Made by a program: the position numbers and the translations under genes
NCBI GenBank assembly: GCA_010093705.1
Contig: MU006089.1
Location: 3,436,061-3,500,060 of the forward strand
Length of the DNA stretch: 64,000 nt
From: Patellaria atrata CBS 101060
Lineage: Eukaryota
Direction: 5' to 3'
In this document: positions 1 through 64,000 of the stretch, piece by piece
Layout: each line of letters opens with the position of its first letter
Numbering within the stretch: position 1 is the first letter of the stretch
Notes under the pieces: generated by a model
The model's input: only the letters and a program-made list of their open reading frames with translations
Told to the model about the DNA's origin: nothing
Databases searched by the model: none

Positions 1-784
1 GATATGTTGGTCACACGAAGTGAGTACCACTCGTTGGGAAGTCATGTTCGGGATTAGAAACTAATTTCTCCAGATCTCACACCTGGAGAATCCGTATACG
101 GTGAAAAGCGCATCAGTGTCCAGACTACAATTCCAGATTCCGTCAATGGAGAGGTTGCTCCCGCTACCTCAGTCGAATACAGAGTCTGGAATCCGTTCCG
201 CAGCAAGCTTGCGGCTGGTATTCTTGGAGGTTTGGAGGATATCTATATGAAGCCTGGTAGCAAAGTTCTATATCTCGGTGCTGCTTCTGGCACCTCTGTT
301 TCGCACGTTGCGGACATTGTGGGCCCCACCGGAACGGTCTTCGCCGTAGAATTCAGTCACCGATCAGGACGAGACTTGGTCAACATGGCTACACACCGTA
401 CTAACGTCATCCCAATTGTTGAGGATGCCCGTCATCCGATGAAGTACAGAATGCTTGTCTCCATGGTTGACTGTATCTTCGCAGACGTTGCTCAACCGGA
501 TCAAGCCCGTATCGTTGGATTGAATGCGCACCTGTTTCTCAAAGTTGGAGGAGGTGTTTTGGTTTCTATCAAGGCTAACTGCATTGATTCCACAGCAGAA
601 CCGGCAACGGTCTTCGCGAGAGAAGTTGAAAAGCTCCGAGAAGAGAGAATCAAGCCCAAGGTACAGTTGACACTAGGTAAGAACGATAATCGATGCTTTT
701 AGGTCCATAACTAACCACAAATCTACAGAACCATTCGAAAGAGATCACGCCATGGTTGCGGGCATCTATCAACGCCATGCTTAG
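1..784 (+). CDS. NOP1: Fibrillarin / rRNA 2'-O-methyltransferase, 3' part (gene starts before the window)
   Basis: Motifs [56 protein letters not shown] and [10 protein letters not shown]. Introns 20-73 and 677-728 restore the frame; TAG at 782-784. Confidence 0.97.
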
Positions 785-1083
785 GGAGTGATGCTTCTCC
801 TAGATCGGTTTCCTTATATTCTCGTCAGCGTCGTGCTTATTATTGTACGGATCTGCTCGAAAATTCGAACTTCCTGTATTTGCTCATATGGGTATGGCGT
901 CAGGAGGTAGTTAGATATCAAATGCATGCAACATGTTCTCATATTGAATTGCTAATTCCAGTTTACACAAACTACCAACCCAATTACATTTCGGTCAAAT
1001 TACTAATAATCCAACTAGTCACCCAAGGAATTCCCTCTATGTTCTATGAAGCCGACGAGCAAGTGGATTTGCTGCATACCTCT

Positions 1084-2670
1084 CTACCAGTAACCCCGAT
1101 GTTCTTGTTCAAGGTGGCCCGAACGACTTCCGCTATCGCGACGCGAACGCACAATAGCCGTCGTTGAATCAGGAGAATGAGAACGGTTCAAACTGCTCGT
1201 AGACTCTCTCCTCGGGTTATATGTTGAATGATGATTAGGGTAGTTCCAGAATTCCTCCATAAGCGACTGCTCGGGTGGCTCCATAGACCGTCTCCTCGAA
1301 TCACGAGTCGAATGACGGGGTGAAGTCTCCATAAGTTCCGAACTGAAATGTTGGGTCGATGAGTGAATCGAGGTGGGCGTCGAATCTCGGTTTGAGCGTT
1401 CGTCGGAAGGATGGGTCGGGGTTCGAGTGCTATTTCTTGTCGACTGTCTATCTCTACGACTGGACGAATCGCGGCTCGAAGTAGCGATCCCTACTTGAAG
1501 AATCCTCCAACCGGAGCCAGTCCCTCTACTACGACGAAGTGCTATAAGGACTCTCAGACTAGAGTATGTCTCTATGCTAAAAAGTGACAGGGGCCCTTCA
1601 AAGGACTGATCATCAGACTCGCGAACTTGCGATGTATCAGAAGACGTCTCACTACCCTGAAAAGGCCAACGTAGTTCTACAGGAGGCCTCTCTTGTAGAT
1701 GTAAATATGGTTCAGCGGTATTGCCGGTACCACTATAAACTGTACCAGTTGAAGAAGCGTCGGAAATGTCGGAATCCCTGCGCTGCGCCAGACACAAAAT
1801 GTAGGGGGGAACCATTTCTTCGATAGAAACAGCAGATCTCACATAGTCAGGAGGCGAGAAACTACCATTCGAAGAAATAGACGGAGCCCGTGGAATTCTA
1901 GGTCTATCTTGAGGAGGAGTTCTCGAGAAATTAACATTCGAATGAGGAGACGGAGACAGGGGAGCTCTAGGACGATATGAACGAGGTGTTCCCGGGAGAC
2001 CACCATTCGAATGGGGGAACGGAGATCGTGGTGGTTCAGAACCATCACGACGAGAAGGTCCCACAACCGGAGCTCGAGTGGCGACTGTATGTGCAGAAAG
2101 ATTAATGGGAAAGGGACCTCCCTCGTAACTCGTCATTGGGAAATCGAAACGAGGAGTGGTGATAGAAGAGCGGCTCTCACGATGGCGTCGGGACCTCCCA
2201 AGAGAAAGCACACGGGCAATATTCCTACCGACTGTAGCCAGGGAGTTACGCCTGGATCCATTGTAAAAATATCGAGAAGTGAGACTACGCCTCAGCGTCG
2301 GACGACTCAAGTAAGCATCTGGGCCGCTGGGTGAAGATGGCGCTGATCTGCCGGGACGAATGGGACCAGTAAAATTGAGATCCCTGGAATCCCACACCAG
2401 GTCGGCGTGACACTCAGGACAATAATCGTAGTATTGAATATAGGGGATGTAGCAGTCCCTGTGCCAACCACATAAGCAGTCGGATTCTCCCGCGGCTCTA
2501 TAGATTTGACCTCGGGATGTAAAGCTCACGAAGCAGTCTACGCAGTGGGCGGGGCGTGACCTCACATAATCCCAGGAATGCATCGGCGAAGAATTTTCCA
2601 TGAGATCGATCAGAACATTGACGTTGGTCTCTCGTGGAGAGATCGCGCGTGGAGACCGTGAAGAAGACAT
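1084..2670 (-). CDS. Intronless 528-aa protein with an N-terminal RING-like zinc finger and a long Ser/Arg/Pro-rich disordered tail
   Basis: Long ORF. CVDC-x19-CLCGWHRDC-x10-CPEC has RING-type ligand spacing. Confidence 0.6.
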   Translation of the reverse strand: MSSSRSPRAISPRETNVNVLIDLMENSSPMHSWDYVRSRPAHCVDCFVSFTSRGQIYRAAGESDCLCGWHRDCYIPYIQYYDYCPECHADLVWDSRDLNFTGPIRPGRSAPSSPSGPDAYLSRPTLRRSLTSRYFYNGSRRNSLATVGRNIARVLSLGRSRRHRESRSSITTPRFDFPMTSYEGGPFPINLSAHTVATRAPVVGPSRRDGSEPPRSPFPHSNGGLPGTPRSYRPRAPLSPSPHSNVNFSRTPPQDRPRIPRAPSISSNGSFSPPDYVRSAVSIEEMVPPYILCLAQRRDSDISDASSTGTVYSGTGNTAEPYLHLQERPPVELRWPFQGSETSSDTSQVRESDDQSFEGPLSLFSIETYSSLRVLIALRRSRGTGSGWRILQVGIATSSRDSSSRRDRQSTRNSTRTPTHPSDERSNRDSTPTSIHSSTQHFSSELMETSPRHSTRDSRRRSMEPPEQSLMEEFWNYPNHHSTYNPRRESTSSLNRSHSPDSTTAIVRSRRDSGSRSGHLEQEHRGYW

Positions 2671-3172
2671 CTTTTGGATGGTTTGGTGAGTTGCGGTTTG
2701 ATAAGAAAGTAGTCGTATGTGTATGTGTGGTTGCTGTTGTAAATGTTGTAAGTTGCAGTTTTTTTATTGGAACTAATGATGAGATGGAATTCCCTTCATC
2801 ACCTTCAGTTTTTATGGGTAATATTTTCAACATAGTGAGTGAATAACACTCTAATCTTGGACATTGTGCCATACACTAAGGATAATCTTGCCAAGGTATT
2901 GAGCTTGAACAACGTAAGAGGTGGCCTCAGTGAACGTAAATCGAAGTACCGCTATTTCTAGTCGAATCTTACGGCAAAGTGAACGCGATTTAACATTCAA
3001 GGTTTAGAGTTGGATGAGGTGCGGGCCAAACCTATTTTCAGGGGCTTGTTAAAAAAAGGGGCTCCCGTTGTATCAATTCACCAATGTGCATGTGCATCAT
3101 GTTTGAGTAAATGGTATTCAATTACTTACTTTGTTCCCTATACTCTGAGATTGTTATTGCTAGGTTACCATC

Positions 3173-4435
3173 TTATACAAGATCGGTCATACCTCGACCA
3201 GCATCCCAGGCAATAGCAATAATATCCCTACTGGACGTTACCACTTGTCCTGTTCTGACTGCATGTATCCGCTCAACTAAATATGCAAGCTCTTGTTCAT
3301 ACAAAGCTAGATCACCAGTATCTATCTGCGAGTCTGCCAGTCCCAGATAGAACCGATAGAGGGCATCGACCTCTAACTCTAATAGAGCATCCGATGAAGT
3401 CCAGTAGTGTAAGGCTTGAATCTGAGGAGCACCCGCCTGGATTGCTTCTAAGAAAGCTTCGACCCACTCTCTAAACTCTATGCCACCACGATTTAGCCAA
3501 ACAGGTGCTCCAGGAGAGGGGATACCGCTGTACGAACGAATTGAGTGTAGGGCAGCCGCTGCTATCATCACTATCCTTTGTTCGCTTTGATTAAGGAGAG
3601 TATCGCCTTGTGATTGGATACCTTCCATAGCATTGCTGTCGTAGTATTCAGGTACGAATTGGATTTCGCTTCCGCTATCGGTAGGGAATACGGTGCCTGG
3701 GACTGGTGCGGTATTTTGTTCCATTTCCTCTGGCTCCTCGTCTTCAACTTCCAATATGCTGGAAAAGACGACTTGGTGACGACCGTCATCCAGCTCACTA
3801 TGCCCGACAACATGAAACATTATGCCTGGAAGACCTTCACCGGGTGTGGCACCTAAGCCCATATTAGCATCTCCTCTGTAACCAGATAAGATTACAAGAC
3901 CGTCCTCTGTCGCAACATGTCTAAAGATACTAACAGGACTCCACGTATAGCGTCCAGCGTGAGCGAACCCAGATATAACTCTGACGTTTGGTTCAGATAA
4001 TAGCTCACCCAAATCATTTCCAATTATGTCAGTATTCGGTTGAATTCGTTGGGATCCTATTACTCTCATAGCATCCATGACTGACCAAGTCCAATCTCCT
4101 TCTCGAAATCTGGGGAGGATCGCACTGTCGATTACTTGTACTCCAGGGAAGATGTCGCTGAACTCACCATATTTGCCCTCTACGAATAGCTGGGTTCTAC
4201 ATGTAGGACAACTGTCGTTTACGTTTAGCCAATGACGGATACAATCATTCCCAAAGACATGGCCATTACCGCAGGGTAGATGGACTGCATAGTCTGCCTT
4301 TTCGTAACTGTAATCTTCTCTGCAAATGCAACAGCTCCTATCTTCCACATCCAGTGTAGTAAGCTCGACTCTTGGGAAGAGTTGTTCCAAGAAAGCTTCG
4401 CGACTCAGAGTTGGTGTCTGATCTTGAGTAGTCAT
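3173..4435 (-). CDS. Intronless RING-finger protein (putative E3 ligase)
   Basis: CCICREDY...HLPCGNGHVFGNDCIRHWL...CPTCR. Likely start MTTQDQ at 4435, inside the 467-aa ORF. Confidence 0.8.
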   Translation of the reverse strand: MTTQDQTPTLSREAFLEQLFPRVELTTLDVEDRSCCICREDYSYEKADYAVHLPCGNGHVFGNDCIRHWLNVNDSCPTCRTQLFVEGKYGEFSDIFPGVQVIDSAILPRFREGDWTWSVMDAMRVIGSQRIQPNTDIIGNDLGELLSEPNVRVISGFAHAGRYTWSPVSIFRHVATEDGLVILSGYRGDANMGLGATPGEGLPGIMFHVVGHSELDDGRHQVVFSSILEVEDEEPEEMEQNTAPVPGTVFPTDSGSEIQFVPEYYDSNAMEGIQSQGDTLLNQSEQRIVMIAAAALHSIRSYSGIPSPGAPVWLNRGGIEFREWVEAFLEAIQAGAPQIQALHYWTSSDALLELEVDALYRFYLGLADSQIDTGDLALYEQELAYLVERIHAVRTGQVVTSSRDIIAIAWDAGRGMTDLV

Positions 4436-6203
4436 AATGATGCGAATTTGTTTCGGTGTTGAGACGAGATAAGTTGTAGAAGTACTGTTTTCTTGGTAAT
4501 ACTGTGGTACTGAGAGCCAGATTAGTTCTCGTACGACCATATGCGCTTTTATAGGTCTGAAACGATGTAAACACAATCCAAGTTTCTATTGTAACCATTC
4601 AATAGAAAAATCCATTGTTACATTGTAAACCATCACATATCCCTATGGTAAAGAACTGTTTTTGCAGCAATATAATGACGAAAATAGGTACATAGTTCTA
4701 TACACATAGGGCTTGACGGATAATAAGCACATTGTCTTATGAAGTAGATTTTCACGGGAACAATTGACAATGAGCTTTCATATCAAGGAAATGGTGAGCT
4801 ACGGAAATGTTTACCTGCTTAGACTCGTCCCATTGAGTAGTAGACTGCAAGAGGATTGACTAATTGACTGTATGAGCTTCGGATATTTCTAATTGCTATT
4901 AAGGAATAGATGTTAAGGAAATAGAATATTGAGTTCCAGTCAATCCTAGGAAAATAAGAAATGTTGTATTAGACATGTCAAGTACCTGTGCACGGTGGTA
5001 TTCTCCTAGCTTCACAATGAACAGGTGTACAAGAGCTGCGTTGTTCGGGAACCGGCCGATACGCTTGGTGCTCAATTATGACTGATAGAGAAATATGGAT
5101 ATGATAGGTAAGAACCACTGAACTGTACATATTTAGAGCCTGTAGTAGGATCTGTGAGATGGGAGGCCCTAACAATAACTGGCAGTACGTGTGCCCCTTT
5201 CTACTCTAGTAATATCTATATCTGTCCGCCCTATTTCTACATATCTACTGGAATTGCCCAATCGAGCCACCGGCGCTACTGCTTTAGAGCATCGTGTAGA
5301 GAATATATTCGGTTCTTGAAGACCTTTTGTAGTGCCTCGCTTGATCAAAGAGCTGTTTTGTATCATCCTTTGGAGTACATCGACGGAAATTGATTTCTTG
5401 CAGTTTACAGAAGAGATAAAACACTAGATATAGCTTCAAAGGAAGCTCTACTACTACAGTGGGTATGCCTCGTCTCCTCAAAAAGTTATCGATTTTCACG
5501 TCAACAATTCCGGCATCGATGGTCAAATAGCTCTGTTTGGATCGGATCGCTTCTGTTCATAAACTCGGTCTTTGATCATTGGGAAATAAGCCAGATGTAG
5601 AGGAGTTCACGACAAATCGGACAACGTGGACAACGTGAACCAGTCTGTAGTCTTCTAACGCATTTATTGCTAATTATATGGCCTCCGCGACATCGTAGCT
5701 TCACGGGAGACTCTGCGTTTCACTCCCTTGCACGTTCTTTGGATGTTATAGGTTCATAACAAATAGTGCAATTGCAATCCTCACGAGATATGGTGGAGAT
5801 CTATTGTTTCTAGCGCTTCGTAAAGGTATTTATTCCGGGTCGATGCTAATGGATTAAAGCGACGGCTCCACATGGCTTTGACCTAAACGTAATGATAGGA
5901 GTCCTTTGAATTTACAATAAAGGTGGAAATATACAGACATATATATCTATATTCTCACCATAGTAACTATGGAATTCGATCGTTTGCTTAATCAGCATAC
6001 TAATTTTCTTTGTCCGCGGTTGCTGCTGCAGATGTATCGTACCGCGGGCGTAACCTGAAACACAATGTGTCTAAGGTCACGTACAATCCAATGGAGAGAA
6101 CGTATATTAATCCATCGTGTTGCTGGTACCAGGTTATCACAAACAGATTGTGAGTTCGTCCCGCGCGGACTTCGCTGAATGCCTCTATAGAGGACCTATT
6201 CAA

Positions 6204-7229
6204 TCATTTCACCCTTGCGGCTCTTCTCTCGTTCTCAGTTCTCCCTTCAACGCGTCCCAGAAATTGCATTCTGTCTGTATAGCTTTCCTTCGCTTTGCCA
6301 TATTCGTCTAGTTCCTCTGCTATACCTTCTTTGTCAACGAAACCGGCCCAGTCGTAACGTGACTTTTCTACAGTATTCAACTTTTGCGCTTTATCTCTCT
6401 TCGTAGGTAAAGAAGACTGCAATTTCGGATTCAGTGATCCTACTCGGGGCCATTTAAGCTGCTTCTCAGGCGGGAACAGTGGTGCTTTCACTTCCCCTGA
6501 GGGATTGGGCTCGAAACGAGAGGGTCTCTTGAGTGGCCGAAATAGGAGAGGTTTTGCGGGCTCTGATGGTTCTTGCGGGAACTTTGCGTCAGTATTCGAA
6601 GCTAAGTATAGTCGAGCTTCTTCAGAATCTTTTAGCACTCGCCGTTCTTCGGTAACCGTCTCCCCTGCGAACTCATAGGTACGTTTTATTGTGATAAATT
6701 CCTCTTCCCCAGGCTCCTCTATGGGTACTCTAGCGTTCCGAGATGCTATGACTCCACTATCTTTTTTTCGTGGCGAAGGCTCGGAAAGACCGTGTTGATC
6801 GTTCTGGATCTCCGGTGTGCGCGGACGTCTTCCAACAGGTGTACTAATCAACCTCGCCCAAGCAGCCTCTACATCAATTGTAGCTCCTTCAATTTCAGCA
6901 AGAGGTCTTCTTTCAGTTTGCTCTTGTCTGCGCTGAGCTCGGGTCTTGATCAGTCCTCCTTCCCCTCCAGAGTCAATATCAATATCTTTCCCATCTTTCT
7001 GTTTTCTTCGTCGTTTCTTGAGCTCCTGTACAACTACTTCATCCCCCGAATCAAAGCCTTCGGACTCGGGTAGAGGGCTCTTGCGTTTACGGCCTCGTGG
7101 CTTCTTAGACGAAGCTTCGGGCGCATCGTCTTCTGAAGACGAGCTGATTTCGACATCGATCTCGGCAGTCGGGTTAAAATCTTCATCGGATGCAGAATTG
7201 TAGTTCTCATCTTCCATTGGCTCATCCAT
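6204..7229 (-). CDS. SWC5: SWR1 complex subunit Swc5 (BCNT-C domain)
   Basis: Acidic N-terminus (YNSASDEDFNP), ITIKRTYEFAGE, and C-terminal BCNT motif KLNTVEKSRYDWAGFVDKEGIAEEL. Confidence 0.9.
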   Translation of the reverse strand: MDEPMEDENYNSASDEDFNPTAEIDVEISSSSEDDAPEASSKKPRGRKRKSPLPESEGFDSGDEVVVQELKKRRRKQKDGKDIDIDSGGEGGLIKTRAQRRQEQTERRPLAEIEGATIDVEAAWARLISTPVGRRPRTPEIQNDQHGLSEPSPRKKDSGVIASRNARVPIEEPGEEEFITIKRTYEFAGETVTEERRVLKDSEEARLYLASNTDAKFPQEPSEPAKPLLFRPLKRPSRFEPNPSGEVKAPLFPPEKQLKWPRVGSLNPKLQSSLPTKRDKAQKLNTVEKSRYDWAGFVDKEGIAEELDEYGKAKESYTDRMQFLGRVEGRTENERRAARVK

Positions 7230-8208
7230 TACTGCTGCGCGAAGACTTGATGGTTGGAGGTCTAGTACACGCGATGGTTAGGTTGGGAAGACGCATGTTA
7301 AATTAGCACTAATGGTTCATCTAGGTCTCCGTACGCATACCTTACACCACCAGTACTGTTTTATAATATACTATAAGCTTCAAAGCACTTCATCTCAGTT
7401 TCCTGTTCTCAAAGTCTTGAAATTTATCATTAGTATCTCCTGAATTCTCGTCTGCTGTACAGTCTTCTTCCCAAGTTGTCCGTTATAGTTCCATAATTCT
7501 CGGTGTTGATGTTATGCAATAGTACAAAGTATAAACTCCAAATGTCGGATGCTCTTATTCTCTACTCTAATAATGTGCAGTAACGTACTGCTTTATTTTT
7601 CCTGAACGACGTCAATTGGAATCTTCAACCTGATATACAGCTTATGTATTGAGGGGTTGCCGAACTTCGATTGGGTGTTATAGTTCCAAGCCGATAGAGA
7701 ACTAAGGTTTCAAACCGAATAATGCGAACTCCTAACAGGGTATCACTTTGTTACACATCCTTCGAGAAGACTTTTCTTTGAGCATTCTTTTGTTGATGCT
7801 TTTTTGTTGTCTGTTCCCGTTATGATAGTGTTTGAATTGACGATATTCCAGCCCCGCCCATAAGGGTTTGGCCCCCAAGTGTGCTTCTTGACTCTCTTCA
7901 GCCACGATACTTGGCAATATTAAAGCCATTATAAAGGCGCTAAATCATATATTCGGCCAATGAAGATGGAAGACGCAACGCCTCATGTGGACTCAATCGG
8001 CTGCTATACGAGTAATAGGCTCGGCAGAAGGCGAATCTCAGATATCGTAGCTCTCTGCCCGGTTACACTATGTTTTCGGTGTCTTGTATATATGATGCCG
8101 TCGAAGCCGCGGCTCTTCATCAATTTTGATCAGCTTCTTCTGAGGCGGAATTTCCTTGGAATCATTGCTCTCCCATCCCTCTCCATCATAAACCTAATAC
8201 TGTAGAAA

Positions 8209-9191
8209 ATGCTCGCACGAACCCTTGTAGTCTTGGGTCTAACAGCTGGTATAGCTGTGGCTCAAGATGAGAAACGAGAGCTTGAGAAACGGCAAAGCGC
8301 TGGGTTCGACTCGTAAGTGTTGACCCCCTCCCATAGTATGATACCTGTGATCGCTAATAAGGACGTAGTGTATCTGCTGCTTCTGTACTGTTAACTGCGC
8401 TTCCTCCATCGATGATTTCTCTGGCGGTGACGAACACCCTTGCCTTGTACTCTGAGCTGCAGTCTCAATTTGCAAGTGGAGCGACTCCAACCTGGTTCCA
8501 GAACCTCCCATCCGATATACAAACTTTTCTAGTTCCGTCAGGCATACCAATATTCGATGTACCTACAACCGACGTAACCTCCTCAATCCCAGCTTTTACC
8601 CCGTTAACCAATAGTCGAATCATTACACCTCCAGTGACCTCGTTTGTGACTCAAACTTCCTCAGACACAGAGAGTACTACGTCTGAAGAATCAAGTACAT
8701 CTACACCAGCACCCACCGATGACCCGGATTCAGGGTTAAGCACGGGTGCGAAAACAGGAATTGGAGTTGGGGTTGCACTTGGAGTGTCTGCCGTACTAGC
8801 CATTATTACATTTGTCTTTTTCTCACAAAGACAGAAGAAGAAAAGGAAGACGAATAATGCTCCTCCCGCACCTCCTCAAAATTTCGGCAATGCCCCACAT
8901 ATGAGTAATCAAGGAATTGCGAACAACTATGTGGGTCCACAGGAGCTTGATGCTGGAGTTGAGAAGCCATATCCAACGGCACAGAACTGGCAAAATACAT
9001 CACAAATGTATGGAAACCAGGCACCTCACCAATATTCAAACAACCAGCAAGCGGTATGGCCTGTTGGCGGAGGGTCCCAACAGCAATTTCAACCACATCA
9101 AACACAACAATACCCACAAGAGATGTATGCAGATCCTCGACCGCAGCAGCCCCAAATGCAGCAATCACAAGCGTCATACCCCCAACAATAG
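8209..9191 (+). CDS. Type I single-pass membrane protein (signal peptide, Ser/Thr-rich ectodomain, Mid2-like TM, Gln-rich tail)
   Basis: Exon 1 encodes MLARTLVVLGLTAGIAVAQDEKRELEKRQ; intron 8313-8368 joins in frame to the 8412 ORF; TM LSTGAKTGIGVGVALGVSAVLAIITFVFF followed by a basic cluster. Confidence 0.8.
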
Positions 9192-10118
9192 AATCACCAA
9201 TAAAACTACTAGGATCATATAATGATAGTTAGACCAGCTCAGGAATTGATACTTAATGATGGTTATAAGACACCGGTACCATCTAATTGCGGTACCAAAA
9301 CTAAAATAGGGGGCTATGATGGCACTCAGACCGACAACACTAGCTACCGGAAAGTGCAAGACTATTACCTGCTGGATTCATATCATGTCTATTCAGACCG
9401 ATGTCTGTCGCTTACAACCAGCCTTTTCGCAAGGTTTCTGAGACCTTCCGGTGAACAGTTTCGCTCCAATACTCATAGCCGGATCCACATCTACCCAAAT
9501 GCGATTATAGGCGAAGTCAGCCGCCTCATTTAGGGTCCGTCTGTAAAGAATTTCGATCGTCTTAACGAATCCAAACCCCCTAACCCCCTTGAAATACCCC
9601 GATGTTATAATAGAAGATGGATCAAACGGCAATTCGGTATCAGATAGTTGTGACCATTTTCTATACACAAGAGGTCAATAGATGTATTCATATGCACATT
9701 ATATGTCCATTCAAGTGCATCTTATTATGTCAGAAGCTACTAGTCAGTAGGAATTTGATTTCTCCACGACAGTTAGGTTATGATAGACAGACCTCTGGTA
9801 AGCAAGTCAAATTACTTACCATTGCATATATCCACACACCTATATAGATAAACTACCTTATATCTCGTGAGTGGAACTTTAACTTCAACTGCACTTAAAA
9901 TGACTATGACTGTTATTTACTACCCCCATGCGGGGTAAGGTAAGGGTAGAAAGGTACCTTAGGGTCGAATATGCACTGCCACCTTCATCGTCACAATTTC
10001 TCACATAGCCAAGTATGACTCCACCTTTACTAACACTTCTTCTTTCACACAGTGTACGTACAATCATGCATCTTATAGATAATCAATAGAGGGAATACAG
10101 AATCATTAACAACCCGAT

Positions 10119-12206
10119 ATGGAAGATGATATCCTCGACCTTCCATCCTATGATGCGGCGACCAAAATCGATCCTTGGACTCTGGTAATCCCATACCTCA
10201 ATACGCGTGATATCAAGGCTATAGCGTTGGTTTCTCCTGGATTGAGGATTATTGCTCAGAGTTACTTATGGGGTAATCCCCGCCAGTTTTGGCCTCAAGA
10301 TGAGCCCGATAGGTTTAGTTAGAATCCAACTTCAACCATTATCCCCTTAATTCGCTAACTTCTAGTAGAGGCGCTCCTAGCCTTTCAAAATGCAAGCATG
10401 TCAGGGCGTCCTGGCATGTATACACATACGCTTGACCTGCAAAATCTAGGTGATATAGACGGTATTGACCTATCTCTTCCTAGGTTGTGGTTCCTTGTGA
10501 TAGCTACCATGCTACCTAATCTCAGGTCTCTTAATCTAGCAAACGTCAAGTTCCTCAGTCATACTTCACTATCGTCCAGTCTTGCTTCCGTGGAGTGCTT
10601 AGATAATCTAACGTTTTTGAACATATCACGTTGTCAGAACCTGACATTGGAATCTACGGTTCAATTATTGTCCAGGACACCGCATTTATATTATCTTGAC
10701 GTATCCGGAAACTCTCTCTACGGCACATCTAGTAAATCCTCGTCTACTGTACGGATGTTTTGTACTCAGATCCGGTCAGGGCTGAAGACTCTGCAAATAC
10801 TCAAAGCTAAAAATACAAAACTCCAGTGGGTAGTTGCACTACACTATCTCTTCCACGAAGATTTAAATCTTCCTCCACTACTATCGACCCCGAGCTGTAT
10901 TAGACAACTTAAAAGCTTCGATTTAGGACAGAATGGTAGAATTACGGATGCTGTGATCGAGGATTTGGTCACATCCTTTATTAAGCTACGGAGTTCTTCG
11001 TCGAATGGAAGTTTACCACCACCTTACTCTATGTTTGCGAATGTGGTATTACGCAGCAATCGAATTATCATGGAGGACGAGTGGCAACCCTATTTTGGCC
11101 ACTTCAGACAGAGGACAGGCAAGTCACAACTTCAGCTGGAATTTTCAGACGTAGAACCCAAAGTTGTTCATCAACTCAGGTCTCCCGAATTCCTAGCTTC
11201 CATCAGATCTAACCCAGCGAGCTCTACAATAAACCTGACACATTTGTATCTGTCCCATACTTCTGTCACGGCGGTTGCAATCGCTTGTTTTCTTCTTACC
11301 CTCCCCCTTCAATTCCTTGATTGCGGAGATGTTGAAGTATCAATCTCAGACGTTCAGTATCTGGGTATGAAATTCCATAATAGAGATCATTTTGATGAAA
11401 ATGTCGCTGCTGCACAGCTTATACTTGCAGCATTGCCTCGGTGTACGACTCTTCAGCACCTCAGAGTCAGCCACTGCATAGTAACGGGCTATGGTGCAAT
11501 GGCAGACATCAATCACATACAAAAGCCCCGGAAACCTATGAACACTAGCATCAGAAGTATCCGTGCTATTTTGGACGCTCTCAAGGAATTTGTAGCAGTT
11601 CGATCTACACCGCAGGGTCGACAATGGCAGGACTTGACCGGACAACATCACGAAGTCGTTTCATACATGTTCACGTCCAGCTTACTATCCATTGAGAAGT
11701 TGATTCTCACGTCCGTACCCACTACGAGTGAGAGAGGATTTGTATCAACATGCCTGAAGTCTTTTCTACTAGCATGTGGCGAAATGGAGCGTATTTCTGC
11801 TCAATATCACTGGCTCCAAGAGCATCCCGACGAGGTATTACCTGATCGATTACCATCGTCAAAACGACCAATTGGGATACGGGAACTTGTTTTAGAGATG
11901 CTTCCTTCTACAAAAGAACACACTGACGGTTATGACAATGACCTTGCAACTTATGAAGCTGCTGGTCAAGATGACTTCAGTTTCTATCCAGAAGAAAGAG
12001 TAACATCGAGTGCACAACAAAGATCCACAGATCTACAGAATTCTACTGTGAAACTTCATCCTGACAATGATGTGGTCTCAGTACTCAGGCAGTTCCGTCA
12101 ACGGCAGAAATCGCAGCAAGAGAAGAGTTTGTCGAAGGGATTCTTTACCAAAGACGAAACGGATTCGTTCTGGGGTGGGAACGTCTCTGTTGTGCGCGAT
12201 ACATAA
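10119..12206 (+). CDS. F-box-like / leucine-rich repeat protein
   Basis: Exon 1 F-box-like (PWTLVIPYL...IALVS...YLWGNP); intron 10318-10368 joins in frame; LRR units such as LPNLRSLNL, LTFLNISRC, LYYLDVSGN, LTHLYLSHT. Confidence 0.75.
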
Positions 12207-12356
12207 TATCAAAATACAATGTTACCTAGCGTCAATAGTTGCTTGAGAGATGGAGTCCTCATTTTACTATCAAGTACCTGAAACTCTCAACCGCATATTC
12301 AATTTCAGCTCATTGCCAACAGTTGTAATTCCCGTAATGGTTATTGCTAGATCAAT

Positions 12357-14208
12357 TTATACTAATCGAGCGTCGTTCGTACCGAGGGCATGTGCAGTCG
12401 ACCCTAACTCTACGGAAGGAACGAGGATAGGCTCAGGGGCCGGCGTGGACGGCATGCTGGATAGTTCTATGCCTTGGTCACGAGAGGGATCTAAAGTTGA
12501 CCTTGAGAAGAGTCTCCGGATGTGATGCGCCCAACTCTTCATTACCGGCCTATCAAAAGCTTCTTGAATCGACTCGAGAGGAATGCCTCTTGTTTCTGGC
12601 ATATATACCGCCAACACGGCAACGGTAGCCAAAGCAATGAAACCGAAAAGGAAGTATGCTCCAAAGGACGAATTGGCGAGGAAGATTGGAGTGAAGAATC
12701 CCACAAACCAATTGGTAAACTAAAAGTTTTCAGCAACAGAGGAACGTCGTTACACTGATGGAAGACTTACAAACCCAAGGCCTTGGGCTACGCAGTTTGC
12801 AGCCGCTCTAGTCTGTGCTGGTTGAATCTCACTTGCATAGATCTTTCCAACGACACCCCAGGTAAAACAGAAGATCAACGCAAATGCGAAAATGAGTACG
12901 ACCACTACCCAGCGAGCCACACCGTAAGGATGGACGCTGGAAGAAGCGTAGAAAGATCCAATGAGCAACATACAACTAGACAGTCCAATTCCTCCAGTGA
13001 TCATAGACGTTCGACGGCCCCATTTATCAGCGAATATGAGAGCTGGAACCGATATTGCCAACATCAAGATTGCTGAGACTCCAGATGCGAGGAACGCAGC
13101 CGTTTGGTCTGGAAGACCTGCTTGCGTGAAGAGGGTCGGGGCATACTACGGTTGCAGTTAGTCTCAGATATACCACCAGTACGGTGAGCTTGGAAGAGGT
13201 TATACGCACATATAACACACCATCAATCCCCGACATCTGTACCATCCCCAAAACGACCAGTGCCAGCAAGGTCTTCTTCCTATACTCCCGTCTGAAAATC
13301 ATCATAAACCCCTCCACCGTGGACGTCTGCACATGTGCCTGCTCTATCGGCCTCAATACATCCTTCTCCGCCTCCGCTTGATTGAAATTAAGCCGTTCCA
13401 GATTCCGCATCGCCTGCTGCCGATATTCATGTTGGATCAACCATCTCGGACTATCTGGGAGAAAGAGACAGCTCGACGCCAGGACCAGGCCCAGGATCGA
13501 GGAAATGATATAAGGGAGCCGCCAGGAGAGACTAGAGTCCATATGCAGAGAGCCGTAGCAAGTAAAATAGCCTAGACATACCCCAGCAGCAGCGTTGAGT
13601 TGCGGCATCGAAACCAGCATGCCGCGACGGGCGGAAGGCGCGATTTCACAGATATACACACTCACCGTTCCAAGCCACAGTCCCTGACCCAGCCCACTCA
13701 GTCCTCTCCCTACCAGGAACATCGGCAGCCCATAACTACTCGCTTCCAGCACCGTTCCCAGCGTAAACACCAATGCACCCATCAGTACGACGTGCAGCCG
13801 GCCGAACCGATCGGCGAGTTGACCCGCGAAGACAGAAGGAAGGGCACCGGCGAGCATGATTAGGGAGACGGTGAAGCCGCGCATTTGGGGGGTAAGGGGG
13901 CCGAAGAGGGAGAGGTAATGCGGCATTTCGGTTACGGGACCTATGCTACCAGTGTCGAAGCTATATAGGGGAGTCAGTTGTGATATGAGTTGACTGGAAC
14001 GTGCGCAAGGGATTGTATTAGGATTCGAAATATATGTTAGGGCTGCTAGACTTGTTCCGAGATACTTCTAAACAGTAACGTACCCATTTAGAAACCCGCC
14101 GATGGAAATAACCACAGAGGCTGTGACGTAGCCAGGGGGTTTGAGTGCCTTGAACATGTTTCCCACTTTGTGGATGGGAGCTTGTAGAGCGCTCCGGATG
14201 GTGGTCAT
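12357..14208 (-). CDS. MFS sugar porter (hexose/quinate transporter-like), about 4 exons
   Basis: GGFLNG|FDTG, DRFGR, YICEIAPSARRG, PDSPRWL, DKWGRR, SEIQP and PETRG motifs. Introns near 13961-14083, 13149-13209 and 12720-12770. Confidence 0.92.
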
Positions 14209-14372
14209 GGTTGATAGAAGATATCGGTCTATTCTACACGAATTCGTTATATCTGAGTTGAGGCCCCAATCAATTGAGGGAGAAAATGAATTTTGTACAA
14301 TATCCTTCTTACAAATCAACAATCGATGATCCACTACATTGGTCTGCCAGCACTACGAGCTCATGCAACAAG

Positions 14373-14700
14373 CTTATCCTCTCAATCCTTATCTCCATCC
14401 CCGCATTCTTTTGAACCTGCGTTTTAACATCATAATCACTTAGATTGATTTGGGACGTCTCTTGAATCTCCTGCTTATAAATCAGGTAGTAGTTTCAAAG
14501 TTGGGCGGAAGATCGCTGAACTGTGATACCCCTGAAGTTCAATGCTTTATCAAGACCCCGCAGAGTTAAAAAGAAAACGCTCCATAGAGTTAAAGAGAAA
14601 AAGAAAAAAGGGAGGGGGGAAAAAGTGCAAAAGAAAACCTCAGTAGAGGGAAAGTTAACCCGGCGAACGCATTTAACTTTATGATCTGGCGGAGGCGGGG
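14373..14700 (-). promoter_or_regulatory. Cluster of CreA/Mig1-type SYGGRG and GATA motifs upstream of the sugar porter
   Basis: CCCCGC at 14399 and 14556, GCGGAG at 14689 directly followed by GCGGGG at 14695; TTATC/GATA sites near 14373, 14388 and 14546. Confidence 0.4.
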
Positions 14701-15388
14701 CTCGAACTGATGACTGTAGGAAATTGACTGAAGAAAATATGACAAAGGAAAATTACCACTCAGCCATTGCCGCCAGAATTGAACGTAATCACCAACTAAG
14801 TGCTTATGAGGGACCTGTTTGATTTGTTTAAAGTGTTACTGATGTAACTTGCTCAGGAGTGCGAGATCTGGTGTTGTGGCTTTTAGTGTTGTTATACACT
14901 GATGCTGTACCTATAGAGGAGTATGGACTCCTGAGTATTGCAAGTGACAGGATCAATCGGGTGTTATGTGGATATGTAGCTTGAAAGGTCAATCATGCTG
15001 GTGATAGTCTTGAAACGATAAAACTAGCATTGTCAAAATGAACAAGGACATACTGTAGAGAGCAAATTTGGATATGGCTTCCGTACGTAGTCAGTTCGAC
15101 GACGAAAGTTTCAATATAGAAGCATATTCGAAAGCAGTTAGACGGCAGAACTTAAGCATTCAAACCCAAATCTGTCAAATCATCAATCGAAATGCCTAAA
15201 GAGATCTTACCAAACAATCCCGCTCACAGATAGGTACCGTATACTTGTGAATGCCAAAACCCCTGAACACCTCCGCTGAACATCAAACAACAGGAACGTC
15301 ATAAACAAAAGGTATCTCAATGAGCGATCCCAAACGCCATTCCCTTCGTTTTCCTAGTTTTCCCCCTCCAACATTAGCCATAGAATGC

Positions 15389-16490
15389 TTAGGTGCTATA
15401 CCTATGTCCCGAATACCCGCTATGCCCCCTACTAACACCACCCAACTCAATTTCCGCCCTCCTCTCTTCCCTACTCCTCGCACGTTCTTGCTCTGCACTT
15501 TCCCGTTCCAAGCCCCTCCCCCGCTCGTCTCTCCCTAATTTCCTACTCCACAAGCTCCTCGGCTCGTGGTGTACAGCGGGCACACCCCTTACGCCCAGAG
15601 TGGGAGGTGACAGCCTATCTCTCGGCGTATTCTCCTCATCATCAGCAGGCCAATCGATGTTGAACGTGCTCCTGCTCGCCTCAGGGCTAGGACCCGGATC
15701 CGCTTTCTTCAGCAGTGCAGCCATCTGCTGTGAAACAAGTTCATCTTCAGTAAGGGGTGTAGCGGGTGCCGTGTGCCGCGATGAGGGATACATGTTTGTG
15801 AGGAAGTTACTGTAGTACGAGCTGCCGGAATGAGATGTGATAGAGTGAGAGGATGAGTGAGGCTTGCGGACGCGAGCGATTCGGCGGTATGTCCATAGGA
15901 GGAGGCCGGAGTAGACGAGGGTCGAGCTGAGGGAGAGTGCGGTGGCGACGATGGCGCCAGTGCCGAATTGGTAGCGGGATGAGGAGAGGAAACAGTAGAT
16001 TAGGGTGAGGAGGCCTAGGGCGGAGGATTGAAGAGCTGGTCTATTCTCATAGTTGGTATGGAGTATCTCGAACGGGTATTTAGGTATAATATTACTCACA
16101 GGAAGACTGCTTCCGCTTGAAAGATCCAATTGCTACAAGCAAAGCAGAGCAGACCGGTGAAGGAGTATCCAGCCGTCAGCAAAGCGCCAATCAAGACGTC
16201 AAGCACAGCGTCGCTGAAGCGTAGTTTTGGATCTTTGTCATATGTCGCGGGTAGTATCAAGTATCTATTGACTATGTTAGTAGTTCCATTCTCGGTGCTT
16301 GAGTTTTGGAGCTCTAGGCTATACGGACCCGCCGAGTATCATCCATGATGCTGCAAGAGCGACAACTCGCCAGTACCACTACTTTATATTAATCCTAATG
16401 CTCACAAATGGGCCAAATAACAAAACAAACCGGAACCGTGTCTCTTCCCGAGTTCAAGTCCTCCAAAGACTTGTATGTATGCGCTCGCAT
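15389..16490 (-). CDS. Fungal multi-pass membrane protein of unknown function, 4 exons
   Basis: Spliced reading MRAHTYKSLEDLNSGRDTVP|WYWRVVALAASWMILG|GYLILPATYDKDPKLRFS...EAVFL|PALQSSALG with canonical GT-AG introns; about 4 TM segments and a disordered C-terminus. Confidence 0.7.
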
Positions 16491-18960
16491 TAGGCTTGAT
16501 TTTCGCGTTTGCGTCGACTCTCGGATGGGTAGGGATTGGAGGCACCAGCGACAACGCTGCACCAGTGGGCTCACGAGCGCTTCATACAAAGAAAGGCTTT
16601 GCAGCAAAGAAGAGAAGGAGAAGAGTTGTGAACAGAAGAAGATGAGACTGACGAGGTCGTTACGATTGCCTACGTGAGGCTGATTTTCGTGTAACCAGAG
16701 GGGAGTTGCTATACGAGCACGGCCCAGTTGTTCAAGGCCGGGGTGTGTGTGTGCAGACAGGCAGCTTCTAGCCTTCTAGTCTTCTACTTTTCTAAGCCGT
16801 TGTGCGATGCAAGCGGGATATGCGGGATGCTGAGGTGAGCGACGGGCAGATCCAAGAGCTTTCATATGATTCTAACGAGTGGTTTACCGAAAATCAAAAC
16901 GAGCGATGACAAGAAGACTATGAGAAGAAGACTGTGAAAATATTCCTTTCGGCATTTGTGCTTGAGAGGGTAGGTAGCATGATATTATTGTACTTTTGCC
17001 AGCAGGAGGGACGCCTTGAAGGATCTCCCGCCGTTTACTGGTGGTAGGCTGGGGATTAGGGCTCAGCATAGCTAAGCACGGCGATCCAATACGAATGGAG
17101 GGGACAAGGGGAAACCTCTCTGACCTCAGCCTCTTCTCCTACTCATCAGAAATATATCTGCTTGCGCCGTGGCATCTTGAGAAATATCCTGGGACGAAAA
17201 GACTGCGGGTGGAAGGTAGTTCTAAGGCAGACATTTACTACTACCTTACGGTTCTCGCTGTGCTCAGTCGCCAACCGTGACGCCTTCTCCGATCTCAACA
17301 GTCGAAACAAGCAACAACGGCCCGTAGACAAGATCGATGATCTTTGGACCTCACAACGGGATGCATCCGGTGGCAGTTGTGGCGTTGTGGCTCGTCCTCG
17401 AAGTTCCAGGGCAGTCTCCATTCATATATTTAATCTCTCGAAAACCAGGTTTCAAGATGATCAGGCATACTACTGGATCCCTTGATCTATAGCTAATGCG
17501 TGTTACATTCGGTTCCCGCATTGTATCACAGTCTGGAAACGCATGTGCAACTTCAAACAATGCTGCTGACAGAGAAAGCCTCCGTATACCTTCGTAGCCC
17601 GAGGATGACTCCAAAGCATAACAAGTAGTATACCTAGAATTGGGAAAAGCCCAACTACTTTACCAAAGAATAAGGCTGCATGGACTTGTTTATCCGCACT
17701 TGGCGCAATACGTCTTTCTAGACTTCTAGTAGCATGCAAAATTCTTCTAACCCGAAGTAGTTATGGTTCGATTGCTTCAATTTCGAGAGGTTGGCCAGAG
17801 TGTGCCTTACAAAATCTACATATATGTCCAATTTCTAGGTAGAATATCTGCATAGAAGAAACGGAAGATGCCACGCTCGACAACGGTCCATTTGGTGCTC
17901 GGTACAAGTGATTCTTAGCCGCCATTGAGAAGTTTCAAATTCACCAGGTTTTGTGCTAGGTTGGTTCTGATAATTTTATAGGGGCGAATGTCCAGCTCGT
18001 CGATCGATCAAAAAAAGTAAAGAGAATATTCAGATAATAAGGACAGTAAAAGACAAGAAACTGAAGAATAAAATATAAGTTTTCGACAAACATCGGAGAC
18101 ATCCCCTGATTGAGAGTTGGATGAAACGCCTATGCAAATAAGAAGTATGGAAATGAACATGACGAATACTACTTTCAAGATCACTCTTTCATGCGTCTAG
18201 TTGTCTGACTAGTGTAATTCATTGACTTGGGAAATGTTCTCTAGTATTCTGAACCTACCTCCTTAAGAATGCGTGAAATTCATCTGGGTGAGTAGTGAAG
18301 TAATAGTTCTTATAGACGTTCATTCTTCTGGAGTGACTATGTCTGTTACTGTACCTACCTATAAAGAATTGTCTGAAGGACCGGTGCCATTGGATATAAC
18401 GATCAATGTTCGTGATGAAGATAATAGTTTCTGAATTTCTGAGAGAGTTCGAAGCGAGGGAATGAGGAAGAAGTTGTATAACGGACAAGTTCATAACGGT
18501 TAGTATACTGTATTGTACAATACTTGTACAACCTAGTTCTTGTGCCAAAGTATGAGCAAAGGAGGATCTCCTATGCAGAGGATGCTATTACGAACGCATC
18601 ATATACTCGTACCGTGAATGGAATGATTAAGATTGACAGACCAAATGTAGTATGAAATGCCATAATAAGCATAACGAAGGGAACATTGATCGACGTCGAA
18701 GAAATTGTGAATTGACGTGCATCCTGCCTAGTTTGCTTGATTCTTAGAAAACTAGGACGTGTATGAGGAGAGATGGATTATATTCTTTTCCTTATTGATA
18801 GACTTGATAAGTCATTAGATTCTAAAAGTACCCAGGATTTTATACCAAACTACTAGTTCTACGGTAGCCTACTTCGCCATCCGCCGCAATTCTGCCATCA
18901 TTATGAATTGGTCGTCGGACGGGAGTTGCTTCAAATCATCATTTCAATTGTTTCTAGAAG

Positions 18961-20140
18961 ATGATATTGGAATTCTTAGCACCATTAAGAGCGTCTAGTG
19001 CTCTTCGAGCTTCCCCTAAATACCGAACCGTACACTACGCAACTGCCCTTCCGCGATACCAATGCCTTCACACATCTTCCACTCAATTGGCAACGCCAGT
19101 ATCTCCCAATATTCCAGGACCTCCGCCTCCCCCGCCAGTACCCACTCCAACATCAGCTGAACAAAGAGTTGCAAGAAAACGCAAGCAAGCTGAACTTTTA
19201 CAGCGTGGAAAGGCTCTACGTGCCGATCCCTCTAAACCGTCAAGCGCTCTGCAAAAGAGGTTTTGGAAAGAAGTAACTGTCAAGGAAGCAGAAGGTTCGT
19301 CTGCTATCACCAAGCAGCTATTAATCCGTAAACTAAGAGATATTCATAGATGGTCTTCATGTTATGCTTGACTCCCGACCGGTGCGCACGGCGGCGAAGA
19401 ATATCCTAACTATCCCACGTAATAAGCACCAACTTGCCACCGCTATCGCTTTAGAATGGGACCAGCTTGTTAGCGCACATCAAGCACTCAAGAACCACTA
19501 CATACCGTTAACATCTCTTACCTCGAGGGCGCTGGATATACAAGCTGCCGATGCCAAAGGAGAAGGAAAGACTCGGAACGACATCGTGAAAATACTAATG
19601 GGGTATTTAGACACAGACACATCACTTTGTTGGGTACCAGAGAAAAATATACACGACCCGTCCAGTGACAGCTATGGCAATGAAGTCGCTGAGAGTCTTC
19701 GTGAGCTACAAATGCGCGCAGCCCAGCCCATAATATCTTATCTGACCACTCGTGTTTGGCCTGGGGTGGAGATAACTCCTATCCTTGAGTCCGACAGTAT
19801 ACTACCGACACCACAACCAGAGGTTACTAAGCAGGTCATCAATGGCTGGATATCAGGACTTCCGGCATTTGAGCTCGCCGGCCTCGAGCGTGCTGTACTA
19901 GCGAGCAAGAGTCTATTAGTATCAGCACGATTTTTAGTCGAGTGGAGCCAAGAATTTACTCAATTACGAAAAGATGCCCTAGGAAGTAAGAGATTCGGGA
20001 TAGAAGAAGCTGCTGATGCGTCGAGTTTAGAAGTGAGGTGGCAGACAGGGATGTGGGGCGAGGTCGAAGATACGCACGACGTAGAGAAAGAGGATCTAAA
20101 AAGGCAATTAGGTGGAGTCGTACTATTAGTAAGCGGTTAG
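18961..20140 (+). CDS. ATP12: Mitochondrial F1-ATPase assembly chaperone Atp12
   Basis: Mitochondrial presequence-like N-terminus, KRFWKEVTV, LDSRPVRT, IALEWD, YLDTD, SLEVRWQTGMWGEVEDTHDV; intron about 19294-19350. Confidence 0.95.
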
Positions 20141-21960
20141 AAGTCGAGATATGGGACATGCATAAATTCAGTCCGTTATTTAGCAATCTTACTGTCCTGG
20201 TAATCACGACTTCTGTTTTCATCAGTATGCTTTCCGCTGCCGTAGCATCCATCAATACTGTCCGCTCCCTCATGAAGGGGGTTCCAGCTTGACCGCCCAG
20301 GAACAATAGGAAAATGTCGCGCAGTCACAACTTTGCGGGTAACCTCACTGTGTAAACATGACATCTGCTAGTATTCCGGAATCGATAGCCCATAGACGGA
20401 TATAGAGGCTAAGCAATGTCACCCGATAAGAACCAGTTCGCTAGGGTACTGCTCTTACCTAGCCCTTAGCATTCTTTATTAGATATACGCTCCATTCTTG
20501 ATCACTCTGCACCTCTATTGTGTGAAGTAGACGGGACTCTAATAGGGGGCCTTCAACCATATATCATATTGACTGTCTGAACTGAAGGGATTCTATTCTA
20601 CCCCAGCAGAGAATCGAAGTGTATAGAGACTTACAAATTCCCACCGTGACAAAGGAGGTGATATTATACTCCGCCGAATCCCCATTTGAGGGGATCCTGC
20701 CAGTTAGAAATTTGAGGAGGAGCGGGACTGATTAGGAAATGAAATGGGATTTCTTTCACCGCCAATTTCATAATTCTAATAACTTGATTCAACTCATTGC
20801 GAAGTTTCTCACTTTGCTCCCTCTTTCGTTGTTCCGTCTTCTTGTACTGAATAGATTTAACCTTCTTGTTATCCTTCTCGACCAAGTCTACCGAAACTAT
20901 TGGCTTTGTATCGCTGCGGTCTTTGTGAGAGGGGTGTGCATTTGTCCCCCTATTCAATCCTATTTAGAAGCTGCTCCAGAGCGTGTTAAGTTGATGTCAC
21001 TCACTTAACTTTAGTTGCAGCTATCCTACTCAAGAGTTAGACTAGTTGATAGCGCCATGGGCCGTTTCGCCTTGTCTAAAGATCATTCACCTTTTCCGTT
21101 TGCTCTTTCGATGCCTCACTGACCGCATTTACCCATTCTTCACCGTTCTCATTATTCTTTCGTATGTCGTCGAACGTTACTTTACCGACCAGATTGAAGA
21201 GACTCTTAAGAATATTAGACATCAGGGATCCTACCTGTTATTAAGGCCTAATCGAAATGAGGATAACGCTCGTAGGGAAGATACCAATTAAATAAACTAC
21301 GATAGCACTCCTATTATACTTGTTTAAATGAACAAAGAGACATTCATCACGCAGTCAATGGTTCAAGGATAAACATTGAGAGATATCCAAAGTACCATAT
21401 TGCATAGATAGGTCAAATGGGTCATGGACTTAATAGTCAAGTGCTACTTCGTTGTCAGTCGTTGTTATTATCAGGCATTACTCGTCTCTCCACTATAACA
21501 TATCTTGATAACAGTATAGTATCTAGTGATTTACGCAATCAAGCAAGAAAGCAGATCAACGAATAATCCCCACGATCTTGAACATGCAAGTTGCGATCAC
21601 TATGCTGCTAACGCACTCCTATAACTTTCTGTTCTTCGTAATTGGTTACTTACTCTACATAATTGAGTTGTTCCTAAAAAATGCAATAGATAAATACTGA
21701 GCGGAATGCAATGTTAACATAGAGCGTGTCATGTGTCCTTTGATTAGTGATTAAGGTCATACAGCGGTCTGACTAAGGTGTTACTACCTAATTGAGAATA
21801 TTAGCCGAGAATCTCTTCTTACAAAGAGCAAGTCATCAGCAACTTTTAAATAAGATTTCCTGTTGGCTTACAATAATTTTTAATAACCTTAACCTAAGGT
21901 AATACTTGGAATTCTACTTATCTCTGAAATTCATCACTTCCTCAGAGCTACACTGCAGTC

Positions 21961-22958
21961 ATGGCATGTCTGCGACGAATATGGGGTTGGTTATATCCTC
22001 AACCACCAGCGCTTCCTCGAACTCTGACGTCCACCGGATTCCCCCTACTTGATCCAAATGCCCATGTGGAAGAAGAGTTGATGCCACATTATGAACTCGC
22101 CAACTACTTCCCGGTGAGGCTTGGAGATGTCCTAAGGGAGCAATACCAAGTGCTCAAGAAGCTTGGATATGGAGCAAATGCAACTGGTTGGTTTTGTCAC
22201 AATCTCACGTAGGTCCATTATTCTTGACTAACAGCAAATTCGTATTAAAACAGAATTAGAGAAAATAGATATGTGGCCATTAAAATTTACCTATACACAG
22301 CCAGGGAAAATCGGGAGATTAAATTTCTCAAACACCTTTCAAGTATTCGGTCTATTCATCCAGGCCTGAAATTGGTTCGGGCAATGGTTGATCATTTTGA
22401 GCTAGAAGGGTCTAAGGGCCTGTAATCAGTGCATAGTCCATGAACCCCTTTTATGTAGCCTGCATGACCTCCAAAGGTTACTCGGATTAGATAGGCTGCA
22501 TGGAGCTTTATTGAAGGAAGCATTGATTCATCTTCTCACGGTACTCAACTATCTACATAGTGAAGCACACGTCATCATACCGGTATAGCACTCTATTCAC
22601 TACATCGCCGTACAAGCACAGCTACAATAAAACTAACTATACCAGATATTCAGTCTAAGAACATTATGATTGCCTGTAAGGACCCTTCGTTTTTCGAAAA
22701 ATTGGTTGAGGACGAGGAACAGACTCCTAGTCCACGCAAAGTGGTCGGAGACAACATAGCCTACCGCTCCCACAGTTTACCACACTCCTCAAGTCGGTTT
22801 CAAGGGGCGTGGGGGATACCACTACTCTCCGACTTCGGTGAAACTCGTGTAGGAGACAACCATACTGGTCTCATACAGCCTAATCTATACCGAGAACCAG
22901 ATGTCGTCCTGAAGATGGATGGAGCTCGAAGGTAGATATGTGGAACGTTGATGTTTTG
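21961..22958 (+). pseudogene. SRPK/Sky1-like fungal protein kinase pseudogene, 3'-truncated
   Basis: YFPVRLGDVL...YQVLKKLGYG, YVAIKI, CIVHEPL, YLHSEAHV, DIQSKNIM, LSDFGE and WSSKVDMWNV are recoverable only across frameshifts at about 22423, 22575 and 22920. Confidence 0.85.
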
Positions 22959-23505
22959 GTATGCCCAATGTTTCATCGCTCCTCTATCGTGATTAGTATT
23001 TCTCCGTTTATGTACGTTTCAGGAGGTGAATGGATAGAAGTTAGATTATTAACATGTTACTCTAAACTACATTGAGAAAGGGTATAGAACGACTGGATAA
23101 ACCCATGAACTATGTGACAATGCCCGTTAACACCAATTTGTACAGATGAACCATCCATATAACTCTCAACTAATGCTCGAGCAGTGCAAACTTTATGAAC
23201 TACCAGGTATTTAACACCCAAGAATCCACTCGTACAAGTGTTTCCAGCCCTGATAAGCACGGTTGAAGAACTTGTGGTGTTCGACCCTAAGCGGCATGGG
23301 TGGTCAGCAATGATATCCTCCTAATTCAAACTTGTAGCGGGGCGGAAATTAGAACTGCTTACCTTCGATTTCGGCAGTCAACGTACGACTCATGTGGTAT
23401 GGCCGTTATTGATAGGTACAGTACAAGCTTAAAGGACGGTTTGAGTTGACGCGCATGTCTCGTTCATGAAAGCTTCTTTGATCCACTTCTTCAGGACTTC
23501 ATCTC

Positions 23506-23892
23506 TTATATCATAATTCTCTCGACCTTAGACCTGAGGGCCCTAATCTGGCCATGAAGGTCTGATCCCTCATTTGTCGTGATCGACACCACGATGACCG
23601 GACTACTTACAACACAAGCACGGGCTATTGCGATTTTGCCCAGGACGTAGACGTAAGGGACGTTCTTGTCCTCGCAGAGAAGAGGTATATGGAGGAGGAT
23701 GGTGAGGGGGTAAGTGTCAACTGCCAAGATAACAACCTCAGAGACACCACGATTTAGTGTCTCCGTCGTTTCATTGGCGTCTTTGCGCAACTGCTTGTAG
23801 TGGGATGCTTGCTGTACAAGATCCAGGATCTGTTGTGCTAGCGGAGGATCTACAACGGGCCAGGCGGCAGGGATGTCGTTCTGGTCTGCCAT
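23506..23892 (-). pseudogene. SNU13: Intronless, heavily substituted copy of Snu13/15.5K (L7Ae family K-turn binding protein); ORF intact
   Basis: 128-aa ORF collinear with Snu13 (AWP...QILDLVQQA...LNRG...LLCEDKNVPYVYV...RAC) but with changes at normally conserved sites (KGANEATK -> KDANETTE). Confidence 0.7.
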
Positions 23893-24431
23893 CCTATGAT
23901 ATTCGGGGAGAAGTGCGGTGGCAAAAACCTTTATCTCTCGATTTTTCCATAGAGGGTTCCTTGTGTGAAAAGCTGGACTTCGTACGTATAGATACTTCCA
24001 GGACAGGCGTATACCCGAATATTTTTGTTATGTGGGAAGACTTAAAGAGAAAATGCTTGTATATGGAGTACGTTCTTGGAAATGATAAGAAGAGATCTCA
24101 GAGAACTATTTGTATGAAAACGGAAATCCTTAGGAATGGGGATTTTGACGCGAGAGAGGTTGTAGAAAAAGAAAGCATGAAGGTTTAGAGGGGCCCAGCA
24201 GGCCTTAAAATCAAGGTTGGAGTCTCTGCTCCAGCATATCTCCATGATTCTTCTTCCTAACACAGCCGAACTGTTCTAAGGTAACGTAAGCATAGGTAGG
24301 CGACATTAGCTTCTTGTTAGAATGGAGTGACAAGTAAGAGATGAAAAGATCATATGGAGCAAAGGAGCATTTATGGAAAGGTTATTGAATTCGATATGTA
24401 TGATTACAAGTTGGTATGCACCTCAATAATC

Positions 24432-24953
24432 CTAGTTTGAGTCCAGTTTGACGGTCGTAAGACCCGGAATTGACTTCTTCAGTAGAACTGCCGATTGTCT
24501 CACACGATCTTTCATCAAGAACCGCGTATTAGGAAGATTATCACGGCTGAAAGTGAGGTCAATCTTCTTCAGGTCCGCGACACGGATTGGGGCCGGATGG
24601 TCGAGGCGTGGTAGATGATTGTAAGGACTCTCTTCCTTAGTCCTTATATCTTTCCTAGATCCATCCACGTTAGCATGTGTAGTAGTTGAGAACTCCTTTC
24701 CGCCTTTGTTTTGTGTTGATGAGTTACTCTCTTTGGATGCATCTAGTTTCTGGTGTTGCGAGGAAAGGTTAATCCAGTGATCTGGATGCCAGAGCCTGGG
24801 TAAAGAACCATCCTTGCGGGCCTCGTCGGCAACCTCGCGAGCCAGGCGAGCTTTACGGATGTAATAGCGATCCCAGATCACGTATAAGATTGTTGACGTA
24901 ATGACAAGGGAGAGGAATATGATGAGTATGGTCCACATTGTATTGAGCGCCAT
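24432..24953 (-). CDS. Small single-pass membrane protein of unknown function
   Basis: ORF from MALNTMW with hydrophobic TILIIFLSLVITSTILYVIW followed by basic residues. Confidence 0.5.
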   Translation of the reverse strand: MALNTMWTILIIFLSLVITSTILYVIWDRYYIRKARLAREVADEARKDGSLPRLWHPDHWINLSSQHQKLDASKESNSSTQNKGGKEFSTTTHANVDGSRKDIRTKEESPYNHLPRLDHPAPIRVADLKKIDLTFSRDNLPNTRFLMKDRVRQSAVLLKKSIPGLTTVKLDSN

Positions 24954-25715
24954 GGCTGTGGTATAGGTATTTTGATAGCAATGCAATACTGTGATATATG
25001 TTCAACAAGATCTTGAAATGAGACTAACTCTTGAGTAAGAAATGACAGGAACACACTCTTTTATAGGAAATAATCTATATTCTTTAGCATTGTTATGGAG
25101 TCAACAGTTGTTTGCCACCAGGCCAATACAATGCAGTTTAACCTGGAAGGTTAATACAACAAAGATACCACATTCAATCCAAATGCAACACAAGAGATAC
25201 ATTGTTTTCAAAACTCTATGCTCTAGTGATTGCAGAGGGTTAACCATGGGTTTCATGAGCGAGGGAAAATCGTGGTTTGAGAATCGCATAAACTGTGCTA
25301 CATATCTCTACAAAGCGCGATGGAGTCTTTCATCTGCTAGAAATGAACATAAGAATGGAAAATTACCCTGTTACTGGAGCATGTATCGTAATTTGTAATT
25401 TAGTGGAAAGGCTCAATTGTCTAAGTATAATGCATCTCAGAGAAACGGATTGGAACTTGATGACTGAGGTGGGTAAAGACATCTTAAGAATGGACTGTAA
25501 TAATGACCTTTGAGGGCTGTTGAAGAAAGGGGAAGATCTGCACAGCCCACAGCTTCAACGTCACTGCCACTCGAACTATCCTCACCGGTCACCAAGCCTC
25601 AGCCTTACCACCATCATTCGCGAACTATGAGGAGGATGGACAAGAATATTAATATGACAGGCGCCTGCGTCAATTATATAATCTTTCTTCACTTAATACC
25701 CTCTTAACGACCATC

Positions 25716-27145
25716 ATGGCACTAGCAATCAACTCCTACAACCGTAAACTTCACGAGCTCAGTAAAGAGAGCCTCAACGCCATTAAAGGAGTCAAAACTT
25801 ACTGGTACAATACACACGATGTCTGGAAACCGACAGAATGGCCCACAGCGGCTACTAAAGACGAGGAACCCAAGATACCATCTCCAGACATCTTCGCCGA
25901 TCTGACCAGTTTAAAGGGGACGACTACCGACAAACCAGCAGCCTTGCCTACTATAGCACAATGCGCCGTTCATCTTGAACTTCTCGAGACCTTCCACGTA
26001 TTGCGTCAGAAAATGTTTTGGTCGATACCTCTTGATAAGGCTTTTGATGTGAAGGAAGAGCCTCGCATTGTGCACCAGCGCGACGGTTCGGAGAAGAAGC
26101 TCAAGGACGATCGGTTCGCGGAAAAGAGGAATGAAAAATGGACCAAGTTTGTGACGCTAGCTGTATACCGATTTCTAGTATGGTGGGATAAGATTGATGG
26201 GGTACTAGAAAATACCAAGGACCGTCAGGGACGCATGTCAATGGGTAGTGATCATCTACCCCCTCTTGATGTCCTTATGGTTTGGCACTCATTTCTCCTC
26301 AATACTGGTCGGTTTAAGAAGATGAATTTTAATCGCAACTTATACAAGATTAACTTCCCATGGGAACACATTGTAAGATCCATTTTGAGACTAGGTGAGA
26401 ATCTCGGACTAAGATCATGTAGCACAATGCTATTGACAATAGCAAATGGGAATACACCCTTTTAGGCACCGCAAGGACCAATTTCACCACTCTGACCGGA
26501 CTTCAACAGGACCTCTACTCTGCCCTCGAAACCGATCCCACCGCTGTTCCACGTACTCTCGTTGAGACTGTCCGCTTGTCTCCAACACCTACAACCGCTG
26601 ATCAGAGTCTCGTCAATGACCTCGCCTCGATGGTCGCTCGCCAAACGTCCTTTATCGACAAGATGGACAGACACCTCTGGATCCGCTCTCCGGCATTCGC
26701 TGGCACCATGGCGCGCTCTCTGACGCGGTACTCCCGCTTCTTGACTCTCTTTCGCCTATATCCGGGTACCATGCTAGTGCCGACGCTTGACATTGACATC
26801 GCCTGGCACACGCACCAGCTTACCCCCTCTCTGTATCTTTCAGCAACGCAAGCACTCTGCGGGCGTTTCATCAATCATGATGACAGTATCGCGGAGACAG
26901 GACTTAGTACCGGGCTTGCGGACACGAAGAGAGTGTATCGGGAGCGATTTTGTGAGGATTATGAACTGTGTTCTTGCTGGGATTGTGAGATGTTGCTCAG
27001 TGCGCTAGAGGGGAGGCATGAGGTGAGTCAAGGTGAGCCAGGGATAGAGGAGTTGGGGAGCAGAATTGCGGAAGAGATTGCGTATTATCGGATGGTGGAG
27101 TTTGCACGGAGGAATGGGAAACCATTACCAAAGAAACGGGAGTAA
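25716..27145 (+). CDS. GRDP-like / DUF1399 protein
   Basis: PTIAQCAVHLELL, PPLDVLMVWHSFLLN, RQTSFIDKM, LVPTLDIDIAWHTHQL and INHDD motifs; intron 26373-26422 joins the two ORFs in frame. Confidence 0.88.
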
Positions 27146-28027
27146 CGCGCTGTGGACGCTGATATGGCTGTTCATTTTGTCTTTTTGCTCGGCTTTGATC
27201 GTACACTTCCGCACAGTATCATTATCAAGTTTTAGTTTCCTTTATTAATTGATGTTCTGGATAAGACCTCGTATTTCTTGACGTGTACGGCCTGTACGCA
27301 ACCCCGGAAATCTGTACACTCGTTTTATATTCCCATCATGCTTGTTATCTAACCTCCAGTCATCCGTACTAATCCCCCTAACGTAAACCCCATCATTCCG
27401 ACATGTCTACCTTCTACAACCGTACATGCCTCACAACCTCCGGTGCACACACATTAGTAACACACGAAGAGCACCACCAATGTAAGCACTCGATATTTGA
27501 CCACCTATCCACACTAGGCGCTGTCGTATAGTCCGAAGTGTGAAAGACAATAGCTAGTGAATTAAGGAGTACCAATTGCTTGCAGAGGCGTTCAAATCGA
27601 ATCGCTTAATAGAGCACCTAATTGACATTGGTAAGATAGTTCACATGAGAAATACGCCACTTCGGGTGAATCTCGACTTTCTCATGCATCTTTTCGCATA
27701 CCTATAAAACATTGAAAAGGGGAAGAAGTATACCGACATTCCAGAAAAGCTCCCAGTATGGTTCAAGAAAGATTATCCATCTCTTCTTCTGTTAAATAAA
27801 TCCTCTCTCACTGTACGCTTAATATAGTTATAGTTCTGGCATGAGCCGTACAACGCCGCAAGATCTCGTCCGGAGACGAATTGGATAGTACACCATCATT
27901 TGTACAGAAAGCGGAACTTAGAAATACGAACTATGACCAATCGGAAGGAAAGGATACAAATGTAAAGGACGTGGATGGGTTAAGGATAGCGTTGCACAAA
28001 AAGAATTCCAAGGACGAGCGACTACAA

Positions 28028-28346
28028 TTAGCACGAGCGTGCCTTTTCCTTATCATCCTCATCATATTCTTCACTTCCCTCGCTAATCCTAGATAACGCC
28101 GACTGTTGTCCACTACCTTGGGGCAGGAATCTGCAGTTCCGACACCACTCGTGCGCACAGTGCACGGTTTCGCAGCACATCGCGTACGGATCGCTCGTCC
28201 AGCGCTTACACCTGCAACAGAGCCGGCGGTGGAAGTCTTCTCTTCCTTGGCTGGTTTTCTGAGCGAGGAGGAGTTTTTGCTTGCAATTCGCCTGCGTGTT
28301 GCTCGTCCTCGCTACTGGGCGATGGCATGATGAGTTCGGGAGACAT
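28028..28346 (-). pseudogene. Frameshifted small Cys-rich (zinc-ribbon-like) gene, absent from the ORF track
   Basis: ATG 28346 frame MSPELIMPSPSSEDE...RKRRLPP shifts near 28225 into RLCCRCKRWTSDPYAMCCETVHCAHEWCRNCRFLP...EEYDEDDKEKARSC*. Confidence 0.55.
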
Positions 28347-29874
28347 CTTGTGACCTTTATATGTCAAGGTCAAGGAATTAGGGTATAGTGATATCGGAAT
28401 CTGAGGCGATTTTGTATTTACACTGGTGCCTCATTATGATTTGGATGTGTTTGATGGCAAATTGGGAAGAGTTGGCCGTTTGACGAAGGATGACGAATCA
28501 TCAAACGGTATGGAAACACAAACTGGTAGATCGCAGGCCGGGAAGTTTTGTTCGAGACTACACCTATGAACAATTAGACAATACAACATCCAAAGGAACA
28601 GGCACAGAGCTTAGGAATCTTTGTCTAGTCTATCCCATCCCCTATCGTGGCTCCCTCTCATACTTGTACTGTACGCTCCCTCTCCAGGCTGTCTCTGACT
28701 TCATTGTACAGTAAAACCAACTGTACATTAGAGAGCCCAGGTAACTCTCATTTCCCATGTACTGTGGGTTTGGCAACAGCCTGGAGTACACTAGGCGAAG
28801 AATATTACAAGATTCAAGGGAGTGAGCTGAAAGGAAACAATTCAACAGGTTTCAATATTTGAACTAGCCTTGAAATATTATTTCAAATTCTGACAAGTCG
28901 AATCAAATAATAGATGTTCAAGGAACGGTCGACAGTACAGATTGTGGAAGTTTGAGGACTAGATACTGCTCAGTCCATGGAACTGAACTACAGTCGAGTG
29001 AGGATGGTCTAAGTGTCTTTCCACATTTCCACGACTTGATGAGAGAGTTGAGATAAGCTTTCTGCCAATACTACTCCTCTATTTACCGGGAGCCGATCCC
29101 ATGTTATGGACTCGTTATGATATGTCGCCGTCCCTGCCAAGGTTGAGCCGAAAGTTTCCTGATAGGAGTACCCCTTATATACTTACCACCGTCTTCCGTC
29201 GGATATCTAGTAGAGCAATGAGACCTTCACATTGATGGACCCTCAGGTCACTGTTTGATCTCTTGTCCCGGTTCGATCATGAGATATGGTAAAGGAGACT
29301 TACGGTAACTCGGGAAAGGAAGAATGGGTAAGCGTTTACGAGTTAACACGTCAGAAAAAGTAAATGCAGTAAGTCCTCGTTACAGTAAGTGAGCATCCTG
29401 ATCCTGCATGCAAATTTTCTCATAGCTACCAATAAGAGGTAGAAATTGTTTGTGAGTTCAAGGTGGGGTGAAGCTTTCCTTGTGCTATCGACTGTCCCGC
29501 ATCGTCATCAACACTGGCACAGGTCCAAGGTAAAATAGAGGATAACCAACTATTACTCCCCGTGCCACCCTGTTTACAATTGAGAGCTGGATTTTACCGT
29601 CTCAAAGATCTTCTTATCCTGAATAGCTCTCTACTCTCCCTTACTTTCCAACGTCATAATTTATAACATCTTAAACTAGTTCCAAGTAGGCCCTCGTTCT
29701 GGTCTAATATCTATACTGATCCTGCTGTTTGGCACCAGCAAACATATTAACTTGAAGAGCCGAGAACCCTTCTCACCTAGTATACACCTACTGTAGGTAC
29801 CTGAAGCAGTAAAATATCACATCAGACAGCAGCTAAAGAAGGGTACAGAACATAAATTTTCCCAACTTGACATC

Positions 29875-31487
29875 ATGGTGCACCTATCAACAATCCCCAC
29901 CGAGGCCGATTTAAAGAAGAACTCCGTTGCAGAGCTTGGAGAAGAGTTCGCCGACCTTAGCATTGACACCTCTGAAGACACCGCCACAGCATCTGTCTAT
30001 GGCTCCCGCTTCGCAGCTGAGGATCTTCCAAAGCATTCCATGCCGGAGAAGGAAATGCCTCGAGAGGTTGCCTACCGTATGATCAAAGATGATCTTACCC
30101 TTGATGGTACTCCAACTCTGAAGTGAGCCTTCCAATTCTCACTCTTTCCAGACTCCAATGCTGACAGAATACTAGTTTAGCCTCCTTTGTGACCACCTAC
30201 ATGGAAGAAGAAGCGGAAAAGCTCATGACTGACTGCTTCTCCAAGAACTTCATCGATTACGAAGAATACCCCGTATCCGCCGACATACAAAACCGCTGCG
30301 TCTCCATGATCGCGCGCCTCTTCAACATCCCCGTGCATGAAGAAACTACCAACGCTATGGGCACCTCGACGATCGGCAGCTCCGAAGCCATCATGCTCGG
30401 CGTGCTCGCTATGAAGAAGCGCTGGCAGAAGGCCCGCAAGGCCGCCGGAAAACCCTACGACAAGCCGAACATGATCATGAACGCCGCCGTGCAGGTCTGC
30501 TGGGAAAAGGCGGCCCGCTACTTCGATGTCGAGGAGAAATACGTCTACTGCACCGAAGACCGATTTGTGATCGATCCAAAAGAGGCCGTCGACCTAATCG
30601 ACGAAAACACCATCGGTATCGCCACTATCTTGGGTACGACATACACCGGCGAGTACGAAGACATCAAAGCAATCAACGACCTCCTCATCGAGCGCAACAT
30701 TGACTGCCCCATCCACGTCGACGCCGCATCCGGCGGCTTCGTAGCACCCTTCGTAGCACCAAAGCTCGAATGGGACTTTCGCCTCCCAAAGGTCGTCTCA
30801 ATCAATGTCTCCGGCCACAAATACGGCCTCGTCTACCCCGGTGTCGGCTGGATCGTCTGGCGAGACCCAGAATACCTCCCCCAGGAACTCATCTTCAACA
30901 TCAACTACCTCGGCGCCGACCAGGCCTCCTTCACGCTCAACTTCTCCCGCGGCGCGAGCCAGATCATCGGGCAATACTACCAGATGATCCGGCTCGGAAA
31001 GCACGGATATCGCGCAATTATGGTGAATTTAACCAAGACCGCGGACTACCTTTCTTCGGCACTGCAAGCCCTGGGCTTTATCATTCTCTCCAAGAAAGGT
31101 GGACGCGGTTTACCGCTAGTAGCATGCCGCCTCGACACCGAACGTGAGCACCACTACGACGAATTCGCCGTGGCCCACCAGTTGCGCGAACGCGGCTGGG
31201 TCGTGCCCGCGTACACCATGGCGCCGAACGCCCAGCAGATGAAGATGATGCGGATCGTCGTGCGCGAGGACTTCAGCAAGAGCCGCTGCGACGCTTTAAT
31301 CCAGGACTTTAAGTTTGCGCTCGAGACGCTGAATAAGATGGACGAGAATCGGATCAAGGATCTAAGCGACTATATGGTGAAGCAGAAGGTGTTGAAAAAG
31401 ATGAGACGGTTACATACGAATCAGCAGTTCGTGGATGAAAAGCATAGCTTGCAGGGGAAGACCGGGAAGACACATGCGGTGTGTTAG
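29875..31487 (+). CDS. GAD1: Glutamate decarboxylase (PLP-dependent)
   Basis: LDGTPTLNLASFVTTYME across intron 30123-30175; STIGSSEA, IHVDAASGGF and SINVSGHKYG (PLP lysine). Confidence 0.97.
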
Positions 31488-31628
31488 TGCATAGGAGTTC
31501 ATAGGGCGGGGGCATGAGAGGATAATAAGGAATGGGAAGGTTAAGTGTGTTGTATAAAATGAGTATGACGGCCTGGAATACAAAAATTTCCTCACTTTAC
31601 TACGAGGTACTTACCTTGACATTATTAA

Positions 31629-33463
31629 CTATAGTTTTGGACGACCGCACATACATTTGCTCCCACATTTACATGACGTTCCACACTTACATCCAGTTCC
31701 CTTCGCCTTCAGTGCACGCTCGATAATCTCCATAGCGCGATATAGCCTCTTCTCTTGAAGTTTAGGAGCTACTACTTGGATGCAGAGAGGCGTGTCAAGG
31801 TAGACTTTCCTGTCGGCCTTCGTCCAAAGTTCCCGATTCCTCTTATCCCAACCACCGATCGGTTTGTTATCTGGTATCTCACCCTGTAAATCTGCAGGTC
31901 CGAAAGAGCGGACTGGTATTACACCCGCAGGACAATCCAACAAAGCCCACGAGCTTGTATATCCCACCCCGCCCCAATTATCGATCTCCGGAACCGGGTG
32001 CGGCGCCACCGGCAATATCAGCGCATCTACTCTCCTCCCGCCGCTAAATTCCCCGTTCCATACCCGCAAGAACTCAGTCTCGAGAGCACTACGACGAACA
32101 TGTAAGTCCTGGAGCGTATCAAGAGAAGCTTTTGGACGCCGTTTCATGTTCCTAAGCCATGGGGATAGCGGCTCGGAGTGAGATTCGAGTAGGTCAAAGG
32201 TGAAGTTCTCGCCTTCGACAGCGAACATGGCGTTTGCCAGAGGTTGCGTTTTGGAAAGGATTGAGGTGATATTAAGATTGATAGTTTTGATACCCTTTCT
32301 GAACAATGTGGACGCGACTTCGTTGATGAGGGCTGCAATTGGTGGAAGTGGGGTGGTAATGCCATCTGTATGGACGATTCCGATAGTGAATGCTGAATCT
32401 GGGCAACTGGAGAAGTCAGTCTGATTCCAATTCCCGGGAGCGACGTTGGAGTCGATTTCCCACGGCTTCTGGGTTAGGATAGTCCGCATAAAGAGCTCGC
32501 AGTCGCGCAGGGAGAGGCTCATAGGGCCGGCACTGGAGAAAACGCTGAGATCGCTGACACATAGTGCTTTCCCGCTCTCTTGACCCATGTAGGGGATCCG
32601 TTGCCAGCTAGGTTTTATCCCGTAAAGTCCATTACACATAGAGGGTATCCGGATGCTTCCGCCAATGTCTGTACCAACGCCTAGGATGCTACCGCGCATA
32701 GCAATCAATGCCCCTTCCCCGCCACTGCTTCCTCCCGCTGTAAGTTTTCGGTTGCGAGGATTTAGTGTTCTTCCGAAAATGTTATTGTGCGAGTCGAGTG
32801 CCATGAGGGTTTGGGGTATGTTGGTTTTACAGTACAGTACTGCTCCTGCGTTGAGTAGTACCTGGACCAATGTGGATGGGTTTGTTGACGGCTTAAAGCA
32901 GAGTGCTGCAAGCCCAACGGACGCATCGTATCCCGGGACACAAAACGTGTCCTTGAGAGAGACCGGAACGCCGTGGAGAGGCGACAACGGTGGTTTGCCA
33001 GCATCGAGATGGGCATCTAGCTCCGCGGCTCGTTTAAGGGCGTCGTCGAAAAAGATCTCAGTGAGGCAGTTGGTCTAAAGATGTTTCAATGAATAAATTT
33101 CGGGAGGGAGCTAGGTATGGACTGTACCAATTGATGAGCAATTGCTGCTCTCTATGCACGGGATTTTCTGTTAGCATTCTTCATGCGGTGTGAGGTCGAA
33201 TCCTCCGGCACGTATACCTTGGAGAAAGCTCGTGCTACTACCACACACTTGAATTTGCGTGTAGCGATTGCCTCTCCCAGCGCAGTAGCATCATAGTTCT
33301 CAGTTATACCCAACTCTTCTCCGGACAACAAGCCACACTCGCGGGGGATCTTCAGAACGTTATCCGTTGGTGTGAAGTTCGAAGGAAGTAGCCATTGTTG
33401 CGGTATCCTGGCCAATTGTTCTTCCTTTTTGCGTCTGGAAATGGGCTCCCAAGTCCCAGACAT
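31629..33463 (-). CDS. Amidase-signature family enzyme (AmdS/FAAH-like) with a Cys-rich C-terminal extension
   Basis: PLHGVPVSLKD, GGSSGGEGAL and GTDIGGSIRIP. Introns 33152-33217 and 33075-33127 flank a 24-nt exon (RAAIAHQL). Confidence 0.93.
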
Positions 33464-34545
33464 GTTGTAGAATTGTTGGAGGTCAACATTTGGGCCGAAT
33501 GAAAAAAGGTGTCGAGATGTTAAGATGCACCCGACATCTTGAGGTGCTGACAACCATGAGCGGAGCTTGGGGATGCCGAGGCACGGAACCGGCCCGAACC
33601 AGAATTGTGGTGCCCCTAAATTCCACGACCTCTCATCATTTCATCAACACATCTCGTGACTATACCTTTAAATCCGAGCACATATCGTATTGCAGAGGAC
33701 CAACAAGGCGGATTCCATTCGCTGCCCCTATTAATTTTGCAACCACTGTTGGATACTAGATCTCAGGCGGAGCGAACTGCAAGGTGTACTGGGTGGCATT
33801 GTAGGCAGTACGTAGGACAGCCCCTAGTAAGATGAAGTAGAAGTATTGATATGTCCTCATCTTTACCATAACCTTTCTACATGGCCTAGGTAGATCAGCT
33901 AATGTCTACCAACGTTGTCCCAAGGCTGGAGTGCTCAAATCGCAGCGATGGAAAGTTCTAATAGTTCAAGCGTTTAGAACATCTCAGTCGTTTTAGAGAA
34001 ATGCAAGAATATGAATGGTAAATTTATTTGTTGATATATGCGAAGTCGAGGTAAGGTACGACTCGATCACTTGCAACAGAACTTGCAGGAACAAGTATCT
34101 GCGTGTCGACGTGACGGCGCGTTTGTTCATACCGTATGGATGAAATGCAGTGGAGTGCAGCAAGAGAGCTGGGGTCGGGTCATTTGTTAGCTTCAGGTGT
34201 CTTAAGGAGAGAATAATAAGATAATGAAAGGTACGCAGTCGTACCCGACCTACCTTCCAATATACCGTTGGGTACGATATTTTAAAGAGTACTGTCATCC
34301 ATCCTCTACCCAGATCAGACTACTTTCCTTGTTCGTTGCGCGTTCTTTCCCAAGCTCACAAGAGAAAGAGTTTATCTCAAATCTCCCGTCGTGCAGTAAG
34401 GTATTTTCCTTTCCATCATTCTAAACAAATTATTTCCTTCAATCCATTCAGTTTTCAACTCATTTTCTCCCTCCATTCAAGCATCAAGTTGTTTATCACT
34501 ATTCCACCTCAAAGGCTAAAAGACTACAAGAGAGAACTATCAAGC

Positions 34546-36143
34546 ATGTATATGAGCGAGGATCACGATATGAGTGGAGCGAAAGCTAAAGGCTCCCCTA
34601 GTGACACGAACATAGGCACAAATTCCTCAAGTGAAACGAGTATGGAAACCAGTAAGGGTTCCCCCAATGACACGATTGCAGAAGAGGACATGAGTAAAAA
34701 GGACATGAATGTAGGAGAAGATCTGGGCATGTCTTATATCAACACGCATGAGCCTATTTTCACCGCTGCTGGAGCCCCTCATTCTCTGTCGAGGCCTCAT
34801 ATAGAGGAGACTGCTATCTTACCGGCCAGAACGTTTGTTCAACCAGGTCCCTCATCAACGAAGGTTCCTATTTCCCCAGAGAAAGTTCATGTGCCACCAG
34901 AACAAATTCCTATCCCAGCAGTGGATCCTAGTGTCCCGCTAGAGAAACTCGAGGAAGGAGATCTCAAGTCAGCGGAGACATTTACACTAGGCCGACACTA
35001 CAGGATCTCTACAAGGTCAGTAAGCTGTCAGGGCAGAATAACCATATTGTTGCGTGGGAGATGTCATACTAGCTCTAGCAGATTATACTTACAACACTGG
35101 CTCTTGAAGTGCTTAACCAATTGGACTATCCACCCTGAAATATGTAAGGATGTCATACCAACCTCAGCTCGGCGCTTGGTATTTGCATAGCTGATCTTGG
35201 TGCTGGTAACTGGTATGTCATCTCCCCTGTCGCGGTTTGCCCCTCTTCGGTCACTATACGCTTGTCGTATGCACGAGTTCTATAACAATTCAGCTGTTAT
35301 GGAACACAGGCCGAAAAGCCGTAGTGGTGGCGTACGGTTATCTAGGGTACACAACGAGGGAAAAGTATCATAAACCTTAGACCTCTTCCACTAACTACTG
35401 TATAGTGCATGGCTTTTCGATGTCGCTGCAGAGGTACCAGCTGGCATTAGGGATGATATTCAATACCATGCTTTCGATAACTCTAACAGAAGCTTTCCAG
35501 CGCCGGAAAACTCTCCTTAAAGCTTCTATTTCGACATCCTTGACGCTAATAATGTAGGCGATTTGAAGGGCATTCAGATGGAAAAATTCGACCTTGTCCA
35601 TATTTGCACTTTGAGTGGTGGAATTCGTGATGCCGACCCAACCCCTGTGCTCAAAACGGCATTGAAGATGCTCAAACCTGGAGAGTGGCTACGGTGAGAT
35701 GAGTTTGGCATGATGACATTTCGGGCAATTCCACCTAATGAAAGCATCAAAGCTTCGTGGTTGACCACCGTAATCGCATTGGCTCATTTGAAAAGCGAGG
35801 CGCTAGGGATCAAGCACACGTAATATCACACTGCTTGAATTACATGTTTTCAAAGCTAACACTCTAATAGTTGGGTTGCGATCTCGAGAAGTGGTTCGAG
35901 CATGCTGGTTTCGAACGCGTCTTGTTCGAAAGGTTGTCCTGGCTGAAGCAAGTAAGGAAGCCACTGACAGACGACTTGCTTATGGCGCTTGAGGAGATGG
36001 CTTTCAATACGAAGAGGTGTGTGAAGGATGCAACTGGGTTATGGGGCACAGCCTGGGGACATTCATTAGAAGAGGTAGCGGATGGAGTCACTATGATTAT
36101 GGATCCCGTGATCTGTTATGGAAGGAAGCCGTTCAATGAATAA
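34546..36143 (+). pseudogene. SAM-dependent methyltransferase (LaeA-like family) pseudogene
   Basis: RLYLQHWL, IADLGAG, AWLFD, KFDLVH and MLKPGEWL motifs; frame disruption near 35185-35215; in-frame TAA at 35518 and TGA at 35695 (at the usual W of W-D-E). Confidence 0.75.
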
Positions 36144-36620
36144 GCTAAGCTAAAGCTTATACCCGTATTTCTGAACTTCATGAAACGAGAAGGGCATTCA
36201 GGTAATGATTCTGATTACGCAGCATACGAATAAATCAGTTCTGATCGATATTGCTTGTCGCCAAACGGCACATGAGACGCCCGAACATGAAATACCCAGC
36301 TGGGTGTACGAATGTGGTTAAAGAGGGTATTTTACTCCATCGTTGGATTATGGAACAGAATAGATTCTACGAATGATTCACCGTGAGCTCTATAACAGGT
36401 TTAAAACTTGACACTGTGGTAGATGCTCAGGGGAAACCCCAAAACCACCCGTTTACATTCGGGCACTACCATAAACAGTTAGTGCCTCCATCAAAACCTC
36501 CCTTGTCCCCCTCTCTATCTCCCTCTTAGATTCTTACACTAGCAACTCCATTGACGTCCACATGAAATTGTCGCAAACACATCACAATAACTATAGAAGA
36601 ACATCCTCCACTTCTACCTC

Positions 36621-37022
36621 ATGGCCACCACGTCCTCCCCATCCCCCACTCCCGCATCCCTCCTCATCGACGTCCGCACGCCCGCCGAGTTCTCCATCTC
36701 CGCCCTCCCCCACGCAATCAACATCCCTCACGACACCATCGCCGAAGGCATAACTTCCACCCCCGCGACGAAAGACACAGAACTCCTGCTCTACTGTCGC
36801 TCCGGAAGACGAACGGGGATCGCGAAGGTCGCGCTTGAGAGGTTGGGGTTTAAGCGTGTTAGGGATTTGGGGGCTGTGGAGAATGCGGCTGTAGTGGTGA
36901 AGGAGAGGGAGGGGAATGGTGGATGGGAGGGGATTCAGGGGTACGGGGGAGAGATATCGAAGAGGGAGATCTTGGAGCGAGGGACTAAGACGCTGCTGGA
37001 GGGGTTGAGGGGGTTGGAGTAA
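36621..37022 (+). CDS. Single-domain rhodanese (PspE-like sulfurtransferase)
   Basis: LIDVRTPAEF...AINIP...LLYCRSGRR active-site loop; intronless. Confidence 0.85.
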   Translation: MATTSSPSPTPASLLIDVRTPAEFSISALPHAINIPHDTIAEGITSTPATKDTELLLYCRSGRRTGIAKVALERLGFKRVRDLGAVENAAVVVKEREGNGGWEGIQGYGGEISKREILERGTKTLLEGLRGLE

Positions 37023-38435
37023 GAGTCGATGCTTGGGTAATGGGTTAAGGCGAGGTGGCGTCTATGGTAAATCTGGGACTCGGAAGGGTGCGCTTCTGGT
37101 GTGTTGCGTTGTTTGCGGTCTTAGGCCTATCGTTTTTACTGATGGTGGTTGGTCGTTTTCTTCAGGATCAGAGGGAACGCTCAACAACCCAGCGATATGC
37201 CCTTCCGATCATGAGGTTAGGTACAGGTGCTGCACAGTACAAAGCTGTCCTTACGTTGACCTTCGGACCTCACCCGCATAGTCTGCGCACTCAATGACGG
37301 GTATTGGCAATTTCTCCCGCCGTCTGTTTGTCTGATTAGGGTTCGCAACATAACTACGTTCCTTGAACAAGAGAGTAAGTACCGTGGATGCCAATGCGCT
37401 TGGACTATGTTAATACATCATTCACGTCATGTGATAATTAGTCTCAAGTCGTACGGTTGGAGAACTGCACAGTATGCGGTACGGTGTGAATTGAAGCCAC
37501 ACGCGTGGGAGGTTATGTGTTGTCGGGTAGGGCTATCAAATGGCGGGACCAGGACTGTAGCATACGTGCTTCTAGCTGTGCATCCCGTCCACATATGAGA
37601 TCATGCAGAGGGGAAGGATCTGGCAACGTGCGGGTTCAAGCGTACGGTATCCATAGTTGATGTGGACAAGTTATGATTCGTACCAGGTAAAATTAACAAA
37701 TGGTGAGATGAGTATCTCGACGCACACGCTTCAAGTAGTATAAGCTGGGACAGTTAGGAACAGGGGTAGAGTAGAGATTTCGTAATGGCGGAATTGGTGT
37801 GTACGGTATCGGGGCGCTGGATGTGTAGTTGAATATATGGTACAGGGTAGTTGCTATCGGATGGTGAAGATACTATAGTTGCGGGTAGGTCTTTCACTGT
37901 ATGCAACGCAAGTGGTGGCAGGTGACAAGAGAAAGGGGGTTTTGATGACAGAAAGGTTCCTGTGCGCGGGATTCTCGAATCAGATGTATGGTTTGTATGT
38001 AGATGCAATAGTGCGTATGCAATGCTACCGGTGGATAGCAGTGTGCATCCAGTCTTGCATACACGAAACAGTTCGATCCAATACAATCCCTTCAAGCGGG
38101 AATAAGGTACCATTTTACTAAAAGAAATCCATATCCAAACGTGAACATACAACAAGAACCATGCACCTCGTAACACTAACCCCCCAAACTCCACTTATTA
38201 TCGACGTACACCGTAACGAAACATTTTCACCCCCGACAGCACTCTAACGCCCACCAGCCCCTTAACCCCCCCTTAAAACACCTCATCAAAACCTAACAGT
38301 CCTTTCTCAGACCATCTACTCCATCCTCAACGGCATCCTCCACACATCGACATACATTTCCCTGCTCCTTACGCCTCCTCTACCTCCTTCCCAATTCTCC
38401 CTTCGCCTAAACTCCATGCCCCTCCCTCTCCAACT

Positions 38436-39668
38436 TCAAACCACCCTTCCAGTGGATGTCTCCTCCGCAACGACATCTTCTCCGTCGACGGAGAAGGTAG
38501 GATCGAGCCGAGCCACGATGGTCCTGCCCGCCAGCTCGGGATCGTTCTCGACAAACGTCGGCAGCGGGTGCAGGCTAAACGGCGTATTGCTATCGAGCGC
38601 TCGGGGCTCGAGGGTCACGATGGCCCGCTTCTCCGCGTCTGGGATTGCGGAGGCGGGCTCCCCGGGCTTCGAGGGGTGGACTATCCCTGTGCCCAGCGCG
38701 ATATCCGTCCCGGCGGGGTTGGCTGTGGATGTGGACGGGGTTGGAGTCGAAGCTGGGGGTGGGGTGTAGTTGGGATATGGGTTGAAGGGTGTGGGAGTCA
38801 TGGAGTGTGCGACCATCCAGACGGAGAGGGAGGAGACCCAGTCTTCGTAGGAGGGGTAGGGTGGGTACGTGAAGTAGCGCTCTTGAGGCCCCGAGGCGAG
38901 GGTGTTGCGGCGGACGACGGAGGCGAACGTCGAGGGTCTGTAAGGTGGGAGAGTGTATGAACGCAGATTCCGCCGTGGGTAAAGCTCGTTGGTAGGGTAT
39001 CGATCGCGAAGCGCGCTGCTATCTCTTTCTTCTTGTTTCTCATCGATGTTTGGGCTAAAAAGATGAGGGAAGGGAAAGGGTGTGGTGGTTGGGATTCCGC
39101 GCTTCGAGTTGTAGGTGTCGAGGAGAGTCTCGCACGCCTCGATATCCCCATCCTCGTTGCAAGGTTTCGCAAACACGGCCCATTCCGGTCGAGGGACGAA
39201 CTTCAGGTCCTCGGACGCAGGAACGTAGCTATCGATAGCTGCCGTTGGGGTAATATGAGTGTGATCCCTTTTCATAGGAGCCGCGGCGGTTGGGGTTGCC
39301 GTAGTCCATTCATCGTAGACCACCTCGGGAGCGTCGGTGTACCCACGCGCGGCGACATTGTGGACAGCCCTCTTGGAGGTTTTAGTAATGACGAAAGGAA
39401 TTTCTATCCCTGTGGCGTAGGGGTCGAGGGTGGTGGTGGATGTTATTTCGGTGGTGAAGGTGGTACTCACTGTAGCCTCATTATGGAGCCCAACGAGACG
39501 CTGCGCAAACACGTCGAGAGGGTCCTTTTTGAATCTCTCTACCTCCTTGCTGGCGACGGCGGTGGGCGTGTAAGGTTCCATCAATGGGGGAGGAGAAGGA
39601 ATTCTGAGAGCGAGAGAATGGTGAAGGAAAGGGAGGATAAGGGTGAGGATTTGGGCGAGAGAAGCCAT
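38436..39668 (-). CDS. Secreted Thr/Pro-rich protein with multiple dibasic processing sites
   Basis: Signal peptide MASLAQILTLILPFLHHSLA; 410-aa ORF; several KR/RR sites. Confidence 0.7.
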   Translation of the reverse strand: MASLAQILTLILPFLHHSLALRIPSPPPLMEPYTPTAVASKEVERFKKDPLDVFAQRLVGLHNEATVSTTFTTEITSTTTLDPYATGIEIPFVITKTSKRAVHNVAARGYTDAPEVVYDEWTTATPTAAAPMKRDHTHITPTAAIDSYVPASEDLKFVPRPEWAVFAKPCNEDGDIEACETLLDTYNSKRGIPTTTPFPFPHLFSPNIDEKQEERDSSALRDRYPTNELYPRRNLRSYTLPPYRPSTFASVVRRNTLASGPQERYFTYPPYPSYEDWVSSLSVWMVAHSMTPTPFNPYPNYTPPPASTPTPSTSTANPAGTDIALGTGIVHPSKPGEPASAIPDAEKRAIVTLEPRALDSNTPFSLHPLPTFVENDPELAGRTIVARLDPTFSVDGEDVVAEETSTGRVV

Positions 39669-40822
39669 CTTTGTAGAGATGGGAAGAGTAGGTATGGGTG
39701 TGGGATTTAAAGCGATGTGACTGATAAATAAGGAGGTTTATCTGTATGGTGGAAGTGTAGTAGTACTCAGAATTATATTGAAGACTGTAAGGCTGTAAAA
39801 ATTTCAGACTGAGATAAGACGGAGAAAGACTGAAGGTATTTATGTGTCCTCGAGAATATCTTAATGGTCAAGTATTGAATTTGGATTTCGACTAATCGAA
39901 TCATTCTGTGGGAAATGCCCATCATGTGCGAGTTAATCAAAGGGTAGCGAGTGGTACAAACCTTTGGTTACTATGGGTCACCTTTATGTCAAAACTTATC
40001 ACAAATAGCATGGGTGGTTTAGGACAATTATTGAGGTTGATGTCGAAGGTCAAGAATCAGGGAGACGACAGACCTATCATATAAGCGTAGATGTTTGAAA
40101 GATTGCTTCGTACCATTTAGTACCTCAGTAATTTCACGAGTTTGCCAGGAGAATAATTCGTATAATTTTGAATCTTGAGGTAGTCGACAAGTACTTGTGG
40201 AAATACAGATTTTGGTCCACGTCGCCCCGTTCTGTCTATCGTGATGTTGGGTACTGCTTATCATTTTGACAGCGCCAGGGATAACGAGACCAGGTAGCTC
40301 TCAACGTCGCGTCTTCGCCCAACAAAGTATATTCCCCTAAGATTAACGTCTTAAATGGGTGTATTAACTAGCCGATTCAATCCTCGTAGAAGTAACAAGC
40401 TATGATAGAGTAGACGGTTAGCTCTTTCATGGGAGGGAAGAAAAAAAGGTTAAGAACATTGCGAGTTACCTTACCTTGATCGATTTTCCTTGTGAGCCAG
40501 GGGTGATATAGTATGGTAGTACAACCTTACTTCCACCTCAGCTATCCTCATAAGTATTGTGTAAAAACTTACATCTCGGGGAGCCAGCAAGGGATGTATG
40601 TTGAAGACTGGGAGAACTGATGTATGATTTATTCCCATTTAGCTATATACGTTAAGTGTAGCAGTTTCTTACGCATAACGCTCCCATAGTTTCCGAAAAA
40701 CCCGATGCTCAATTATCCAACCATAATGGGAATCTTAAAAGACACAAATGTAGCCCCTGATCCACCGGAACAAAACGCCTGCCATGTTCATCCTAGAATA
40801 ACTCAACAGCTCCCGCTAATTA

Positions 40823-41995
40823 TCAACGGCGGGCTGCTGGTTCGTCACGTTGGTAACTCATATCGGATACAATGCTCATATCATCGTTATTCTCGCCCCT
40901 TAAAGGTGTATCGGGACCTGATATTACTGAAATATCATCGTCATCTCTCGGATCAGCGAAGGGGCCCCTCGTGTCGTCCCTCGGATCGGCAAATGGGGAG
41001 ACTAAACGTCCATCATCCTCACGGTGCTCAGGCAGCAGTTGTATTTGGCTCGCTTGCGCATTGGTAGGCTGTTGCACCCTTAGGCTCCGACCCCGGTATA
41101 TTGGTGGTGCGGGACTGGTGGGAGGGATATATGGCGGTGGTGGATCGACATGCTCAGCATCTAACGCATACACAGGTTCGGAATTGGTCTGTGATCTTGG
41201 TGGAGTATCAGAAGTGCTGACACCTGTGTAATAGGTAGGATTCGTTGTTGATACCACAGAGGTGAGGGCCGCCGGTCGCCGAGATGATGGAAGAGACGGA
41301 TATTGCGTGAGAGACGGTAGTGGTGGTTGAAGACCCTCTGACATATTTGACTGTGTCCGAAGTAGGCTATTGCTCGACGAAACAGCCATCTGTGGTCTGG
41401 ACGTCCGCTTTGTCTCTCGTCTTCGCAGTAGGAATACACCACCAAATACTAACAGTGCTAAAAACAGTAGAGGTCCAACAACTGCCCCGGCAATCTGACC
41501 ACCTGACATTCCATTTGAGCTGGAAGATGGAGCAGAGGTAGAAGATACGGTTGCGAGTTGTGTGTCCTCACCACCAGTAGCAGTAGCGGGGCGGGATACA
41601 ACTCGAGTTACAGCAGCACCAGATGTAGATGTCGCGAAGGTCGAATGCTGTTTAAATGAAATACTGGTGTCCGAAGTTGAAGTGGATACGGGTCGTACGT
41701 GTATCAAACCTTCACTTGCCTTAGGGTCGAATGGAAGAGGTGTTACAGACGCATAGTAACCTCCATCCTCATCGTAGATCTCGGTATACGAAGGAATCTC
41801 AAAGGGATCCGTGTAGGAAGGAGGCTCGATTATCAAGGTGTAATATGAGTACTCGGGGTTGATAGGATCCTCTATGTATTCCCAAATGCCGCCATACTCG
41901 TCTTCATAGTAAACGACATATTCGTATTCGTCTGATGGATATTCATGATCGCGCTTTCCAAACAACTCCTCTGGCTTTTTTTTGACAACCCGCAT
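40823..41995 (-). CDS. Mid2-like single-pass membrane protein with a Tyr/acidic N-terminal segment; true 5' end uncertain
   Basis: Ser/Thr stalk, TM MSGGQIAGAVVGPLLFLALLVFGGVFLL-RRR, cytoplasmic PPPPY and a duplicated PFADPRDD motif. Confidence 0.75.
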   Translation of the reverse strand: MRVVKKKPEELFGKRDHEYPSDEYEYVVYYEDEYGGIWEYIEDPINPEYSYYTLIIEPPSYTDPFEIPSYTEIYDEDGGYYASVTPLPFDPKASEGLIHVRPVSTSTSDTSISFKQHSTFATSTSGAAVTRVVSRPATATGGEDTQLATVSSTSAPSSSSNGMSGGQIAGAVVGPLLFLALLVFGGVFLLRRRETKRTSRPQMAVSSSNSLLRTQSNMSEGLQPPLPSLTQYPSLPSSRRPAALTSVVSTTNPTYYTGVSTSDTPPRSQTNSEPVYALDAEHVDPPPPYIPPTSPAPPIYRGRSLRVQQPTNAQASQIQLLPEHREDDGRLVSPFADPRDDTRGPFADPRDDDDISVISGPDTPLRGENNDDMSIVSDMSYQRDEPAARR

Positions 41996-43485
41996 GGCAG
42001 TGTTGCAATTATGGATTGTCCTTCGTTGATGGTTAGAAGCGGTAAGGGATAGAATGACAAGCTCGGAAACCAGTTGTGCTGCTAATCCGGCCTCGGGGGA
42101 AGATCTGGGTGATGTACACTCACTAAGGTGGTAAGATGGTGTTTACTACACCAGTTCGCGGTCCATAAGGGAACTTGAGACGTTGTGAAGGACGTGTAGA
42201 ATTGTAGCTGAGCGTTAACAGGAGGTTCGATGTTGTTGAAGCCTGTTCAGCCTCGTGAAGCAGCTGAGAGGTGGCATTTAGATGTGGGCAAGGCTGTGCA
42301 AGCAGACCTACTGAACGCAGCCGCATAAAGGCTCGATCTCCTCGGGCTGAGATCCAATGGTCTACTCAGCTATACCTATTCAGCTATAGATCAAAACAGT
42401 TTTTGAGGCGACTACCTTTGGCTTCCTTTTCCCGTTAATACATTTCAAGTTTTCAAACAGATCGACTGCTTACCTGCTTATTCTTTTCGTACGCTTGTGG
42501 TACCTTAGGTATCATTGGTCAGGCCTCCTTCTTCCACGCCGTTTCAATCTTCGCCACTCTAATTCTGACAATGAACTAACTCCTTCATACAAGTATTTTC
42601 CTTGATACAGGAATCTGTTTGGTTGTTGCCTTGTTCTGATCGAGAAGCAGTCCTTGAGTCCTAATTTTCAATGGAAGACACTTTACCTTACCTAAGCTTC
42701 ACGGCAGCTTGTACCCGACTCTGTACTTCCATTATTATTGTGCCTGAAGGGACGGGAAGTACCTACTGTACTTACAGAGTTCACCTTTAGGCTTTGATTA
42801 GGCGCTTTACAGTCTTGCACGACATTATCCGCGACGCGCCGACGTCACAAGAGCTATCCATCGGCCTTTTCACTCATGATGCCGGATCTTCCGTTGACCT
42901 TGTTATACAAGCTGCAACTTACTTTGTACGTGCACATTATTTCCTAATTCTTTGAGGTTTAGCACGGCTGTCTATCCGATATCCGACCCTTTCCATTCGA
43001 TTATCAAAACTTGGTCTCGCTTGAGTCTGACAAGTCAACGCTTTGGCCTTGCATTATATGGCCCCCCAGCCCCAGGTGTTAGGTTGCAAACCCCGACCTG
43101 AATGATATTCTAGCCGCCAGCGTCATACTCACACGACTCCCAACCAGCCTTGCTTTCCCCTTGGTCCCTTGAAGCAGAACGCAACTGTCACTCAATTTCT
43201 TCTGCTTACGTGATTGGAGCAATCTTCCTTTAAGCGACTATGAATTACGATCAAGTTGGAGAACAATGGTCCCTTGACTCCCTTCAACCTTGGTCCTTGC
43301 TCAGTAGTAAGGATGGCCATGGTCACAATCCTAAAACAAGCTCTCGAATCCAACGTTCGTCATCCTCTTAAAAGTCTTGTCTCTGCCTTAAAGATTGTTC
43401 ACCGGCCGTGAGAGTCGGGTAGGTTTTCTGGTAGAATATCATTTTCTGCATCCGAGCCTGACTAGGCCTATGATTTGATTCTTCT

Positions 43486-44967
43486 TTGTTGCTGAGATCC
43501 GCGCTTTCATACTCACATCCATCCTCTAGCACCTTACTTCCCATACCCTTCAATCCCATGGCAAAATGGCACATATTTCACAATAACAACAGGACCATTC
43601 ACATGTCTAACGACATGTACCTCCCTCGTACCAAATCTCCTAGTCAAGCTTACCCAAACCTTGGGGAGAGAAGGGCCCATCATCTTTTACAGCCTAGAGT
43701 GCGGGCCATCATTGCCGCTGCCGTTGTTGCTGGAGTCTACTTGATTGTTGGAACTCTCATTGACCTAGGAACTAGGCAGTTGAGAAACTCTCCAACCGAC
43801 TTCAGCCCTTTGAATGCCTTCGATGTCTGGGATTCGCAAGCAGCTCCTGTACTGGGTCTGATACCATCGAAACCCGTACGATCATTTACCGAAGGTGCCA
43901 ACGGCTTGAATATCGATGACAGATATGTTTTCAGAGAATTTCTCGGGGTGGGATGTGAAGGAAGCACGGCTTTATATCAAGACACTTACCTTGGGAAAAC
44001 CGTTGTTATAAAACGATATAAGAACGTCCAAAGAAATCAGCTATCTAACTCCATGATCGAAATATTCCAAGGGCAAGCTCACGATTGGCCTCCAGAAATT
44101 CCGGCAATGTTGCTTTTTGGGAATGTCAATGACGCTATTCCAGAAAATCCGACCGGATCCGACACGGGTCACCTTGGCTTCCTACCAGTGCTCGATTACT
44201 TTCTTGTAAACAGAGATCGGAATAGAAAGACTTCTCCTAAATGGCATCTCGTCTCTCCATACATTTCTAATGGAACCTTGAAGAACCTCGCTCGGAGGAT
44301 TTATGAAGAACAACTCTCTGAAGACCAAGGTCTACGGACACTAGATGCCTCCTTACGCCCAGTCTTCAACAATCTTCTTGCAAGGGTTTCAACTTTGCAT
44401 GATAAAGGATATTGCCATAACGATATCAAGCCTAGCAACATTCTAGCACATAGTCTCACTGACTGGATCCTCGGCGACCTCGGAAACGTACGGCAAATCC
44501 ATCACCCCTTTTATGCAACGAATCTGTGGAAGAAGAAGAATCAATGGTCAGACTGTCGGGCGAACGACATACGAAGGGCATTAAAAACTTACCTCTGGGT
44601 ATTACGAGCGGGTACAACTAATAAACAAATGTTCGATGAAGCATTCTACGCCGAATCGGAACCATGGAGCAGAATGTATTGGAACTTCATAAGACGTCCG
44701 GTTTATGCCAAGGAATTGCTAAGCATGCAACGAAATACAACGCTGGAGCTCAATACCATCCACAGTGAACCGGAAGTACGCTTAAGGAAAGCTACAGGAG
44801 ATTCTGAAGCCTTGAGCATCGCCGTCACTCGAGAGTTGACCTGCACATCACTTCAGATGACTTGGCGGGACTGGTGGACTTTAGGTGGTTTTCGGCCAAA
44901 GAGACACCTTGAAACAAATTATGCAGTAGATGAACATCTGAGTCTCCGGAGGAAGTTGAAGAGATGA
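43486..44967 (+). CDS. Atypical protein kinase-like protein with an N-terminal transmembrane anchor (start codon uncertain: 43558, 43603 or 43615)
   Basis: FLGVGCEG glycine loop, VVIKRY, LVSPYISNGTL, YCHNDIKPSNIL, ILGDLG; upstream hydrophobic AIIAAAVVAGVYLIVGTLI. Confidence 0.75.
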   Translation: MLLRSALSYSHPSSSTLLPIPFNPMAKWHIFHNNNRTIHMSNDMYLPRTKSPSQAYPNLGERRAHHLLQPRVRAIIAAAVVAGVYLIVGTLIDLGTRQLRNSPTDFSPLNAFDVWDSQAAPVLGLIPSKPVRSFTEGANGLNIDDRYVFREFLGVGCEGSTALYQDTYLGKTVVIKRYKNVQRNQLSNSMIEIFQGQAHDWPPEIPAMLLFGNVNDAIPENPTGSDTGHLGFLPVLDYFLVNRDRNRKTSPKWHLVSPYISNGTLKNLARRIYEEQLSEDQGLRTLDASLRPVFNNLLARVSTLHDKGYCHNDIKPSNILAHSLTDWILGDLGNVRQIHHPFYATNLWKKKNQWSDCRANDIRRALKTYLWVLRAGTTNKQMFDEAFYAESEPWSRMYWNFIRRPVYAKELLSMQRNTTLELNTIHSEPEVRLRKATGDSEALSIAVTRELTCTSLQMTWRDWWTLGGFRPKRHLETNYAVDEHLSLRRKLKR

Positions 44968-45587
44968 CATTTCTCATTTGGGAATTTAGATATTCTCGAG
45001 AATTTGATACCATGTATAACCAAGCGTGGCGGAAAGCACCTCTCCAGTCCCAGCTTCGTTTCTTTCGATCCTTAAGGGACCAGAATGGTTTCGGTCACGA
45101 ATAAGCAGGTAACTGGATGGTAGATGTTATAATAAGGGAATGATACCTTAGGGCATTTGAAGGGGAGTCCATCCAGAGACAATAGTCGGAGTGCCTAGCT
45201 GCTCTGGGACGCTATGGTTGGATGAGTGGAATTTATCACGCGAGCATTAACGCAATTGCAGGCTGTTTCGTTACGATCTGTACGATATGAAGATCGCTTC
45301 GGTTGTTATATACCCATCTCATTATATGAATTACTGGAAATTTACAGAGTTTCTAAATAGACAGTGTTGTGATTAACAGTGAGACCATCTGAAAATGGAG
45401 ATTGGAATACAAAAGGTTCGGAGAACAGCGGCGTCATCGCCAAGCGTACTGGGGGTATGGACGAATTCCCGCATTGTGATGTCCCACGATTCTCTTTCCC
45501 CTTAAACCATATATACTTATAAGTCGTGAACTGCTATTGCGGAGGTGTTCATTTACTAATACACCCCGCTTCTATCCTACACAGACC

Positions 45588-46932
45588 ATGAGCTGGCGAC
45601 CCGGACGAACTGATAGTTCTAGTTCGAAGAGCGGAGGTAGCAGCATATTCAAGAGCGGATGGCATCCGGAAGGTAAGGGAGGTGGAAAAGAGTCATGGAG
45701 AGGAGATTTCAAGGGCATCAATCAAGTGGTGAACTACATACTCCCCCAATATCTCGTTATGTCGCCTGTACTCATAGTCCTCTTAGGCAGGATGGATGGG
45801 CAAGAGTCGCGATAAGCCTCAAGAGAAGGAGGAGCACATGTCAACTCCTCTCTCCTCACTCAAGGACCCATCCTCCTTTGGACCTCCCCCAAAGCATATC
45901 AATTATCATGGAGCGGCAGCTATGCCGCACAAGACCACGCCGGATAAGAGCGGTTGGGGAGCTCCAATGTCGCAGGAGGAGCTACAAGCAATGGAGGAAG
46001 AGAAGAGGCAGCGGGAAGAAGCCGAGAGACTAGCGGAAGAGGAAGCAAATAAACCTCCTCCGGGACCATACAAGAGAGATACAACAGGCTTGAACACTTC
46101 ACACCTTCCACCACCTCCGGTACGGAGACTGGATAGAGGAGACGGATCAGGTCCAGCCTCCGCTACGGTCCAAAGAGCTCCTCCTCCTAAACTACCTCCA
46201 CGACTACCTCCAAGACAGAATGAGCATCCGGATGAGTTCACTCCACCACCACCCCCTTCATACAGTGAGAGCGTCGCCCAGCCACCAGCAACGAAGAGCT
46301 ACCTCAACCAGGGCGCAATGGACAAACTCGGACGCGCAGGCGTATCAGTTCCTGGCTTCAACATCGGTCGTACCGCCTCTCCACCCATTCCCGCCCGATC
46401 TCCCTCAACAACATTGCCCCCTCCAACCTCTCCCCTTGGTACAGACAATGGGCAATTCAGCGAACTACAGGCTCGATTCAAGGGTTTATCCACGAGACAG
46501 CCCTCCACAACCGAAACGCCAAGCGCCGGCACAACCTTTGCCCAAAAACAAGCCGCTCTCAAAACTGCGCAATCCTTTCGCAATGACCCTGCCTCTGTCT
46601 CCTTAGCAGACGCAAGAAGTGCGGCATTTACGGCGAATAACTTCAGGGAGAGGCATGGGGAGCAGGTTGCACAGGGATGGAAGACAGCAAATGGGTTTAA
46701 TCAGAAGCATGGGGTCGTTAATAGGTTGAATGGGTATGCGGGAGGGTCCCAGGAGGGTGTGAGAAGTCCGCCGATTGCGAGTAGTCCGACGACTACGGAT
46801 ATGCCTGTGAATCTGGTGGGGAGCCTTGGAAAGAAACCCCCACCTCCGCCACCGCCAAAGAAGAAGGAGTTGGGAGGTGTGGCCGTCGTACCGCCTCCAG
46901 TTCCCTTAGGGAGCAAACCAAGACCTTCGTAG
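45588..46932 (+). CDS. Proline-rich adaptor-like protein (Aim3-like, probably actin-patch associated)
   Basis: SGWHPEGK...ESWRGDFKGINQV|AGWMGK, PLSSLKDPSSFGPPPKH, many PxxP/PPPP motifs; intron 45729-45786. Confidence 0.75.
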
Positions 46933-47729
46933 GGGATTCAGTTGAGTTCCTGATGATACGCCATGTCATAGATGGTATTGAATCTGAAAATGGTATATCA
47001 CGTCCTTTGGAGAGGCAACGGAAGGCGTTATACTCGTAAGTAACACCTTCGAAGGAAGCCGGGTATCTTACCTATGGATTATGGAGCTGGATGCGTAATT
47101 CAATGAACTTCAAGCGCAGGCCTGGCATTGTGAAATCAATCAAGAGATGGAAATTTATGGAGTCTTTCACTTGGTTGGTGATCAAAACATCTTTACGGTT
47201 TAAGTACACATATTGTTTTCTACAGCCACTCTGCTTCCTCTCTCCCACACAATTTCTGATTAGGAAAGTCCTGATCATTTCGCCCCACGCGGCCCTCTTC
47301 CAACGTTCAGCTCTCGGGCAGCACTTTCTGTCTCGTAATTGGATGCAAGCTCCTGGCTGGCAAAAGGTAATCCTTTGTATTTCGTCGACGTGGGTCTATA
47401 TTATTTCCTTAGCCCCCGAAATTGTGTCGGTGTACGATTGATATATTCTATAATATATTAATAAATATGCTGAAGCATCGAAAGAGAAAACGATCAAGAA
47501 TGATGAGTATAGTCACTCATCTCATTGTCAGGGAGTAAAGGGGCAATTAACTGCGCCGGTACATAATATATCATGAAATGTTGTGACAACAAAAATTCAA
47601 AAACTGGAACCGTAATTCATGCGACTGAGAGCAGAAATACATATCCACATCACTAATAACCAAGCCAGCTAGCCGTCTCTCGTCCAGACATTTCAATAGG
47701 TATTTCTAACCAAGAAAAGTATTTTCGCA

Positions 47730-49126
47730 TTACTCCCTTCCACTAACCCTTCTCTCGAAATCATCTTCGAACCGCACGCCATCCACCACCTCTACACCCT
47801 TTCCGAGACCTACGATATCACCGCTCTCCCACCATTTGCTGACGTGGTGCTCTCCCTTTCTGCCTTCCGCTTCGTCTTCAGTATCGACGAGACCGCCTAG
47901 TCCGGCGCCATCACCACCGACCACGACGACGATCTGGCCGACCCAGCCCTTGACCTGCTCCACGTTCTCGCCTCGGTCACCGGATAGGGATTCGGTGATG
48001 TAGACGAGATCAGGGGACAGATGGCGGAGAAGGTGTATGTGGCCCGTGGGTGTCGTGAATGGCATAACCTGGACTGGTCTCTCGACGAGACGGAGGGCTT
48101 GAGCATTGATGGATGCGTAAAGGGACTTGTCTGAATCTCTAGCGGAGAGAGCGGGTGTGGTGGCGGTAGGTGTATATGGCTGGGGATCAAGGGATTGAAG
48201 CTCTTCTGCTGGTGTTTGACCAGGGGTGGAGATTGCGCCGTAGGATGAGCCCATCGAGGGAGGTGCTTGGACACCGGAGTTAGGACGCGATTTGAGGGAT
48301 GGCGCGTAGATTAGGACGAAGAAATTTGTTGTTGCAAAGTCGATGGGCGGAACGAGAGAAAGGATGCTCTGTGGATATATTAGTCTCGAGAAAATCCACA
48401 TGGGAAGGGATTACCTACGGCGTGTTCTTCATGATAGCCACCATGCGACGCCTCATGCATACTCTCCACCCGTGAGTCCGCTGATACGACCACCACAACG
48501 GTCTTCCTCCTCTGACCCGGTCTCCCGCCATAGCTCTCCCCCTTCAGACTCGCGCCAAAAGCCTCAGTATGACTCTCAACAGCACCCCTACTCTCCGCCG
48601 ATCTCGCCTCAACATTCCTCCTACGCGCTTCCTCCGACCACCGGTTATGATCTCCATAAGCATCATCCTTATCCTCTTCTCTAATCGCACTCAACGCGGC
48701 TCCGGCCATCGCTCCAGCCGCTGCCGCTCCCGCCGCCAAATTCCTCTTCGCGGTATCAAATACCTGCTGCGGGCTCGGCGTCCTCCTAATCGCACCTCCC
48801 ACCGCTCCACTCACACGCGTCATGAAATCCCCCTCACTCCTCTCCCCTGTAACCCCCTGGGACATGGATCGATCATCCGAAGCGATGCCTGAAGCCGCGC
48901 CAACGGGGGGGCGAGTTGGTTTTTGGGGTGGTTTCCCTTCGCCATAGCTCAAGTCGGCATCCGAGTCGTTCGAGCTGTCGTCGTCGTCGCGGGTGCTCAG
49001 GACCCAGGCGGCGAGACCGGCGGTTACGGTTGTGACGGTGAGGACTAGGGGCACCCAGTAGCCGAGGGTCGAGCGACGCGTGCTGCTGTTCCGGCGGTTG
49101 TCGTAGCGGTCGTACGAGAATGACAT
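47730..49126 (-). CDS. Pex22-like peroxin of filamentous fungi (Fam1-type)
   Basis: N-terminal TM LGYWVPLVLTVTTVTAGLAAWV; C-terminal LIYAP, MPFTTPTGHIHLLRHLSPD, VVVVG...GGLVD, VGLGKGVEVVD; intron 48369-48418. Confidence 0.7.
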
Positions 49127-49410
49127 TGTGGTGAATTGACTATTCGCTCCTTACATGCCGATTTATGTGTTGATTTGGTGGTAGGATGTTGTTGAGATGG
49201 GTGGCGGGAGGTGTTTGTTGTGAACTTGAGGGGTGTGGCTGGTTTGTGTTTGTTCAGACGGGAAGCTGGAAAACGAGGTGAAAGGGGAGCTGAGGTCAAC
49301 CTCGGACGGGGAAGGTTTTGCCGAGTCGCGAATGTGTCATAACTTGCACTTTTGAATATAATTTGTTGACCTCCCAAAACTCCCAGAACCTCCCCTCGAT
49401 ATTTTGCAAA

Positions 49411-51215
49411 ATGCCTCACGCAACTGGCCCTTCTGCTGGTTTTCAGGCTATAATTCTTTGTGGTCCTGGAGTCTCGCTCACAACGTTTACGTCAAATCCT
49501 AAAGATTTCCCTAAAGCCCTGATTCCTATTGCGAATCGGCCGATGGTATGGTATCCTTTGGAATGGTGTTATCGCATGGGAGTAACAGGTAGAGAGATCA
49601 ACTACCAGTTCTAATGTGTATATAATTGACGATAATCCTCCCAGATATAACCCTTATCACACCGCCGGAATCAGAAGCTGCTCTTGAAGCTGCTCTATCG
49701 CAGAACCCCCACCTGACCTCTCTTCCGACACCGAAACCTGATATCCTCGCGCCAAAAGACCTTACACAAACTACGAGTACTGGAGAGATATTCAGATTCC
49801 CGGAAGTTCGAGAGGCTATTACTGGAGACTTCATCGTACTTCCATGCGATCTAGTTTGCGAATTGAACGGTGCATTGCTTGCCGAGACATGGTTGATCAA
49901 TCAAGCGGCCTTTGGAGGTTCAGCAGCACATATAAATGATACTCGGATATTGCAGACAAGTAATGGAGGTGAGAAGAATGGTCGAAGAGGTGGCTTGGGC
50001 GTCTGGTTTCAGACAAAGTGCGAGACTAGTGTTAAGGGGGAGGAGACGGATTTCATAATAACAGCTCCACTACAGAAACCGGTAGTACCGCCTCCAGTGG
50101 GCTCTTTAATACCTGAAATCTCTAACTTGGTCTATTCTGTCCCAACGGATACACTCAAGGATATCATAGAAGCAGAGAAGAGCTTCCCCATCCGGCATGC
50201 GCTTTTAAGGAAACATGCCAAAATAAAGATGTATACTACTTATAGAGATTCTCATCTATATTTCTTCCCACACTGGGTCCTAGATATGATCGCTAAGAAC
50301 GAGAAGTTTGATAGCGTTAGTGAAGATGTATTAGGCTGGTGGGCAAAAGCGGGTTGGCAAGATGGGCTGGCGGACAAACTTGGCCTTAATGAAATCCTTG
50401 ATAATACCGGTGATGATGGCGGGGAAGATGCCATGGTCAGTAGCGGCATACTTGAGGACACCGTCGACGTTGCGAGTCTGAGTACCACACAAGCATCAAC
50501 CGAACCATCGCGTACCTTCGCGTCAAGAGTTAGCTCAATAGCATCAGACTTATCTGTACCCTCAATTTTGGCTTATGTGCAACCATCAAGTCCAACACTA
50601 CCTCTGATTAGACGAGTGGACACTGTGCCTCTACTCCTCTCAGTCTCGCTCCGTCTAGCTAAGCTTTCATCAATAGCAGACGCGGGTAAAGAAGCATCCC
50701 CGTTCGCACACACTACCAAAATCGCACATCCGGAGGCTGTTCCGCGCCGTTGTAGAGTCGAAACTCAGGATTCACTACTAGCCGAGAACGTCACGGTCGA
50801 AGAGAAAGTAAATATCAAAGAGTCCGTGATAGGGGCCAACTGCAAGATTGGTGAAGGTGCTAGACTTCTACGATGTCTGTTGATGGAGGGTGCAGTTGTG
50901 GGAGAGAACGTTCAACTTACCGGTTGCGTGTTAGGAAGGAGATGTCATATCGTCGGTGGACCTGCGAAAGGTGATGAGAAGACGAATTTGAAGGATTGTG
51001 AGGTCCAGGAAGGTTTCCATGTTGAGTGGGGTAGTAAGTGTCGACCTACTTCCTTTTTCTGATGAAGCAATTGACTAAAACTCTCTTTAGCCGATTCTAA
51101 GAACGAGAAGTTCATGGCTTTCGAAGGTCTTAGCGACGAGGAGGGTGATGCATGCGGCTTCGGTGATGAAACCATTGAGGCTCCCATGGACGAGAATGGC
51201 GATTCTCTGCGATGA
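49411..51215 (+). CDS. GCD1: Translation initiation factor eIF2B gamma subunit
   Basis: FQAIILCGPG...PKALIPIANRPMVWYPLEW NTP-transferase-like domain, DFIVLPCDL, C-terminal left-handed beta-helix (ESVIGANCKIG); introns 49589-49644 and 51034-51090. Confidence 0.93.
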
Positions 51216-52243
51216 TGCCACGCGATAGGTCTGCAACTTGCTCTCCGGCCAAGGCTGCTCGCAATAGTCTTTTCGAAGGTACTCTAGATTTAATCACCAG
51301 AAGTGCGCAAGTCATCCAAACCTCAACCGAATCAAGTCGCGGAGATTCCGAATCCGTGAACCGTGAAGAAACGTTGGACTTATCCTCGTTATGCGTAACC
51401 CTGCCAGTACACCGGGTCACCATTAAGATTACTTACAGTCAAGAGCGACTGATTCATTATCCGTACATCGAGTTAACTAGGGAAGGGAGTAAGCACGCAT
51501 GGACGAGGTTCAAGATGATGTGAGTCATGTAATCCATTCTTCTGCAAATATAGACAGCCGTCTGGTCTCTTTAGTGTATCTTGAGCATAGCCTAGGACGA
51601 CCTTAGTAGAGTCAGAAACCGACATTGTGATGAGTGAGAGGTGGAAGGAGTCAGAGTCAGCAAATACAATCATAAGGACTACAAAGTCTGATCCGCATCT
51701 GATCTTAAATGAGGCGTGAGATCCTCTCTCCTTGACCCAGTATGGAGTTTGGAGTACTCATCATTCGTAATAGAGCTACAGTGTATTTGTAAAATGAAAG
51801 CATGTGCTCTAGAAGTGATCGGAATACATTCATAGATTGGTTACTAAAGATATGTAGTTCTTACCTAGTCGTGATATTGTTGAGATGTTCTTTCTCTGGA
51901 GTTCAAAGTGCTCCAACATGAAATCAGCGCCAAGAATCATACGGTACCAACCCCAAGTTCTACAACATTATCATCATTGAACCCCACGGTGTTGAATTGC
52001 GAATCTATCCATCCACTTCTAAACTTACATATTCAGCTAGATATACTCACTTGCTTGGAGACTAAGAGTCGATTGCCGCGTGACCAGCTTCCTCCACCGA
52101 GACAAAGAATATCACGACCGACATGTCCATCAACCAACAGGGGAACGACCAACGTTAACCCATCTCTTAATCTGCGCGCTATTGTTACGAAGCGCAATAT
52201 CTCTAAATACTCCGCAAAGGTCTTGTAAGCAAGCGGTTCTGTG

Positions 52244-55200
52244 ATGTCCACCGCTGTTACAACGCGACCACCGCAAGTTCTCCGAAATCGCCGCGCCGAC
52301 CAACGACCTGGTGGAGGAAGAGCTGGCGGCAGAGGGTTAACTCAGGATGGCGACCTACAGAATAGGAAGTTGATCGAGCCGTATGGTATGTGCTGTCTAA
52401 GAATCGATCTCTCTATATCTATCATCTAGCGCCTCATGCTAACATGTTTACTTCCCTCTAGTCAAGGATACAGGTTTCATACTCCAGAAGTTCAAGGGGA
52501 AGCCTCCCTCCCTGATCATACATCTTCACCCGACACACTTCCGTTTAGAGCAACAAGATGGCAGCTTTGGGTACAACTCCCCGATGCGAGCGTTGTTGGA
52601 ACATGTTAGGGCTCAGACAGTACCCCACGACATGTTAGAGGAGCTCTTCCAGGCTGGAGTTCCTTTCTATGACGGTGAGATTCAATAATAAAACTTCTCT
52701 TCATTTTTCTGACTAGTTCAATAGGATGCCTCATTGTCCAAGTGCACGATCACAAGTCTGCACCAACCCCAGCGCAAGATGGCTCCTCAACCGCTGACGG
52801 CCAGAGCAAATTTAAATCCTACTCCATCCACAAGTATAACTCATTCATAACTCCATCTCCTCATCCCGATGCCCAGAAACCGAAGCTGCAGAATGCGACC
52901 GATGCGACGGCGAATAAAGAAAATGCTCCAGCTCAAGAAAACACTTTAGCGGACAAGAACACGGCCAAAACCAGTGATAAAGAGAATATGCCAGCCCCAG
53001 GTCAACCCGCAAGTCAGACTCATAAGAAGGCACCTACCGGTCCAAGGATTACCACCACCGTACTCTTTTCCACCCCGCAGTCACAGTATGCCGAAATCAT
53101 GATATTGGCAAATACTCTAGTTCCTGAAAGACCCAGCAAGAGACAAATGAGTAGGGATGGTGCAACTCCAACAATGCCTCATCCTCCCACACCTCTGGCC
53201 TCAGTTCCATCGACTCCGCTTACAAACAAATCACATCCTAACAAGAAGCAGAAAATGTATCTAGACGATAGCAATGTCCAGGAATTTGAGTCTCAGGTTA
53301 TTATGAGTACTGCGGCTCCTTTATATCTTGAGCCAGTCTCAAGTTTCGAAGAGCAGGTCGCCATAATGGAAGCTTTGGCTCATCCATTACATCAAAACAA
53401 ACCACCGGCACCCAAGACCAGGAAACGAACGACGGCAGAGTTGGCGGCAGACGAAGCCCAAGCTGCAGAGGAGGAGAGATTCATGCTTTTCTGTGACGAA
53501 CGACTTGCTCCGTCTGCTGCTGGTGCTGCAGGCGTTGGCGCTTCATCTGTTGAAGGACAAGGTGGAGCAGCGAGTTTCGAACCTCGCTTCTCCAGGTTCA
53601 AAACACTAGAAGATATTAAGATGCGTCATGCTGAAATGGAGGCGCAGAAGAAGGAAGAGGAAGCCCGTGCAGCTCAAGTGAAGAGGCAACAACAGGCTGA
53701 GATGGACGCAATGAGGAAACGGCAAGAAACAGAACGAATTGCTAGAGAGCGTATGATGGCCCAGCAACAGGCTAATAGTCAGCAAGAACAAGCACAAGAG
53801 GCTATGCACAGACAAGCGATAATGCAACAACAGCAACAAGCTATGGCTCGGAATGCTGCTGCTGCTCAGGCCGCTGCTGCGGCGCATGGGCATCCTCAAC
53901 AGCAGAATGTCATGCAAAATCCGCAGCATCAGCAGCTTCAACAGGTCTCTCAAGGCCAACAATCGTCCCCTATCGTTCGAAACCGTACACCCATGGCGTC
54001 ATCGCCTATTATCAACGGTAATGTTGTGGGTGGTGTTCCAATGACGGCAACTTCGTCTAGTCAGGCACATGGAAGTCCACCACGACCGACATCTTCTATT
54101 TCCCACCATCCAGGAGGAATGGCTCGACAGATGAGCCAGCAACAAAATCAACAAGGACCTAGCCGAAACGGGACTCCCACTGTCGTCCAGGGAACCCCAC
54201 AGATGGGCCAGAGTATTCCCGTAACGCGACACATGACCCCGCAACCTTCACGAAACAACATCACCACTCAAGGAAGTCCTATTCTAGGTACTCCGCAAAA
54301 CCTAAATATAATGGCCACACCTCAAATCAACAATCAAATGCAACTCACACCTCAGCAACGAATGCAATTACAAATGCGACAACAGCAACAATTCGCCCAG
54401 TTACACGCCATGGCTCAAAGCGGTCAGCAACTCACGCCGGAACAACAGCAGCAGTATCAGATGATGCGTGCAGCCCAAATCCAACGCCAGCAGCTTGCAC
54501 AACAGCAACAGCAGGCACAGCTGAACCAATCCAACCAGGCAAACGGTCAGGCGAACCCCTCACAGTATACTGCCCAAATGCACGCCCAAATGCAAGCACA
54601 ATTGAGCCGTTCCCAAAGTCATCAGAATTCCCAATCTCCCCAAGGTGTCCAAGGACAACAAAATCATATGCAGAACGGTGGTATGATGGGTATGGGACAA
54701 CAGCAACAGCCAACGGGCCTCACCTTCCAGCAACAAGTTCAGCACCTAAGGAACCGCAAGAACCTTCTCGAGCTCCAGATATACATGCTAGCCAACAACG
54801 GAAGCATTCCCCCGAACCTCCAACATCAGCTGCAGAGTGGAACCATGGCGCCGCAGATGCAACACCAAGTCTCGCTTCTGGTAAAGGCGCAGCGTAGCGG
54901 CCAGATGCAGTCAGATGCCGGCACCATCCAGCAGAATCTGGCTCTGGTGAACCAGCAGTTTCAACGACTCCAGCAGCAACAGCAGCAGGCGCAACTTCAG
55001 GCGCAGCAACAGGGTCAGCAGCAGGGCCAACAACAGCAGGGCCAGCAGCAGCAACCGGGTCAGCCCAATTCGCAGGTTCAGGAACAGTATATGCGCAACC
55101 TCCACATCTCTCAGATGCGTCAAAAGCAACAGATGCTTGCCATGCAACAGGCCGCGGGCCGCGGGGGACAGAACATCGGCATGGGCAACGCTATGGGCAT

Positions 55201-55396
55201 GGGCATGGGCAATATGGGAATGGGGAATGTGGGCATGGGACTGCAGGGTATGAGCGCGCAGCAGGTGCAACAGATGCAGCAGATGCAGAACTTGGGCATG
55301 GGCAATATGAACGGTATGGGAAATATGAACAACATGGTTATGGGTGGAGGTATGGGCATGGGAAGGGGCATGGGTGGTGGCGCTATGGGAAACTAA
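52244..55396 (+). CDS. SPT20: SAGA complex subunit Spt20
   Basis: PPSLIIHLHPTHFR...PHDMLEEL...PFYD|GCLIVQVHDHK Spt20 domain across introns about 52386-52461 and 52675-52723; Gln-rich C-terminus. Confidence 0.9.
54970..55393 (+). repeat. Coding low-complexity repeats: poly-Gln (CAG/CAA) and Gly-Met/Asn-Met (GGCATG) tracts in SPT20
   Basis: QQQQQQAQLQAQQQGQQQGQQQQGQQQQ and MGMGMGNMGMGNVGMG visible in the sequence. Confidence 0.85.
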
Positions 55397-55938
55397 TCGG
55401 TAGGTTGATTGCATGAAATTGGAGTTTGACATGCTTATGATGGCGTGGGCTACAACGTTATCCGTTACGGCATCGATACTCTTTGCTCAAGGTTTGCGCA
55501 AGTTCCTTAGGTGGAAAATTTGGTCTTCTGGGAGGTTCTATGATACTGAAGCGATGCGTTTGATTTTGCTTTCTCCATACTTAGCGATGAGGACTGTATA
55601 GTATATAATCTGTCTACAATCCACATGAAGGACGTTAATCAATCCATTATTTACATTCCTCTTCGCCACATCTTCTAATTCCGAATACTCTATTCGTATC
55701 ATGTCCAGCTTGTGTTATCAGTACACATCCTCAATACCTTATGTAAAGGAAAAAAAAAAAAGAAATCAACGCCCACAATGAGGTCGGATATGATAGTCAA
55801 ATTTTGCTGCGTAGACACATCGGAAATGGTCTATTCAGCACAATCACGGTGGTAAAGAATTTTTGACTTTGTAAACATCTTTTTCATATTACAATAACTA
55901 TTGAATTTCCCTGACAAATAGACCTTTTATCAGATCAG

Positions 55939-58900
55939 CTAAAAAGCAAACCTTGTCCTGATATCTTGCACCTTCCTCTCCACCTCACGAACCGTCCTAT
56001 CCATCTCCGCTGCAACCCTCTCCTTCGTTCCACGATCTAATACGAGAAACCGTTCGCACAGATCACCATCAATGACGCCCTTAACTGGTACATAATACGA
56101 ACGGTATGCCAGATGATCCCTCCCCGCGAGCGGCGCATCGTCAGCCCTCAGATGCATCTCGAGCGATTGGAAGAAATCGACATCTTCGCGACTGAGGAAG
56201 GGAACTAGTACGCCGATTGTGCCCTGGATTCCGGCCCAGATGATGACGTCTTTGCCACCAGCTACCAAGGGCGCCTTTTGGAGCGCAACCGGGACATCCT
56301 GGACGTAGAAGTGAATCATGAGATCTAGTCTGTTCGGAGTACCGTTCAGATAGCCTTTCTCGTGAAGCAGATGGAGACCACCACCTTCTTCATCTGAGGA
56401 CTCGGAAACAGCCTGTGGACATCTGACAAGCCAGAGGTTTCCGAACTTGTCGCCGCCTGCTGTGGTTTGGTAATCTACCATAGTAGTGCATGTGGTATGC
56501 CGAGATACGACATCGTCCACGAAGGGAATGAGACGGGTTTCCTGGTGTTTGTAGACGACATAAGTCACGCTTTCACGTACGTCAGAGCACACGATCCGCG
56601 ACCCCTGGGTCTGCAGTCCAACCAGAAGAGATGGAACAACACTGGCTTTGGCTTTCCGGAGTAGCTGTTTCAGACCGAGATCGAAGATGTGCAGTTCCTT
56701 TCCTAATCCTACAAGTAAACGCCCCTGAAACCCAAGCAAGGCGAGAGGCGGTTGATCCATCTTAGTCTTATGGATCAATTCGAGTTCTTTCCCATTTTCA
56801 AGGAAGCGATAAATGTGAATGAAGCCACATGTGGAACTGAGAGGGGCACCTGGCTGCAGAACCATATCCTTTCCGGTACCAACGACAAGGAAACGCTCAT
56901 CATCCTGACTGGCAAATGGGGCGATTGAAATGCTGACAGCTGCTTCGTTTTCTGCAAGCTCGACTGTATACAAGACTTCCTTTTCTGAAACGGGATCCAC
57001 AACCTGGATACAAGAAGACCAGTGCTTCTCGCCCTTGGGGTAGCCAAAATCTTCCGGTGGTAATACCGCGGCATCACCATTGACGACGCTTGGGTCATTC
57101 TGTAGTTGTTCTCGGAGATGTGGTGGTAACACGTTATTCTCCGTTTCTATAACGTAGAACAAAGAGTAGTCTTGATGTAGTACAAATTTTCGAGGGGTAT
57201 ATCTGAGAGTAACTGATTCTGAAAGTAGATTTTCGGCTAAATCATCAATTGTAAAGATTCTAATATCGTATATGGTTAGTTCTGAGTTTTCTTTACTAAT
57301 ATCATAAGAAAATGAGATGGGAGTGTGCATCAGAAGGAACAATTGGAATTATGTTGTCTCCTCATTGTCCGAAGACATTGGTTTTCAACAACGAAAAAAT
57401 CATCATGCGAAAATAACCAGAACAAAGTAGGAGAGAAACATACCGTAGATTCTTGCCCTGAATACCAACTATACCCTCAGGACATTGCTCGTTAGTAAAG
57501 TTCCATCCCCATTCAAGGCCGCCATAATTTAGTGGAGTCAGTGTGAAAGCCTGGGTCTGGGAATCAGAATACCCTAACCATGCACGTGTACTCAAAGCTA
57601 GGATAGACGGTCGTTCCTTGACCATAACCCGGAACAGTTTGGCAGGTTTAGCACCCAAGAAGCGGGTACGAGTATCTGAAAGATCGCCAGTCACTTCATC
57701 TATAACTGTACGGAGATAAACACCAGAAAATAAGCCGATATGAAGATATAAAGAGGAACCGCCGGAAGAGGAATCCGGCATCGCCATAATATTGAGTGCT
57801 GAGGGCGGCGATGTCAAGGCCTGGACGGACTTACTTTCCAAACAAGTGTCGGGAGCTACACTCATTATACGGACAGTGGAATCATCGCACCCAACAGCCA
57901 AGAAGTTGGTTCGAAGACGGCCTGGGGGAAGCTCTCCTAGACTCAAAGCCGTGACGCCGCCGCTCATTTGCCGCTTCTCGTCGTATTCCGCTAGTGTGTT
58001 ATCAGAATCTGCTTCGAAATATACAAGTTCACCCGAACTGAGCGCAATAGCAACTTGTCGTTGATTTGAGGTAGCTGCAACGATACTACGGTGTTGAGGA
58101 GAAGGCCACTCCTTGATCTCGCCATTTGCTAAAATCTGTCGGATGCCCTTCGGGTATACTTGGATGAGCGTATCTTCACCAAATTGTTGGACAGCTAGAG
58201 TTGGCGTTGATGTTAGAAACCCCGTATCAGATGCTTCTTCAACTGTCTCTCCTACACTCAGGACTAATGTACCAGTTGCGAAAGACAGGATAATATATGC
58301 ATCGGAAGTGTCGTTAGCAGTGCGCTTGATCGTCCATACTGCCGTTGGTTTAGCCGGGAGTTCAGATTCCACGATTTCTGAAACTTCAAGTCCATGGCGT
58401 AGCGTCTTCAAGGCTCCATGCGCGCCAGTGCCAGACAATGTATAGATCTGGTTGGCATCGTCGTTAGTAAGATTTGCGACCTTGCAGTCTGTGATCGGAT
58501 TCATACAAGGAATGCCGACGGAACGGGACATGTTTTCTAGCGGACGCGGATGGAAATAAGGAGCCTCATAAGGAGCTGTGGTGTCTGCTGGATAATCATC
58601 GCTGGTGAAGACCATTTCGTTATCGTCATCCCCTAACTTTTCGAACTGGTAGAAATATTGATCTCCATTTTCGGTAGCGACGTAGAGAAAACCGCTCTTC
58701 AGGATACACAGGTTCGTTGCAGGGGGTACTGTATCAAAGTATTTGATGTTGAGTCTCTCCACCTCTCCAGTCTTATTGTCATTGTCATCCGAAGCAAGCT
58801 CAAGAGTGACCTTGAATATATCACCATCTTCAGATTGAAGGAGGAAAAAAAATGCGCCTGCGCCACGCATCTTGTGCATAACACCGCAGATGATGTATCG

Positions 58901-59923
58901 CCTTCGAGACGGATCCTCTGTGGCACCTCTTCTCCGTGGTATTGGTACTCTAAATGCGTCTTGATTTGAGTGTCTGTAGGTGATACTCTCCTGACCACAT
59001 ACTAGTACTCCACTTGGTCCATCAGTGCCACCCGGGACTTGGAAGAGCAAGTTGGCTGTTCGATCCACAGCATCGCTCCATTTCCGTACTACATGATTTA
59101 ATCCGAGATCTAATTCGTAATAGACAAGCTGCTTTTCAATATCTCGATAAGCTTGACCAGTGTAATCTTGGTCAGATTCAGTGTAGTCTACTTCGAGGGC
59201 TGCCCATGCTGGATTTTCATAGCCGGTATCTAAGGCGGCTAATGCGAATACAAGAGCACCAGGTTTATGCGCCTCCAGTGGCGAGGATATGCGCACCTCC
59301 TTCTGACCATCCCTGTTTAGCACATAGACCAGTTTGTTCTTCTCGACGGAAGCGAGCATACAGGCTCTCCCTTTTGGATCCGATGCAAGGTATTCTCCTG
59401 GTATAACTCGACGAACTCCAGATTTGCCGTATGTTTCCATACCTATTCTGTTCAACTTGAGCTTTTCGGGGTCGTACTCGAGAAGTGCTATCCGTCCGGA
59501 GTCGGATGAGACTATGATAAAGTCTATTTTCTATCAGCACAGATTCATGAAATTTCCATAATCAGTTCCCAATTTCCACTAGGGGATGCAGCGGGAGTAA
59601 CAGGCGGAACGTCGTGCTGTCGGACATGCTTCATGAATCACTAAATGAAACTATAATACATTGCGCGGTTTGAACATACCTTTGGTGCTACCAGCAATCC
59701 TAAACGGAGATATGGACCTGATGATACCGAATACATTGTGTGTTAAGATGGTGGTAATTTTCCCGCTCGAAGGGTCGAGTCGAAATAGTTTTAGTATCGA
59801 GCCAGTCGCAGAAAGAAGCTGCTGTTCCTTCGTCCCAGCAAACTGACCAAGAATAGTTATTGTAGAAGATGAAGGAGGTTGCAGCGTCAACGAGTACATA
59901 AACATATTAGACGTCGTCGCCAT
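55939..59923 (-). CDS. RSE1: Pre-mRNA splicing factor Rse1 (SF3B3/SAP130)
   Basis: [69 protein letters not shown]; introns 59524-59679 and 57260-57443. Confidence 0.97.
57326..57410 (-). ncRNA. Intronic box C/D snoRNA (snR41/U62-type 18S guide) in RSE1 intron 2
   Basis: Box C ATGATGA (57406-57400), box D CTGA (57333-57330), short GCA/TGC terminal stem, C'-like ATGAGGA, and a 13-nt guide TCCAATTGTTCCT antisense to the conserved 18S AGGAACAAUUGGA. Confidence 0.85.
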
Positions 59924-60275
59924 GATGGGTAGGTCTATGGCCTTTAGGGCCTGTCAGTTATTCTATGAAGGTCCTCTTGCGACCGGCGGCCGCTCAGAAA
60001 TCGAATTGCGTCAAGCAATGGAGGTTCAGGTGATATGGGGGGCACAAAGGAGCGCGTCGAGGTAGAGTAGGAGGAAAGGCGTTGGGAGAAGCCAGTAGTT
60101 GTGTGGTTATAGTTATGTTGTTGGAGAATTTCTGATGCTCGGGAGAAGCTTCAGAGAGCAAGACGCCTTGGCAAAAGTACTGTATAGGAACACCAACGAG
60201 TTTCACTACATTAACGCAAAACATCTACTTTCAGGCATCACCAGCTTGATTAAGGGGGATTTCGATTGCAGCAGT

Positions 60276-61854
60276 ATGCGGCCATCTTATACCTGCCAGA
60301 GATGCTTAACATCTCTTAGGAAAGGTTTAGGAACGAAGCCCAATCCAGTGTCCTATACTCCAGTCACCGCAAGAAGATGGATGTCGGCGCCAGTCAATTC
60401 GGTATCGAGCACAAAAACATCTGATACCCATCCCACTGGAGGACGATCAGTCTCATCGGCGGTCCAAGGGAGGTCAACAGCTTATCCTTCATCTCACATA
60501 CATGCATCTGGCCATGCTCTACCTCACGATCGTGAACATCGAATTCTGGAATCGAATAACTTGTTTCACTCATGGTCGAACTCACCCATTCCCAAAATCC
60601 GACAACGCGCCGCATTCACGAAGCAGTATGCGCACTGCCCACACCCTAGCCATCAAGCAACCCGCACCGCCATCAATCCTGATGATCCCGAATTACGAAA
60701 GCCCAAAACCGGTGGTCAAGCACCAGCACACGTAAAATATGAGTGTCCAGACTGTGGTATACCTGTTTATTGCTGCGAGGAACACTATATGGATGACTAC
60801 GAAGCACACTTGGAGATTTGCGACACCTTGAGGGAGATAAATGAAGATGACCACGATCTCTCATCCGGTCGCTTCTTCCCCGAGTTCACATATCCGCCCA
60901 GGAACATGGAAGAGCAATTGGTAAACTTTACTAATTGGGATACGCTCCTCTATTCTCGAGAGTTCGCAGCTATAAATCAGGAACGGAGCTTGAGGCAGGC
61001 AACACGACTCCTAACCTATCCGCTTACCATTGGAAGCGTTCTACACGAGTTAAGTCCCTACAATATCCGTCGTGGCGGTCGTCTGACCGTGGAAGGTTTG
61101 AAGAGTTTGAGTGGTGCGTGATAATCGTCCGCTGTTTGATCGAATCTCAACTAATTACTTAGCCCTACGGTACACTGTTCATCCACCACGTACAGGTGCA
61201 GGGAAGGACATTAAAGGCCTACGGATGAATCCACCCCCTGTGCGGATATTTATTCTCGGCGCCCGTGCCGAGTCTTCACTCCCACGCGACGTCTGGGTCC
61301 AGCTAACCCACCTGTTCCATCGGGTGCAATTCCATCTCATCTTCATCGGCCCTGAATCCATGATGAATCGAGACGCCGAATTTCCCCTTCCGGAACGCAC
61401 TCCTTTAAATCCTTTCGGTGCCGTAGTGGAAGATCGGATAGATCCACAGCTGAAAATCAGCACGTTCGTAGAGTACTACCACACATTACATAAAGCAAAC
61501 CTATTTTATCCCTACGATCCATATTTTGACTGTTTCGTGTTGTTCCATCCTGGACTTGGACATCCCGCATCTTCTCATGAATGGGAAGAGACGCTTCCTC
61601 TACTCCTTGAGACTAAAGTCCCGATTATTGCAACTGGTTATACGGAATGGGATATGCATCGTGACCTAAACTGGGTAAAGGAGAAGGTGGGCGGAGAGGT
61701 GGATCTACTGCTTGAACCTGGAGAAAATATTTTTAGGAGTTTGAGATGGGACCTCAACGATTTGGATCCACAAGATATCAGTTGCGGAAACTGGGGATTG
61801 TGGGCCTTTAGAGGAAAGAGATACGAGGCGACACAAAAGGAGAGTGAACAATGA
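60276..61854 (+). CDS. MSS51: Mitochondrial COX1 translational activator Mss51
   Basis: NNLFHSWSNSP, YECPDCGIPVYC...H...C zinc finger, EDDHDL, RIFILGARAESSLP, FHPGLGHP, LEPGENIFRS; intron 61114-61162. Confidence 0.95.
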
Positions 61855-63156
61855 TACACGAAGGATATGTAAAATGGTAGTGTATGTTAACTAGACAGTT
61901 ACTTAATCACATGTACAGTACTTCGGTAACCCAAGATGGCGCTGAAACAAGTGGATAGATCCACAAACTTTCAATTGAAAATCATCCTTGTGGATAATAT
62001 GGAGTAAAACTGATCGGCGAAGACGGTTGGACGCTCCCAGTATGGTTTACACTTTACCAACAGAGAATAGCCGAGTATCCGAATACCAGGTAAAGTTCTT
62101 CATCTCACATCACTCTAGTCTGTTCCCGCTAATCTTTCACATCATAGTTGGTCTAGGTACAGGAGGTGGTAGCGGGATAATAACCTCTAGAAGGCAACCC
62201 CCACGATCGTTTAGTTGGTGCACAACTTCACATTAGGCCTTGATAATATCAAGATCTAAAGGTATCGGGATCTTCGTAAGAGAACATAGATAGCCAGTTT
62301 CTTATAGTTGTAAGTAGAAATACGGTAGTTCTCGAAGCTCCTTGTACTCTGATGTGGTCACAGATTTATCTTGTGCATTATACCAGTTAAGTCTATGGCG
62401 GTAAACTCAGACGAGAGGTAAACACTCAAATAGGGGTCCCCTTTCAGTACTGCATCTATCCTCCCGTGGTAGCATTCCTCGCGTACGATACGGCCACTCA
62501 AACCAAGTCTCTAACATCTCTGTATAGACACTTAATCGCTCTACATTCGCGCTCAGTTCGGTAACGCTCCCTGTACAGAGAATTTCAAAACGTACGGATG
62601 AATCCCCGAACATACCTAGGTCTTGACTATACAGATAGCTCGTACTGTATAGTTTACAATTCCAGAAGTTATTCGACACCCGTATGGATGCTCGTGGAAT
62701 GCTAACTGTCATGGGGGAGATGTTACGAATCATTGCTACGCTCCTACCTAGCACTACCGCAGGTGAATGGTTAATCAATAGGTTTTTCCAACCATTCTCA
62801 GCTCTGCGCAATAGCTTGTCAAAGGTTTCCTGTCTAGTCCTGTTGTTCTACAGGCATTCCAACTCACACCCAGTCCAGCTAAAGATATAAGAGGCCATTT
62901 CCCGACGACAAACCTCCTCTACATCATTGAATGATGTAACCTATTCTAGATTACCCTTGTCAACAATCACTGCGATAGAATAGTAGGTGCTCTACCAACG
63001 TCGTTTACGTCCAATTGATGAGGAACGATCAAGCTCAAAATAGGGGTTGTATTAATACACTACGTCCACCTTTCTATTACATTACATCACATGTACGCAT
63101 CAACATCGAGCTTAGTAGTCAGTACTGCAGAAGGATTCGACAGCCGAACCACTGAT

Positions 63157-64000
63157 CTACATAGCATACGCCAACATGGCAATCATCGCGAAAAGGCCCA
63201 TCGCAGCAGGTTCGGCGCGAACGCCAGCACCGTCGAACTCGGACGGTGTGGGAGTCGGAACAGAATCGGTCTAAAGAAAAGGTAAATGTCAGTCACAAAC
63301 GCGCGTCACATAAACAATTCAACTCACGGTGTTGGCGGGATGAGTGTAAACAGCAGTGCTGGTGACGAAGCTCTCAGACGGGACGACCGGTGCCGAAGAA
63401 CCGCCAGTAGGATAGGCAGAATGTACTCCCGAAGTGACAATCTCTGTACTGTGTCCAGAAGGACTTACAGAAGACGGCACACCGGTAGTCTCAACCGCAG
63501 TCTCCTCAGGGGCGGAACTTGGCGTCTCAGTCTCGACCGGAACAGATTCTGAACCTACCGGAGTCGTCTGGATAGTCGTCTCGGCGGGAGGTTGTGGGCT
63601 GTCGGTCGTCTCTTCAGCTGGTGGTGGTGGGCTGTCGGTCGTAGTCTCTTGCGTGGGCGGTGGAGTGGGAGTCGGTGTCGGTGTCGGTTCCGGCTCCTCC
63701 TCCGCTGGCACGGGAGTAGGATCGAGACCGCACTCTCTAGCGGCACGGCTGACACTGTTGCCGTAGTACTGCCAGATGTCGTACTTCAGAGCGCACTGCA
63801 TGCAGTCGTCGAAGTGATCCTGGAACTCCTGGTTCTCGCAGAAGCCTTCGGAGCGCGAGAGCGTGATAACGCCACCTGAGCCGGTATTAGACCTTGAAAG
63901 GAGGACAGAAATGCTACCTTGGCGATTGAAAGAGAGACATACCGCAATCCTCATGACATTCGTACTGAGGGGTTCCTGGGGCTTGACGTTTGTGCATAGG
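63157..64000 (-). CDS. GPI-anchored Ser/Thr/Pro-rich cell-wall protein with a 6-Cys N-terminal domain (5' end beyond the window)
   Basis: KRQAPGTPQYECHEDC|GGVITLSRSEGFC...CMQCALKYDIWQYYG...ECG, PT repeats, C-terminal FDGAG plus hydrophobic tail; introns 63876-63942 and 63271-63327. Confidence 0.85.

Follow-up and report, generated by a model that had tools for sequence, protein, structure and literature searches.

The window analysed here, a stretch of 64,000 nucleotides from contig MU006089.1 of Patellaria atrata CBS 101060, carries on its minus strand the gene for RSE1/SF3B3, and a spliceosomal intron of this gene encodes a box C/D snoRNA (Table 1). When the two exons are joined, the 20-residue translation of the junction is identical to public protein P0121, and both exons that flank the intron contain RSE1/DDB1/CPSF1 Pfam domains. 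The host protein as a whole is a 100% match to a Patellaria atrata protein and its next relative is 74% identical. The stretch is also present in two sequencing runs, in DNA contigs of one sample that are near-identical to the window and are possibly its source, and neither joints nor differences were seen there; no RNA run is listed with it.

The bases to which an earlier note on this DNA had drawn attention belong to this intron-encoded box C/D snoRNA and comprise its D'-side guide slot together with its degenerate D' box. Box C lies near the 5' end of the RNA and box D near the 3' end, and the two are flanked by GCA and UGC, a short terminal stem from which the ends of the snoRNA are predicted. 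Of the internal boxes, C' (AUGAGGA) is good and D' (CCAA) has two of the four consensus letters. At the gathering thresholds of Rfam no family matched anywhere in the window, and no rDNA was detected in it; at E values up to 10 the snoRNA locus gave only weak matches to unrelated C/D families, namely snoZ13_snr52 (18.9 bits) and Afu_300 (17.6 bits).

Table 1. Positions in the window of the host intron and of the parts of the snoRNA that it encodes.
Feature	Position	Strand	Remarks
Host RSE1/SF3B3 spliceosomal intron	57260..57443	minus	GUAUGU donor, UAG acceptor
Branch site ACUAAC of the host intron	57280-57275	minus	read from sequence
Box C/D snoRNA, ~84 nt (predicted ends)	about 57326-57409	minus	boxes and guides read from sequence
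Box C, AUGAUGA	57400..57406	minus	read from sequence
Slot on the box C side of D', UUUUUUCGUUGUUGAAAA, 18 nt	57399-57382	minus	read from sequence
Antisense element UUCGUUGUUGAAA, 13 nt	57383..57395	minus	complementary to fungal 5.8S nt 4-16, by rRNA comparison
Degenerate box in D' position, CCAA	57378..57381	minus	read from sequence; consensus CUGA
D'-C' hairpin, UGUCUUCGGACA	57366..57377	minus	read from sequence
Box C', AUGAGGA	57359..57365	minus	read from sequence
Spacer after box C', GACAACAUAAUU	57347..57358	minus	contains GACAAC
D guide, CCAAUUGUUCCUU	57334..57346	minus	antisense to 18S ...GAGGAACAAUUGG
Box D, CUGA	57330..57333	minus	read from sequence

The D guide, which is 13 nt long, pairs with ...GGAACAAUUGG in the 18S of three contaminant fungal rDNA contigs (L139, L153 and L134), and its fifth nucleotide from box D is opposite the 18S A that is equivalent to yeast A541 and to N. 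crassa A538. The counterparts of this Patellaria-type snoRNA are CD13 in N. crassa, snR41-I in S. pombe, the A541 half of snR41 in yeast, and U62 in human. The equivalence of CD13 (EU780937), S. pombe snR41-I, the A541 half of S. cerevisiae snR41, plant snR41Y and human U62A/B is given in PMC2780460, where 18S-Am538 is the predicted target of the D guide of CD13. The Patellaria RNA has in common with CD13 the core of the D guide together with box D (CCAAUUGUUCCUU CUGA), the intronic location, and the order of its parts, that is, box C, slot, CCxA, a CUUCGG-type hairpin, an AUGAGG C' box and the D guide. The D'-C' hairpin, however, is UGCCUUCGGGUG in CD13 and UGUCUUCGGACA at the equivalent place in Patellaria, and the slot that follows box C is UAAAAGGGAUU in CD13, where it pairs with 18S AAUCCCUU, and UUUUUUCGUUGUUGAAAA in Patellaria. 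In S. cerevisiae snR41 the A541 guide is at D' and a guide to G1126 is at D, whereas the Patellaria snoRNA has its A541-type guide at D and lacks the G1126 guide. The published core of the 18S-G1126 guide (AAGTTTCAGCCTTG / AAGUUUCAGCCUUG) has no match in the window with up to two mismatches allowed, which bears out the earlier note where it held that the slot is unlike this guide of yeast snR41. The snoRNA is not a double-guide snR41 of the S. cerevisiae type.

The same three contigs, annotated with Rfam, served as the rRNA reference for the slot, so that the rRNA pairings described here are with rRNA of other fungi. The element UUCGUUGUUGAAA pairs with TTTCAACAACGGA, nucleotides 4-16 of the Rfam-delimited 5.8S, over 13 contiguous base pairs, of which 12 are Watson-Crick and one is G-U, with a predicted energy of -16.5 kcal/mol. 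Complementarity to the start of 5.8S is therefore present on the minus strand as the earlier note had described; its extent had been given as 11 nt plus a G-U, and one A-U pair is to be added to that count. At 13 bp the uninterrupted match to the 5.8S of these other fungi has the length of a guide (at least 10-12 bp). It is the single best match of the slot across 18S, ITS1, 5.8S, ITS2 and 25S, and the runner-up is 10 bp long with two G-U pairs. AACTTTCAACAACGGATCTC is exact in 35 of 51 rDNA-bearing contigs that were retrieved by a degenerate primer pattern, and the target sequence is the same in the yeast 5.8S that the earlier note quoted.

The element occupies the D' guide position, as had been proposed, and the duplex ends one nucleotide before the D'-position box, so that its placement accords with the fifth-nucleotide rule. 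The fifth nucleotide upstream of CCAA is G 57386, which is opposite the C that follows UUU in 5.8S. This C is number 7 in the Rfam-delimited 5.8S and would be C8 with one more A at the 5.8S start, as in the sequence quoted previously. Provided that CCAA is the D' box, the predicted geometry would put a 2'-O-methyl on this C, which agrees with the site around C8 suggested in the earlier note. A near-copy of the element, TTCGTTGTTGATA, is found at 41241-41253 on the plus strand; it has no box C/D context and was treated as a chance occurrence rather than as a second element.

Orthologues were collected among metagenome loci by a search for a pattern of box C plus D guide, and 117 loci with 91 unique sequences were listed. 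In 88 of the 117 the flanks are RSE1 exons that end and start at identical residues, and the intron is the same one. The loci that could be classified are nearest to Leotiomycete, Lecanoromycete and Eurotiomycete proteins. Among the matches listed there is no Dothideomycete-like locus with more than 75% host-protein identity, and the nearest relative has about 74-75%. A host-protein tree of 38 rows, made with a quick method after exclusion of two duplicates and of rows without hits of at least 300 aa on both exons, puts the window in no starred clade, on a branch that is long (0.43), and does not identify a sister group.

Across the loci listed, the D guide and the position of the intron are fixed, the recurrence of the D guide being built in by the search pattern that required it, and the slot varies both between and within classes. 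Among the matches listed, three unrelated slot sequences occur among loci nearest to Eurotiomycete proteins and at least five occur among Lecanoromycete-like loci, and the D'-side slot is, by this comparison, evolutionarily labile. In the orthologues the D'-position box, read by eye, is CCGA, CCUA, CUUA, CCCA or CCAA. The 11-mer of the 5.8S element is present in none of the 117 loci listed, and in the 91 unique slots the pairing with the start of 5.8S extends to 9 bp at most. Free variation of the element beside a conserved D guide had been named in advance as the mark of a chance match, and at the sampled depth this is the pattern that was found. Absence from the orthologues is not proof of chance, however, because D' guides are often lineage-specific and because host-protein identity to the nearest relative sampled is no higher than about 74-75%.

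In the relatives the slot appears usually to carry a short accessory antisense to the 18S sequence just 5' of the D-guide target, a point that is missing from the earlier note. At least 7 Watson-Crick base pairs with the 50-nt stretch of 18S immediately before this target can be formed by 28 of the 91 unique orthologous slots listed, compared with an average of 3.7 such orthologues and a maximum of 14 for control windows. The element UCGUUAA, which faces 18S UUAACGA, is conserved in the snR41 of Saccharomycotina too: Y. lipolytica, which has lost the G1126 guide, retains it, and snoRNAs that have the G1126 guide only do not contain it. In the header of the snR41 alignment in PMC3116282 no targets are marked besides those of the S541 and S1126 guides, and we infer that UCGUUAA in snR41 is an extra base-pairing element. 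The homologous slots of the 28 orthologues are similar to the extra base-pairing of van Nues et al. 2011 (PMC3116282) in that they pair beside the snoRNA's own methylation site, whereas the strong partner of the Patellaria slot is in a different rRNA. For specialists in snoRNAs there is comparative value in having a single snoRNA in a single RSE1 intron across at least 88 loci, and in the repeated recruitment of its D'-side slot to pair with 18S close to the D target.

The longest Watson-Crick run of the Patellaria slot with the same 50 nt of 18S is 5 nt. With G-U pairs allowed, the slot forms 7 bp with an 18S sequence of the UAACGAG type at -6.0 to -7.1 kcal/mol, and the UCGUUAA elements of Leotiomycetes pair with 18S at -6.8 to -7.7 kcal/mol. 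The 18S stretch CTTTAACGA, which is the partner of the Leotiomycete UUUUUUAUCGUUAAAA-type element, resembles the start of 5.8S, CTTTCAACAACGGA. In an alignment made by eye, the Patellaria slot can be read as an altered copy of the UUUUUUAUCGUUAAAA-type element, and since the 18S and 5.8S stretches are similar, a small insertion could create the 5.8S match without selection.

Taken tentatively, the most likely reading of the slot is that it is a lineage-specific D' guide to 5.8S, and such a guide is plausible. The slot would have been rebuilt in the Patellaria lineage into a young, lineage-restricted guide, and a snoRNP formed on C' (AUGAGGA) and D' (CCAA) would keep the start of 5.8S, still free in pre-rRNA, within the 13-bp duplex. 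The C opposite G 57386 would then have its 2'-OH methylated by Fibrillarin/Nop1, and the methyl group might be useful or merely tolerated. In humans, 5.8S-Um14, whose guide is SNORD71, is a box C/D-placed methyl within the first 20 nt of 5.8S; it lies about six positions further 3' than the predicted Patellaria C, and it belongs to another snoRNA family and to the animal lineage. A precedent is N. crassa CD29, which has a D' guide of 14 bp to 5.8S-Am42; primer extension confirmed the methylation, and the guide is missing from the cognates in other filamentous fungi (PMC2780460). Like CD29, the Patellaria RNA is a box C/D snoRNA with a lineage-specific complementarity to 5.8S on its D' side, but CD29 is of another family and its target is A42, which is also methylated in plants according to a cross-species table, rather than the 5' end of 5.8S.

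Several observations favor a D' guide. Besides being the unique best match across the full rDNA unit and ending one nucleotide from the D'-position box, the duplex is of a length that is seldom reached by chance. When 3000 mononucleotide shuffles of the 18-nt slot were compared with 5.4 kb of mature rRNA, 14 of them reached at least 13 bp with no more than one G-U, and 10 (~0.3%) also ended sufficiently near to D'. Of the 91 unique orthologous slots listed, two have 13-bp matches to mature rRNA. One (L059) carries the antisense ...CACCAAGAUCU, as in the D' guide of N. crassa CD50/U24 (26S-Cm1418), and so has a U24-type 25S guide in the equivalent slot; the other (L067) pairs over 13 bp with 18S 503-515, near the D target. 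Both look functional, and the longest rRNA matches in control slots were 12 bp (one case) for 91 reversed and 11 bp for 91 shuffled sequences. The C' box and the D'-C' hairpin are intact and are common to CD13.

The main points against a D' guide are that the element recurs in none of the loci listed, the best slot-5.8S duplex among the 91 unique slots being 9 bp, that the slot may derive from the UUUUUUAUCGUUAAAA-type 18S element by a small insertion, without selection, and that CCAA, besides having only half of the consensus letters, is without the G of GA. One of the two sheared pairs of a kink-turn normally depends on that G. Divergent C'/D' motifs, even those that are not naturally beside a guide (snR50, snR55 and snR57), nevertheless directed methylation in an artificial snoRNA, and in the available text of that study the motif of snR39 is the only one tested that failed (PMC3116282). 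None of the fungal literature examined lists a methyl close to the start of 5.8S. No report of it was found in open-access literature, the available text on N. crassa predicts a single 5.8S methyl, Am42 (PMC2780460), and the 5.8S entries of the cross-species methylation table are only Am42/46/47/48 and Gm75/78/79/80. If the methylation is real, the extreme 5' end of fungal 5.8S would bear a ribose methyl that appears neither in that table nor in the available part of the N. crassa paper (PMC2780460). It would also be an example of a spare guide slot that was re-aimed, possibly by a change of few bases, from an 18S accessory site to a similar site in 5.8S.

It is nearly as credible that the complementarity to 5.8S is a by-product of chance. 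The sole job of the snoRNA would then be the methylation of the 18S A541 equivalent, and the match to 5.8S would have come about by drift or a small insertion and have no selected role. The slot would be weakly constrained and quick to change, either a decayed accessory 18S-pairing element or the vestige of a lost second guide, and any pairing or methylation would be incidental. This account fits the variable slot beside a fixed D guide and intron position, the absence of the element from all 117 loci listed, the degenerate D' box, and the likeness of the 18S accessory target to the 5.8S start. Real slots, moreover, are no richer in long rRNA matches than the controls up to 11 bp, a length found in 4 real, 6 reversed and 4 shuffled slots. 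One slot group has a perfect 11-bp match to the ITS1 of an unrelated fungus, which indicates that matches of that kind arise by chance. A paper on the fungal snoRNAome warns that target predictions from single sequences are not convincing (PMC5824354). Chance is harder to reconcile with the rarity of a correctly placed 13-bp match in shuffled slots and with the functional appearance of the family's two other 13-bp cases. Nor is the Patellaria slot simply the conserved element, since its Watson-Crick complementarity to the 18S accessory window has been lost. If the match is due to chance, it is a caution that 13 bp in the right position are insufficient without conservation.

That the slot has a partner other than 5.8S is improbable. 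The candidates are a residual pairing with the 18S accessory site, an internal helix with GACAAC, and a non-rRNA target such as an snRNA, tRNA or mRNA; C/D guides to snRNAs and tRNAs are predicted in N. crassa (PMC2780460). The 7-bp pairing with 18S is near in energy to that of the Leotiomycete elements, and GUUGUU of the antisense element can form 6 bp with GACAAC of the spacer at -6.3 kcal/mol (z = -1.57). These pairings are, however, far weaker than the duplex with 5.8S. The internal helix is not seen in the orthologues, and with a mean z of -0.03 over 86 of the orthologues listed it was rejected as a general explanation.

Pairing without methylation is slightly more improbable still; in this case the snoRNP would dock at the start of 5.8S within pre-rRNA and serve as a chaperone of folding or processing where ITS1 meets 5.8S. 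The duplex spans 5.8S nucleotides 4-16, near the place where mature 5.8S begins, and a degenerate D' box might allow proteins to bind but be poor in catalysis. The complementarity stops short of the nucleotide 5' of UUU, however, and if the element were essential to processing, conservation within a class at least would be expected. The conserved pairing with LSU pre-rRNA that marks a U8-like processing snoRNA has no counterpart here, the element being absent from all 117 loci listed. U8 pairs with 28S rather than 5.8S. A role of this kind has been proposed for vertebrate U8, a box C/D snoRNA that, according to a review, is needed for 5.8S/28S maturation and does not act as a methylation guide; the same review asks how yeast copes without U8. 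Unlike the intronic Patellaria snoRNA, U8 is independently transcribed, vertebrate-specific and essential. Since most of the C'/D' motifs tested were catalytically active once they were given a guide (PMC3116282), pairing between the slot and 5.8S is more likely to lead to methylation. Nothing in the analysis supports the chaperone role at the ITS1/5.8S junction that the earlier note had offered as an alternative.

Least probable of all is that the slot is a newly evolved tether and no methylation guide, holding the 5' end of 5.8S while the snoRNP is engaged on helix 18 of 18S; it would link the folding of the small and large subunits in the early pre-ribosome, influence the formation of the 5.8S 5' end and be a fungal analogue of vertebrate U8. 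Contact of one RNA with both subunit precursors, which had been put forward as noteworthy, is not unusual in itself, as several N. crassa C/D snoRNAs have one 18S and one 26S target (PMC2780460) and the L059 orthologue has its 25S guide in the same slot.

The snoRNA lies in a minus-strand intron flanked by exons encoding the beta-propeller and CPSF_A domains of an RSE1/DDB1/CPSF1 protein. Joined, these exons give exactly the residues of the public Patellaria atrata CBS 101060 protein (P0121, pre-mRNA-splicing factor rse1) across the junction, and the upstream exon matches that protein at 100% identity. The P0121 model (window 55939-59530, minus strand) has 1105 aa, compared with approximately 1209-1212 aa in relatives, and about 100 residues may be absent at one end. 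As read from the sequence, the intron holds a box C/D snoRNA, roughly 84 nt long, in which the D'-guide region between box C and the degenerate CCAA is here called the slot. No Rfam family was matched in the window at the gathering score, and below it the matches at the snoRNA were only weak.

Features of the RSE1 intron and its snoRNA (window positions), followed by slot elements of orthologues that pair with 18S rRNA (positions in the 18S numbering of rDNA contig L153)
Feature	Position	Strand	Sequence or remark
Host intron, RSE1/SF3B3	57443-57260	-	GUAUGU donor, ACUAAC branch site, UAG acceptor
Box C	57406-57400	-	AUGAUGA
Slot, 18 nt	57399-57382	-	UUUUUUCGUUGUUGAAAA
Degenerate D'-position box	57381-57378	-	CCAA
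Hairpin	57377-57366	-	UGUCUUCGGACA
Box C'	57365-57359	-	AUGAGGA
Spacer	57358-57347	-	GACAACAUAAUU
D guide	57346-57334	-	CCAAUUGUUCCUU
Box D	57333-57330	-	CUGA
UCGUUAA	18S 529-535		opposite TTAACGA; 17 sequences, all Leotiomycete-like ones included
AAGGGAU type			opposite ATCCCTT / TTAAATCCCTT of 18S; 4 sequences; AAGGGAUU in N. crassa CD13
UGUACUC			opposite GAGTACA of 18S; 4 sequences
Longer element, locus L067	18S 503-512		10 Watson-Crick nt; 13 bp including one G-U against the 18S of rDNA contig L139

The D guide pairs with ...GAGGAACAATTGG in all three 18S sequences compared (rDNA contigs L139, L153 and L134), with the target A at the fifth position. In N. crassa, CD13 is an intronic snoRNA with a D guide to 18S-Am538, which its source equates with S. 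pombe snR41-I, yeast snR41, plant snR41Y and human U62A/B (PMC2780460). CD13 shares with the window snoRNA the D guide, box D, AUGAGG C' box and CUUCGG-type hairpin, but has CCUA where the window has CCAA (PMC2780460). The window snoRNA is a genuine snoRNA of a known family. The yeast G1126 guide was not found in the window, and the earlier note was right that the slot does not match this second snR41 target in 18S; in N. crassa the function is assigned to a separate snoRNA, CD9 (PMC2780460).

Since the window contains no rRNA, fungal rDNA units contaminating bacterial assemblies served as reference, and three were annotated with Rfam (L139, complete; L153 and L134, with partial 25S). In all three 5.8S begins with AACTTTCAACAACGGATCTC, and exactly the same start was present in 35 of the 51 rDNA contigs that a degenerate pattern recovered, which come from fungi other than P. 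atrata itself. The slot can pair with these units over 13 uninterrupted positions, UUCGUUGUUGAAA with TTTCAACAACGGA (12 Watson-Crick pairs and a single G-U; predicted energy -16.5 kcal/mol). In this duplex the fifth nucleotide upstream of CCAA lies opposite the C after UUU in 5.8S, and the match as originally described from the sequence holds. Elsewhere in the 18S, spacers, 5.8S and 25S of the reference units, no other slot match exceeded 10 bp with two G-U pairs. Among 3000 shuffles of the slot compared with 5.4 kb of mature rRNA, 14 reached 13 bp with no more than one G-U, 10 of these also ending near the D' position, and 202 reached 11 bp. A one-mismatch copy of the 13-nt element (TTCGTTGTTGATA, window 41241-41253, plus strand) has no box C/D motifs around it and is probably due to chance.

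Orthologues were sought in metagenomes as box C, a 40-70 nt gap, the D guide and box D, which gave at least 117 loci. The 117 listed (91 unique snoRNA sequences) include Leotiomycete-, Lecanoromycete- and Eurotiomycete-like loci with 90-100% identity to named species, as well as far more distant ones. In 88 of them the flanks encode RSE1, interrupted at the same residues as the window's exons, with host proteins approximately 37% to 75% identical to the window's; the snoRNA therefore keeps one intron position over a broad spread of fungi, and the association is very old. None of the 117 has a host protein above about 75% identity, the best relative among 5.8 billion proteins reaches 74%, and in a quick tree the window protein stands alone on a long branch. 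The slots are highly diverse, within single classes too. CGTTGTTGAAA occurs in none of the 117 listed loci, and the longest duplex that any of the 91 slots forms with nt 1-30 of 5.8S has 9 bp, so that conservation, proposed as a check in the earlier note, is absent from the orthologous introns compared. The antisense match to 5.8S in this spare slot is well formed and, among the sequences compared, restricted to one species.

Our tentative preference, at a little under even probability, is for a predicted lineage-specific guide for 5.8S methylation. It is supported by the length, uniqueness and geometry of the duplex, by the intact C' box and hairpin, by the family's record of re-aiming the slot and by the precedent of N. 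crassa CD29, and is weakened by the lack of conservation in the sequences compared, the poor D' box, the lack of a known methyl at the site and a plausible neutral route to the sequence.

Matches of 13 bp to mature rRNA occur in two of the 91 slots listed (loci L059 and L067), compared with maxima of 12 bp (one case) in 91 reversed and 11 bp in 91 shuffled slots, so the slot can hold true guides. The L059 slot (locus at 1501-1573, plus strand; ...AUCACCAAGAUCU followed by CCGA) pairs over 13 bp with 25S, using the antisense that N. crassa CD50 (the homologue of U24, for 26S-Cm1418) carries in its D' guide, and in this lineage a single snoRNA would combine U62-type and U24-type guides; the L067 slot pairs with 18S near the D target. 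One orthologue, L059, would then already join 18S and 25S targets, and dual targeting is common in the N. crassa table (PMC2780460), which takes away the special character earlier given to contact with both subunits. Matches of 11 bp do not separate real from control slots (4 real, 6 reversed, 4 shuffled), and one perfect match of this length, to ITS1 of an unrelated fungus, is plainly chance. In a Lecanora-like lineage (L014, L051) the slot AGUGGUAUUUC, which precedes CCUA, is perfectly complementary over 11 nt to positions 2554-2564 of the L139 25S (numbered with its intron removed). It may represent a further acquired D' guide; a length of 11 bp falls within the chance range.

The window CCAA lacks the G of GA, which forms one sheared pair of the kink-turn, and the listed orthologues have CCGA, CCUA, CUUA, CCCA or CCAA at this place. 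According to van Nues et al. (PMC3116282), divergent C'/D' motifs directed methylation about as well as the consensus, as did motifs not naturally beside a guide (snR50, snR55, snR57), and only that of snR39 failed; the degeneracy of CCAA is therefore weak evidence against activity. The D' guide of CD29 pairs over 14 bp to direct 5.8S-Am42, which primer extension verified, and the corresponding snoRNAs of other filamentous fungi lack this guide (PMC2780460). CD29 is a direct precedent for a functional 5.8S guide that is not conserved. We found no report in the open-access literature of a methyl at the predicted position. Human 5.8S carries Um14. A cross-species table has only Am42/46/47/48 and Gm75/78/79/80 in 5.8S, none of them in its yeast column, and U8 is described as vertebrate-specific and required for 5.8S/28S maturation. 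The guide is an ordinary kind of prediction.

Orthologous slots are non-random with respect to 18S. At least 7 Watson-Crick nt complementary to the 50 nt directly 5' of the D-guide target are present in 28 of 91, compared with a mean of 3.7 orthologues (maximum 14) in 80 control windows of the same rRNAs, and with a second rDNA the figure is 24 of 91 (control mean 3.7, maximum 18). These counts are not independent, because the sequences are mutually related, and the variety of solutions (see table) is the stronger argument. Such pairing fits extra base-pairing as described by van Nues et al. (PMC3116282), where conserved snoRNA stretches complementary to rRNA adjoining a methylation site can increase methylation by as much as five-fold and sometimes share 1-2 nt with the guide duplex. 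The supplementary snR41 alignment for Saccharomycotina has (U)AUCGUUAA immediately 5' of the G1126 guide; Yarrowia keeps it though its G1126 guide is gone, and the G1126-only snoRNAs of Schizosaccharomyces, Pyrenophora and Aspergillus are without it (PMC3116282). UAUCGUUAA is common to Saccharomycotina snR41, 5' of the G1126 guide, and to Leotiomycete RSE1-intron snoRNAs, within the first 20 nt after box C (L007, L010, L013, L033, L062, L071, L076, L103 and others), the two arrangements being circularly permuted relative to one another. The motif is complementary to UUAACGA of 18S, next to the A541 guide duplex, and appears to be extra base-pairing that had gone unmarked; that the snR41 element may serve the A541 guide is proposed here, not by van Nues et al. 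A further motif, ...CUAUGCUCUU..., recurs in Lecanoromycete-like and other loci (L009, L022, L027, L030, L056, L072, L077, L089, L108, L116), with no rRNA match reaching 9 bp apart from an imperfect fit to GGAAUGAGUA of 18S, on the upstream side of the D target.

That the 5.8S match is a chance by-product is only slightly less probable than that it is a guide. The match is stronger than chance would typically give. Aligned by eye, the window slot resembles UUUUUUAUCGUUAAAA of L033 with AU lost and GUUG gained, and the main difference between the 18S partner CTTTAACGA and the 5.8S start CTTTCAACAACGGA is an inserted CAAC. Insertion of a few nucleotides could therefore carry the slot from one partner to the other, and the chance expectation is higher than the shuffles indicate, to an extent that is not computable; the ancestral state, with no close relative, is a guess. 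That the slot serves other partners is unlikely. With G-U pairs it still has 7 bp to the 18S stretch (predicted -6.0 to -7.1 kcal/mol, similar to the -6.8 to -7.7 kcal/mol of the Leotiomycete elements), and its longest Watson-Crick run there is 5 nt. About equally unlikely is pairing with 5.8S without methylation, which the poor D' box would suit and the activity of divergent motifs argues against. The functional reading of the 5.8S element in the earlier note is possible.

The fungal rDNA units used here (L118-L168) lie inside assemblies labelled as bacteria (Streptomyces, Virgibacillus and several MAGs), and are contamination. In one of them, L139 (8621-8963), the 25S gene is interrupted by a group I intron.
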